DNA of 64,000 nt from Pavona decussata (lineage: Eukaryota): NCBI GenBank assembly GCA_977016875.1, contig CDRNST010000306.1, positions 124,001-188,000 of the forward strand, in the 5' to 3' direction. Made by a program: the position numbers and the translations under genes. Below the pieces are notes generated by a model, which was not told the DNA's origin, searched no databases, and saw nothing but the letters and a program-made list of their open reading frames with translations. Position 1 is the first letter of the stretch. Every line of letters starts with the position of its first letter. Shown here piece after piece: positions 1 to 64,000 of the stretch.

Positions 1-3000
1 CGGACACATATATTCTCTGTGTTTAAACAGTTAACACGAGCATCTTTCATTCATTTTTCTTTCCTTTTATCACACAGTTCTAATCATTAGTCTTGCTCTT
101 TATGACACATTTCATTTCCTTTTCTGTTTATCTTGAGTTTTCTCGTTAAACACTTCCCTTTAAAGCACTTATTGTGTTTTCCTTTTGAGGCCAATTTTTT
201 TGGGTATAATTTAAACAAGAGAAATTAAAACTAAATTTAGGGCAAACAGAATATAAGGTTCTCAAGATATGTCGAAATTTAGTACAACAAGCTATAGTGT
301 TGAATCTTCAGCAGGTCGACGTCATTGAAGTCTTCAAAAAAAGTCACTGAAAAATTACCCTAAACTCTCATTATATTCACTCGGAAGAATATGGAATGCA
401 ATTGGATCTTAAAATTCAATAATAATATAATAAACTAAAGATACTTGAATATCTCATCACATTGGGTCAGTTCACTTTTTAACCGAGATGTGTCAAATCT
501 CTTACTGTTACCAGAACAGTTTGAGTTAACCATCAATGATAACAAATTCACGCGTGTGACTTGACTTACATTGATTCTAAAGCTATTCAATTACCAATTG
601 AAATTTTATAAAATACCCTTGGGCCTTGGTCATTTCTGTCTTGATGCATGAACGAAATGGTTATTAATCATAACGTTTCATGGACAACGGAGACCATTTA
701 TTAAGAAAAAAAAGGCCTATAATATTTTTACAGTTTTTACAGCTCTATTTCTGCACAAAAACTCCATCATTTTCGCTATAAGATGGATGCTTCAAAGAAA
801 AAGTGAAACCGTGGTATTCCCATACTTGCATCTCTCACCAACCCCTAAGTTTCTTATAGCTTACGTCTTTCACACAAGAGAATATAGTAAAGTCTTGCCT
901 TTTGTACGAAAATAATGAAATTAAAATCATTTTTTAGAAGAATTTAGGAATGTGGGAAACGTCACTTATTCAGAAATTGTACGCCAAATATTTAATATGT
1001 TTAAACAAACCGCATCCCCCGGCGTCCCCCTCCCCCAATCCCTGAAAAATGGTCAGGAAGGATACGAAACAAACATGTCGGCTTTTGTTATTCAAAAATG
1101 ATCTTTACATTGTGCGAATGTCGACTATGGAATCTTTTGAGATATCAAAATGTATCAAAGTATCGCTGTATCACGAAACTATTAAAAAGACATTTTGACT
1201 GATCTTCAGACCAGCTCCCAATTGCATAAATTTATATAGGTTGTTTAACTTGCTTGCGGCCGTTAATTTGTGGTTTACCATGTGCTAAATCACAACACCT
1301 TTCATTTAGGTATCAGTGTTTTTCGTTAACTAAAGACAAGACTGAATATGCGAATGGAGATAAGTGGACGTGACTCGAGCTAACAAAAGAAAGTTGACAA
1401 CAGCGTGTCTGCGTTAAATCATTTCTCAAACTCCATGATTGAATTTTATTGTTAACGAGCTTTTAGCTTCTGTCAGTTCCATCCTCAAACAAAAGCAAAA
1501 GCCAATCTTAAGTAAACCAAGCGTCAATTAAGGTTTTCCTGTATCTGAATTTACGTCTGATTAATACAAACTTTAAAATGTTTCAAAGGTGAAACTGTTT
1601 ACCTAGTTCTTCTTAGTAATAAATTTTCAAATGTCGGTGGGTGCTTAAAATGTATACTTACGTGATATCTTTAAGTTGAGTAGTATACTGTATGCAGATC
1701 GAGGAAAACTGAGCGCTGGTGAAAACATGTCAAGGGGAAAGAAACTTCAGTAAGTGATTTTGTTCGTATTTGTTTCCAAGGCACCAGAGGGTAAAGGAAA
1801 CTATGACAAGTGTGATTAACATTCAGAAGTAAAGATCGAGCCGCTTCGATTTGTTTCCATCATGAAATGATACGTTCTGCCGAAATAAAACTTAGTAACC
1901 ATGTTTCGTTAGGAAAAAAATAACTCTGATCTGTTGTGAGAAGGCTGATGGTATAACGTTCAAGATATTTTCAACTACATTTGAAGAGGTATACATATAA
2001 ACAAAGATGACGCCATTAATGGTCTGAAAGCGATAGATTACCCCTTGGGCGCAAAAATAGCGAGCTTTAGCGCAGTTTAGCACTCAGAGCTGCTGTCCGC
2101 TTTGTATACAGTTGAAAACGCCACTCGGTCATAGCTATATTTTCAAAGGTGGTTCCAAAGACTTGTCGAAAAGATATTACCATATGCTCTTGGAGACTAA
2201 ACAAACACGCGCCTGAATGGGTAAAAATTTAATTTATTCAATTTTTCCAATGAATACCGTTTTCAAAAATGAGATGAACGTGACTGGATAACAATTGAAA
2301 TCATTTCACAGAGCAGTTAACATGGCAACTTAACTTTATATTTGCGCCTGTTTGGCACTTTCAGATTACTTTTGGATTTATTCAAGACTTTTGATGGCTG
2401 ACCACATAATAGCAACATATCTTGGATCAGGATGGTTTCTCATTAAATTTAAATTGCATCAGCAGGCATGATCATTAAATAAAATTTTAAAACGAGCCTT
2501 AAAATTACAGTAATGGTAAAAATGGACATTTTTATATTAATTTAATTCAACATTACACCCCAGTTCAGGATTTCACTGTCTTGCAAATTTCTTGTCGGCG
2601 TTGTTATGACAATTAAAAGCCCTATTATAGTTAGAAATTAAAACAAGAAATGTGCCCGTGTGCACGTACGAGTAATTAACACAAACAATTTGAGATCCTT
2701 TTAAGTGGTTTTTAGCACTCAGACCACCAAGATTATAATTGAACACCCGCAGACGTTGATTTGTCATTCAAACTATTCAGTTGGATTGAAATAGCGAGAG
2801 AAAGGGATTCCCTTGATAGAGCAAGGATAAAAGTAGGTTATTTTGTTAATTACGATCATATTTTTATCCTTTACGTTTATTGTATTCCTTCCTATTTATT
2901 GAACTATCGTAGTAGGTTTTAAAGAATAATACTTTTATTCACTAAAAGCTGTAGGGACTAAATTGTCTTGCATACAAAACAGCTTCATTTGTTGTTCTAA

Positions 3001-3261
3001 GGCCGAATTGTGCTAAAGCGATACTGGTTCAAAGTCAACGAACAAGGCTTGTTTGATAATATAGTTTACAACTTTTGTAAGTAATTTACAAATCAGTTAA
3101 CAGATGTTGTGATTTCACTGATGTGGCGCATAATCATCAAGGCAGTTTGCTTCAGAGTAAAGTAAACAGTACTAAGAAATCAAAATATTTAATGCCCTTA
3201 GAAATTGCTCGACAAATACTTATTGTGTACGTCCTTTGATTTGTCATATGTTACCGATTAA

Positions 3262-3501
3262 GGGGCCCGTTCCTCGAAAGTCCCGGTAACTTACCGGGCC
3301 CGATAAGTGTCTTTGGTGATAAATTTTTCTTAACGGAAGCCAATTTTTGATAGCTTTGAATACTAAATTTTAAAATCTTATAATTCTATGAAAACATTGG
3401 CCAAGTACCATGCCTATAATCACTGTGTTATCGGCGAAAATCATTTTAAAATATACTTATCGGGCCCGGTAAGTTACTGGGACTTTCGAGAAACGGGCCC
3501 C
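3262..3501. mobile_element. MITE, PIF/Harbinger-like
   Basis: About 45-bp TIRs: ggggcccgttcctcgaaagtcccggtaacttaccgggcccgataagt and acttatcgggcccggtaagttactgggactttcgagaaacgggcccc. AT-rich non-coding interior. Confidence 0.85.
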
Positions 3502-3884
3502 AGGAAGGAAAGCTTATTACTAGATTGTATGTACTTGTTTAGAGAACATGAATCCCGAAAGAGGAACCAAAAATTTCGTTTAAGTTCAGGTTTGTCCAAG
3601 ACATACAGACCCAAAAAGACAGGATTTGTAACAACAGGATCACGATCCGGTACAAATGATGGAAGACACTGCATGTTATTGGTAAACAGATCTCATTAGG
3701 GGGACCAGCTTTAGCCAGCTGAGAGAGGGGAGATTCAGATTGGCGATCGGTTCCATTGGTACAAATGGTTAAGACTTAAGTGGATTAATAAAACCATTGG
3801 CTAACTGCATCTGATTAGGGCTCATTAGAGTGACTTACAATACATTCATGTCTTACCTGGCTAAGAAAAGGGTGATAAATTGAA

Positions 3885-4037
3885 GGTTTGCATGTGACGT
3901 CATGGCGGCCATGTCTGTGGACAGGAACAATAAGATTTTTCTCCTCTAGGAGTTAACTGCTACTTTTGTGCCAGCTATGTGAGCAAATTTTCTTTTTTTT
4001 TTAGTCCACCAACATGGTGGAAATGCAAATCACCTAT
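3885..4037. mobile_element. Degenerate MITE (catggcggccatg...ccaacatgg family)
   Basis: Imperfect inverted ends (ggtttgcat.../...atgcaaatc) and the same ccatgt/ccaacatgg layout as the element at 10291-10428. Confidence 0.55.
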
Positions 4038-4223
4038 TTTTTTCGATTGATACCGCAGGTACAAATAATAAAATCCGTACTCGATTTGCTAATGGAACGC
4101 GTTTAGCAAGATGAGGCAGGGGTGAATCCACTTGTCGATTCGCGCAAATCCCCTAAACAGTATTTCATAATCGTTAACCTCTTTTGTTTTGCTTCAGATT
4201 GTCAGCAAAACACCTTAACTACA

Positions 4224-5117
4224 ATGAATAACTCCTCCACGCCACAAAAAGGAGGCCAACCAGCGCCATTCATGAAGTTTACAGAATTAATGGCTTGGAG
4301 TTGCGCGTTTGGATTTGTCGATGTTGTCATCCTTGCTGGAAATGTCCTCACACTCATTGTCTTCTACAGAAACAAGAAGCTGTTGCGCATGCGTGCTAAC
4401 TACTTCCTGATAAACTTAGCAATTGCCGACATGTTGGTTGGTATATTTGCGATTCCCATGTATCTCTACCACTTGGTTGCTGCCTGGCATAAAGGAAACA
4501 GCGTTTGGCTGCAGCATAGTTTTCAAATATCCAAAGTGGTCGACATTTTTGTCGGCTGCGCTTCAATATTTACACTCACAGTTATCGCACTGGAGCGAGC
4601 CTTTTCAGTCTGTTTGCCTCATGTCCATCGTCACATTAAAGAGAAAGTGTATTACATGCTTCTTGGAGTAATCTGGTTCCTGTCCATTCTGGTTTCTTGT
4701 TTGAGGTTCCTCTATGAAGAGAAACTTCTGTCGCTGGTATTTTTCTTCTATTTTATGTTGGTGTTCTTTGCCTTCGCGCTGTCAATCACCTGTGTTTCTT
4801 ATGTGGTGATTTGGTATCGAATGAAGTTTCGTTTTGCCAGAAGAGACAGCAAAAAACGGTCAACAGAGCAGGACAAACGACTTGCCGTGATGCTGTTTAC
4901 AGTCACTATAATATTTGTGCTCACGTGGCTGCCATTCCAGATCATAAACATCGTAACTTTTTTCTGCAAGCCGTGTCAAAATATGCCAAACGAGGTGGCC
5001 TATTTCACCAAATTTTTGCATTACGGAAACTCGTGTGTTAACCCCATTATTTATTCGTTTCTGGTTCCCGAGTTTAGGAAAACACTGTTTAATATTTTCC
5101 ATAAATTAAGAGCGTAG
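4224..5117 (+). CDS. Class A (rhodopsin-like) GPCR 1, orphan aminergic-like/MECA-like
   Basis: Seven hydrophobic segments with GN (TM1), NLAIAD (TM2), D3.32 and LER (TM3), WLPF (TM6) and NPIIY (TM7). First ATG at 4224 (MNNSS, N-glycosylation site). The ORF-track start at 4122 is a GTG upstream of a pyrimidine tract and AG acceptor at 4196-4197. Confidence 0.95.
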   Translation: MNNSSTPQKGGQPAPFMKFTELMAWSCAFGFVDVVILAGNVLTLIVFYRNKKLLRMRANYFLINLAIADMLVGIFAIPMYLYHLVAAWHKGNSVWLQHSFQISKVVDIFVGCASIFTLTVIALERAFSVCLPHVHRHIKEKVYYMLLGVIWFLSILVSCLRFLYEEKLLSLVFFFYFMLVFFAFALSITCVSYVVIWYRMKFRFARRDSKKRSTEQDKRLAVMLFTVTIIFVLTWLPFQIINIVTFFCKPCQNMPNEVAYFTKFLHYGNSCVNPIIYSFLVPEFRKTLFNIFHKLRA

Positions 5118-7168
5118 AGACGTTGCTAAACTAGGAACTCTTCACTGTAAAGTTTCAGTTAATTATTGAGGGCCTCAGAAAAACCAAAGAAAGGTTCGCC
5201 CGCCGCCAGAGAAATGACTTTGGCCCTCTAAGATGTCCGTTAACCTTTTTGAATTTCAAAGCGGCGTTTTATCTTTTTTCTTTCCGGTGTAGGTTGTGCT
5301 GTCTAGGATCAACATTTCACCACTTCCTGGTTTTGCAATGGACATAAATTATGTAGAGATTCTAGACAGCGTTGTTGAATAGCAGTCATAGATTAATGTA
5401 TCATTTCGAAATATGAGCGCGTGTGACTAACCTAAGAACTAAAAACTGTAGGTGCTCCTTTACGTGAAAATTATAAAGCAAAAAAACTATGTCTCGAATA
5501 AGAAACAATTAAAGTGGGATATGCTTAAGGTTTGGCTGCTTTGTGTTTCCCTTTCGTTTTTTTTAACCCGTTCTTAATCCAAAGCTTCTGCCTCGACTCC
5601 ATGCCTGTCTCTTTCGTAAAACGTGATGCGCGTTGAACTGTGGGCCGTCTAGTAAATATAATTTAAACCGGGTGACTAGAATTACAAAATAGTTTTCATC
5701 TAGTCCCTCGTTTCCATCAAATCCAGCATCATTTTGTTTTCATTAACTAAATGCAAAGACGGCTACTAAAACTTTGTGAGATTTCACTCTTGTGAAAATC
5801 AGTTCCAGCTATTGACATCAAATTAAAAGCATGCACAAACGGTTTGGCAATGTAACTTTCCAGTTCCCATTTTCTCTGGTCGTTTTGAAGAAGATGCTTT
5901 TGCTTTATTCTAGCCAGCGGTTCACAGTTTTCAAGGCCCCCGTATTCTATCTTGCGTACAATTGCCATAACAGTGAATCACTGTTCCTTTGTACACTTCA
6001 AGTCATATCTCAGTTCCAAGTTTTTATGGACTTCACTACCGCCAAAAGAGACGAAACGATCCTCAATGATTCTTTGTTCCTCTATGTTGCGACTACTAAC
6101 TTGGTATTACCAAGATAGCTTTAAAATGATCCCTTTTTGTCAATCAGCTTATTGCACGTTGGAGATAAGCTTCGAAAATTAAGTAATACTCAAGAGAAGG
6201 ACATTTTACCCTTTATTTTCCCAGCAAAAACGTTTGTTGAAAGCTGTTATTGTATGGACTTTTTTAATTCTCTTGAATGCCAACAAGGACTGGCGGTGAC
6301 CTTCTTTCGCCATCTGCTCTGGAAAATGTCACCTGGTGAGGTCCTGAAAGTTCCAGGTTTGAACGATTCAACAATTTGAAACCGTTTTGATAACAGTTGT
6401 CCAAATCATGATTAGCTTTCAGGTGAATTAAAATAAAAGGTAACCACATTCGACTGTGATTTCCAGTCCCTGCAGAATTTTCTGCGGAACAGGTGTATTC
6501 TGAGTAACCCTACGTCAACCAGGACAACAATAATGTGCACGTTTTATGTTTTGTCCTTAGTAAGCCTCTAAGGCTTTTGCAGGTTCCTAACTGTGACTAG
6601 GACGAAGCTATTTGCCTGGCTTTTAATTGAAACCAACATTAATACAAACACTGTTGATTTCGTGCCATTATGGTACGTGGGATCTCAGATATAAACATTT
6701 TAAACATATCAATCAGAAATTCCTAAAGTTTGTTGAATGATCAATCATCTTGAGCTTCCTTAGTAGTTGTAAGAGCTTCTTGTTGTCCCCGATATTCTAT
6801 CTTTACCGACCAAAATTGAACTCAGCGAAAGTCAGAAATCACTACCAACAGAAAACTAAAGAAAATCTATTTATCCATCCCAACAAGAACCAAACTGCTA
6901 GATCATTTAAGTAACCCGCTAAATTATCTGAAACATACATTTACATTTGATGAAACAAATCTGAAAAGATACGCTCTACGAAATGCATTATCTGGTAGCC
7001 CTGGTGGTAGAATGAAGGATCACTTTTGCCATTGATTGATCCATGCATAAAATCATCGTTAACACAATCAACCCATTTATATACAACTTATAAATATTCG
7101 AACCCGTATTTTTTTTTTTTTTTTTTTTTTTTTTGTATTTAGTTAAAAGCAATCTTCTTGAGCGACTT

Positions 7169-7300
7169 GGGGCCTCTTCATATGAGCCCGGTCGACCGGG
7201 TTGGCTCGGTTTCCGAGATCTCGCCTCGCCACTCTCTTCTTTAAGGCGGGCTGGCCCGCAAACCCCGAGATCTCGGTAACCGAGCTGGAAATTTTTTCCA
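7169..7300. repeat. Fragment of a GC-rich interspersed repeat/MITE
   Basis: GC-rich island with repeated palindromic ccgagatctcg and a cccggtcgaccggg palindrome. Confidence 0.45.
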
Positions 7301-7962
7301 AACCATTGCTCTACATGCCAGTTTAATAATGTGTTTGAGCCGCCAAGTCTATCGTTACCTGGATGAAAATACGTGATTTAAAATTTCACCCATTTAAAAA
7401 GAGTCACAGTCAAATCTGAATTAATTTTCTTTAAAATCATATAACAGTTAGGAAAAATCCTGTGACAATAAGTCAGCTTATGACGTCAACTGTGGTTACG
7501 CAACATAGGGTTTTCGCTCGTTATGGTAACGTCGACGATTCGCAGACTTGTTTCCACGCCTAATCGCGCTTGTCGACCGAACCGAGCTGCTCTTCTGAGG
7601 CTTGGAACCAAGCGCGACAGCGCAGGCGTCCTGACGCCGACACAGCGGTAAAACGCATTGCGCATGTGCGAACCACTGAACTTCCGGTCAGGGTCGTATT
7701 TCCGGTTAGGTATTAAAACCTATTGCGTAAACAAAAAACTCCCGTCGCGCGAAGTTTAAAAACAAAACTCAAGAGTTACGAAACAAACTTAAGTACAAAA
7801 AATGTTTTCCTGGCCAGTTAATTTATTTTGCTGTTTTCAAACCTTTGCACCAAGGGGTTTGGTGCTTGCACCAAGGGTGAAAACCATGTTCGAAAATGCG
7901 ACCCGCCAGCGCTTGAGAAGAATAGTTTTGTCAGTCCGTGGTTGTTGTTGTGCTGTTGTTCA

Positions 7963-8307
7963 AATGTTGTTCCTCGCAAGACGAGAAGTGTGGGAAAAGG
8001 TTAAGTAAACGAAAATGCGGAGGCCGACATTTACTTCTTGATACCTCAGTTAGCCAGGGCCGCTGAACTTCCAGTTGGCTCGATAGTTTGTCGGGTTCAC
8101 TGGGACGAAATAAGGAGGGAAAACAGACGGTGTTCGCTTTCTCAGGAAAACCACTCGCGAGCTCTCTACAAAAACGGGATACCTTCTCGACTTTATGCCG
8201 TGCTGGACGCTGTTGGAAAGGCAGGTAATGTTCCTTATCCTATGGGAACAAGGTGGTGCAACAAACGTGTTGAGAACGTTGACCAAGAAGAAAAGTTCAC
8301 CTCGTAG
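7963..8307 (+). pseudogene. Cys/His-rich coding remnant inside the TIR element
   Basis: KCCSSQDEKCGKRLSKRKCGGRH joins, via one frameshift, to IPQLARAAELPVGSIVCRVHWDEIRR...RWCNK. Protein-like composition; family not recognised. Confidence 0.3.
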
Positions 8308-9452
8308 AATATAATTCGAAAGAGGCTGGTACCTCAAAACAAAAGATTAGTTACATGTCTTTGCTAATGATAACTGAGACACAGATGACGCGCACATTAA
8401 TCTGTTCTGAGCTTCATTGTCCAATTTCGGCTCTGGGTTGTGCATAATTTTTAAGTGAAGAGCAGTAGCTGTGCTTGCAAGGACCACCGTGATAAAATAA
8501 AAGGACCGGATCCTGTAGTAAAGGAGCAATAAATTGTAGAACAAATAATATAAAGAGCAAGGCTGGTTTCACAGTCAGAGAATTATATTTTTCCTTTCCA
8601 ATATTTCAAACGGCACGGCCTTTTTTTATCATCAAACATACCCTGCCTTGCTCTTTATATTTATTTTTTCCATAATATTTAAGTTTGCCTTTTACTTTCA
8701 CATACAAAGATAACTTCATCACTATAAACGTTAATAAGTTTGCAACCCCAAATGGTAAACCTTGATAAAAATAGCTGTTGTATATTTGTTCAAAGTAAAG
8801 GAATTTTACCACAATTATTGTATATATTTAGCAAAAAAAATAAATAATAATAATAATAATAATGAGAGATTTGTAGAATAGTTTTTCCAAATCAGGACAC
8901 CAGGAGGAAAATACCAACTTCTTCTGGAGCTGTGAAAGTCAATTGTCATGGAGATGTCCTAGTAGAAAGACAGGTATAGAACAGCATTGAAACAGTTTTC
9001 AAAGACTCCTCAGGTCAGTTTAACCGCACTGAGCGAAAAAAAGATTCTCAATAACATAAAAGAGATATTTCAGTAACAGCATTTCTACCAAACATCTTTC
9101 TGAAGGATTACACTGATCATCAACATGTATATATCACTATAAAAATAAGCAATATCAATATTGTAATAGTTTTTTTCATTTGTAAGAGGAGACAACAATC
9201 ATCTATGTAACTTATAAAAAAGTACCCTCAACCCCAGTGGGAATGAAATTAAGCCTCAGTATGAATATACATATTCTGATGATCACAATTTAAATATGTG
9301 GATGATATTATTATCCTCCACATATTTCTTATGGTACTAGTTGTGAGAGATCCAAGAATAAGTGATGAGCATCGTGTATTACAAGAAAGAGAACATTTGT
9401 TTTATTGCATATCATAGCATATTTCTGGTAATCTTGATTACACAATAAATAG

Positions 9453-9479
9453 CTGACTTGACTGACTGACTGACTGACT
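9453..9479. repeat. (TGAC)n microsatellite
   Basis: tgacttgactgactgactgactgact. Confidence 0.85.
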
Positions 9480-10290
9480 CGACAGGTATATTGATTTCCC
9501 TTGCCTTGCATATGGGGCGGCACTCCCAAGTTGTGATTGAAATAATCATGTGAATCATCAACCAATAATATAAATATAATATTACACATTTGATTCTTCT
9601 TTCACCATGAGGTTTCCACATACAGAATATACTACTATCATATGAAACCCCTGAAATGAAATAAACAAGAAAAATTTAATTATTTTCTTACATATTTACT
9701 TACAGTGTACGTAAAAAGGGGCTACAAATAATATTTATTATTATTATTTCAGGTCACAGAAGACACATACAATGCATGAGGAAGAAGGATTATTTATTTG
9801 GCAACATGGGGCATCCAGAGATGTGATAAATTCTGGCAGAATTTTAGGCTTCAGCACTAATCCAATCTTTTCTTAGTTATCTTTTTTTGCTTTGGGCAAA
9901 TTTAGGCTTTTTAAGAGAGAGAGAGAAAGAGAAAAATTAAAAATAGAACAAAACGTCAAGTAGCCTGCTTAGGTCAAAACTTGGCGTCGCGAACAGAAGT
10001 GGGCGCTTTTCACCAACTTATTTTGCAACCAGAACTTTTTTTCAACCATGCTTGCATGCATGTTGTAGCTTTAGCATCAGGTTGAATGCTTTGGTGACCA
10101 TAATTTTCAAAGTTTGAAGTCATTCATTTACCAGACAAGATAACTGAGTGGAAGGCTTCAGACTTGCGTCGTTCCTCATAATAACATTTGAAACAGATAG
10201 ACCGTCCTTGCGTCTTCCTTGGGTCTAACTATAATAAATATATATAAATGGGAATTTGTAACAGTCTTCCCAAGAACATCTGTTGCAATA

Positions 10291-10428
10291 ATAGAGTGTG
10301 TGCACGGCTGCCATGTTGGAGGACTGAAAACAATAGAAGATATTTGCATGAAAATAGAATATATTTCGCAAAGGAAAATCATTGCATTGTTTCGGTCCTC
10401 CAACATGGCCGTCGTGCACACACTCTAT
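10291..10428. mobile_element. MITE nested in the 7639-10776 element
   Basis: About 34-bp near-perfect TIRs: atagagtgtgtgcacggctgccatgttggaggac and gtcctccaacatggccgtcgtgcacacactctat. Confidence 0.85.
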
Positions 10429-13400
10429 AGAGCTAGGTGTTAAAACACGAATTCACCAACCGACAAAATATTCATGACTTGGGCTGAGGTGGCGGGCGAA
10501 CACGCATCGAATCAGTATCAATTCACATTTTTGGATGTTTTGTAAAAGATAATCAGTACCACTCGACTTCAGAATCAACCATTGTAAGAAATTATGGTTA
10601 GCTTACCTTTTCTTAATCATTGGTCCACTTTATCTTTCACATGTGGTTAATGATCTACGGCAGGAAAGTTTTTTTTAAAAACTCCAACAGACCGAAACAT
10701 AACCCTTACCGGAAAGCGTGATCTCGACCGGAAATGCCCAAAATTAGCGCATGCGTAGACGTTTTGCCGCTGTGTTCCTGACGCCACGTTCGGTCGCGTG
10801 CCAAGACGCTGGAGACGAGGCTGATGGATTCTCAATGAATTTAATATTCAACCAAGAGAAACGCCTGAATCCATGCCACTGGTATGTTTATTTATACACT
10901 TAAAATTTCGTTTATATAAACAGGGAATAAAACGTCGAGAGTACGCTTCTCTTAATTAATTAAAACATAAAGCCGCAGTAGACTCAAGTCAAAAAGACGG
11001 GTATCAGCTTTCGGATAAGTAATATCTCCGTCCTAATCAGGCACAGTGTAGTCATGCTCCTTGTCACACAGGGCAAAGAATTCAGTGCTAGACAAGAGTC
11101 GGCTCATTGATTGTTATTTATTTACGCCAATCGATATTAATGGATACCTATTTTTCTGTGAGATTGCCAACAACAATAACTAGCAATTAGGGCTTCATAT
11201 CGATTCATCATTGTATCCAGGATCGAGGTCAGATATCGATTTCTATCGAGTGACTAGGAATAGTTCATTTTTCCGACTAATGGGATTTGTCGGCACGAGA
11301 GACGCAACACAAATGGGCTTCAAAGGTAGGGGGCGTAGGGAAGAACCAAAAAATATGAGAGAAAAAACTGAGATCGTCCCCAGTGGTCACTGAAACAATT
11401 TCCGCGGTCAGTGCAATAAGAAGCGATGTGTTGACTGAAGTGTGATCCATTCTGCTTTTAGTTTCCTTCGCTCTTGGGGGGCTCTCCAAAAACTATGCAA
11501 GTCCAGGGGTTGGGCAGAGTAAAATTTAAAGTCCGATAGTTAAATTTCACTTGTCCCCTATCTCCCTCCCTATAAAGAAGCACGCAGGAGAAAATTTATT
11601 TGGTATACTGTAAAGTTGTCCAGTTTCTGACCGGTACCAGAATACGATCAATCAAAATTCAATCGAACTTTTTTGATCGATGTTAGGAAATTCTGGAAAA
11701 CAGCAAAGTTTGAAAATAAACTGAACGTTTCAGCTTTCGAATGCTTGTTATTGTGGGCTGAAAGCTCAAAGGTAACTTAAATGAGAATACCGTTTTTCTC
11801 GAAGTGAGTTTAACTTTGCAGGGCAGGCTAAAATTTACGTATTTCATCTCGCAGTGAAACTACTGCTGATGTAATACGAGTCTATTACACTATTACTCAA
11901 AGGAATTCGACTAGATTTTTATCTGTTAGTAAAACAGGAAATAGAAACCGTATCAGGAATTAAACTGCACGTGCCCTTTCCTGAATGGTGAAATTGTTTG
12001 CATAAATTCTGTCGAAATGTAATTTCATCACTTAAACTTTTAGTCTAACTAACAAATTCATAAAATAACTGGCTGCATATAGTTCTACAGAAACTGGCCT
12101 CAGTAAATGGTTTTCCGCATTTAGTTGTTATCACTGCATTTCTTCGTTGTCTGTGAAAAGAGATACAAAAAAAACAGATACAGCTATGGTCGGTGCTTGA
12201 TTCCTTTAAAATCGATTTCTTTTTCCAAAGTCTGGAGTAAAATGCTAAAATAACCGCAAGAAAGTGAATTATTTCTCGTTTGGGTGTTGAAAGTTTTCAT
12301 GGACAAGGCAATTATTGTGGTGGTCGGATACTGGGCAGCTAAACCGCTCTGCGGTGAAAAAGGGAATTTTTCCAGGTGTCAGATTGAAAGTTAAAAAGAT
12401 AACCTGCCTTTCATTACATTTATGTGCAAATGGATTTTCTTGAACCAAAATTTTAAGTGATCTCTGGCCGAGAAAGAGACCATATAGTTGTTACAAGTGG
12501 TCGGTTAAGTGGCGGAAACTGACAACTTACTGTAGTCAAAATCAGACAATTTTATAAGCCCGAAAAGCCTGGTCAAGGGACTTTAAAAAGGCCTGGGGCG
12601 ATGGATGACACCCGTCTGCGGAATTTGTTTATTACTGTGGCTACTCTTGTTTTAGGTTTGTTTTGAGAGACGTGACAAAGGGTGATCCATTATTCAAACA
12701 GGATTTTAATCACGCAAACCTGGCTGACTTTGGCATTTGAATGTTTGTTTGTTTTTTGTAAATCAACAATGAAGACATGAAAGTATTTGGACAAGATCGT
12801 CGACACAATCAAAAATGCACACTTTTTCATAATCCTTCCGAATCATCTTATCAATCAATATGTAAAAAAAAAACACAAATTTAATTAAACAGATCATGAG
12901 ACAATATTTGATCCATAGGTTGTGAGGTGACCCGAAGATAATGTTATTTTTTTAGGCGTATTCAGATATAACATTGCTCACTTACTATGAGAATCCATGC
13001 TGGGTTTGTGTTCATCAGACAGTGGTCTTTTTAATAGTCGTTCAAGTCTTTCTTGTGATGAAAGAATATAAAAGCGAATTATTTCCCACCAGCTGGTAGA
13101 TTTTCAAGTAAATATTGTGTGAGTTTGCTGAATTCCAAGAGCTGTGCGTCTTCTCCTCAGGTGTAGCGAAACAAACTAAGGTGAGCATAAAGTTCTGAAG
13201 TGAGCAAGGGTATCCTGTGATGCAGAAAGGATCCATATTTTTGTTTTGTATTGATAATCTTACTTTCCTTGGCCTACACACACATCCAATGCGTTATTCA
13301 TAAAGTAAACGCTCATTTTATGTTTGGTTATCATACGTGATGTACTTACCGAGACACAGCATCCCTTAATGCCAGGCATAAATGAATATGCACTGTCAGT

Positions 13401-14201
13401 TTTATTTCAAAAGCAAACAAAAGAGTTGGCCTTGATCACCGATACATTTTGATCAGGACACAAATGTTAACAATATTTCAGTCTAAATGTAATAAAAGGC
13501 AGGTTATGCAGTGAATTGCGCAATTTTACCGAGTCACGTAGTTCAGCTTGTCTCTGTCGCATTCGAAAATTAGTCGTGCATAATTGACAATGTAAACTGA
13601 GCCGCGTAGTAACGTAATATTTTCGCGTGCAAAGACGCATCCATTGATTCTGTAGGAAATACATAATTGTTTTTGGCCAGATACAAACCTACTAACACGT
13701 TTAATAGGAAAATTAGGAGCATGAATGGATTGGTCGCTTGAGTTTGAAGGAAAGTTGAAGAACTTAGGTGAATATACTGAGAAGTTTAGAACATGTCAAT
13801 TGAGGCATGGCATCTAGTAGATCTACTCCTTTCCAAAGGTGAAATTGGGCTTCATTCTATATAGGGGAATAATGAGGTATAGAGAGTACTAAATGGTATT
13901 TCAGTACGATCAATGACACTTCAATTGCATGTTTTAAAGCTGCAAATCTTAGCATTTGGAAGCTACTCGACACTCGGGCAATGTCAGACGGCCAGTCCAT
14001 TGCTAGCAACTGCTAGTGGAGTCACGCGCTGCTGGATCTGGTATTTTAATCACATAGGACATATTTTAAAGGTAAAAATGTTAGAAAAAAGGAAGCCGAA
14101 ACGATAAAAAACAACTTGATCTGTATTCACTGGTTAGAAGGCCATTCATGGAATTAACGTTAGTCTATAATTAGCTAAACTCTTCGTTGGCATTGTTGCG
14201 G

Positions 14202-14298
14202 ATACAGTTGACTATAAAAAAAGCGAAAAAACTCAACGACGTTTCGGTGTCATCCTGGCACCTTTATCAAGAATGCATATTTTTATAGTCAACTGTAT
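14202..14298 (-). mobile_element. Penelope-like pLTR remnant with hammerhead-like motif
   Basis: A perfect 19-bp inverted repeat (atacagttgactataaaaa) flanks a minus-strand cttgataaa-ggtg-loop-cacc-gaaacgtcg motif, a degenerate CUGANGA...GAAA hammerhead-type core. Confidence 0.5.
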
Positions 14299-15958
14299 TT
14301 CTAAATTTAATCTTATTGTTGTGGATCAATCGAATATTTAATTTTCGCTGTTTTTTCTGGAAGTATAACCAACTAGTTGGACCTTCGTGACTTATGCCGC
14401 GATATTGATCTTATCCCTGGTGGTTGTCGTTGTTAAAATTTATCAAGGCTTATTGCCATATATCGTGTCCTCGTCAGTCGTGCAGGTCAAGAGCATTCAA
14501 AAGTTCCTTTTGGTGACTCTTACTGAGATATTAAGAATTTTAGAAGTGTTCTTGAATGTTCGGATGTTTGTGGGCAGGAGATAAAATGACAATTTTATCC
14601 AGTAGGATATCGTGAGATTTAAAGCGAAAAAAAAAAAAGAACAATAAATAAATGGAAGAGGCCGACAAAAACAGGGGTTTGGATTCGGTCTGATACGTTT
14701 CCTCTCTCCTAATTAGAAATCATAACCATCCCAAAGATCAAACAAGAAAGTTAAATTCCATACAAATATGGCTGAAAAAAAGTCCCGACCTCAGTGAAGG
14801 AGAAAACAGTAAAAAGAAAAACATCTTTTTAAAAATTCCTAGTCATTTGCTGTTCCCGAGAGTCGCCGCTGATAGGTTAAATCAATTTACATGCAGATGG
14901 AAATGAATTGAAGTGATGAAGTTTTGATATCATCATGAATCATCAAATAATCACCTTATGGCTTAAAATGCCCCAGGCTATTTAAACTATGGATTCTGGA
15001 ACATGTGAAAGCAAACCTAAGTGTCAGCATGTTATCTTGCCATGGCCGATCCAGACCTTCAGTTAAGTGGGGGGCGAGCTCCCTCGGCCTTAGTCTAAAA
15101 GATAAGGGAGGTGAGCCTCCGCTACAATAGGTCCTCCACTGCCTCGCAGACAATAAACCCTTTCACACAAACGAGAGCTATTTTGAGCTAGTTTAGACAT
15201 GACTCCATCTCAGTCCATAATCTGTGAAAACTTAAGAACTAGGAATCTTTTTCTTTTTTTTACACATTTCTTTTAACCTTCAAACTAGCGACATTTACAA
15301 TTTGTAATGAGCTAAGTGTATGTGACCACATTAATAAAGGTTACTTACTAACTTATTTATTATTTAAACATATTTAAAAATAACTGTTTGCCCCAAGAGC
15401 TCAATGAGCTTACACATTAGCTCTAATTACAACACATAATATTTAATTGAGACAGGCGGTTAGAATCTCTTATAAGATGCTGAACGCGGCAGGAAATTTC
15501 AATGTTTTCATTGTTTCTCAAAAAAGAAGAGCCAAATAAAAAGAATTCAACTTTTCGTGAAAGTTACGAGTGGAGAATTAAGCTCAACTTTTTAAGAATT
15601 GAGGACTGAGCATTATATCAGATCTGCTGGAAAATGAGACTTCAGGTCGGTGTTGAAAATTTCTCGTTCATTTGTCTAGCTCAGGTTACCGGGAAATACT
15701 GGGAAACAAACGGACCTCTGGAAGTGATTTATACAGCAATACTATCTTTCAACCGATGTTAATTGCATACAAAATAGCGTCCACATCAAATAAAATTAGG
15801 TGTAAATATTGGCCGAACTACTTGTCACCATGAAATGTTTGGAATGGCAAGCAATACATCCTCTATAAAACACTTCAACTGGTTTCTACCTGGAAAAAGC
15901 GAGTGGGTTTAGCACCACGAACAACGGTAACAAGGTAATGAGGTAAAAGAGATTTCAG

Positions 15959-15990
15959 AGCTGACGTTTCAAGTGTCAGCCCTTCGTCAC
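15959..15990 (-). ncRNA. Degenerate minimal hammerhead-like motif (PLE/retrozyme-type repeat)
   Basis: The minus strand reads gtgacgaagggctgacacttgaaacgtcagct, a variant of the ctgacgaagggctaacgctcgaaacgtcagct repeat. The first core C is replaced by G, so it is probably inactive. Confidence 0.5.
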
Positions 15991-16366
15991 TGAGAACTAA
16001 GCAAGGAATGGTTTATGTGGAGCTGCGCTATTGGTGGGAGCAAAGTAATGAGGAATTAGTCGAATGAAAAGCGTTCGTTGATTCCGTGGGGACAGAGAAG
16101 TGCCAATTTGGAAGATGAATTTTTGCGGCTTTCTGTGTTACCATGATGTAAATATATGCTACAGACTGCCACATGTTTGTACGAATGGTTAGGCAGGTTA
16201 AAGAGTAAGTGACTGGTTGATATGTAACCGTTGGATGCATCTTTGTCATTTCTTTCAAAGTCTCGAAGATGCATGTACTAAGCCCGAATAACAACCGAAG
16301 AAAATGTCAGCAATTAATATTGGCATTTGAGTGATTCGTTCTTCTTCCTTTGTTTACTTCCATAGA

Positions 16367-17263
16367 ATGAACGTATCAAGCACGGAGAACAAGGAAGAGG
16401 GATGGAGACCAAGTACTTCAAATCATGAGATCGTCCTATGGTGCACAGCATTTACCATCACATCTATTGCGGTACTCTGCGCAAACGCACTAGCTATCGT
16501 TGTGTTTACAGTAAAAAGGTTATTGCGCAAGAACAGTAATGTCCTTCTGTTAAATTTGGCCTGCGCTGACCTAATGATCGGCGGCATTGCGATGCCTTTA
16601 TACATTTGTATCTTCTACAAGTCTCTTAGAGGCTATCATTGGCACAACAGGGTCGCAAATGAAATCTACGTTTGCGTGGATATTTTTGCCGGGCTGTCAT
16701 CAATGTTTATTTTGGCAGTTATTGCTTTGGAAAGAGTATACTCTGTCTTCCTTCCCTTCAAACATAGAAGCACATCCAGACGAATCTATTGGTCATCGGT
16801 CGCTCTTGCGTGGATCATGGCCGGATGTCTTGCTTGTGTAAAGCTTTTAACCTACAGAGGAATATTGCCTCTATCATATGACAACAACGTCATCTTAACG
16901 TTCGTTTCTCTCGCCCTGGTCACCATAACTGTCGCCTACGCGTTTATTTGGACAAGAATCCACTCTCGTAGAAAGAAAACCAATGTTATCGTGGATGAGA
17001 CGTCAGTTGTACAAACAATGTTAATAGTCACCGTTACATTTTTATTAATGTGGCTTCCTATTTTTTTGCTTAACGTGGTTGGAAGTTTTGATCATCGAGC
17101 ACTGCTCAAGGTACCTCCAAATGTCGTATATTTTGCAAAATTAATGCAATATTGTAACTCTGGGGTCAATCCCATTATATATTCCTTAAAGATACCGGAA
17201 TTCGGAAAAGCTTTGAGAAGACTGGGGCGTAAGAGTTCGACAAGGATTGTGAGGACAGAATAA
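16367..17263 (+). CDS. Class A GPCR 2, paralog of GPCR 1
   Basis: 7TM with NLACAD, D3.32, LERV, WLP and NPIIY. ATG at 16367 (MNVSS) directly follows a pyrimidine tract and AG acceptor (16364-16365). Confidence 0.95.
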   Translation: MNVSSTENKEEGWRPSTSNHEIVLWCTAFTITSIAVLCANALAIVVFTVKRLLRKNSNVLLLNLACADLMIGGIAMPLYICIFYKSLRGYHWHNRVANEIYVCVDIFAGLSSMFILAVIALERVYSVFLPFKHRSTSRRIYWSSVALAWIMAGCLACVKLLTYRGILPLSYDNNVILTFVSLALVTITVAYAFIWTRIHSRRKKTNVIVDETSVVQTMLIVTVTFLLMWLPIFLLNVVGSFDHRALLKVPPNVVYFAKLMQYCNSGVNPIIYSLKIPEFGKALRRLGRKSSTRIVRTE

Positions 17264-17471
17264 TTATATTTTTATCATGTAAATATTTTTTCCCTTAAGG
17301 AACTATCTATTATTCTGTCCATTGTTATAAGCACAGATGTAAAAAACGTACAGTGTTCTGTTAGGAAAATACGTATATACTCATATTGAAAAGCAACGAT
17401 TAATTTATGTGTACCTTGCGCATGCGGGTTTAGGTCCCAATGCATGCATAGATGTTCTCCCAAGAGACCTG

Positions 17472-17620
17472 GCCCCGGTTGTTCAAAAAGAGCGGATAAC
17501 TATATCCAGCGGATAAGTCGCTATCCTGCGGATAAATAAGTATTGGTTGGAGTACATTTTATTCACTGGATAGCGATTTATCCGCTGGATAATGTCATCC
17601 ACTCTTCGAACAACCAGGGC
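17472..17620. mobile_element. PIF/Harbinger-type MITE with CTG target duplication
   Basis: TIRs gccccggttgttc / gaacaaccagggc, internal tatcc/ggata subrepeats, and CTG on both sides (17469-17471, 17621-17623). Confidence 0.85.
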
Positions 17621-18669
17621 CTGGAAAATAAATCTTGAATGTTTACTTGGAATGCACAAAAATGCAATGTTAAAAATTTTAAATAAAGTAAATGCTCATT
17701 TAAGCTCCACACCCCCACCTCCCGCTCTGTTAAGCCCGCGTTTGAAGACCTTGTTCGTTATTACCAACCCCTCCCACACCGTCACCGTCACCGTCTCGTC
17801 CCAATGGTGCAACCCCCCCCCCCCCCAAAAAAAGAGGAATATTTCGTGTACCAATGCCCAAAACATCATTTAATTTGTATATAGGAAAATTTGGTCTTTA
17901 CTCTGGTCACAGAGGTTTTCTTTCTTCTTTTTGCTCAAACACAATTGAGCCCCGAAGCGGCGACAACGAAGTCAGGTGGATTCTTCCCGCCCCGACTTCA
18001 AACGAATTTGATGTTACTATGGCAACTAATTTTTAACAGGTTCCCAGACAATGGAAGATTCCTGTTATTAATGTACAAAAATTAAATTTCTTTCTGTAAA
18101 TTTTATGTTTTTATATCATTTGCGTGTTTTCTTTTCATTTTGCTTTTGGTGGTTTTCTGTTGTTTTGGGGAAATCAAGAAATCCAAGATGGCCGCTATTT
18201 TTGAAATCTTGCGCAATTCCACGTCATATGACGTCATCGCGATCCGCTGGGGACCTCAAAGGAAACATCTTTGAACGTACTATCCATCCTCCAAGTCTCA
18301 TTGTCATTCCTCGCGAAGCGAGGGCCGAAGGCCCGAGCGTAGCGAGGTTAATAAATTTGTCGGGCCGAAGGCCAGCGCTCGGGAGCCAAGCCGCGCGAAT
18401 TCGAGCGGAAAATATATTTATATATATATATATTTTTTTTTGAAGATGTCCGTTCTGTTGCCTGGCAACAGTGCGCAAACAAAGTATGAATGACGTCAGA
18501 CAAAGGGTGGCGTAAGACGCAATTCGTAGTTGCTATGCAACACAACCGGGTTCAACCGGTCAAAAGTGGCCAGGACTGGTAACTATAAAACCAAACCGCT
18601 GCCTCACAATGGCGCACTCTCATGTTTATTCATTGAGGGCCGAACGTGTTATTCATCACGGAGTAAAAA

Positions 18670-21600
18670 ATGTTTAGTATTGGTGAAACACTACCAAATT
18701 GTGATGCAAATGGACCACAGGAGGACGCACAAGGGACAAGACATATTCGCCGAGGGAGATTAAACAACGAAACTCCTGAACAACGTGAAAGGCGACTTCA
18801 GATTCAGCGCGAGCAGCGAAGGAGAAGGAGACATCAGGAAACCACAGAACAAAGACAACATCGCTTGGCTCAGCAAAGACAGCGCCGTCAGGAAGAAACA
18901 GGGGAGCAGAGGAACCGGAGATTGGAATATCACAGGCAGTACAACCAAGGTAGGCGTGCATTAGAAACTGTAGAAGATAGACAGTTTAGGTTAGATTTAA
19001 CTCGTGCTCGCTTGAATAACGAAACCCCCGCGGCACGTGAGCTTCGATTACATCGAATTCGAAGTAACCAGGCACAGCGACGGATTAATGAGACTGAACA
19101 GGAACGAGATTTACGATTACAAACGCTTCGGACAAACCAGGCACAACGACTGATTAATGAGACTGAACAGGAACGACATTTACGATTACAAACGCTTCGG
19201 ACAAACCAGGCACAACGACTAATTAATGAGACTGAACAGGAACGCGATTTGCGATTACAAACGCTTCGGACAAACCAGTCCATACGAATACAAGCAGAAA
19301 GTGAACAGCAAAGACATGACAGATTACAAATCGCTCGTGACAACACTGCTCGTAGAATAGAAGTTGAAACGAATGAGGAACGACAAAACAGACTCCAATT
19401 GCTTCAACAAAATGGTGCTATGTACAGAGAGAACGAGAGGCTACAGCATGTAGAAGATCAAATTAATCGCGATAGTTATATTTCCAACGGGTGGAGAAAT
19501 GCAGAACAGCCTTTACACGAACAACAATGGGTTCAAACTGAGATGGCAAATTTCCATCGTGCAATGAACAAATTAGAACACCGACAATGTGTAACCTGTA
19601 AGGAAGCTTGGCCAACAAACAATGGTTTAACACTTCAGATTTTCGAATGCCTTAGATGTAAGCGTGATAAGGGAAATCCCAAATTATTCTCCAAGGAAAA
19701 TGACATGGATCCGGGTTGCTTACCAACAGCATTACAAGGCTTAACTGACATTGAGGAAATGCTTATCGCAAGAGCTTGCCCAATTATGTGTGTTTATCGG
19801 AAACATGGTGGACAAAGGGGTTATAAGGGACATGTTTTAAATCTTCCCCAAGACATTCAGGGTTTTCTCTCTAGACTTCCTCCTAATGTTGCACAACTAC
19901 CGTACCTGATAATTCGAAAACATGGAGCTGACAACACACACAGAGATTGTAGAGTTAGAAGACAGAAGGTTCTTGAGGCAATCACATGGCTGAAGGATAA
20001 CAATCCTTTTTATACTGACATTCAAATTGACTATGAAGCTCTCCACCGCTTACCCATCGATGGAGTTCCGTCAGATCTCCCTACAGCTGAGGATCCACAG
20101 CCAAATGCACAGGAACACGCTGCCGAAGAAGACACATCTCAAAACAATGATGATGGCGAAGATTCTCAGCATAGTCATTCCTTCCTCCCACTTCCTCAAG
20201 CTCAACAGTCAGAACAGGATGCAATAAGGGCTTTAATCAATGGAGAAGATCCATTAGACTGGCCATCCAATGATGGTGATCCTATCAATGAATTCCGTAC
20301 AGAGGGTTTAGCTACTATGGCATTTCCAACTCTTTTCCCTTATGGAAAAGGGGATCCCACTAAGAAAACACGCCTTCGAGAAGTTTCTTTAACGGAAGGC
20401 TTCAAACACCTTATTAAGTATGTAGACTGTTCTACAACAGGAACCTTTTCCTGGCGCTTTGCATCACACCCTCGATTTCCATATTGGGCACTCAACATGA
20501 AACAACGCCATCAACTGTTGTCCCAAGCTCGCATCTATCTCACACAAAATCCAGAAGACTCCAATTTAACAATCGAGGAACTTCGTCAAATGGTAGGACA
20601 GATGTCAGCCAACCAGCTCATGAATCGCCTTCAACGTTACGTTGCCAAGATTCAAGGGACAAAGCAGTACTGGTATCAGCGCTACCAGGAACTTAAAGCA
20701 CTCATTACACAAAAAGGGGCTCCCACCTTTTTCTTCACTTTCAGTGCAGCTGACAACTACTGGCCAGATTTACACCGACTGCTACAGGAGCCAAACAATG
20801 CAACACCTTCCATTCGTATTAAAGCTGTCATAGACAATCCACACTTGACAGATTCTTACTTCGTTTCCAGACTGGATGAATTTTCTAACATTTGGCTAGA
20901 TCGAGTATTGCACACAGAATGGAAGTGGTATCGTTTCGAGTGGCAGGCGCGAGGCAGTATTCATGCACATGGCTGTGCAAAGCTTACAAATGATCCAGGC
21001 CTTTGCAACCTCGTAAACACAGCTGTGCAAGGGTGGAAACTAGAGCGAATTCTGCAACTGCAAATGGAACAACCAACCTATGAACAGATGGCAGCTGACT
21101 TTCAACCCCAAATTGAAGCAGGACATCAAGCAACAACAACTGTTATAAAATATGCAGACTGGTTAGTAACCACAATTAATGAGGCCATTCCCCAGGAAAA
21201 CTGGGTTGTCCCTTCCCCACATCCATCATCTTTACTAATTCAAAATGTGCAAAATTTCAATGATGACTACCAAGCCCTTGTCAATTCAGTTGAACGTCAC
21301 ACAAAATGCAGTACAGCATACTGCCTTCGGAAGAAACCTGGACAAGAAGCAGAATGCCGCTTTAATTTCCCAAAGGACTGTCAAGAAGAAACATCACTTG
21401 ACTTCCAACTGATAAGAAAAGCTGGCAGCGATGACCAGGAACTAACAGTTGAAGAAGTCACCCAAGCTCGAGTTAAAGTAACCCTAACTACTAAACGCAA
21501 TGATAGTCGTATTAACTCCCACAACCGAGTAATGCTACAGCACTGGAGAGCCAATGTTGACCTTCAAGCCATCGTTGACACTGACCAATGCATTCGCTAC

Positions 21601-23967
21601 ATGGCTAAGTATGCTACTAAAGGTGAACCAAGATCCCAGTCAGCCACTGAAATCCTGAGTCTTTGTGTAAACAAGCTTCGGGACACAGACATAGCGACAA
21701 CTGCATTGCGAAGTGCAATGATCCAAGTTGTTGGAGAGCGTGACATAGGATCACAAGAAACCGCTCACCTGCTTCTTGGGAAACCCTTGTATTCATCAAC
21801 ATTCTCGTTTCTATGTGTGTCATTAGATGGTAGTCGAAGAGTTCGGACAGGGCAGGACGAAAATGACAATCAAGGCGATGAAGCATTAGATCCTTCAGTA
21901 CTTGATGCTTATGCTGCTCGAGCTAACTGGCAAGAACAGACCCCAAATATTCTTGATCTCAACTTGGTTCAATTTGCCTCAGCTTACTATGTGTCGAAAG
22001 GAGAGCTCAAACGTCGTAAACAAGAAGTAATCATTCGAACATTTCCCAATTTTTCCTCCAATCCATCCGGACAGAACTATGGAAAGTACTGTAAATATCA
22101 GCTGATTAAATACAAACCATGGTCTGGTGAAGTTAATACTGCTTGGAATGGACTTCAAGACTCAGATGACATTCACATACAATGTTACCATGCATTTCTT
22201 ACATTGGACAACGCTGGAGATTACATGCCCATGTTAGCGCAAGAGCAACAACAAGCTCGACGTTACACTGAGGAAGAACAAGACGATGATGATGACGAAG
22301 ATGATGAACCACAGCATGAAGAAGAACCGGAAGAGTGGATGCTCCTGTGTCGCTTAAATCAACAATTTGACCAAAGTGTCTCACAAGAAAACCCAACTCA
22401 GCAAAACTTCCACTTTGACTGGACGACAGCAGGAAGGACAATGCCTCCTGGTTTAGTTCGTGAATCTGCAAATTGGATCACAAAAAGGAGAAATGAAGCA
22501 CGCGAAGACCCAACTGTTGTACACAGGAGACAACACCAGCCTGTTAATCTAGAACAACTAAATGTAGATCAGCGCCTTGCTTACAACATAGTTGCTATGC
22601 ATCATGAAGCTCTCAACAGTGAGGCACCAAATGACCCTCTTCGCATGATAATTACAGGAACAGCAGGATCAGGCAAGTCATTTTTAATCAATGCATTAAT
22701 GACCGTTCTAGGAGATAAGTGTAAGCTGACAGGGACCACTGGAATTGCTGGATACAACATTCAGGGTTGCACATTACACTCTGCGTTGCAGCTGCCAGTG
22801 CGTAACCACAACAATTCTGACTTACAAGGACAAGCACTACAACGTTTGCAACTTCGCTTCACTGGCAAGCATTACCTTATTACTGATGAGATGTCTATGC
22901 TCGGACAGAGGACATTGGCTTGGGTCGATAAGCGTCTGCGCCAGGCTACAGGTAAGCTTAATGAACCACTTGGAGGAATTTCAATGATCTTGCTTGGAGA
23001 TTTCGCACAATTGCCACCTGTTGGAGACAAGCCTATTTTTGCAACATCACCCAGTTCAATTCTAGGTCAACATGGTTTTTCAATATATACTCTTTTCGAA
23101 ACAGTGGTGATGCTAAGGCAAAACATTAGACAGGCAGGAAATAATCCACAGGCTGAAGTTTTCCGAGAACTTCTTATGCGTATGCGAAATGGCCAAAGCA
23201 CGCAATGCGACTGGCAAAAACTTTGCGAACGTACACCACAGCACATCAACATGGACAACTTCAAAGATGCGCCACGGTTATTTTTCGACAAGGCAAGTGT
23301 AGCAAACTACAATTATGAGAAACTTAGCAACCTGGCAACACCAGTTGCTCGCATCTCTGCTGTTCATTCAGGCAGAAATGCAAAGGCTGCTACATCAGAT
23401 GATGCTGGAGGTCTTGAGGCTGTCACATTTCTTGCAAGAGGAGCAGCTGTAATGCTAACATGTAACCTTTGGCAGGAAGTTGGATTGTGTAATGGTGCAT
23501 CAGGGGTTGTACACGACCTCATCTTCCATCCTGAGCGCCCTCCCCCCTGTTTACCTATTGCAGCACTGGTGGATTTTCAGCACTACACAGGACCACCTTT
23601 CCTGCATACACACCCTCAGGTTGTCCCCATACCACCACACTTATTTGAATGGGAAACTGAAGGCCAACGATTGTCAAGACAGCAACTGCCACTTCGTTTA
23701 AGCTATGCAATGACCATTCACAAGTCGCAAGGCCAAACATTATCTACAGCGGTTATTGACTTAGGAAAAGCAGAAAGAGCTGCAGGATGTAGTTTTGTGG
23801 CACTCTCTAGAGTACGCTCTTTAGATAATGTAGTTCTCCAGCCATTGTCCTTTCAAAGACTCCAGGCGATAGCTAAAAGCAAGCAATTACAACAAAGGCT
23901 AAGAGAAGAGGAACGATTACAACAACTGGCTGATATCACCGCACGTCAATATCAGAACCGCGATTAA
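18670..23967 (+). CDS. RepHel transposase: STPR-like repeats, CxxC-CxxC, HUH/Y2 Rep and PIF1-family SF1B helicase
   Basis: Uninterrupted 1765-aa ORF. Rep motif I PTFFFTFS, motif II RFEWQARGSIHAH (His codons ~20962-20970) and motif III YMAKYATK (21598-21621). Helicase Walker A GTAGSGKS (22657-22680), Walker B LITDEMSM, GDFAQLPPV, TIHKSQGQT and VALSRV. Confidence 0.95.
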   Translation: MFSIGETLPNCDANGPQEDAQGTRHIRRGRLNNETPEQRERRLQIQREQRRRRRHQETTEQRQHRLAQQRQRRQEETGEQRNRRLEYHRQYNQGRRALETVEDRQFRLDLTRARLNNETPAARELRLHRIRSNQAQRRINETEQERDLRLQTLRTNQAQRLINETEQERHLRLQTLRTNQAQRLINETEQERDLRLQTLRTNQSIRIQAESEQQRHDRLQIARDNTARRIEVETNEERQNRLQLLQQNGAMYRENERLQHVEDQINRDSYISNGWRNAEQPLHEQQWVQTEMANFHRAMNKLEHRQCVTCKEAWPTNNGLTLQIFECLRCKRDKGNPKLFSKENDMDPGCLPTALQGLTDIEEMLIARACPIMCVYRKHGGQRGYKGHVLNLPQDIQGFLSRLPPNVAQLPYLIIRKHGADNTHRDCRVRRQKVLEAITWLKDNNPFYTDIQIDYEALHRLPIDGVPSDLPTAEDPQPNAQEHAAEEDTSQNNDDGEDSQHSHSFLPLPQAQQSEQDAIRALINGEDPLDWPSNDGDPINEFRTEGLATMAFPTLFPYGKGDPTKKTRLREVSLTEGFKHLIKYVDCSTTGTFSWRFASHPRFPYWALNMKQRHQLLSQARIYLTQNPEDSNLTIEELRQMVGQMSANQLMNRLQRYVAKIQGTKQYWYQRYQELKALITQKGAPTFFFTFSAADNYWPDLHRLLQEPNNATPSIRIKAVIDNPHLTDSYFVSRLDEFSNIWLDRVLHTEWKWYRFEWQARGSIHAHGCAKLTNDPGLCNLVNTAVQGWKLERILQLQMEQPTYEQMAADFQPQIEAGHQATTTVIKYADWLVTTINEAIPQENWVVPSPHPSSLLIQNVQNFNDDYQALVNSVERHTKCSTAYCLRKKPGQEAECRFNFPKDCQEETSLDFQLIRKAGSDDQELTVEEVTQARVKVTLTTKRNDSRINSHNRVMLQHWRANVDLQAIVDTDQCIRYMAKYATKGEPRSQSATEILSLCVNKLRDTDIATTALRSAMIQVVGERDIGSQETAHLLLGKPLYSSTFSFLCVSLDGSRRVRTGQDENDNQGDEALDPSVLDAYAARANWQEQTPNILDLNLVQFASAYYVSKGELKRRKQEVIIRTFPNFSSNPSGQNYGKYCKYQLIKYKPWSGEVNTAWNGLQDSDDIHIQCYHAFLTLDNAGDYMPMLAQEQQQARRYTEEEQDDDDDEDDEPQHEEEPEEWMLLCRLNQQFDQSVSQENPTQQNFHFDWTTAGRTMPPGLVRESANWITKRRNEAREDPTVVHRRQHQPVNLEQLNVDQRLAYNIVAMHHEALNSEAPNDPLRMIITGTAGSGKSFLINALMTVLGDKCKLTGTTGIAGYNIQGCTLHSALQLPVRNHNNSDLQGQALQRLQLRFTGKHYLITDEMSMLGQRTLAWVDKRLRQATGKLNEPLGGISMILLGDFAQLPPVGDKPIFATSPSSILGQHGFSIYTLFETVVMLRQNIRQAGNNPQAEVFRELLMRMRNGQSTQCDWQKLCERTPQHINMDNFKDAPRLFFDKASVANYNYEKLSNLATPVARISAVHSGRNAKAATSDDAGGLEAVTFLARGAAVMLTCNLWQEVGLCNGASGVVHDLIFHPERPPPCLPIAALVDFQHYTGPPFLHTHPQVVPIPPHLFEWETEGQRLSRQQLPLRLSYAMTIHKSQGQTLSTAVIDLGKAERAAGCSFVALSRVRSLDNVVLQPLSFQRLQAIAKSKQLQQRLREEERLQQLADITARQYQNRD
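18769..19434 (+). repeat. Coding tandem array of ~10 E-T-x3-R-x2-R-L units (19-23 aa), including three near-identical 69-bp units
   Basis: attaatgagactgaacaggaacg recurs at 19084, 19153 and 19222 (69-bp period). Unit: ETEQERDLRLQTLRTNQAQRLIN. Confidence 0.9.
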
Positions 23968-24450
23968 TATTTCACATATTTTACAAATGAAGCCTCATCT
24001 TAAAATCTCATATAGGCAGTCTCTAAATGCTACATATTTTTTTCTTCTTAAGGTAAGTCATTACAAGTAAAGTGCACTTTTCAAATTTTTTTATTCCAGC
24101 ATAAAATTTATTTCATACATTTTAGTTCAGCTAGTGTTGCCAGTATAGATGTAGCATAAACATAAATCTTAACATTCTAACCTCTTCTGCAAGGTAAGTG
24201 ACAACAACATTGCAGTTCAATGTCAAAACATAACTTTTGTCATTTAGTACTTTTTGCTCAATATCAAAATTATATATCCAGGCTACAGTAAAAACAACTT
24301 CATTACTGAATAGTCATGAGGTGAGACTCACGGGAATGCACTTTTTTGACAAAAAAAATAGTAATATCTTATCCATTCAATTTTCCCTCAGTCTTGCCTC
24401 GCAACTATTCACTGAGCACTCATAACAAAGAGAAAATTACATCACTGTTA

Positions 24451-24607
24451 TAATTGAAGGGGTGCGCGAGATAAGGCCCTAAATGACTTTTGATGTAGAG
24501 TAAAATTCTCCTTTTGTTTCACAAGCGAATGCAAGGAAATTTGGAAGGAGAATTTAGCACTTTATCAGAAGCAACTTAGTGCTTTTTTCCAGGCACCTCT
24601 TCAATTA
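24451..24607. mobile_element. Palindromic MITE nested in the 3' region of the rolling-circle element
   Basis: Ends taattgaaggggtgc / gcacctcttcaatta (1 mismatch), with continued inverted similarity (aaattctcctt / aaggagaattt). Confidence 0.75.
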
Positions 24608-24717
24608 CAATCACTTCCCATACTGCCAACTGAAGTTGTATTCTTTAAAGCAACCGCAATCACATGTTATCACTACAATGCACATATTTTGTTTATGCAA
24701 ATAAAAGCAGTTGCAAC

Positions 24718-24861
24718 TATAACAAATGTTGTACTTATTGATTAGCATGGAGGCAGGGAAGGTACGAGGGGGGGGGGGGGGGGGTGGCGCGGTTGAAGTT
24801 TTACCAACCCAAATATAACAAATGTTGTACTTATTGATTAGTATGGGGGGGGGGGGGGGGG
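24718..24861. repeat. Duplicated 28-bp motif, each copy followed by a G17 tract
   Basis: tataacaaatgttgtacttattgattag at 24718-24745 and 24814-24841. G runs at 24768-24784 and 24845-24861. Confidence 0.85.
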
Positions 24862-25375
24862 TTGCAGGGTTGGAGAGCAAAAAGAGGTGCAATACTTTTC
24901 CATACTTCTTTTCCAATGCAGGATTCTCTTTGCCTACATGTTGGTTTTCCACTATTTCTTTTTCCTGATTTGGGACACCCCCCCCCCCCCTCCTTCCTTC
25001 ACATTTCTAATGCTGTATCCCTAACCTGCTGTTAACCACAGTGTATCACTCCCATAGTCTGTGAGAATGACGTCACACAGAGTGGGTGTGGTAAAACCAA
25101 TTTAAGCAGGGTGGGGCTGTTTCAAGGAGAACACGAGACCATTGATATTTTCTAGCTGCCTTTGCCCCTTCCCTACAAATCAACTGTACACCTACCCCGA
25201 GCTTCGCGAGGTTTTGCGAGTCACGTATTTCTAGTAGCTTTTATACTTGTTATATTATCTCCCGGCTCCAGAAGACAAAAAAACCTGGTCAAAAAATGTT
25301 AAATAATCTCGAAAAATTAACGCCCCGTCACAAATCAATAGGGAGCTGCACAAGCTACGAAAGAAGAGGTGACCA

Positions 25376-25575
25376 GCAGATAAGCTGTTACAGCGCTTTC
25401 ACAAGCACTTAGGTGGGTAACGATGAAAGCAAAATCAAATAAATAAGGGGTTCTTTCGATAGCCAGGAGCATAGTCAAGTAAGTCAACTTGCACATCGAA
25501 GGTGGTGCAATCCCAACCGTCAAGAAGCAGCCAGTCAAGAGCCTTAGACCTCTGTACACGGTCCCCTTGATCGAC
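25376..25575 (+). pseudogene. Decayed non-LTR retrotransposon RT C-terminal fragment (RLE-type clades such as HERO/NeSL)
   Basis: Translates with one frameshift and two stops to ADKLLQRFHKH/LRWVTMKAKSNK*GVLSIARSIVK*VNLHIEGGAIPTVKKQPVKSLRPLYTVPLID. This resembles the WxxMKxKPxKSxxLSI...IPTVxExPVKSLG motif. Confidence 0.6.
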
Positions 25576-28500
25576 TACTTCCTGGCCCTGTCCCTGTCCG
25601 ATAGATAGGTGATATCTGTTGCCATTGAAACCAGATTTCAGACGGCTAACCTCAGTTTTGTAATTTATTTAATCAATAAGAGTTGTCTTTCGTGCCTCAT
25701 CGTGTCCTCGATGTCGAAAATTCTCGCTAAAAAAAAAAGACGGCAATAAACCGGTGTATGCATAGTTTTAACATCATACTTAGTGACTTTAAGTGGAATC
25801 TAATGAGACTGCCATTTCCTCCGTTCAAATTGCAACTTTGGAAAGTCTTTTTAACCTCCAGTTAAAGGTTATATTTGATATCAAGACAACATGGTTCGAA
25901 TATCAACAGAGTAAGCTGCTAAATTCATGAAATATTAGCTTAAGTGAGCTTTTATAAAGATGATGAGGTTGGGCTGAGGTTGTGTTGTTTCTCTTGGCTT
26001 GTCTTCCTCGCCGAACATTCATAATCTTTTTTATTTCCCGCCTTTCCCGTCCTAGGCTCCCGGTTGCTTAACGACAATCAAGTCATGTTGACGACGGCGA
26101 TGTGGAACCAGTCCTTTTTGTCCCACAGACGTCGCCGTCCTCCTCTCCCGTCCTGGTGTTTTTAAAAAAGCTCTATTAAGACAGCGAGGACGCAGCACGC
26201 AAATCGTGAAATTGTACTTTCAGTTTAGTTTCTTGTGTGTATGAGAGATTACGACTGTCTATTCAAAGATTTCTTATGTTTTTAACTTGTTACTATTAAA
26301 GTTTTTCTCTATTTCTCTTTCACTATTGTGATGGCAAGGGAAATTCAGGGCTTTTGGCCCTATTTAAACGGCTGCATAGGATACGTCGCATGTTCGGAGG
26401 ACGAACAACTGTGTTAGAGATACACTTAGCAAGACACCTGCAATTAGTAATCATTTGAAAAATCGTGTAGCTCGTCCAATGACCGATGGTTAACACGTTT
26501 TATTAGCCCATAATATGTAAATCATATTGGCTCCCATTTTAAGCTTCTTCTAGTGGCTTCCATGAAAAGCTTTTTTCTAATCAGTTCATGCTGACTGATT
26601 GGCTAATTACCGTAATTTTTCATATAAATCTTTCGCTTGAAATCCCAAGGGCACATTAATGACGATTACAGTTCACAACGCATTTCGCGAATTCGACCTT
26701 ATTAACTAGTCCAAACTACGCAACCGTTTCAGATCGGCTTTGTCACAGTTTGACAGAACCAAAACATTTTTTATTAGTATGACAGAAAAATTCTCATCGA
26801 AAAAGTAAAAAACTCGATCAGTGAATTTTATCGGTTAATTTTATCCTGACATAAGTGTTTCCAATTCAAGATTTGACGTTGGCTAATACGGAGTGTTACT
26901 CTTATCTACGTAGACCATGATCTGCAAACAAAAGTAAAAGGTTTTTTTTTTTTTGCTTTTAATCGAGCGAAGGAACAGGTGACGCCATTCAAGTACATTT
27001 TAACTGGTGTATTTATAATGAGTTTTGTTTTTATTCATCGCGTACAATAGCTGAGTTTTAGTTTGAGTTAATGGCAATGCACCGCTGAGATGAATGTCGC
27101 TTTAGCCATCAGTATTCACAACGATGGCTTCGTCGCCGTAAATTTGATTATTGATCTTGAAGCACGGTTTGCCAGCAAGGTATAGAATTTAACGTAAACG
27201 CTAGTAAGGATTCCGCCATTTACCTAACTGTGGCTTTGGAATGTATGTAACTCACGTCAAAAAACCGTATGACCTTGACTACAATTCTTTATTTTGTGTA
27301 CCCACAATCCCCTGCTGTTTTAGTCAATAAAGAAATATTTGAGGAATACGTCTGCCGGGAATTAGCTTAGTTCGGTCGACCGTCATACCGCGCGCGTGAA
27401 CCAAACAACAACGCAAAACTTAAGGTCGCAGCTGTTGCAGTAATATGCATATAAATTCTCCCATGTAACGGATTCATCGCCTCTGTTGTTTCTGCTAGGT
27501 TGACACTTGGTAGCGAATTGAAGCTTTCTCAACGAAAAGCGAACCTCAGAGCGATCTCCGGTCCGGACGGTTAGTATACTGCATTTGTTTTTCTCATTGA
27601 CACCCCTTTCCCTTGAGTCAAATCGACGGAGCTAGTTTAAAAAAAGAAACTAATGGGTACCTTAAATTGTTGGCGCGGTTGGTGAGAAAATTTAACACCA
27701 AAAACAAAGGCCCTGGCGGAGAATAAACATTTTAGCAAGTCCGTGAGCGTCGTGAACCACCGAGTACACAACCGGCTCGGTTACGGGTAAATACAAACAA
27801 GAAGAACTTAAAATATTGCTTGAAAATTCATTGTTTTTGAGATGTTTCCTAGCTTCTAAAAATAACTTATTTGTTCACACAGCAATGACCGCTAATCTAT
27901 ATTTCGCATTTGTCTCAACTTTGATTGGATTTTGATTTGAGTTAAGCATTGAACTCTGATCTAGGGGAAAAATATTGCCTCTGTTTTAAACTATTTAACT
28001 CAGACTTCAGCCTAATTTAGGAGGAATAAACAGGATACATGTTAACTCTATGCCCTCAAAAAATAAGAAAATAACCAGAGAGATACAGTTAAAAAAAGTA
28101 AGCTAGATAAAGTCCGGTTATATTTTTAATTTGTGCCAGGCCGCCACCGCATTTTTTTTATATCTATATAGTTTATAAACGATCAACTTAAAACGACATG
28201 AATGGCGAACTCCACAAAATGAAGCAGACGGTAAGATTTACATTCAGTGGCAACCAGCCCTGTTGCGATAGCAGTGAACAAAAATGAACCTCAGGGTGCA
28301 GAGCTTTTGACACTCAAATATTGCTGCGGGGATTATGTTTTGTTATTTTATTGTATAAAAGTACATTTTATTGAACGCCGTAAACGAATCTAGAAGCATC
28401 TAGAAAGAGTCCGGTGTTCCTCATAAATCATGCATTGTGTATCCTTTTCACGACCTTTCTAAATTTACGAACTTAAAAATGCTCTGCGGGATTCAACATT

Positions 28501-31019
28501 GTTCCAGACAAAATTCACATCTCTCTTTTGTTAAGAAAAAAAAAAAGATTTACACCATAAAATATAAAGGATAGAAATTTCTAACATGATGCTTAGATTT
28601 CTCTCCTATTTAGTTTGGTGTGTATTTAACATATGCATTAAATTTTTTGTTTTGATTTTTAATTGAGGTTATACAGGAACAATCACGTAAAATACACTTT
28701 GGTTTAAATAAGCAGAAAGATTATCTGTCACCGAAAAATATTGCACTATCCATGAATAAGTAATGTACGATATCGGTAAGGATAGGAATCATTCTGGGTC
28801 GGCCTGGTACGTGTAATCAAGGGGTCTTTATACTTGAAATACGGTTGCACGACTCGACAAGTAGACGTGCTGATAAGCAAAAATCAGACTATCGCTTAGC
28901 CGGTCAATATAGCAAGTCAAATGTTCAGATAGGATTCAGAATCCAAACGGGAAAATTTTCCGGAACATTCTCGGGTAGACAAAACTACTGATATGTTATC
29001 CATCAATTTACAAAGTAGCCAGCTAACTATTGACATGGCTATTTTCCCAGCTGTCATAAAAAAGAAAGCGAAGAGCAAAGAATGGAAGAAAGCATCTTAA
29101 GAGATGGAAGGCACCAAATAAACGAATGTGGCAAACATCTACGACGCTGAACCTTTCGCAGTTGCGACCCGCATTTTAAAACAACTAACGAAATTGTAGA
29201 GTTCCATATATTGTCCAACAACTGAAATTCAGATCTAACGAATTCCTGTTTATAGCCGGTGGACATATGCCGGTCAGTTTTAAATAGATACAGCAAAACA
29301 TCGTTTAACTCCAGTAACAGCGCCACAGGCGCGCTGGCACTCGATTCTATATTTGAGTAACAAGCCCTTTTTTAAAACAGAAAATAGTGCTATACGACGT
29401 ACACTGGCCGGTTCATTTCTGAATTATTATCATTGTTACTGTTGTTCGGCCATAGAGTAACATAAATATAAGATGTTTCATAGTCAACACAACCGAAAAT
29501 CCAGCTATGCAGAAGCACTAGACAAATCTCATGTCGTCCGGCTTAAAATAACTCTCTTCGAGAAAAGAAAAAGACAGACAAATTATGTGGATTTACTACA
29601 ATAAAACTATTAGTTCCGGAGGCATGATTCTCTTGATTCGGTCATGAAAATAATTCGATCGCCACAACAATCTGTTCTCGACTTGATATAATTGCGGTTC
29701 GGTGGACTTTCAAATGCAAAAAACATAATCTTCGCATCCTGATTTCGATTAGTCTTTGTTGACGTGGAATTATCAGTAATAATGAAAGGAATAGAATTAT
29801 GCAAAATCTATATAAAACGACTGCAAATCTGAAAATGTAAGCCACCTGCGCTGGAAAATTAAAAAGCTTTCGTGTATATTAAATTTAGTGGCCCCACAAG
29901 GTGATGCTCGTCGCTTGAAATTAAATTGCATTTCTCCTTTGGCAAAGAAAAACGTTTTGTCTGACTATCCTGACTATCAAATTATCAAAATTTTTTAATA
30001 ATACTAATTGCTAAACGTTTTCGTTGGTTCGAGGTCTTTAAAATGATATTATCGTCTCAGCGTCGCCTAGGCCGTTATTGATTTACCTTAACCTGCTGTA
30101 GTGAAGTTTTGGCAAAATGTATTCATGGAAAGAATTCAAATAAACTTATATTGCAAGTACATACTTAAATAAGAATATTCGTACGAATAATCTTTCGGAC
30201 GAAAAAATTTGGCCTGAAATTTTTTTCGTACGAATGATTACATATAATTCAGGTAAATGTGCAAATAACTTCAACAAGCAAAGTTTACGAAAATACTCAA
30301 CAGTGTGACTCCATCCGCTAGGATAACAAATTTAAGACATTTTTATTTAGTTATCGTCTTCTTCAAACTGCGCGTTTTAAAATTCGCTTGAGTGGCATCA
30401 AAGATGAACAAAATAAACAAAATGCATGGTAAGGGTTACGGTGGGTTTTTTTTAATAATCTCTTCACTCTGTTTTGTCCTGTTTTGCTCAAAATATACCC
30501 AGTGTGAGCTGTGTTCAATGAATTGTACCGTTATATCCCGGCTTTCAGAGTGCTTAGTTTTTCCAGACTGGTACTTAAACGAAACTTTCCAAATATGCCA
30601 AGAAATCGCCCGGTTTTTTTTTCCCTAAATTTATCGTCCGAACATTTTCGTAGTTAAGGGAAGTGCAAGCAAAGGTACTCCATGGCGATAATGAAAGATA
30701 AAATCGAAAGCTCATGAACGACGATCAAACCGTTTTTTATCTGTGTATTGCCTTCGTGTTGCACCAGCGTTTGAATGGGCCCTTGTGCTTGGGCAAAAAG
30801 TTTGCATCGCTAGCGAAAAGACAGGCCTAAATTTTATCTCATAACGAGTATGTGACCTTTAAAATTTACGAGGCATATTAAAGGATTTACAAATAATAAG
30901 TGAAGTTTGATCAGTGCTTCACTTGCCACATATGACAAGCGTCCCCCACCCTACCCCTTAAGAATTACTTCTTGTCAGTATTTGTAGAGCTCCTTTGGCT
31001 GAATATTGTATTTGTGATC

Positions 31020-31350
31020 CCAATCTTTGATTCTTTGGATGAATTCCTGAAGAGTTACATTCAAATAGAAGAAATTGAGCACTTCTTTCTTTGGTAGTGT
31101 TTGTAATGCTCTACAGTTTGGATCTAACATTTGAGTCGTTTGAGTCCGTGCTGAGTGGAATCAATGTGAATTACCAGAGACCAATTGAACGGTGCCTTCC
31201 TATTTTGCTATTTATTATTCCGTACAGGGTGGTTTTTTTTAACTTTTGAGTCCTTATGGATCAAATCTGAACGTGACATCAACTTTTGCCGTCTTAATGG
31301 ACCAATGGATCAAATCCAGAGGTGAGACCATTTCAATGAAAGCCACTAAA
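31020..31350. repeat. Degenerate ~100-bp tandem satellite (about 3-4 units)
   Basis: Recurring tttgagtc..tggat.aa.tc...cattcaaat/catttcaatgaaag segments near 31026, 31131, 31245 and 31306. Confidence 0.55.
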
Positions 31351-32592
31351 TATAAAACGACCGAGGTCAAGTATATTTCCTATTACGTTCCCAACGTACT
31401 GAGCAAGGATAATTAGAAATTTTGTATGGCATCACATGTATCATTCCGAAAACAACTACCCCCAGGCACTTACTAGTTAGGCTGCAATCTGAGTTTACAC
31501 TACGGTGGTCACATTATATTGGGCTCAGAAAAGTTGCTTGCATTGAAACTTCCTGAAAATACGAACTTGCTATAGGCCAACCGAGTTTTTTACCCTAAAA
31601 GAACGAAAAGAAGTAAGTACACTTAGACTCCTTTGAGAAGCAACCAATAAATAACGATATAAAATGGAAACTCGCTTGGCACAAACACGAATTGAAATTT
31701 TATTCACTCAGCACCATGAAGTGACTGTTTGGTTGGATTTCGCAAGTTTTCAGACTCAAAACATAACAAGCACTTCAAACCTTGGTGTTCAGTATCAAAT
31801 GATTTCCGATGATTGTCGGGTTGTTTGCAAATTGCTTTTTGAAGTAATCGAGTGTCGATTGGCGTAAACTTCCAATAGATGCTTCTCCACAATGAGTGAT
31901 TGTTTCGCCCACAAAATAAATTGTCCAGCGTTCTTTTGTCAGCCTCTGTTTAAGACCAGCAAAAGTTAAAAGGTTTGAATGGCCTCAATAAACAATCAGT
32001 TCACTGAATATACAGTAAAATCTCAATAGCTTAGGTCTAAGTCAACTTCTACTTGTCTCATTTGAATTTGTAGGTGCAAGTTGATTTTGGTTCTGTTTCT
32101 ACAAAATGATTGCAACTTTTGACTCTTACGCGGCTTGATAAATAAAATATTTTAACTTTGTTGAATGGACACTGTCAACTTGACGCAGATTGCCACACCT
32201 CAATTCCGAATTCGCGCGAAAACTCACACTGAACCTTCAAGGGTAAATGCGGATTTCATAAGCCCTAGAATACACAAACTTCATTTCAGGGGGATATTAA
32301 TTTAGATTTTCAATCAATTGGACGGCTTGTCCTTCTCTTTTTTGCTAGGATGGATAGGCGGGCATTGTCATCTGCCATCATGCCCGTTGGCATTATGCGA
32401 GGAGTTAGCCAATTGAGTGCTCGTTATATCGGCAATTTGATAATAAGAAATAATATGTATTAAGTATCGAGTATTATTAAATTATGCTTTGAGGTATCTT
32501 CAGTGTATCATGTAAGTTAATTCAAGATGTTAACTGACATTATCAGGTGGCTAGGTTATGAACTCATTTGTGTTTTCTTTCAGAACAGCAGG

Positions 32593-33498
32593 ATGAACAA
32601 TACTTCAACTGCAACCAATTCTACTTCCACTGAAGTGGACAAAAAAGTGATCACGTGGTGTGTGGCGTACGCCATTGTTGTAGTGGCCATCATCGTCAAC
32701 AATGTGGCTGCTATAGCAGCTTTCAGGAAGTCTCGTCTGCTAAGGAAATTTGGAAATTTCTTCCTGGTGAATCTCGCGGTAGCAGATCTGATGGTAGGAG
32801 CTATCGCCTTACCAATGTACATTCACTTGATTTACAATACATCTTTTGGCAATTATAACTCACAAAATACAAAACTCAAACCATTTCAGACAGTTCAGAT
32901 TGCCTGTGATGTATTCTCTGGGATGGCTTCAGTTTTAACATTGACGGTTATTTCACTGGATAGAGTATACGCCATTTATTACCCTTTGCGATATCGTAGC
33001 CTATCAAGAGTAACTTATTTGATCGTTTTGGTTGAGGTATGGCTTCTTTCTGGTGCTCTCTTGGGAATGTGGATGCTGACGATTTTTGACATTATTCACC
33101 GTGATTTCTTTGCGTTTAGTTTGGCTATCTTATCATTTGCATCCCTTATGGTTATGTTGGGGGCCTACGCCGCACTGTGGTTAAAAATTAAACTTTGGAC
33201 CAGGCATCAAGAACGAGGTCTTGGCGAAAAAGAACGCAACTTAGCAGTGGCGATTGCACTCGTAACTGTTGTATTTATGTTAACCTGGTCGCCATTTCAC
33301 ATCATGAATATCTTAATAAACTTCAAAGCCTCTCTTTTTGATGGATTTTCTTATCAAGTCATTTATTTTGCGAAGTTCTTGCATTACAGCAATTCATTTG
33401 TGAACCCTATTATATACTGCTTCAAGATTTCTGAATTTCGGAGGGCGCTGAAGAGCTTACTTGCAAGAAGGAAAAAACGCCGAGAAACCAGAGTGTAA
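32593..33498 (+). CDS. Class A GPCR 3
   Basis: 7TM with NLAVAD, D3.32, LDRV, WSPF and NPIIY; C-terminus ETRV. ATG at 32593 (MNNTS) follows the acceptor tgttttctttcag (AG 32582-32583). The upstream in-frame ATG at 32527 is probably intronic. Confidence 0.95.
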   Translation: MNNTSTATNSTSTEVDKKVITWCVAYAIVVVAIIVNNVAAIAAFRKSRLLRKFGNFFLVNLAVADLMVGAIALPMYIHLIYNTSFGNYNSQNTKLKPFQTVQIACDVFSGMASVLTLTVISLDRVYAIYYPLRYRSLSRVTYLIVLVEVWLLSGALLGMWMLTIFDIIHRDFFAFSLAILSFASLMVMLGAYAALWLKIKLWTRHQERGLGEKERNLAVAIALVTVVFMLTWSPFHIMNILINFKASLFDGFSYQVIYFAKFLHYSNSFVNPIIYCFKISEFRRALKSLLARRKKRRETRV

Positions 33499-34044
33499 TT
33501 GAAGAAATGTGTACAGTCAATGTTTACTTAGTTATCACATGTTTTCTTTTCTTTTCCTTCCAATAGCAATAGCAAAAACTATTTAAATCTGATATTTATT
33601 CAAATGAATGGAGAACTATTAAAGGGAAAATGGGTAAATAGCTGTATCTTGCGTCTTTTTAATTTTCCAATAAACTTTTCGCATAGTATAAAGTGTAACA
33701 TATGGATTGCACTCAGTAGCTCTCTATTAAAGCTCAAGTCGAGTTGTATGGATTGAAAAGAAGGGATCCAAACTCTTCGGAAGCTTCTTTTTCCGTGAGT
33801 AATGCAAGACCATTTATTATTTTATGGGAACAGAGGACATGGCAAACTTTAATAAAAATAAGAAAGCCGTTAAATTTGTTTAAGAAGAATATAAAGTTTG
33901 GGGAAATATCACCTTTGCAACATAAAAAAAGTTTCAACTGAAACATGTGACGAAATGTCTGGTGATAAGGTGAAAATAATAAAACTTTAACCCCTCATTT
34001 AATAGATAAAAGACCATCACAGTTACCAGTACAATATGAATAGC

Positions 34045-34416
34045 TGCAAATATAAAGCCTGAAATAAATTCAGTCTTGGACGTGATTCGAACCTATGACC
34101 TTTGCGATACCAGTGCAATGCTCTACCATGCAGGGTCGTCTAACTGTGAGTTTGTACTATACCCGTAAAGTGCCAGATGAATTAATAAAAGTGGAATATA
34201 TGAAGTGCAGAAGAAAGGTTTACTAGATGGAAGAAGATCGCAATTTTGTATTAAAATTACACAGTTGCGAAAGAAACCCTGAGGAAAAATATTAGGCTCG
34301 AACGGAATTCAAATCAAACTGAGTTATCAAGCAAACATGGTCTTGTTAGCTCTTAATACACCTGTCAACTATCATATATTTAAAGTGTGGAAGAAAGATT
34401 TTATAGATGAAAGATC
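34045..34416 (-). mobile_element. tRNA-derived SINE-like repeat, two degenerate tandem units
   Basis: gattcgaacc at ~34084 is a pol III B box (ggttcgaatc) on the minus strand, in an aagcctgaaa...ttcag...gcgataccagtgca context. A second decayed unit starts near 34275. Confidence 0.6.
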
Positions 34417-34426
34417 AAAACAGTGT

Positions 34427-35267
34427 TAAGCCGACGACACACTAGGCGATATTTTTCGCGGATGGCGACGAATTCGATCGCCGGCTTGCGATTTTCGTCA
34501 CCAATTGATGCGGACACACTTGGCGGTTTTACCTCGTTCCCGGGCTCCATCGAAGGGCGTTTTTGAAAAGCCATGTGATAAAATCGCCCAACCTGATTGA
34601 TTGACTTAACTGGCGATTCGTAGCGATAAGCGTAGAAAATCGCGGGAAAGGGCACACTAGGCGAATGCCGGCGAATTTAATCGCCGATATCTGACATGCT
34701 AGATATACACTCGATTGCAAAAACGTTGACACCTAAAAAGCATAAACCGTGAACGATGAGACCCAACAGATTTGTGGGTAGTGTTTAACCAATAACCTCA
34801 TTTCCATAATCAATAATTTACCATTCTCATTCTTTACCATAAAAAATACAGAGCTGAATTAATTCCTCCGAATAATTTTCTACCAAATATTGCTTAAGTT
34901 CATTGAAGTTAGGCAAATCGTGAATTGTATATCACTCAAATTGGCCCTTGTTGGCCAACTTGGACACTTTAAGAAAAGCTTCGACAGTTTCCATCATTCA
35001 CCACGTGCAACTAATTTTGGTTATCAACCGTCGCACGAGAATAGAATATTATGCAAATAGATTTAGTACACTTATACCCATAAAACCATTGGGTCTCATC
35101 GTTCATGGTTTATGCTTTTTAGGTGTCAACGTTTTTGCAATCGAGTGTATACGCCGGTCGCGCTCGGCGATCGGCGATCATCGCAATCGCTGCACCGGGC
35201 ACACTGGGCGATTTTCGCAGATCGCGGAAATCGGCGTATTAAATCGTGTAGTGGGTCACCGGCTTTA
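34427..35267. mobile_element. MITE with ggcga/tcgcc subrepeats, interrupted by a Tc1-like MITE
   Basis: Ends taagccgacgacacactaggcgat / atcgtgtagtgggtcaccggcttta. Many ggcgat/atcgcc motifs on both sides of the nested insertion. Confidence 0.7.
34708..35147. mobile_element. Tc1/mariner-type MITE with TA TSD
   Basis: About 59-bp TIRs with 1 mismatch (cactcgattgcaaaaacgttgacacctaaaaagcataaacc...), flanked by TA on both sides. Confidence 0.9.
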
Positions 35268-37399
35268 TGTATGCAACTTAAACAGTTGCGAATGGAAGCC
35301 TGTTTTTCCGTTGCTCAATGTGCGTCGATAAATGAGCTTATTCAGGGCTTTCTTTTTTGCGATATTGATAAGTTCCAAGTCTTTCATCTATCAATTCTTT
35401 CATCCGCAATTTCTATATATTTTATATTTATTTGACTCTACGTTAACTCTTCAGTGAAATTGGAAACTGAACCGCCTTCGACAAGTACAATAATTCTTGA
35501 ATTCAGATAAACAAGGTGGTAAGCCCGCTTTGTGAATTACTCCAAGTCAAACGCCATTTTTCGTCGAATCTTTTAACGTCTTTAATGTTCAAAACTATGA
35601 GGCAACCTTGTGACATCTTTTTCCTACTGATCCATCCCAAAGAGAGTTTGCTTGCAGGCGAGCTGCGACAAAGAAATTCAGTGCATCAACATTCAATATT
35701 GCCGTAAGGATGGCGTTAACAGCGATAAAGAACGCAAAACAGCTGGTAAATCCCTGAAAAAATATCTCCAAAATTAAGAATCCCCAAATCTTTTCCTGTA
35801 CGGTTGTGCTCTCTTATTATGACGCTAGTGTTCTATTCGTTGAGTGTCTTTCGCGGCCAATCTCAAGCCGGGGTCACTCCCTTTCCACCCCTCTTTAAAA
35901 AGGGATCCCTCATTTAAAATTTCCAGAATAGCGTTCGATTCCTAAGATTGTGAAACTCAGGGACTATAAACTACGCAATAATGGCTCTATACACCATATC
36001 TCGAACAGCCGATCTGACCATTTTTTAGGCCAATGCAACATTACGAAAAAACAAAAATGCCCCGCAACTGCCTCGCTGATAAGGCGTAAGATTGTCATGG
36101 GGGTTGCATTTCTGGAATTGATGGAATTGAATAAATCTCTAAACTAAACAAGAACAATAACAGAATATATTCTTCAGCACCAACAAATTTAGGAGAAGAT
36201 TGACAGCGCTTTCGAAACTCATCCAGGTCGACCCTTTTACAACGATACAACTGAATGATGAACAACCTCATTTTGTTTCAGCAGATATAAAAATAGTTCG
36301 GCAGTGAACAGCCCTTAACGATCAACAATTTTCGCTATCGATAAAAAGGTAAAATCCGTTTCTCCAAAGTTTGAATAATTTATCGGGGCCGACTTGAAAC
36401 TACTTTACTGAGTGGTACATGGTCAGTTCCGAGTCAACAGTGATTCAATCTCTATCATTTGAAAGTTAATCCAGTTATAAGTAGTTGTGTGAAACACATT
36501 GGTTAAGTTTGCCAAAAAAATTCAGCAACCGATACTTTAAGCGGGTTTGAAAAAATCAGTCATGGAGCAACAAGGCCATTATCGCCGACGCAATTAATTA
36601 AGGGTCTCCTCTACAAAATTAAACCCAGCAACACCAATTGTACGCTATCATAACGATGAAAATAATTGCCATGTAAAAGAAACCTGGTTTTATAAATTAT
36701 TTCAATTCAGTGTTGAACCTATTAAAAATATAATTATATCACAGTAACAAAGAAAACTATTCATGAAGTATAAAGTTCTTGCAATAACCCATATGTTGAT
36801 TAAACAAAGGGTCAACCAATTGGCAGCTAAATCTGAAAAACAACACCAAAAGGTTTACACCTCTGCATTAAAATTACAGTCATTCAAACTTAGTTTAATG
36901 TAAAGTTAGTTTTAATTGGTAGCGAGTGTTATCTTACCATTACACAAGAAATCAATTCTCCGTAAAAAATGAAATGTAGGTAGGCTCCCAGACAAAAGTA
37001 GGCAAAACAAATCCGTTTTGTTGATTTGATTTTCAGGCATCCAGTTGTCTCCTTCGAGGATTTAATTTGAGTTCTAAAACAATGCGTAAATGTTTACTAC
37101 CACAAAACAAAATATCCACTTACCACCGTATCATTACTTGCTAATAAGAAAGGAAACAAAGCCCGTTCGTTTTTAATTAACGTTTCTTTAAATAGTTAAT
37201 GTTAAGCAAGCTGTTCTCTAATAAAAAATACACACCAACATTGCTTGAGTCAACAATATGTTGGTAGGTAGGTGCGTAATAACTGTTATCTTCTGGTAAT
37301 TAAGGTGCTGATATCTGCATGAAAATTGGATTTTAAATGATGATTCCCTTATCAGCCTAAAAAGCAAACAGAATAAGCTCATCTCGGATAAAATCCACT

Positions 37400-39331
37400 G
37401 ACTAAGCCACTAAAAGTTCTAAAGTTTTACTTGGGGTGAAGTCTTGTTTGGCATGAAGAAGATTGAGATAACAGCGAATGCAAAGAACAAAGGCTTCATC
37501 TTCGTATGCTGATTGACGCGTTACTTTCTGGCATCAATAAAAATTATCATGACAAAGTTGTCAATGCAATTATCGACAATAATATTAGCATCAAATTGGT
37601 GTGGTTGTGGTTGAGAAGATGGAAGGTAAAAACGACAATAAATTTCGAGACTTGTTTCACGTCAGCAGTTGAGTCTACAAATTAGTCCGGAGTGTGGTCG
37701 GTCAAGCTATTAAGTGCTGCTTTTCTAGAACTGTCAAGACACAGTTACGTTCAACATAACGTTTCGGTCGTGCCAGCCAGGGTGCCCGTAATCCTAAAGA
37801 TCCTTAAAAGCCAATATAGCAACTGTAGTTTCTCCAACCATTTAACGTCAAAACATGTTGACGTCGACAGCTCGGCGTGTGACTTACTATTAAGGATTAG
37901 TGGAACATCTTTCACGCTGGTAGTGGACAATAAAACCGGAGCAGTTAAACTCCGAGTTTGGCCAGGTACGTCCTTGTTCATTTCGTCGCGAAGGAACTAA
38001 GAAACCGAAAACATATCGTAGAAGAATCGGAAGACTTCACAACCGGTAGAGCTTGGTTGACTAACTTGTGGGTGCGACAGGTCAGTATTCTAAAAGAAGT
38101 TTGGAAGTTGTTACGCCTACTGGTGTTGGTGTGGTTGTGCGATAAATATCATTTATGTACATACAGTGATTATCTTAAAAAGATTTCAGTGTGTTAATTA
38201 TACTGTAAAGATTATTCCAACAATCTTTCAGAGTTAAATTCAAAGGGAAGTTGGTTCGTGACATTTTTTTGTACGCCATTTAACACGGGATGCTCGGTTG
38301 ACAGGTCAGTTTCTCCGAGTCAAAACATAATGTTTTAATGCAGTTTCTACCTTGGTGTTTTCTCATAACAGGACCATACATTGAAGGAATTAATAAGTAA
38401 AATTATTTCCAAAGTAGATTCATAGTCTAATTGGAACTTCAACGGGATTTGGAATTGGGGAACGTGCACGGAATGGTACTTTACAAAATAAACATTACCT
38501 CAAATGGTCTACATTTGACAACAAACAGAAATTGTAGCAATTCTTCCAGGTAACTTCATGATTGCTCGTAATCTTGCATACGATCACAAAATTGTTTAGT
38601 CTAGCTGATTGTAGAACCACCCTAATGTAACAGTTCATGACCATGATGAAACATTTCTGCCTCTACTACATTAAGTGATGATGGAAGAAACGCTGTTCTT
38701 TCAAACATGGTGTGTAGGTAACCCTGCAAGTGAATAACAGAGATATTTTTTTTTTTAATGCTCCGGAAAATCTGTCCGCTAGGTTCAGTTGACAGTGTCA
38801 CCATAATTATTGCTTGTCAAAGAAGTAAAAGCACTAAAGGCACCTCAATTCTTTCTTGTTTGTTACTTAAAAATTGCGCCGAAAAATAAACACATTATCA
38901 GCCAACTGATAATACATAACACAGATAATAGTCAACTGAACACCCACAGACAAACTTCCAGTCAGTAAATGATTCCAACCATTTATTGACCCCAGTTTGA
39001 CCATGAAATGGAAGACTCTCAAGCGATACTTTTTATCGGCGCTGCATGTTCGTGGTCTTTTGGTAGTTTGACAGCGATCCTGAACCTTGTTTATTATTGC
39101 ACTGTTCAACATTTCCGGTGATTGGGGTGAAAGGACTACGAAAGAAAAACATGGTGTAAATGAGGCAATGAAATGGAAGTAGTCAGCCAGGTTGAGGGGC
39201 AACTCACTGATCTGCCTGAAGATGTCATTGTGTCTGAAGTAGACGTTTTGAACTGCTCACGGGGTTTCAGTTCCACGTCACGAAAATTCGGCTTTGATCG
39301 CCTTTGATTCAAAGGCGATACAAAGGCTGCC
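37400..39331 (-). pseudogene. Possible decayed type I membrane protein (Ig-like segments, S/T-rich stalk, TM)
   Basis: Minus-strand acceptor near 39332, then broken frames: SLSVGVQLTIICVM, FTCRVTY, VCKITSNHEVTWK, an S/T-rich tract, and hydrophobic LMLILLSIIALTT/FVMIIFI followed by ARK. Many stops and frameshifts. Confidence 0.3.
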
Positions 39332-40283
39332 TGAAACACGAATCAAAACATATCAAGGGTTACACAAAGCGTGTGACATTTCTTTAACGACTCTTTAGCT
39401 ATAAACTGAGGTATTATATCTTCCATGCCCATTAAAGGTACCTTTGCACAACATTATTGTAACATTTGGAAGCACAACAGTCAAAGAATAAAATCCCCTC
39501 AGAGATTTAAAATACAATTTATTCTCTGTTTATAAACTAACCTACCCCGTAGTAAGATTTTTAAATGCTCGACTTGTTTTATTGAGTAAAAGTCTCCAAG
39601 TGTCAAGTGACATTCTTGGTTGATGATGTCACAAAACGCGTGTCTTGAAAAAGAGGGTATCTGGACTCAAAAATTTTCCTGATCTACGTTTTTCATTAAA
39701 ATATTTGGTACGACGATACTAACGATTTACTTTTTTAGATTTTTGGCATTCGTTAGGTCATGTGATTAAAATTTTCCTAACGGTTAAGTCATAGAAGAAG
39801 GAAAATAAGAACGGTTTAGGTCACGTGACTAAAGCACTGATACTGAACCATGTATCAAATTTTTAGCCTTGGCAAGCCTACAACATATTTGAGTGGGTCG
39901 ATGCTTGACTTGATACCACTCAGCAACTTCGTAACAGTCAGTGAAAGGAACTTTACAATACCCGTAGCTTTACCGGCGTTGAAAAATGAAAATTTGGCTG
40001 TGGTTTTGAAAATTAAACAGATGCTTTTATTTTAGTGTTTGTTTCAATAGTCATGAAGGCTATCTTGAAAATCAGCTGAGCCAATCAGAGCTGCCCTCGA
40101 GTGTCATTTTCAAACAGTTTATTTGGCTCTGCCAAAGTTCCTCTTAAAATTCATTTTACTCTAACATGTACAAAAAAAAACTTTGAATTCTATATTGCCT
40201 ATACTAATACACCTCTCTCATCTTTCCAATATATTTCAGCTAGTCGACCGATCCAGTGCCTGTTTTGCGACGAAAGAACTGCC

Positions 40284-41186
40284 ATGAACAATTCAACATT
40301 TGCAGCTTCTTTTCCCATTAATCATCTTCAAGTAGTCTCGTGGTGTATAACATATGGCCTCGTGGCAGCAGTTACCATAACGGGTAACGCCCTAACCATT
40401 GCAGTGTTCTTACAAAAGAAACTTCCACGGCAATTCGGCGGGTATTTCCTTATTAATCTGGCAACAGCTGACTTAATGGTGGGAGCTTTGGCCCTACCAA
40501 TGTACATTTACATTGTATATGCATTCAATTATACTCCATCTAACAGCGATATTGTAATATTCCAACACGCTTACACAGTAGTTGATGTCTTCACTGGCTT
40601 AGCTTCAGTATTTACACTAGCTTGCATCGCGCTTGAAAGACTCTATGGTGTACTGTACCCTATACAATATCGCTGGAAGGCTAGCAAACGAGTTTATGTG
40701 ATCATCATAACAGCAGTGTGGGCCATTTCTGGTACAACAGCTATGGCTTACATTTTAAGCACACAAACTCTTCTATTTGTGCTTCCTGAGAAAACGTTCA
40801 CATACTACCTCACGGGGGTGTCGGTGCTCTCAGTTCTGGTGATATGTGCTGCCTACCTCGCCATTTTGTTACGTGTTCGTCTGTGGAATCAAACGAAGAT
40901 GGAGATTGCCGTGTCTAAGCAGGAAAATCGTCTAGCAACCGCTTTATTTATTATAACGGTTGTGTTTGTCCTGACGTGGAGTCCTTTTCACATCATGAAC
41001 ATTCTCGTAAACTTCAGCGAGTCTTTCCTGAAAAACTTTCCAGTGGACCTTGTTTACTTTGGAAAATTGCTTCATTACAGTAATTCTTTTGCTAACCCCG
41101 CCATCTACTCGCTTAAGGTCCCCGAATTTAGGATCGCTGTAAGACAAATGCTCTGCAAAAACTGGGTGAGAGAGACGCGGGTATAA
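40284..41186 (+). CDS. Class A GPCR 4, closest paralog of GPCR 3
   Basis: 7TM with NLATAD, D3.32, LERL, WSPFHIMNIL (shared with GPCR 3) and NPAIY; C-terminus ETRV. ATG at 40284 (gccATG, MNNST) follows an acceptor AG at 40238-40239. Confidence 0.95.
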   Translation: MNNSTFAASFPINHLQVVSWCITYGLVAAVTITGNALTIAVFLQKKLPRQFGGYFLINLATADLMVGALALPMYIYIVYAFNYTPSNSDIVIFQHAYTVVDVFTGLASVFTLACIALERLYGVLYPIQYRWKASKRVYVIIITAVWAISGTTAMAYILSTQTLLFVLPEKTFTYYLTGVSVLSVLVICAAYLAILLRVRLWNQTKMEIAVSKQENRLATALFIITVVFVLTWSPFHIMNILVNFSESFLKNFPVDLVYFGKLLHYSNSFANPAIYSLKVPEFRIAVRQMLCKNWVRETRV

Positions 41187-41533
41187 TCCTGCATTAACTA
41201 TCAGGATCGCGTACAAAACGAATCACTCAGCACGTGAGTTGAGTGTCAGTGTGATCCGGTGGGATTACGATGGCAAGATAGATTATTCAGTTTAGACTAA
41301 GTTATAACCAGAAAATAGGATTTGGTTATGCTTACTAGGGACACGGTCAGATTGTCTAGTAACTGAAGTCAGCTCTGATATCTTATTTAGTTACACAGGT
41401 ACGATTCCTTGACTAGTATATTTTTTACAGGCAAAGAATGTTCGGCTTCTTGTTAACGAAATAAATTTTTGAAGCGGCATTCATGGAAATAAAACTGCTA
41501 GGTCCAATGTACAAACGCTGCAGCGGCAGCATC

Positions 41534-41620
41534 AGTAGTAGTAGTAGTAGTCGCAATCGTATATCTACGTAAATTGTAGTCGCAATCGTAGTCGCACTTG
41601 TAGTCGCAGTCGTAGTAGTA
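41534..41620. repeat. (GTA)n and 12-bp gtagtcgcaatc micro/minisatellite
   Basis: agtagtagtagtagtagtcgcaatc...gtagtcgcaatcgtagtcgcacttgtagtcgcagtcgtagtagta. Confidence 0.8.
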
Positions 41621-42050
41621 TTCCTAAGGGAACTGGTGTTAGCATTTCATTAATCAAGCATTGTTTAATCAGTAAAATAGAAAACAACTGGTTATTACTG
41701 TGAAATAGCAACTGCTTGCGTAGCATGCTTGAACAAGGAGGGGGAGGGTTAAAACGTGGGGAATAGGGAACGCCTGCTCTAAGAAACGGGTTATTTACGT
41801 TATGCCTACCGATTGAGTCCAAGTAATCCAATTATCGCACTCTACACAGTCGCCGTCTGTACTTCCCTTCCCTCTCCGATGACGCCTACTAACCCTCCTA
41901 GGCAAGCTAATGATAACAAGTTAGAAACAGCTAAACTAATCTGTATTTCTCTGATAAAAGATATGCTTTACAAGTATGATGTATGTTTAAAAAAAAAAGA
42001 CGTTTTTCTTTCGTAATGCAGGTAAAAATTTCCATCATTGAAGCCTAAAG

Positions 42051-42278
42051 TACGGTAAATCCTCAAATGAGCTCCAGGGCGCTCAATTCAAATTATTTTT
42101 GAGTTGATAAGTGAAGTTTCTAGAGACTAAGAGGATATCTTCACTCTCCTTCAATATTTCAAGGTGTTTCAAAAGTTATGGGATGGAAGTACAGCGACGA
42201 TTTGCGGGACACATAAGGGGTCGCTACTCGAGTGGAACTCCTATTCTAGAGGGGGCGGTTATTCAAGGATTTACGGTA
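42051..42278. mobile_element. Degenerate TA-flanked MITE (CCGTA...TACGG type)
   Basis: Ends tacggtaaatcctcaaatga / ttattcaaggatttacggta. Same type as 60257-60640. Confidence 0.6.
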
Positions 42279-42452
42279 TGTCTTGATAGAGCGATTTTCG
42301 TTAGCCTGTGTAGCTGGCGGATGTTGAACGAAGGCGAAACTTTGGGCGAACAAGCAGCAAAGCCGTGAGCGGAATGGGGAAAAGGCGATTTGAAATCTCT
42401 TGTCGCGGCTATTTTCCAGTTAATTTGTTGTCCTAATTTTGTGCTCACTCAA

Positions 42453-42670
42453 GGACAGTGTCTACTAATACCGAAGATTTTTTGCGCGGTTTGTGACTAT
42501 GCGGAACTGAAGCAGATCTAAGCAAGGGCTATTGAAGTCCAAAAAGAAAATTGGGGGTAATCACGCATTTTTTAGATATAATTAAGCAACAATTGTTCTA
42601 AAAAGCAGTAAAATACAAAGCAATGTATGGTGTTTTTTCCAAATTGAAGCTTTATTTTCTCTGAAAAATC

Positions 42671-42704
<34 letters not shown>

Positions 42705-42848
42705 AAGCACTTGCTAAGTTCTGCTCTCTCCGCATAGTTTTAAACCGCGCAAAAAAATATCCCTGTATTAGTAGGTACCACCCATAGGAAACCCGAGTAT
42801 CTCGAGATGCGCAGAACGTATGCGCAGTAACGAAAGTAGGTACCTTCC
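42453..42848. mobile_element. MITE with TTAA-like flanks (Kolobok-like)
   Basis: Short TIRs ggacagtgtctact / agtaggtaccttcc flanked by tcaa/ttaa. Long internal inverted repeat: ttttgcgcggttt...tccaaaaagaaaattgggggtaa versus ttacccccaattttctttttgga...aaaccgcgcaaaa. Confidence 0.75.
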
Positions 42849-43253
42849 TTAAGGGTAAAAACGCGTCACGTCAGAGATGTCAGTTTTCCGTGCATAAGGT
42901 CCCTAACTTATCTCTATTACCCCGCTATGGAAAGCTGCTGTTCTTGAGTTTTTCTTCAAAACGGATATCCGTGGGCCCAAACTAATTCCCACTGTATACG
43001 TATCTGTCAAGAGAGGATCTGTATAGTGTGGCCGGGAGTGGTGCAAGTGGCTACGTGTAACAGTTGCTCGGTAACCGCGAAGTGTGAGCTTCTTTAGATT
43101 CAAGTAGAACACCAATTCAGTCAGCCACACTTTGAGGTATGTTTGTACTTCCCCAAAGGGTATGGTTTTTGAGCCGTTTTGGTTTGAAAATTATTATATA
43201 TCTTAACCACTTAGTTCTGAAGTCTAAAACCGTGTGTGGATTTTCGAGACCAG

Positions 43254-43472
43254 CGGTCTGTTTCTCAAAACTATCAAAGAATTTTTCGGCCTGGGAATTA
43301 TTATTCAAATTCATTTTCTGTCGATCGATCGTTCAAACTAGCCCATGGCGATTCTTAAAAGGTTTTAAAGTTTTAAATTTCAAATTTATTGAAATCCATT
43401 TTCTTTTAGTGAACATTGCAGTACGTAGAATAGTTTCTCGGGCCCTTTTCTGGAGCTTTGAGAAACGCATGC
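43254..43472. mobile_element. Degenerate Harbinger-like MITE (CAG flanks) nested in an older repeat (~43130-43703)
   Basis: Inverted ends gtttctcaaa / tttgagaaac with CAG on both sides. The surrounding sequence carries repeated tgaaaacgggtat motifs. Confidence 0.5.
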
Positions 43473-45319
43473 CAGATTAGAAAACGCTTGTAGATCTTGG
43501 TGAATTTATGACCTAGTTTTGAAAACGGGTATGGGTATTACAGGAGACTTCTGAAAACGGGTATCGGGTAAATTACATATCAGTTTAAATACATGTAACA
43601 CATTGCACATTTATTCTGAAAAAGGGTCAGGATTTGGAGGACCGCGCAGGACACTCTTACTAAACATTTTGAGGAGTAAACCTATCCACCAACCCCCTCC
43701 CGGTGCCGCAAGCATCACGCAAACACACGCCAAATCTTGCTTATTCTGCCGCTAAATCATATGGCTTCAGCTTGTTCTAAAGTAATCAAGAAGGGAGAAG
43801 AGAACCTTGTTTATTCGAATACGGTTTAATTAAAAAAGTTATGCACGTTTGAGGTACACGTCTTTCAGAGGACACACACTGTATTTCAGTGCCATTTAAG
43901 ACCATTTAATGAAAAAATTAATATACAACGAGTCTGATAAAAAAAAAACAACATACCGCAGTGGGAATCACACCAGCTGGACTGCCGATCATAAAAACAA
44001 ATTAACCAAGAGAACCAGATGAACCGCTTTATACAGAGTAATTGGAAGAGTTAAACGGTTTATGTCGATGACGGTTTGCCGGTCCTGAAACAGCGCAGGA
44101 GGACAAATTTCTGTCTCTACCTGAAAGCTTGTTATTCTTTGCGACTGAACTTTTGTGCTGTAAGGTATTCTAAATATTCATAACCGAGACACATTTCATT
44201 TTTGTTTTTGTTGTTTTAATGCTTTGCCTTCAAAAACAATATTTTAAATATAACAAGAAAATTCCAGTGCTGATACAGAGTGCGTGCCGCTTATCATTCA
44301 GAGTGTGGCTTAGTACGCAATGAAAACTAACCACCGTAAAAATATACAGCGACATAAACAAACGCAACGTTTACGCCCATTTACACTTCAAATTATAATT
44401 TTTGTTTTACACTTACCTCAGGCAGTGACAATTAAAACGACCTTTAAAGTAAACCGCCTACTTGGCACAATATTAAATATTTCATTAAATGTTTTTTATG
44501 TGGCATTTCGCTGGCCATGTAATGTTTGTTGGAACTTTAACTTGGCCGACGTTTGCTCGGCTGGAAAGCAAATGTTTTCTTCTTTTGTAATCGCTACAGA
44601 AAGGAATAATTAAACCAAACCAATGACTGACTGAAAGAACCGTATGTTTGAATATATGAAGGAACCTGGCCCTTCAGTCAGTTTTGCCGGTCATCTGCAT
44701 TCTAGCTCCTTCTTGGTTATCAAGCATCAACGGCTTGAAAAGGCGAGAGCCCTTGCTCATTCTACAAAACTGACGGCACTCTTTGCAAAAAGTGCCTACA
44801 GACATAAAATATATTCAGTCCACGACAGTAATAAACAATCGATGTATTAAGTTTACGCTCTCTTTTATTGAGAACACAACTACTTTTTGCTTGCTGCACT
44901 AATTGTACGAGATCTCCTTTAGTTGATCGCATTACAGATTGATCAATTCTTTTCCTTTCACTCAACCGATCTGCTGGAGTACTCGACGCTTTTGAAGAGT
45001 CCTCATTCGGCCTTATAAGGCAGTTTTGACATTCAATTATATCACCGACTCCGGTGCGACAAATCATGTAGACTGTTCTGAAAAGCACACAGACATACAC
45101 CAAAAAAGAAGCAGATCAAAATTTCACTTCCGGATCATTTCATTTATCCTACAGTTATACATCTCACAGTGTAATGTGGTTTCTAGTTTCTGGGTTTCAT
45201 GCAAATGAGTAGTTATTGACGCATATGACTGATCCATCAATATCAGTACCCCAGTCATGGGACGCTGAACATATGCTTCTTGGTATTTGCCAAATAACGT
45301 TGCAATTATTTTTAATTCA

Positions 45320-46680
45320 TTTTTTTCTTTTATCCACGTGCGTACCGTATACCCGTTGTCATTATTAACGTTTTAAACGTCTACGCTATCGAGTGTTCCC
45401 GCAAAATGCGCAGGCCGCATCAACCGCTGAGTAGATTGTGGGCAAGATTGCGCCTCTAGAAAGCGAAATTTAACACGAAAAAGCGATTATTCTACTTTAC
45501 TTTTATCATTTGTGTGACTGTCCCTAAGAAAAAAGGGGGCTATCTGTCCAAGGCTTAGCCAGAGAACGTGTCTACCACGATCCTGCGCCGTCACTGGTAC
45601 GAATATCGAGTGAACGCGGCGCAGCGAGGCTTTCAGGAATTCAATTAGCCTATTGTTCGTACAGGTAAACTAACACTAATGCCGATCAAAATATTGTAAG
45701 TAGATCAGCGATTTGCATATTCGCCACATCGCGGTTGAGAGCCCATTTCAGTGTAAATTAACAACACAAAGTTTCATTGCAGCAGTTTATAGCAAAGTAG
45801 TAACTGATTTAGAAGATTTCTACAAAAAAGTGAAAAAGGCGTACTCCCAATTGGATCACTCTAACAGGTAAGGATGTTCTCTTTTCCTTTGAAGCGGGAA
45901 TGGTTTTAGCTGTGTATTCCCTATAGACTATTCAAAGAGAACACGGTGCAGACTAAGTGACTGTTCGTCTATTTTAAATCATTCGCATTGTGCGGATATT
46001 TCTGTCACTGGTCGCAATTGCTCGTAGCAACAACTGTATTTTATGGTGGGTGCCCTTTATGTTTTCCACGGCCCTGCTGGAGTCATCACTTTGAACTGAG
46101 CCTATCGCCGTCATACGGCGTTTTCTATTTGTTTTGGTGTTTAGCGAATATAATCGCCGACTTGTTATCGGAGGAAATAGTTCGGACGCCGATGAGTTGC
46201 CATAGAAATGCTGATCTTTCACCAGTTCCCTTGCTTACAATCATAAGGGCGATTCTAAATTGTTTGTTTTTATTTTGCGTTGCTGATTTATTTCCAGGTA
46301 ATTCTGTGTTCAAGAGGAGCCTTTTAAAATTATTCAATGGTATCTCGTAATTAACGCCTTTTTTATTCATGCTTAAAATCTTGAATACTAGCAAAGAACA
46401 TTTTCGTTGCAAAACATTGAACCCGCTCAGCTGATTGTAAGGGAGTGTTCTTAGATCTCCGGCGAACACTTCTACACCATGGTACACAGTAACTTCGTCA
46501 AACGCAGCAATACATGATACAAAGTATGGCTTTCGCCTGAGTCATAATACCCGAATTCCGGTTTGCCTTCAAACTAATAGTTAAATGCTTGTCGCTCCAT
46601 TTTTACAAGTATACAGTCGCAATTCTATAGGCTTTTTCTCGCGATACTGCTCAGTGCATGAATAGAAACACAAGGAAAAA
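45320..46680 (-). pseudogene. Possible highly decayed TGF-beta-superfamily-like precursor
   Basis: Minus-strand fragments in the expected order: ELRLY (46611-46625), a long open tract, RKRR (46115-46126), *RRRIVVD (45570-45593) and W/IAP. Many stops; the cysteine pattern is not intact. Confidence 0.25.
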
Positions 46681-49600
46681 CTTTTAGTCAAGTCAGTCCG
46701 CGAATGTGACCAGCCTGGAGATCTTTACAAAAATACAGTATGATAAATGAAACTAGGCCCAGCGCCGGGTTGTCATCTAAAACTCGTTACTAATTTTCGC
46801 AGAGTTTTGTTCAAGTCTTCTTTTTTCAGAGAACAACAGACTGACCTTGCATTGTATACTGGTGTTTATTTATGTGAAGTAACAGCTGCTTGTAGCAGTC
46901 ATCGCTTTCGATGAGCTGCTAGATTTAATAAGGTTTGCAGGCTTGTGGGAAATAAACACTATCACGAAAACTCCTTGCATCGAATTCAGCTCAAATGATA
47001 TAGTTTTCTAAAAACCTTGTAAGAAGACTAAACTGAAGGCATGTTCAAAATTTCCGCAATACCGAATCTTCATTGATGCACATCATGAAAAAAAAAAGGT
47101 ATGCTTACAAGTAGCTTATGAAAATAAGCCCCAAGGATTAATTTAAAAAAGAAGTACATGTATTTAGTCATGCTTCAAAACAGACCGAAACGAAATTAAA
47201 TATTCATTTTCAATGCACAGTTTAGTCTGAAATGTGAGTGCCGATCATTCTTACTGTATATTGCCATTTCTCTCTGCCATTTTCCATTGTTCGGTTGCAA
47301 ACAACTCTATTTCCACTGACGTATCTCTGTTTGTGTGATAAATCACCTTGCCAGTTATGAACCACCATATATAGAAAGTAGATCAGCAGTGCCCTTTGTT
47401 TAGGCTTCGTATTAGCTTTATGTTGTAACAAATGGAGTGAAACTGACTGCCCAGTCTTTCAAATTTGAGTGGATCAAGAAAGGGATAATCCAATAGCCTC
47501 TCAACGGATAACTTATTAACGCAAACAACCCATGCACTCAAAAGTTTCAAACTGACCAACTCCGGATACATGTTCATATTGTGTCACTGCTTTAAGAGCA
47601 CACGTTCAATCATTGAAAACATCATTAAAATAGCAAACAAAGAAACCCTTGGTCGAGAGACAAATTTGCATGTTGAATGTTCTCGCGATTGGCAGAGATA
47701 GATAACACAACAAAACCACAATCGAGGTCAACTGGCTGTTAGGGCGAAACACACTCTGGCGCAGTAAGCGTTCGTTTTAATTTCTTTTTTGTCTTATGGG
47801 TAAACAGATGACAATTTTTATTTAATATTGATTTCAACGATTTTCAATTGAATCCTATCCAGTCAGTCAAAGTTCAACAATCAGTGCATTTCTATTCCGG
47901 CATTACTCTTCCGGAAAAAGAAAAAAGAGCTAAACGGATCTTGTATATTTATTGTGTACACAGGAGTTGGAGAACGACCGAGAACATTAAATCCTGGCTA
48001 TTCACTCGGTCAGTTCTTCCTGACGGGTGCATCAGGTTACCTTTCGTCTGAGCAGTTGCTGAAAAAGCAGAGCGGTTCTCTTGGCGACAGAGATGGGTTT
48101 GTGCTTTTGAATGGTGAGTATTCACTTCTAACGACAAACAAAACAGAAATAAGTATAATTTTTGTCATAGATGTGGTTTTAAATGCTGCATCTCTTGCGA
48201 GATTTTAAGTCATGGGGTAACATTTTTTTTCTTTAAAACTGAGGTGTAAAACTATCGTGACGAATCTTAGTGGTAAACCAGGGGGGAAGATAAGGAACTT
48301 TTTACACAGTTCTTTTAAAACCGTCCACTTGACAGGTTCGCCGCGAATGCTAATTCCCACGAAGACGATAAAATTGATCTCGACTAGGTTCATGTTGAAA
48401 TGTTAGAAAATTTTGTTGGAAAGAAGACTGACAGCAACAAATACGGATCTTATTCTAAAAAAGACAGAGAATTCATGGGATTTTTCCTTTTTTCAGAACC
48501 ATATAATATGCTTTTAAAGATTATTTGATCTGAACTCTGCAGAAATCCAGGCTGCTTTAATGTAATTCTCTGATTTATCGTTCTTGGAAATGACAGAGAC
48601 TGCACGATTGTATCAATTCGTATATGTTATTTTCATTAAAAGCGTCAGTTATCGGGCCAAAAATGGACTAATTTTAATCGTAATATATCTTTTTCTCAGT
48701 CAATACCACCTGGCTAAGAGCAATAATACCGGGCAGCATGTTATTTGAAAAAAAACAGTGCAGTTTTTGTTTGTTACATTATTTTGTTCTCGCTTTTTTA
48801 AATATATTTCACCTTCGTAATTTCTTTACTAAGTAGTTATTTTTTCCCTTTTAAGGACTAAAATGTTTATTTTTTATCACTTTTGTTATTTAATTCAAGT
48901 TTCATCCTCACTTGACACTTGTTAATTAGTGGCTTCAAAACTGGAATTTAAAAAAAAGAATGCTGAAAACAGGAAATTCAATTCTAGGGGGCGTTGAGAA
49001 CGACCCCTTGATGGTAAGCACTGTTGGGGCAGAAATGAATTAATGGACTTAGGATTATAGTTTACTCCATTTGCATTTCTGTTCAAATAGAGCTTCGAAA
49101 CCATTTTTGTTGAGAAGGAAGAGAGAGCGGTAGAAAGGGCGATAAAAACTCCAGATTCCACGTTTGGCAAAAGTTTACTTCTTGTTTTTGCTGTATACTA
49201 CAAACTGTTTGCACCTCACTGCAATTTATCTCACTCAGGCTTCACAAGCTGTCCACCGAAATTCGAGTCTTCCACCACCAGTTTGCATAAACCGCCGCTC
49301 CTGACATTTCATATGCCTCTATGAATTCATAATACGCTCAAAATCAGTTGATTCATCGTACATCCTATGAAATAGAAGCGTTGAGTGTTGTGTTCTTCAC
49401 ATCCAAGCTATTGGGTCGTTTTTGTTTGCTTTGTAACTGGATATTTTGATTTCGTTCATTGGTTTATGTCCAAGGCAGGGAATAAATCTCGGTATTCACA
49501 TCTGCAAAGACCAGTTTCTGTGTCACCATTCTTCCAACAACTTATCTTTAAGAAAGCGTTAAAAACAAAACGTTAATTACCGTCGAACTTTGAACCACAT

Positions 49601-52600
49601 CTAGTGGTGGTATCGACCTCATTCACAAGACTGCCAGAGTCGACACGGAGGCTTGTGGAATATTACTTATAATGTGCGCAAAAGCCTACAGGTATAACCA
49701 TTCAAACGAAAACCACAAGACCTCCCAGTTAGTCGTTTCTTACTGATTTTCCTGAGACATGACAAGGGATTTTCCCACGTTTGTGTTTAAGTGATATAAC
49801 TCCCACATCATTTCCATCCATGCGTTGTTCGCGTTCGATCAAAATGTCGCCAACTCACAACACCCGATATTATGATTCCCAACCTGATTGCCTGTTATTC
49901 GATGACCGGGTGCCGCCAGCTAAATGAAAAGCACAACAAATGCCGGAAAAAACGTATTAATTTTGGCCTTTTGGCGGGGGCGATTTTAGAGATAATCCGG
50001 AAGCTGATATTATCAAAATTGTGATCAATAAAAAACGGACAATAAGCCCTTGCAGTTTGTATGAAAATTTTAAGATTTTCAAGTTTTATTGATAGCAATG
50101 AAAACTGGGGCAGGTGTCCGTGTGGGAATGTTTTTTAGAAATATGCGGTGGTTCATATTTTCCTCGGTTTAAAAAAATAGAGGCAGAATGTTTTTTAAAA
50201 CGTTGACTTGAAAAACATATGCAGAAATTGGCACCATACGTGCATATCACCGATTCGACTGAATCTTGTACTGCAAATCGGGTAAGTTTACATGTAGTTC
50301 TCTTTACACTGTAAATGGATGAGAGTGAACGATCGTTTGTAGTGCAGACATGGCTCGACCAACAGCTTAATAGGCATGCAGTTTTACTCAACTACGACAA
50401 CAGATTGATCATGAACTCCTTGAATCAAAGTTGGGCTTCTGGTCTCATTAGGACTGCGAACCGGAGACTCAATCGCTGTACATATTAATCGCAATGACAA
50501 ATTATTTCGATGGAGCTTGAAAGTGCAAGTAGTATCTCAGATAGGCCGCGTATAGTTCAATCTTAACTATTTACTCTGTTCAAGCCAACTGGGGAACACT
50601 AAGGTGTTTATCCCGGAAACTAGCTTGCCTGGAGGGTGTGCGTAGGGAGGGGAATCTATATAATTGCCGTGCCGGCATAGGTATAGTATCGAAATACGCT
50701 TATTATTCAGCACTTAACCTAATAAAATTTACTAATACGTTACTCATTCTTACACTCATGGGCCCTGGTGCTATCCGGCCGTATTTCCGCCCGTTTTTTA
50801 TTCATTTCTAGTGCGCAGTGGCCTGATGGTCCCAGCTTCGTCTCTTATACTAGTCACGCTCAGGGCGAGTGATGTGGAGATATCTGACGTCCAGTTTATT
50901 CAATTTTATCACCTCAGTTTTCTGAGATCACATAAAGCCGGCTTACACGTACTATAGGAGCAAATGCACCTCAGCATACGAATCAGCCGAGAAGAGTATT
51001 CCAACCAAGAACAAAGAAACTGCGGGCAAGCCTGTTCTGATTACTGCTCACGGGGTCGTGGTGGGGGTATCCCAGGTAGGCTAGTGACGGCGGAGATGCG
51101 AATCCCTCAACCTAGTTCCCAGGGTCTCTATTCTCTTCGAATTCCCCGCTGGGGATAACTGACAAAATGTTCAACACCATAAGCTAAGAAATCCTTGAGG
51201 TATACCGAGCTTCTCAATGGCCTTTGGTTCAAGATACGTGTCCGGAATACGAGCGACATCTTTGATTTCTTTTTTTTTTTCTTCATATTTGTCGGCACCA
51301 ACGCCACTCATCACAGTGTTCTTTATTGAGGTTAAACAGAAGGGAAAAATTCAAAAGAGCAATAATAAAGCGAGACAAAGGTGCTATAAACAACATAATA
51401 ATGGTATAGATTGATTTTTTTTATTGGATATCGTTTTGCTGTTCTGCGAATGTTGAAGCGTCGCTACTTTAATATGAAAGTATCAAATCTCATAACAACG
51501 CAGATGTTTAAACATTAAAATGTTTAAGAGGTCAACTAGGAGAACGTCTCGATTGATCTAATCAATATACAGTATCCGTCACGAAATCCACCGTATAAAG
51601 TACAAAGTATATCCGCCTTTATGTTACGGAGACATTGATCTGTACAGACCTTGTTGTTGTTTACTGCTGGTTTAGCTCAGTCGTGCCCGATAATGGCGGT
51701 TTTTACTTACAGCGATAACGATATTTTGGATTGGTAAGTGAAAGCACTTTTCCATTTTGAGATATATTGCCGATACAATGTTAACAAGCGTGAAATTTAC
51801 CAGCTTGTATTCTGTATGTCAAGACACAGATATGCAGATGTTTGTGTTTATCAGTGTTTCGGTTCAATAATACGCAACTTTATTATCCGCGAACGTCGCG
51901 TGGGCAAACCAAAAAATCGTTTTATTGTAACATAAGCATGGATGCAATTATTCTGCGTTGCATTCAAGAAATTTGAATTCTCTGCCTCGACGGTGCGAAA
52001 CACGAGATGAAAAACGAGTGTTGTCGAGTGTCGAAGTTTATAGCTGATCGCTCACGTTGCTGAAAGAATCATTCTCCGGCTAAATATTTAGCCATACTGA
52101 CTGCTCAAATACTTGTTCGGAGCTCGGTTGACTAGGTGCTTTAGGTACGGCCATTCGAAGGGCGTAATGTTAGTCAAATTCGGTGACTTTGGGTGGATAT
52201 CCGCGGGCGAAAACACTTGAGGAACATAAATATATGGAATTCAGTCAACTCACCTTTGCCCTTGAAGCAAACATGACCCAAGAATCCTTCAATACCTTCT
52301 TCGCACGAGTTTGATCAAAGCCAGTTGGTTTGTTTTTTGCGGTTTTCTCGACTGTCGCGTAAACGATAACAAGAGGTTCTGTAAAATCTGATCCGTGGTA
52401 AAATATCCATCGTATAACATCGAGTCGAGAGCAGTTTGGATGATTGCATAATCTTTAGATCGCTAAGAATAATTCTTAAATTTCCCTAAGGACAAAATTC
52501 ATAAACAGGCCGCCTTGTGTAGGAAAGCACTGGGCATTTTAACACTGAATAGTTGTTAAGTTGATGTCAATAGTCCCCTTAGTCCCCTGGTGGACTCTAC

Positions 52601-55086
52601 TCTCGATCGGGCTGTGCCACAGCTCACTGGTCACAATGTTTGCACGCTATTTAAAACTATCATTTCTTAATTACATTCGCGCTTATTAGTTTGGCAAAAA
52701 GTATTGATTGTTTGTTTGTTGTTTCTTTAGTAGTTAAAATTGGAAAACAGACGTAATATGAGGTGATATCAAGAGCTAACATACCTTTTAGTCGGATTAA
52801 AAACAGTCATCAGCCAGCAGTCCACATGTACATACATGTATTTCGCTTTCTTAATAACGCTTTTTGCGATTTGTCTTAGGAATAAGTTCAGATCATGTCA
52901 GGGTTACTTCTGGGGGTTATGTCGATCCGTATAAACAATATTTTAAAAATCACCTATTTATATCCGGAAAACAAAATGTTAAACTCTCCCTTTTAATGAG
53001 CTAGCAGATATATTTCTGGAGTATGTATTTCGTTGACAGAAAAGACGGGATTATAGATTAATAGCTCGAATTCCGCAAAAACCAAGTAGCTTCAATTGCT
53101 AGCCTAGCAGGCGATGGATTTGCGGGATTACTTTCAATCTTGTATTTACTAAAACTCAACTCTTTTCGCGAGATTTGCGTTTCATCGTAGTAAAATGCTG
53201 GTTTCATCATGTATTACGTATTAAGTTTGAAAATCTGCATAAGGAATCACAACAATCCCGGAAAGGGCAGAGTTTATAGCAAGTTTGTGGTTTTCCAAGA
53301 AGCCCAACCGCTCCAATCGTCCCTTTTGCTGGCCTATGCTCATAGTAGATGTTTATAGCCTTATTACACGGGGAATCTCGTATGCCTCTCTAGCTACATA
53401 AAGTTGTAGTAGCTCCGCTTTGAAACTTAAAAAGTTGCGGCAACAATAAACGGAGAGAACTCGTCAGCAATGCCGGATGTGATATTGAAGCGTGATTTCT
53501 TATGTTAATGTTTTGACACGTTTTTGGCAGCTTATCAAATATGCAGTACGTTTCGCGCGCCTTGTCAAATTTCATAAGCTCCAAAACGGAAAAAAAGTGC
53601 ATTCATCGATTTATCAATGATAAAAATGAATAATAATGTAGGGATTTATGACAGTAAGAACTGCGATTGTTTGCTTTATTCGAAATAATTACGGACGGGA
53701 ACAGACAATGCGAAGCTATAAGCGATATGCCCCGAGCCTTTGTGATGTCTACGATTATGGCACAATTTCCATTTGAACAATAGGATGTTACGTCACGGAA
53801 GTCAAACGTAACGTCATGTACGCCAAAATATCATGAAAAAAGTGTTTGTTGTTTTTTGCGCCCTCTTCACTCTTAAAAATGTTTGTCTGAATATCTCTAC
53901 ACTTCACATAAGAGGACGACGTTTCTCGGCCTGCAATCCGCTTTCGATGTTAAAGAAGCAAGCAAGGGATCTACGTCGCACAACCAAGGACTCGGTGAAC
54001 GACACAAATGCCATCCAACTGTAGGTCAGTTCAGTGAGATATCTACATTACTTCCGAGGTACCTTCACTTCGAAATCTTTTCTCCCTTCTTTGTGTTTTG
54101 GCTAAGAAACGAAACTTGTTCTTAACTGCTCAATCCCAACCTGACGTGATCCAGAGAATAATTAAGGAAATGTTTTTCCTTTGTTGTTGTTACTTCAGCG
54201 GACGACTTACTGGTCTGTCTCAAAATCAACGGGATTTTTTCTCGTTGTGAAGTAGTTTTATTCCGTTATCTTTAACTCTGAGCGATATACGAATAGAGTA
54301 TTCATCGAACTATTTTATTTGGAGGAAAATTAGACAATATAACAACTGACATTGAACAAGAATCAAGGGCCTGTAATTGTGACTGTCATTTCCTATTGCA
54401 GTCGGTGGCAAATTTTTAATTATTATTCCTGAACACACCTTTCTCGACCCTTCAACGTTGTATCTATTAAAGAGGTTTGTCCGCTTTTTTTAGCTCGGAT
54501 TTTTTGCATTCATTACGTCTCTTATTGTAGCCCAGAGGGTCACGTTGCAAGGACTTTGTTTATGAAATCACACAATATTATCTCTCACCTAACTTAAGTA
54601 GTTCAACTCTCTGGGGCAATAATTTAACTCTTCGTACTAAAAACGCCGTTCTTAATCGTTCAACTTTTTAAATATCAGGATATTGCTCCATTAACCTAGC
54701 TCATCAAGTATTCACCATTCATTACATCTCCTACTGAATCACCCGCGGGACACGTTTCGAAGTATTTTGTTTCTGAAGCACAATATTATATCCTCTGGCA
54801 TTACGCCATGTTTTAAATAACTTAAATCTTCGGAGCTGGGGTATTATGGTTGATCTGAACACGAAACCGATGGCGCTGAATGTATGAGATCTTACCGTGA
54901 CTTTCCCCCACTGGGTTGAATGGAGAAGGAGTGGGTGGTGGTGGGGCGTTCCCCCTGTTGTAAGCCGTATGCGTATGTGCAGTCACAAATGGCTAAGAGT
55001 TTTAGCCATTTCTGTCCGGTAGGACGGGCACATTTTCGCCTGAATTGTTGCATGTTTTATCTCCCGGTCTAAAAAAGGATTTGGAC

Positions 55087-55607
55087 TTAAATAATAAACT
55101 TTGGTCTAATTTCACGTGGGGTGTGTTTTGCTGCAAACTCAAGAATATCTTTGACAATGGAAATTAATTTCAAAAATATGTAAACTATTATTTTAACCAC
55201 CTGACCTTCTCGATATCGTCTCAGTACTGGAAACGTTACGTGTATGCAATCTTCTATATTTATAATGTCAAAATCTGACTTGTGACCGTTCGACAATAAA
55301 GAAACTTCCAGAGCCTCGCTGTCAGCTTTGAGCCGCCGTCCTCATCCATGAGTGCAATGCATATCACAGCTATTTGCTTCCTGTTTTCCTTGTCTTCTGT
55401 ATTCAGTAGCTTTGGTCGTGTGTCTCCTCGTGTTGTCGGTCTCTCTCAGTTCGGTGAATTGTTTATGCTTCCATAGAGTTTCATAGATAATTATTAACAA
55501 GCGTAGGTCCTCCTGCTCGCCACATGGAATTGCTATTGCCAAAATAAGAAAGTTATAGTTGTTGGTGTTTTTATTATTAGAACTCTCAGAAAAGTAAGGG
55601 ATAGCAT
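55087..55607 (-). pseudogene. Possible decayed secreted-protein ORF
   Basis: ORFs 55342-55542 and 55087-55296 are in the same frame, separated by a single stop. One frameshift links them to a hydrophobic leader MLSLTFLRVLII (ATG 55607). Confidence 0.3.
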
Positions 55608-55994
55608 AGCTTTTCTTGTCGGCAAACGGAAGATGTCACATATCTTGCTTTCTACGTTCGGAATGGGCTTCCTTGCTTCAGTTTAAAGTGGATTTGTTAG
55701 TGATCAAGACATGAATTACTTGAAAAAAGCTACCTTTGTCCTCATAAATTAATTCAGTATTTGTATAACGGAAATTCACTCCAAATGTGAAGGGCTGGAA
55801 ATATTTCAACATGGAAGATGACTTTTTTAAGCGTGTGTCACGAGTCCATCAACAATTCCGGAAAATTTGAAGCTTTGCTCAAAAGGTCACGTGGCATACG
55901 ACGTGACTCGTAGCAGACCACAACCGCTTGAATGTGCCAAATTTCGTTTCATCTTCCTTCTTGTGGTCAGATGTACTGATCATTAGTGATTGAG

Positions 55995-56206
55995 AGGTTT
56001 TTCCAAAAACAAAAGGTTCAGGCCTTGAAGCGGTTGAGCAATCAGAACGGGCAACAAATAAAAGCAAATGCCATCACTTGCGCGGGGAAATAACGAGTGA
56101 GCAATTGACGGATGGTTGTGATACGGATGGCTTGACTTTTAGCCAAGCAAAACCAAGCCGACTAGGGAGTTACAGTATTTTTCACACTAAATTTAAAACC
56201 ACTCAA
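55995..56206. repeat. Degenerate copy of the interspersed repeat at 62026-62240
   Basis: Shared gcgcggg(g)aaa core and a(a)gca-aacca tail. Confidence 0.4.
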
Positions 56207-57620
56207 ATAAGAGAGTTTTAATTTAGTTTAAATTTTCTGGTAATGTATACAAAGAATTTGGTGCCTTCCCCGAAAAATCTCAAAATTAAAAAATACTGAA
56301 GTAGGTCTATCCACTCTAAAGATGTGACGGTTTGAAATTTGTCTTTGCCGCCATTTTGTGCTATTCATTTCCAGTAACAAAATGGTGAACATGTGACATC
56401 TCAAAACGCCATTATTTTGGATTAGTAGGCATATTTTAAGTTTTTTTTTCTCAGTTTAAGGATAATTGCGTCAATTTCATTCAGACACCGTCTTTAGATA
56501 TCCGCCGAAGTGATTATTATTATCATTATTTTATTTAAGTACCACACATTTTAATGTGTACTTAAAAGTACATAAGAAGTAGTATTATTTCCACAACTGA
56601 TAACTGGGCGCGGCCAGTAGGCTATTTTCAGAACATAGATTTCACAGGCAAACATCCAAACAACATTCAAAAATCCGAACGCGTATCGATGGTTTCGATG
56701 CTTTGTCATCATAATCGTCGAGGCTTACGCCGGTAATAGTCGTGAGGTTTTTAAACAAGACAACAGTGCCGAAAAGTGTCTATAAAATCCAGTTGCCTGA
56801 GATTTGAAGCTGATAGCTCGAGCTATCACTGAGTTCATTGGCCAGGGACTGTTCGTGATGAAGACTTCTGGAAAAGGAAAGAACAATCCCTGTTGAAAAA
56901 GAGATTCTCCGACGGAGATGGAGATGGTTAGGTTACTAGTATTATTTGAAGAGTCCTCGACGGAAGAGAGGAAGACCTCGGAACACGTGGCGATCATTAA
57001 TGTCCAGAAATGCACTTAGTCCTGAATTTGGGTACTTCATATAAAGCAGGCCTTTTTGTCGTTTTCATATGACTCATGTTGGACAGAATTATGTGTGTTT
57101 TAGTGAGAGTTGAGGTTAGGTTAGCGTGCATTTTCTCGATGGGATGTCCTAAAGGATGTGAAGTGTAGAAGATTGGACATTTCTGGACCCAGTTGGAGAG
57201 GCTGGCCCAGGTGCACTCCTGCATTTGCTCCCAAGCTGAGCGTACATGTTAGACTACATGAACGTAAAAATGGCTTTTGAGGAGCATCTCTTTTGCACAG
57301 TGTGTATTTAAATTTTCGTACACGTGACTCCTTCATTTTTTGTTTCGGAAAATGTCTATTATGAATTAAGAGTGGGGTGCCTACTCCCAGCACGGGAAAG
57401 AGAAAAGATGGAGGCAAATTTGTGAGCGAAGGAAAAATAAATAGCTACGTCCTTTTATCTCAAATTTCTGTCAAACAGTACTGCCTTCGTAACAGAAGTA
57501 ACCGTTATCTTTCAAAATGTTATTGAGACTACCAAATTTTCGTAGAGCCAGCAGGTATGAAATAATTTCTACGAAAGTTACGACGTGTTTTAAAGTAAAA
57601 ATGTTTCGGATGAGACCATT

Positions 57621-57935
57621 TTCAGTACAGAAACCCGCTAGTGCGTGTGACGTGAATGCAAGAAGTATACAATAAAGCTAATTACAGCGTGACAATAAAT
57701 ATAGAGCGAATAACTAATTACGACGTAACAAGAAAAGTAAAAATATAGCTAATTACGCCGTGGAGTCTGTCTTAGACTCCGCCTCCACGTCACGCCGTAA
57801 TTAGCTATATTTTTATTTTGTTTGTCACGTTGTAATTATGTATTTGCTCCATATTTGTTGTCACGTTGTAAGTAGCTTACGTTTTATATTCCTTGTATTT
57901 TTTTTTCACACCCACTAGCGGGTTTCTGTACTGAA
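57621..57935. mobile_element. Foldback-type palindromic element
   Basis: 23-bp perfect terminal IR (ttcagtacagaaacccgctagtg). Arms remain complementary almost to the centre, with internal aattac..cgt.acaa subrepeats. Confidence 0.85.
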
Positions 57936-59065
57936 GATGAATAAAGTTTCATAAAAAAGTTATTAAGACTATTGGCTTTTGTAAGCTTCGGCTTAGTCGC
58001 GTTCAAGAAAACCAAAGAAGGCACTTTTTTTCTCTGATTATAAAAGTAGCAAAATTCGATCATTTTTCTTAGATGTCACTTACAAAAACGTACAACTTCT
58101 AGCTATGGAGTTCCTGCTCAGCTGACCTAAAAAACACCGACATTTCCATGTTGAAAAAGGCCATATAGATTCTACGTAAAAGGAAATTATAACGTTGCGC
58201 TTTTATAATCAGTGCGTGCGAGATGGTTTCAGCGTTCTCACTCCTCTCTTTGTAATTTACCCTTGAAATTACCAAAGGGGAATCCTTCAGAACGACAGTT
58301 TCACTTAAACAGCTTTTTGGCAGTGACAGTTCTTCAGAGGTCTTCAAAATTCGCGACGGAGTGAAGTGAAGGAGTGACAGTTCGATACTGGGCTCGATAT
58401 GCATAGCCATGTAATTGATACCATCGGTTTTTCCCGCCAAGTCTCAGTTCTTTAAATAGCCTACTCGTGAATCTCCTAGGTCGCGCACCATTATGGTTCT
58501 TTCACGTGCGATAAGCACCGTGAAAGTATATTCACCCCTGCAGGACAACTGATCCATTTGGTACACGTTCTTTACTGTGACAGTATTTGTTTTTTTGCTT
58601 GCGCGATCTCAGTTAACGCGGGCGAAAAAACAATTTAAGCAGAAACGCAAACACACTAAAATAGAAGATCCCACTGCCTTTTGAACTTATGCTTGTGTTT
58701 GCTTAGCTCTTTTTTTTACACGAAGGTATTTTGTGCTTGTGCTTGCGCCGTATGAGTTAACCTGGCCTTCCTAGGGAGAGGAAGGTAGGAAGAGAAGGAA
58801 GGCCTGACACAAAAGCATTGAATAGCTTGTGTTGAACATCCCGCACCCCCGAAAAGCCTGGTACTCCGGCTAAGTATGAGAAAATCAGGCCGATAGCTAT
58901 TATTACATTCGGTTAGAAAAAGGCCATGCCAGGGGACATCAACTATGATTTTCCCATCTTGTTGTACATAGTTACTCCGCGATAATTGACTGATTTGTTT
59001 CCCCTTTAAATTTCTTATATGTTAATTACTTTCCGTTTGTTCTCGTTTAGTGACTGATAACAGCC

Positions 59066-60085
59066 ATGGCAAATAACTCCTCCGACCCTGGTCCGGACAA
59101 TTCTTCACGTGGATCTAATCCGCCACCACCAATGTTCAGTCATGAAGAGATGGTAGCATGGTGCTTTGGATTTGGGATAATCGATGCCCTTGTTATTTTA
59201 AGTAACACCCTCACTATACTCGTGTTTACCCGCAGCAAGTTATTGCGGAAACGAACAAATTATTTTTTGCTGTGCTTAGCAATCGCAGACATGATGGTTG
59301 GTATAATTTCTTTGCCTATGTTTCTTCACACTTTGGTAGTTTATTCCAACGGTGGGAAGTTGATCGAGTGGATTAACCTAGTACCAAGACTGATCGACAT
59401 CTTTACAGGGTTTGCCTCTGTTTTTGCCCTAACAGTTATATCTTTGGAGCGCTTGTATTCTGTCGCTCTTCCCAACTGGCATCGAACAACTCCCAGTTAC
59501 GTATACGGCCTTTCAATAGCAACCATTTGGACCCTAGCTGCTGTTTTGCTTTCTATCAAAATATTTGTTGACCAGAAAATGGTTCAAGATAATGACTTTG
59601 TGTACGTTGTGATCGTGACATTTTTGTTTTGCCTGGTGGTAATTTGTTTGGCGTACGTTGGCATTTGGATCAAGGTTAGACAAAGGATGCACGAGAAGAC
59701 GAAGAGGTCACTAGAAAAAGACAAGAGACTTGCTTGGACGCTATTTTTGGTCACCGCAATTTTCGTCTTGACCTGGCTTCCATTCCAAGTTATGAATATC
59801 GTCGCCCCTGTCGTGTGTAAGAGGAGTTGCAGGACTAAAGATTTTTCGAACTTGGTATATCTTACTAAAATGTTGCAATATACGAACTCGTTTATCAATC
59901 CCATCATCTATACATTTAAGATGCCTGACTTTCGCAGAGTTCTCCTAGCCCTGTTTGGAAAAAATTTATATGGAGCCACATCTACAAGGGCCTCTTCAAA
60001 GATACTTACTGAGCGGCGCAAGAGAGCAAGCTCGGCGCGATCCAGCGACTATGAGCCTAATGGCAACTGCGAGCATGCGGTATGA
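59066..60085 (+). CDS. Class A GPCR 5
   Basis: 7TM with LAIAD, D3.32, LERL, WLPFQ and NPIIY, and a longer S/R-rich C-tail. gccATGg start follows an acceptor AG at 59049-59050. Confidence 0.95.
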   Translation: MANNSSDPGPDNSSRGSNPPPPMFSHEEMVAWCFGFGIIDALVILSNTLTILVFTRSKLLRKRTNYFLLCLAIADMMVGIISLPMFLHTLVVYSNGGKLIEWINLVPRLIDIFTGFASVFALTVISLERLYSVALPNWHRTTPSYVYGLSIATIWTLAAVLLSIKIFVDQKMVQDNDFVYVVIVTFLFCLVVICLAYVGIWIKVRQRMHEKTKRSLEKDKRLAWTLFLVTAIFVLTWLPFQVMNIVAPVVCKRSCRTKDFSNLVYLTKMLQYTNSFINPIIYTFKMPDFRRVLLALFGKNLYGATSTRASSKILTERRKRASSARSSDYEPNGNCEHAV

Positions 60086-60256
60086 ATCATTACATCTTAT
60101 TAGGGGCTTAAAAGGGTTGCCTACTACGAGGTGACTTTCACATAAGGAAACCAGAAATAATAATTAGAAAAAAATGCGATTGTTGTTCTTTGGGCGAACC
60201 AAATCCCTCGGATTTAAACAGAAGAATCATTGGAAAAGAGAATCCCTTTGGTCAAT

Positions 60257-60640
60257 TACCGTATTTATTCGATTAACCGCCCTGGGCGCTTATTTAATTT
60301 TGGGCAAATGAGGGTCGGCGCTTATTATTTCCCAACATTTTGTGCAAGCGAGGACATTTTAAGAGAATAAAAAAACAAGGGATAACAAGTTAATTTCGCT
60401 TCAACTGGACAAAACAAAGTGCAAAAGCTAACATAAACAAGTTCATTAACTACCGTATCTAAAACCAATTTTGGAACACAAGTGACACTCCTCTTACTTC
60501 ACGCTGGGCTAGTACAGAAATGTTTTTTGTTGGGATTGGGGTGGGGTGGGCGCTTATTAACTCTTTGGGCTTTCAGGGTGGACGCTTATTGTAGGTGGGC
60601 GCTTATAAGAAGGTGGACGGTTAATCGAATAAATACGGCA
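60257..60640. mobile_element. Tc1/pogo-type MITE
   Basis: TIRs taccgtatttattcgattaaccgccc / ggacggttaatcgaataaatacggca, with internal gggcgcttat subrepeats. Confidence 0.85.
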
Positions 60641-61095
60641 TCCTAAGTTTAAAATTCACAGCTTTTACAGACTTCGGATATTTAAATTGTTCGAAGTTTA
60701 TAATGAATTTAAGTGTATAATTCCAGCTTTTTTATACAATCCCTGTGTTCCATTTGTTATTTGATCCATTTTCAAAATCCTGGACTTTTACCGCGAAAAA
60801 GGCCTATGAAGGTCACTAACGCAAGGGTTGTTCAATCTTCAAATCTGAGGCGAATACTTTGCTACTATTGGATTAAATTCGACCGCGTGAAGATTCAAAT
60901 GAAAATCAAAGCAGTAGTATTTCCTGCCTTGCTTTTCAGTGATTTTTGTTACGCTGTATTTTACTTACAAAGTGATTTTCCGACTTTGATTGTTGAAAAT
61001 TACCCTTTCACTCTTTTTTTTTTTTTTTTTTTTTGGGGGGGGGGGGGGGGTTATTGTGACAATTAAATTCTACGATGAGACTAAGTTCGTCAGCT

Positions 61096-61511
61096 TGGAC
61101 CTTTTCTCGAAAGTTCCGATAGCTTACCGGGCCCGAAAACTATTTTACGTGCACAATGTTCCTCATCAGAGTTTCAGTCTTCATTGAAGTTAAAAGGTAA
61201 ATTTTAAAATCTTAAGAATTTTTGGCGACATATTGGCAACTTTGAACTAAACATTAACACCAATCGATAAAAAAGAGATTTCAAAAATAGAAATACGTAT
61301 TGTGGCCGTAAAGATATCTCGGGCCTGAAAACCATGTTGTGCGCGCAATGTTCTCAACATACATTCAATACTGGATTCTCTCTGAATGCTCTCAATTTTA
61401 AAATCTTAACAATTTCATGAAACATTTTGGCAAATTGCACTGAAATAATACTACCAATTGAAATAAAACAGTTTTGAAGAATACCTATTTGGCCGCCTAA
61501 GTTACGGGCCC
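61096..61511. mobile_element. Degenerate relative of the 3262-3501 MITE with an internal duplication
   Basis: Starts with tctcgaaagttccgatagcttaccgggcccga, ends with taagttacgggccc, and carries a duplicated cgggcc.gaaaac...gcaatgttc...attttaaaatcttaa segment. Confidence 0.55.
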
Positions 61512-62025
61512 AAGAGGTTTTATGCAGAATTGTTCGTTTTTAGGAGCACTGTGTTCTGTACATAGAACAAGCCCGTAATATCGACATTTGCTCATTTCCA
61601 TGATGACTTCCAAATGTAGCATTTTTATTTGCTCGTACCTTTGAACTCCGGTAACCTAAAAATAATACTGGGGTTTTGTTACTCACTGATGTACCGAAAA
61701 TATAACGAAGTCCCTTTGTCTGCGGATGGCATGGAATTGGATTGAAACTTCAAAAAAAAAAAATAGTAATAATAATAATTATAATAAAAATAGTCCATTT
61801 GTTTTTGCAAGTTCTTTCAGGTGCCATGGAAAATACCTTTTAAATCTGATTATGGTTTGCCTCTGTTCGAGGAACCACTTCATATTTTCGTTCGAGAGGT
61901 TAACGAGGGCTGATTTTTTAATTGACACCAGTTGGGTCTAAAAAGGGCAAATTATATTTGAAATAAGAGGGAGTTCTGTTTTTAAATAACGGTACAGCAA
62001 TCTCTTCCAAATTGTTTATATGATA

Positions 62026-62240
62026 TAGCGGTTTGCGATTGAGTGTCATAAAACCGAAACCAAAGTGATTGCTTTTGCAAATCACAACAAGTGTAAACGC
62101 AAATACATGTAACCTGCGTCAAGCGCGGGAAACGCGTTGCGACCAAGACACGATTGGTCAGTTTGGTTTGGCCTCTTATTGGTTGAAAAAATGGCGCGCA
62201 TTTTGCCAACCAATCATAGAGCGCAGTAAAGCACAACCAT
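62026..62240. repeat. Abundant-type interspersed repeat/MITE
   Basis: tagcggttt...attgagtgtc...aaaccaaagt...aagcgcgggaaacgcg...attggttgaaaaatggcgcg...ccaatca layout, recognised as a coral-type repeat. Confidence 0.55.
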
Positions 62241-62818
62241 CATAAAAGAGAGACAAACATTTTGGCAATCACCTGTTTGAGATTGGAAGACGGGAATGGT
62301 GTGGCTGGCGGTGACCACATTTAATTTCCATGTTACGGTGTCTATGGAGCGAGGCAACAAATGTTTGAGTGTCAAGCAATAATTTCCTGATACCGTATGT
62401 TAAATACCATTAACCAACATTCCAGCATTTAGCATAAACACTGTTTAGTACAGTAGAATGTCTTAACGGGATAACAAGTTGGTATCCTAGTGATCATTTT
62501 ATATCTGACAGTGCATATCAATTTTCTCGTGGAGCATTTCCCTTGTTCGTGAGATCGAATGCGCGAGCAGTAACATTTATTTCGAATGATTTACTACATT
62601 TTAATCGCAAAATGAACCAAAACATCGTTTTATAACCTCTTTACTCTCGTGCCCTCTTTTTGAGAACAAAGTAAATGTTGCTTGTTGCTTGTGTGAAATG
62701 TTCACAGTGAATAAATAAATACTAGTTAGAGAGATAGTATAATTATATCAAGTCCTCTGGGGACTGTGTTCTCCTCCTCATGTATGGACGTCCATAAGGG
62801 CATCCATTTTTAATGTTA

Positions 62819-63277
62819 TGTGCCAATCGAATTGAGACATCGGTATTTCCTGGACATTCCTCAGGTATTTGAATCGTTGCCGTGCTCATATGGGTGGGAT
62901 TTTACATCGGTGTTTGTCCTCAGAGTGGGGAATTTGACATCGTATGGAAGGGATGGAGCCGGGAGTTTGAGAAAGCTGCTTTAACTTCATTATTCGATAT
63001 CATTTGAGAATAGGAACCGGATTGAAAAAAAAGGGACTCCAAACACCTTTGCGATTAACAAAAGAAAAAAACAGGTCGCAGAAAAAATCTCATTGTAAAT
63101 TAAAGCATGCAATCGTTAAAAAAAGAAATTCAGTCAGGTCACAACCTGTTACGATTTCCTAGTGATGGGGAATTTGATCTCCCATTTTGGCAAAGGGATT
63201 TTAACAGACCAGTTTTCAAAAGTTCAAATTTGTAAAGGAGTTCCCGAGGTATGTTGATGTTTCAATTTGATGGGTTC
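62819..63277. mobile_element. Degenerate MITE
   Basis: Imperfect TIRs tgtgccaatcgaattgagacatc / gatgtttcaatttgatgggttca, with internal ggggaatttga repeats. Confidence 0.5.
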
Positions 63278-64000
63278 ATCAGAAGAGATATTTTTAGTAA
63301 GATCATACATGGGTTGCACTACCATAGTTGTGAACATTATATGCTGTACGTATTTTATTTTCATGACCATGGGTCAGACGTTTTAATATGTATTTCTTCT
63401 CTGAATGTAAATATTCTCTCAATTTGTACAAAAATGTGACGAACTCTTTTATTGAATTTTACTGTATAATAATCACCAATGTATTCTATTCTCTCATGTA
63501 ACACCAGTATTACAATGCGACGCGCCTTACCGTGGCAGCCAACAAACGTTTTTTTACAAGTTAGCCATAAAATACAAAACGACATGTTTTCAATAATTCG
63601 TTGTTACGTCACTTGCCTGTTGGACTTTGCAAGGAGGCGTGACCGTTAATCAAATTCATGTATCCTGATTGGCTAACTAGTAAAAAAAGTTTGTTGGGTG
63701 GCCACGGTAAGGCGCGTCGCACTGTAATTATAAAGACTACGCACAATGACAGTAAACCCGATAATACGACCACCTGAAGGCGAGTTTACACATACCGATT
63801 CATGGCCCCGATAAGTAAGTTTAATCGGACGTTAAATCACCAATTTACACTTGTTAAAATTTCTTTGCCGATTTCTTTTCCTGTTGGTGTAGCGCGGGGT
63901 GAAAATCTGTTGCTCTGACACTGGTTGTTTTTTTTTTGTCGGCTCGTTTACTTTATCAAAGTGGGCCAAACGGCCCGGTAATCGATACTTGTAAATTAAC

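Follow-up and report, generated by a model that had tools for sequence, protein, structure and literature searches.

The transposition of HLE2 elements is far less studied than that of HLE1. The HLE2 name comes from the HELIANO scheme, and the domain DUF6570 has been reported as an HLE2-specific marker (PMC11417382). Bao and Jurka (2013, PMC3627910) defined Helitron2 elements by the place of their inverted repeats, 0-2 bp from the 5' end and 20-30 bp from the 3' end, and by a 5' hairpin, a T as 5' base and the lack of an endonuclease. Here we describe a rolling-circle element of the stony coral Pavona decussata that, judged from its sequence, is very probably (at a rough probability of 0.85) an autonomous Helitron2-type element, that is, an HLE2 without endonuclease, a placement made by domain markers and similarity rather than by a tree of curated HLE1, Helentron, Helitron2 and proto-Helentron references.

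The coral element resembles Helitron2 in its single RepHel ORF without endonuclease, its 5' base T, the lack of target duplication and the presence of DUF6570; the positions of its 5' and 3' repeats, a 5' hairpin that uses the 5' repeat and a T-rich target cut before T without duplication agree with that group as well. It differs by its 3' end CTAG, a weak 3' hairpin that overlaps the repeat, an N-terminal STPR array and a relaxed target (T-W-D|T-W vs TTTT|T/C in the Chlamydomonas Helitron2 families), and the CTAG end and A-biased position -1 depart from the textbook description of HLE2. FoHeli1 and FoHeli2 of Fusarium oxysporum likewise open with T(T)C and then a stem-GAA-stem hairpin, and they have an 11-12 bp repeat, a size of about 6 kb and no endonuclease, and their target TNA(T)|T/A matches that of the coral element, down to the same one-T boundary ambiguity (PMC5148889). 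These elements, however, live in a fungal host, end in ATTTT instead of CTAG and in some members carry a second small ORF.

Helentrons and the HINE/DINE-1 elements derived from them share with the coral element an HLE2-type Rep signature, subterminal inverted repeats, T-rich targets, many short non-autonomous partners and tandem copies (PMC4067079). Helentrons nevertheless carry an AP endonuclease fused to the RepHel C-terminus, and often OTU or RPA genes, none of which the coral element has, and in them 38-60 bp separate the 3' repeat from the end (vs 23 nt here). HLE1 elements such as Helraiser (PDB 7lcc) also combine an HUH-Y2 Rep with a Pif1-like helicase, move as rolling-circle elements without target duplication and have a CTAG-type 3' end followed by T. 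Canonical HLE1 elements (TC...CTRR, a single 3' hairpin, no terminal inverted repeats, A|T target) nonetheless begin with TC and lack the terminal repeats, the 5' hairpin and the DUF6570 found here, where the target is not A|T either; similarity to Helraiser is weak (E = 2e-10) and confined to the helicase.

Ends, target and copies of the element

The element measures 6,928 bp when written TT...CTAG and lies within the window, the whole stretch of 64,000 nucleotides that was analysed (Table 1). It is flanked by a host A at 18306 and a host T at 25235, and can equally validly be written TC...CTAGT (18308-25235), the one-T ambiguity at the 5' end that had been suspected from the sequence being real. 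Every end collected from the genome (30 on the 5' side, 48 on the 3' side) diverges from its flank at exactly the terminal base of the element, and the 5' boundary was confirmed by contigs from public reads, which switch to other flanks at 18306/18307. At four empty or reconstructed sites (a paralogue of the window copy's own flanks, colinear over 18306|25235, a nested insertion, a minisatellite and a (TAA)n site), exactly TT...CTAG was added, with one T and zero duplication, which verified the ends TT...CTAG initially proposed. The alternative that TC...CTAG was inserted at T|T, with host T at both 18307 and 25235, was rejected because the four sites hold one T and not two.

The flank logo (30 5' flanks and 48 3' flanks) defined the family target as T-W-D|T-W. 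T is found at -3 in 30/30 copies, followed by T17/A10/C3 at -2 and A14/T8/G7/C1 at -1 (n = 30 each), while on the 3' side 47/48 copies have T at +1 and all 48 have A or T at +2. The A|T target of the sequence-only reading is only a preference: A, the commonest base at -1, is there in 47% of copies, it is T at -3 that never varies, and a strict A|T target was rejected by the logo. The motif may also be noted as T|T or T|A, and an element TC...CTAGT with T|A/T as its target is an equally good reading.

About 10 autonomous copies in the genome share exactly these ends, as do short non-autonomous copies numbering from several hundred up to about 1,000. The terminal 27-mer of the 5' end was counted 394 times and the terminal 34-mer of the 3' end 1046 times, whereas the reversed patterns used as controls gave 0; with the ends fixed in the copies, these counts put the features far beyond chance. 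Non-autonomous copies of ~623 bp retain only the first 195 bp and the last 46 bp, and the latter stretch is conserved even where the remaining 3' end falls to ~70% identity. A head-to-tail junction, CTAG-TTCC, is also present in the genome, at C59:300204, and the termini were found in two other coral assemblies, one of them from Oculina patagonica. No known RNA families were found in 17500-26000.

The two arms, CCTCGCGAAGC on the 5' side and its exact reverse complement GCTTCGCGAGG on the 3' side, form a perfect 11-bp inverted repeat; the left arm is set in from its end by 2 nt, or by 1 nt with TC taken as the start, and the right arm by 23 nt. The repeat is invariant in the copies and in a second coral assembly; the evidence is conservation only, with no compensatory changes among the copies, and variants such as GCTTCGTGAGG, in old copies, resemble CpG decay. 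The 84-nt 5' terminus folds at -20.2 kcal/mol (DNA fold, z = -2.3). The 6-bp stem of the 3' hairpin reaches -3.5 kcal/mol, which does not exceed the stability of shuffled sequences; in other corals its loop differs but the bases of the stem do not.

Table 1. Features of the Pavona decussata element and its insertion site (window positions).
Feature	Position	Strand	Basis or remark
5' half of target site, TCA here (family motif T-W-D)	18304..18306	+	Flank logo
Whole autonomous element	18307..25234	+	Boundaries common to all copies; paralogous empty site colinear over 18306|25235, no indel
5' cis region, 195 bp	18307..18501	+	Common to ~623-bp non-autonomous copies
5' asymmetric terminal inverted repeat (ATIR)	18309..18319	+	Complementarity; invariant in copies and second coral assembly
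5' terminal hairpin, 6-bp stem CCTCGC/GCGAGG, GAA loop, made from 5' ATIR	18309..18323	+	DNA fold
Two more GGCC-GAA-GGCC mini-hairpins within a longer stem	18323-18333 and 18363-18373 (region 18323..18373)	+	
Rep/helicase ORF, 1765 aa	18670..23967	+	
N-terminal STPR-like helical repeats	18769..19434	+	Pfam STPRs, 5 stretches; PDB FMBP-1 5d23, E = 1.8e-6
CxxC...CxxC zinc-finger-like motif	19588..19659	+	Motif location
DUF6570, aa 337-458	19678..20043	+	Pfam E = 2.7e-31
Rep domain Helitron_like_N, aa 596-768	20455..20973	+	Pfam E = 5.8e-31
Two-tyrosine catalytic motif YMAKYATKG, aa 977-985	21598..21624	+	Motif location
Pif1-like SF1 helicase	22558..23832	+	Pfam PIF1 E = 1.4e-23
Helicase Walker A GTAGSGKS	22657-22680	+	
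Non-coding 3' region without endonuclease remnant	23968..25188	+	
3' cis region, 46 bp	25189..25234	+	Common to non-autonomous copies
3' ATIR, 23 nt from end	25201..25211	+	Complementarity; conserved in copies and other coral assembly
Weak 3' hairpin TCGCGA/TTGCGA, overlaps 3' ATIR	25204..25219	+	Fold
3' terminal CTAG, 3' terminus of the element	25231..25234	+	TAG then T itself fits target motif
3' half of target site, TA here (family motif T-W)	25235..25236	+	Flank logo

Coding capacity and recent history

The element had been proposed as an intact autonomous rolling-circle transposon of a cnidarian, which was borne out by an ORF free of stops and introns by relatives that are all cnidarian and by sequencing runs that carry a coral label. 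Its Rep motif, ORF, 11-bp repeat, terminal CTAG and host A and T flanks were all confirmed in position, and the HLE2 (Helentron-type) character of the Rep and the asymmetry of the inverted repeats likewise held. The HUH motif RGSIHAH lies within RFEWQARGSIHAH (aa 755-767, window 20932-20970). The number of STPR-like repeats differs among copies (seen as offset self-matches in copy comparisons).

The lack of an endonuclease, also part of the first description, was confirmed at both levels: Pfam gave no Exo_endo_phos match in the 1765-aa ORF, in which the alignment of the helicase to human PIF1 reaches aa 1721 and the frame stops 44 aa later, and a degenerate endonuclease 3' of the ORF was rejected, since the ORFs of 23968-25234 (1.27 kb) had no Pfam match. 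In the non-coding part of this region, the window copy is without a ~485-bp segment that the other autonomous copies have. The endonuclease domain was found in 0/129 near relatives checked (120 from precomputed Pfam, 9 scanned here), and DUF6570 in 9/9 of the nearest representatives scanned. Two more distant relatives, L073 and L074, are about 55% identical, and the inverted-repeat scan for their termini was noisy, with no multiple copies.

Compared with other copies, the window copy has a dN/dS of 0.13-0.31. Its private changes number 33 synonymous vs 12 non-synonymous, a synonymous share of 73% that limits neutral decay to about 0.4%; other copies decay mainly via non-synonymous changes. These patterns indicate that selection maintained function in the sublineage of the window copy up to the insertion of that copy, or nearly so. 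With an intact ORF and family-typical ends, this copy is apparently still functional, and recent activity, as first suggested, is plausible from these signatures. Neither an empty allele nor clear transcription was seen in the public coral reads, whose contigs are fragmentary, and among the contigs listed from these reads none bridges the junction. ORF depth in two RNA libraries was about the level expected from DNA carry-over of a 10-30-copy repeat.

The same read results would suit an element of this class that is an old, fixed and silent relic, its ORF open by chance and its family extinct in this coral, a reading that we consider unlikely but take seriously. Consistent with it, the closest autonomous copies are 3-6% different from the window copy (no copy closer than 97% was found in the genome), 8/10 of the autonomous copies examined are broken, and sampled non-autonomous copies lie 0.6-3.4% from the majority sequence, with no two identical. 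Against it, however, a 5.3-kb ORF is unlikely to survive more than about 1% neutral change, the predominance of synonymous private changes limits such decay well within that range, and a second copy (on C206) retains a 1741-aa ORF.

Placement among known rolling-circle elements

The sequence-only reading had seen in this element a hybrid architecture, in which a Helentron-like Rep goes with Helitron-like ends and insertion at A|T. On that view it might belong to an intermediate lineage that links canonical Helitrons with Helentrons and is the animal equivalent of the proto-Helentrons of oomycetes. Its ends can indeed be written 5' TT and 3' CTAG (within the one-T ambiguity), which is how the termini of proto-Helentron-Pi from Phytophthora infestans are reported (PMC4067079); that element also has DUF6570, inverted repeats of ~12 nt and an HLE2-type RepHel without endonuclease (PMC11417382). 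Moreover, A is the commonest base at -1 with T nearly invariant at +1, and the nearest 50%-identity cluster representative beyond the element's own clade is only 37% identical. Proto-Helentron-Pi is nevertheless about 14 kb long with SET, TIR and other genes, is known from oomycetes alone and has a reported A|T target, whereas A occupies -1 in less than half of the coral copies and the invariant T at -3 gives an HLE2-like TNN|T. In its 'HLE2-reverse' layout the 5' stem-loop lies ~3.6 kb upstream of the left repeat (PMC11417382), whereas the coral element has the canonical Helitron2 arrangement, with repeat and hairpin 2 nt inside the 5' end. Since, in addition, every 'mixed' feature falls within the Helitron2 definition (PMC3627910) and the relatives form a large cnidarian radiation of DUF6570 RepHel proteins without endonuclease, the intermediate lineage is unsupported and in our view very improbable.

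A host gene domesticated from a Helitron transposase would fit the purifying selection on the ORF, but is hardly credible for a copy that has intact family-typical termini, is marked as an insertion by its paralogous empty site and is one of a multi-copy family whose trans-mobilised derivatives number in the hundreds. Altogether, by its domains, ends and target, the element is very probably an ordinary member of the known Helitron2 group, neither a hybrid nor a missing link.

Proposed cleavage rule and significance

From the established behaviour of Helitrons and other HUH transposases, we infer how this Helitron2-type element would move. Rep would nick the top strand immediately 5' of the element, at T-W-D|TT, bonding to the 5' T, and the helicase would peel the strand off 5' to 3'. 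The 5' repeat, initially in its own GAA-loop hairpin, would later pair with the emerging 3' repeat and so serve as the stop mark, upon which the second tyrosine would cleave after CTAG. The resulting single-stranded circle (junction CTAG-TTCC) would then be inserted at T-W-D|T-W without duplication, and the ~623-bp non-autonomous copies would be moved in trans. Both junctions of the element (TAG|T on the 3' side) and the target may be read as T-W-D|T, a shared form that would account for the head-to-tail copies. We infer both this shared cleavage motif and the strand-switch role of the repeats.

A broader proposal, doubtful at present, is that one cleavage rule, T-W-D|T, operates at both junctions and the target. 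As an HLE2 of relaxed specificity, the element would then stand between canonical Helitrons, with their 'A|T, CTAG', and Helentrons, with their 'T|T'; the window copy may still be mobile, and the minimal cis set would comprise 195 bp + 46 bp. A one-base boundary ambiguity is concealed in the textbook rule 'HLE1 = A|T, HLE2 = T|T', so A|T vs T|T alone should not define a hybrid element. The analysis provides an intact autonomous Helitron2 family in a reef coral with verified ends, a target motif, a copy census and minimal cis sequences. The family can help to annotate repeats in coral genomes and is a candidate for functional studies of how HLE2 elements transpose. If the element is still mobile and its cis set is as defined here, it would be the first experimentally tractable HLE2 transposon.

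Boundaries and target site

Junction alignment of genome copies confirmed the boundaries at 18307 and 25234 that the sequence-only reading had drawn: the 5' ends start with TTCCTCGCG in 30/30 recovered cases and the 3' ends close with CACGTATTTCTAG in 48/48, with unrelated flanks beyond both element ends. The window corresponds to C306:124001-188000 in a 602-Mb assembly; each terminal segment matched many sites there, similarity ending at the element boundaries, and the 5' boundary was supported by public reads. The earlier description also proved accurate in every particular (ORF, RFEWQARGSIHAH motif, 11-bp arms, CTAG, A/T flanks); the Pfam scan of the 1765-aa ORF showed no endonuclease domain.

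Features of the element and its surroundings (window positions)
Feature	Window position	ORF position (aa)	Remarks
GPCR ORF	16331-17263 (+)		310 aa, intronless; rhodopsin family (7tm_1, E = 1.3e-29); host gene ~1 kb upstream of the element
Host flanks	18157-18306 and 25235-25420		belong to another repeat, into which the element inserted
5' flanking base	18306		A
11-bp repeat arms	18309-18319 and 25201-25211		perfectly complementary; 2 nt and 23 nt inside the ends
Transposase ORF	18670..23967 (+)		1765 aa; sole long ORF of the region; Pfam order STPR-like repeats, DUF6570, Helitron_like_N, PIF1, Pif1 2B domain
STPR-like repeats	18769-19434		23-aa units at the N-terminus
DUF6570		337-458	Pfam
Helitron_like_N		596-768	Pfam
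Rep motif RFEWQARGSIHAH		755-767	
YMAKYATKG motif		977-985	
PIF1		1297-1512	Pfam
Walker A GTAGSGKS		1330-1337	
Terminal CTAG	25231-25234		
3' flanking base	25235		T

As had been recognized, one T at the 5' boundary is ambiguous: since the element begins with T and a T always follows on its 3' side, TT...CTAG at N|T and TC...CTAGT at T|W are indistinguishable from the strings. The same ambiguity was described for the Fusarium FoHeli elements by their authors (PMC5148889). Four independent pre-insertion sequences were compared: a paralogue of the window flanks on contig C182 (81% identical, gapless across 18306|25235), a non-autonomous copy nested in another at ATATTTA|TATAT (set against uninterrupted copies), a copy on C206/C321 that interrupts a ~23-bp minisatellite, the joined flanks aligning colinearly with adjacent units, and a copy within a (TAA)n run. 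In 4/4, excising precisely TT...CTAG regenerates the site, which then has one T and no duplication, and insertion of TC...CTAG at T|T was ruled out because all four hold a single T. The C321 and C206 copies represent the same insertion (minisatellite unit like GGGGGTTAGTTTTCTTACGTTT, flanks 97% identical), and are probably haplotigs or a segmental duplication.

The flank logo showed T at -3 in 30/30 copies, T (17), A (10) or C (3) at -2, and A (14), T (8), G (7) or C (1) at -1; on the 3' side, +1 was T in 47/48 and +2 was A or T in 48/48. These counts give a target of T-W-D|T-W rather than the A|T proposed earlier, A occupying -1 in only 14/30. It is shared with FoHeli1/2 (TNAT, then T or A; PMC5148889) and amounts to a relaxation of the TTTT|T/C target of Chlamydomonas Helitron2 (PMC3627910). 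T-W-D|T also fits TAG|T, the junction at the 3' end of the element itself. The genome holds the junctions CTAG-TTCC, CTAG-TTA-TTCC, CTAG-TAA-TTCC and CTAG-TTATTA-TTCC; CTAG-TCC was not found in it.

The family and its cnidarian relatives

The coral genome contains ~10 autonomous copies (7-7.6 kb, coding region 94-97% identical to the window copy), a large family of ~623-bp non-autonomous copies that keep only the first 195 bp and last 46 bp (96.6-99.4% identical to their majority sequence) and, as a third layer, deletion derivatives of 0.7-3.8 kb. With up to two mismatches, the terminal 27-mer occurs 394 times at 5' termini and the terminal 34-mer 1046 times at 3' termini (~1 to 2.7), the reversed control patterns giving 0. 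The 3' excess suggests that numerous copies are 5'-truncated, or that additional non-autonomous families have just the 3' end in common, a pattern reported for Helitron2 in Chlamydomonas. A 'double head' arrangement recurs at three loci (L017, L018, L021), the initial ~115 bp of one copy running straight into a complete copy; paired 5' ends also lie 45-113 bp apart on C10, C38 and C54. This arrangement is a nested insertion at ATATTTA|TATAT inside the 5' region, arising either from a hot spot or from an amplified composite.

Relative to the four closest of the ten other autonomous copies (L061, L062, L063, L070), the window copy is missing ~485-540 bp between 24885 and 24886 (element positions 6579/6580). 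In L064-L069, which are more distant, the 3' non-coding region likewise contains extra or divergent sequence. The number of STPR-like repeats differs from copy to copy, with offset self-matches in 69-nt steps; identity to the window copy is 83-91% in this part and 94-97% in the remaining ORF.

Relatives with ~75% identical coding DNA were found in two other coral assemblies, one from ENA and Oculina patagonica GCA_052425735.1. Both retain the GCTTCGCGAGG repeat and the CACGTATTACTAG end; the ENA copy keeps the TTCCTCGCGAAGCGAGG start (flanks tta| and |ta), and in the Oculina copy (flank |tc) the 5' end was not found. The best 120 word-based relatives were cnidarian wherever a species was named (Oculina, Paramuricea, Exaiptasia, Clytia, Dendronephthya), and Exo_endo_phos occurred in 0/120. 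An exhaustive representative search returned one cluster at 56% identity, full-length matches otherwise being at most ~40%; DUF6570, Helitron_like_N and PIF1 occurred in 9/9 nearest representatives scanned (some also with OTU or UCH) and an endonuclease in 0/9. On a Paramuricea clavata contig (L074), a related RepHel gene is followed immediately downstream by a 271-aa ORF (6458-7273) that contains a Baculo_FP_2nd domain.

Activity and proposed transposition

Reading frames are broken in 8/10 other autonomous copies examined; a 1741-aa ORF persists in the C206 copy, and in the C93 copy a frame of 1789 codons is open, although translation from its first ATG would give only 1515 aa and extra sequence disrupts the copy's 5' region. 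Compared pairwise with other copies, the window ORF gives a dN/dS of 0.13-0.31. Private changes of the window copy (45 in 4488 nt) comprise 33 synonymous and 12 non-synonymous, whereas those of most other copies are chiefly non-synonymous (synonymous to non-synonymous, for example, 2:16, 3:18 and 21:57), the pattern that post-insertion decay should produce; the window copy therefore represents a separate sublineage kept under selection. It can have undergone at most ~0.4% neutral change since insertion. The suggestion of recent activity has a selection signature in its favour, but neither polymorphism nor transcription of the element was evident in public reads.

The 5' repeat and adjoining bases form a hairpin (6-bp stem, GAA loop), followed by two GGCC-GAA-GGCC mini-hairpins; the fold of the 5' terminus has z = -2.3. 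The 3' stem, TCGCGA/TTGCGA, overlaps the 3' repeat and is weak (-3.5 kcal/mol, no improvement on shuffles). The final ~35 bp are conserved even in subfamilies with only ~70% identical 3' regions, and the repeats are conserved in the copies here and in other coral assemblies, with no compensatory change seen. On the model of known Helitron and HUH biology, Rep would nick 5' of the element and become attached to the 5' T, and the Pif1-like helicase would unwind 5' to 3'. The 5' repeat would then leave its own hairpin and pair with the 3' repeat, defining the stop, a switch hypothesized by Bao and Jurka (PMC3627910); the second tyrosine would cleave after CTAG, and the circle would integrate at T-W-D|T-W. 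We infer that all three cleavage sites may have T-W-D|T in common.

Classification

In the definition of Bao and Jurka (PMC3627910), Helitron2 elements start with a 5' T, encode a RepHel without endonuclease and bear two repeats, one of which lies 0-2 bp from the 5' end and forms a hairpin there, the other 20-30 bp from the 3' end. The coral element has every one of these features. DUF6570 was reported by HELIANO to be specific to HLE2, the Helitron2/Helentron group (PMC11417382). The same work places the proto-Helentron's 5' stem-loop ~3.6 kb upstream of the left repeat; the coral element is not organized in this way. Helraiser, a canonical HLE1 Helitron, resembles the coral protein in the helicase only (E = 2e-10), and the putative phylogenetic placement in HLE2 is supported only indirectly. 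The 'hybrid architecture' of the sequence-only reading arose because Helitron2 and Helentron were merged and a relaxed -1 position was taken to mean an A|T target. The coral element is genuine, complete and clearly bounded, an intact addition to the known Helitron2 kind.
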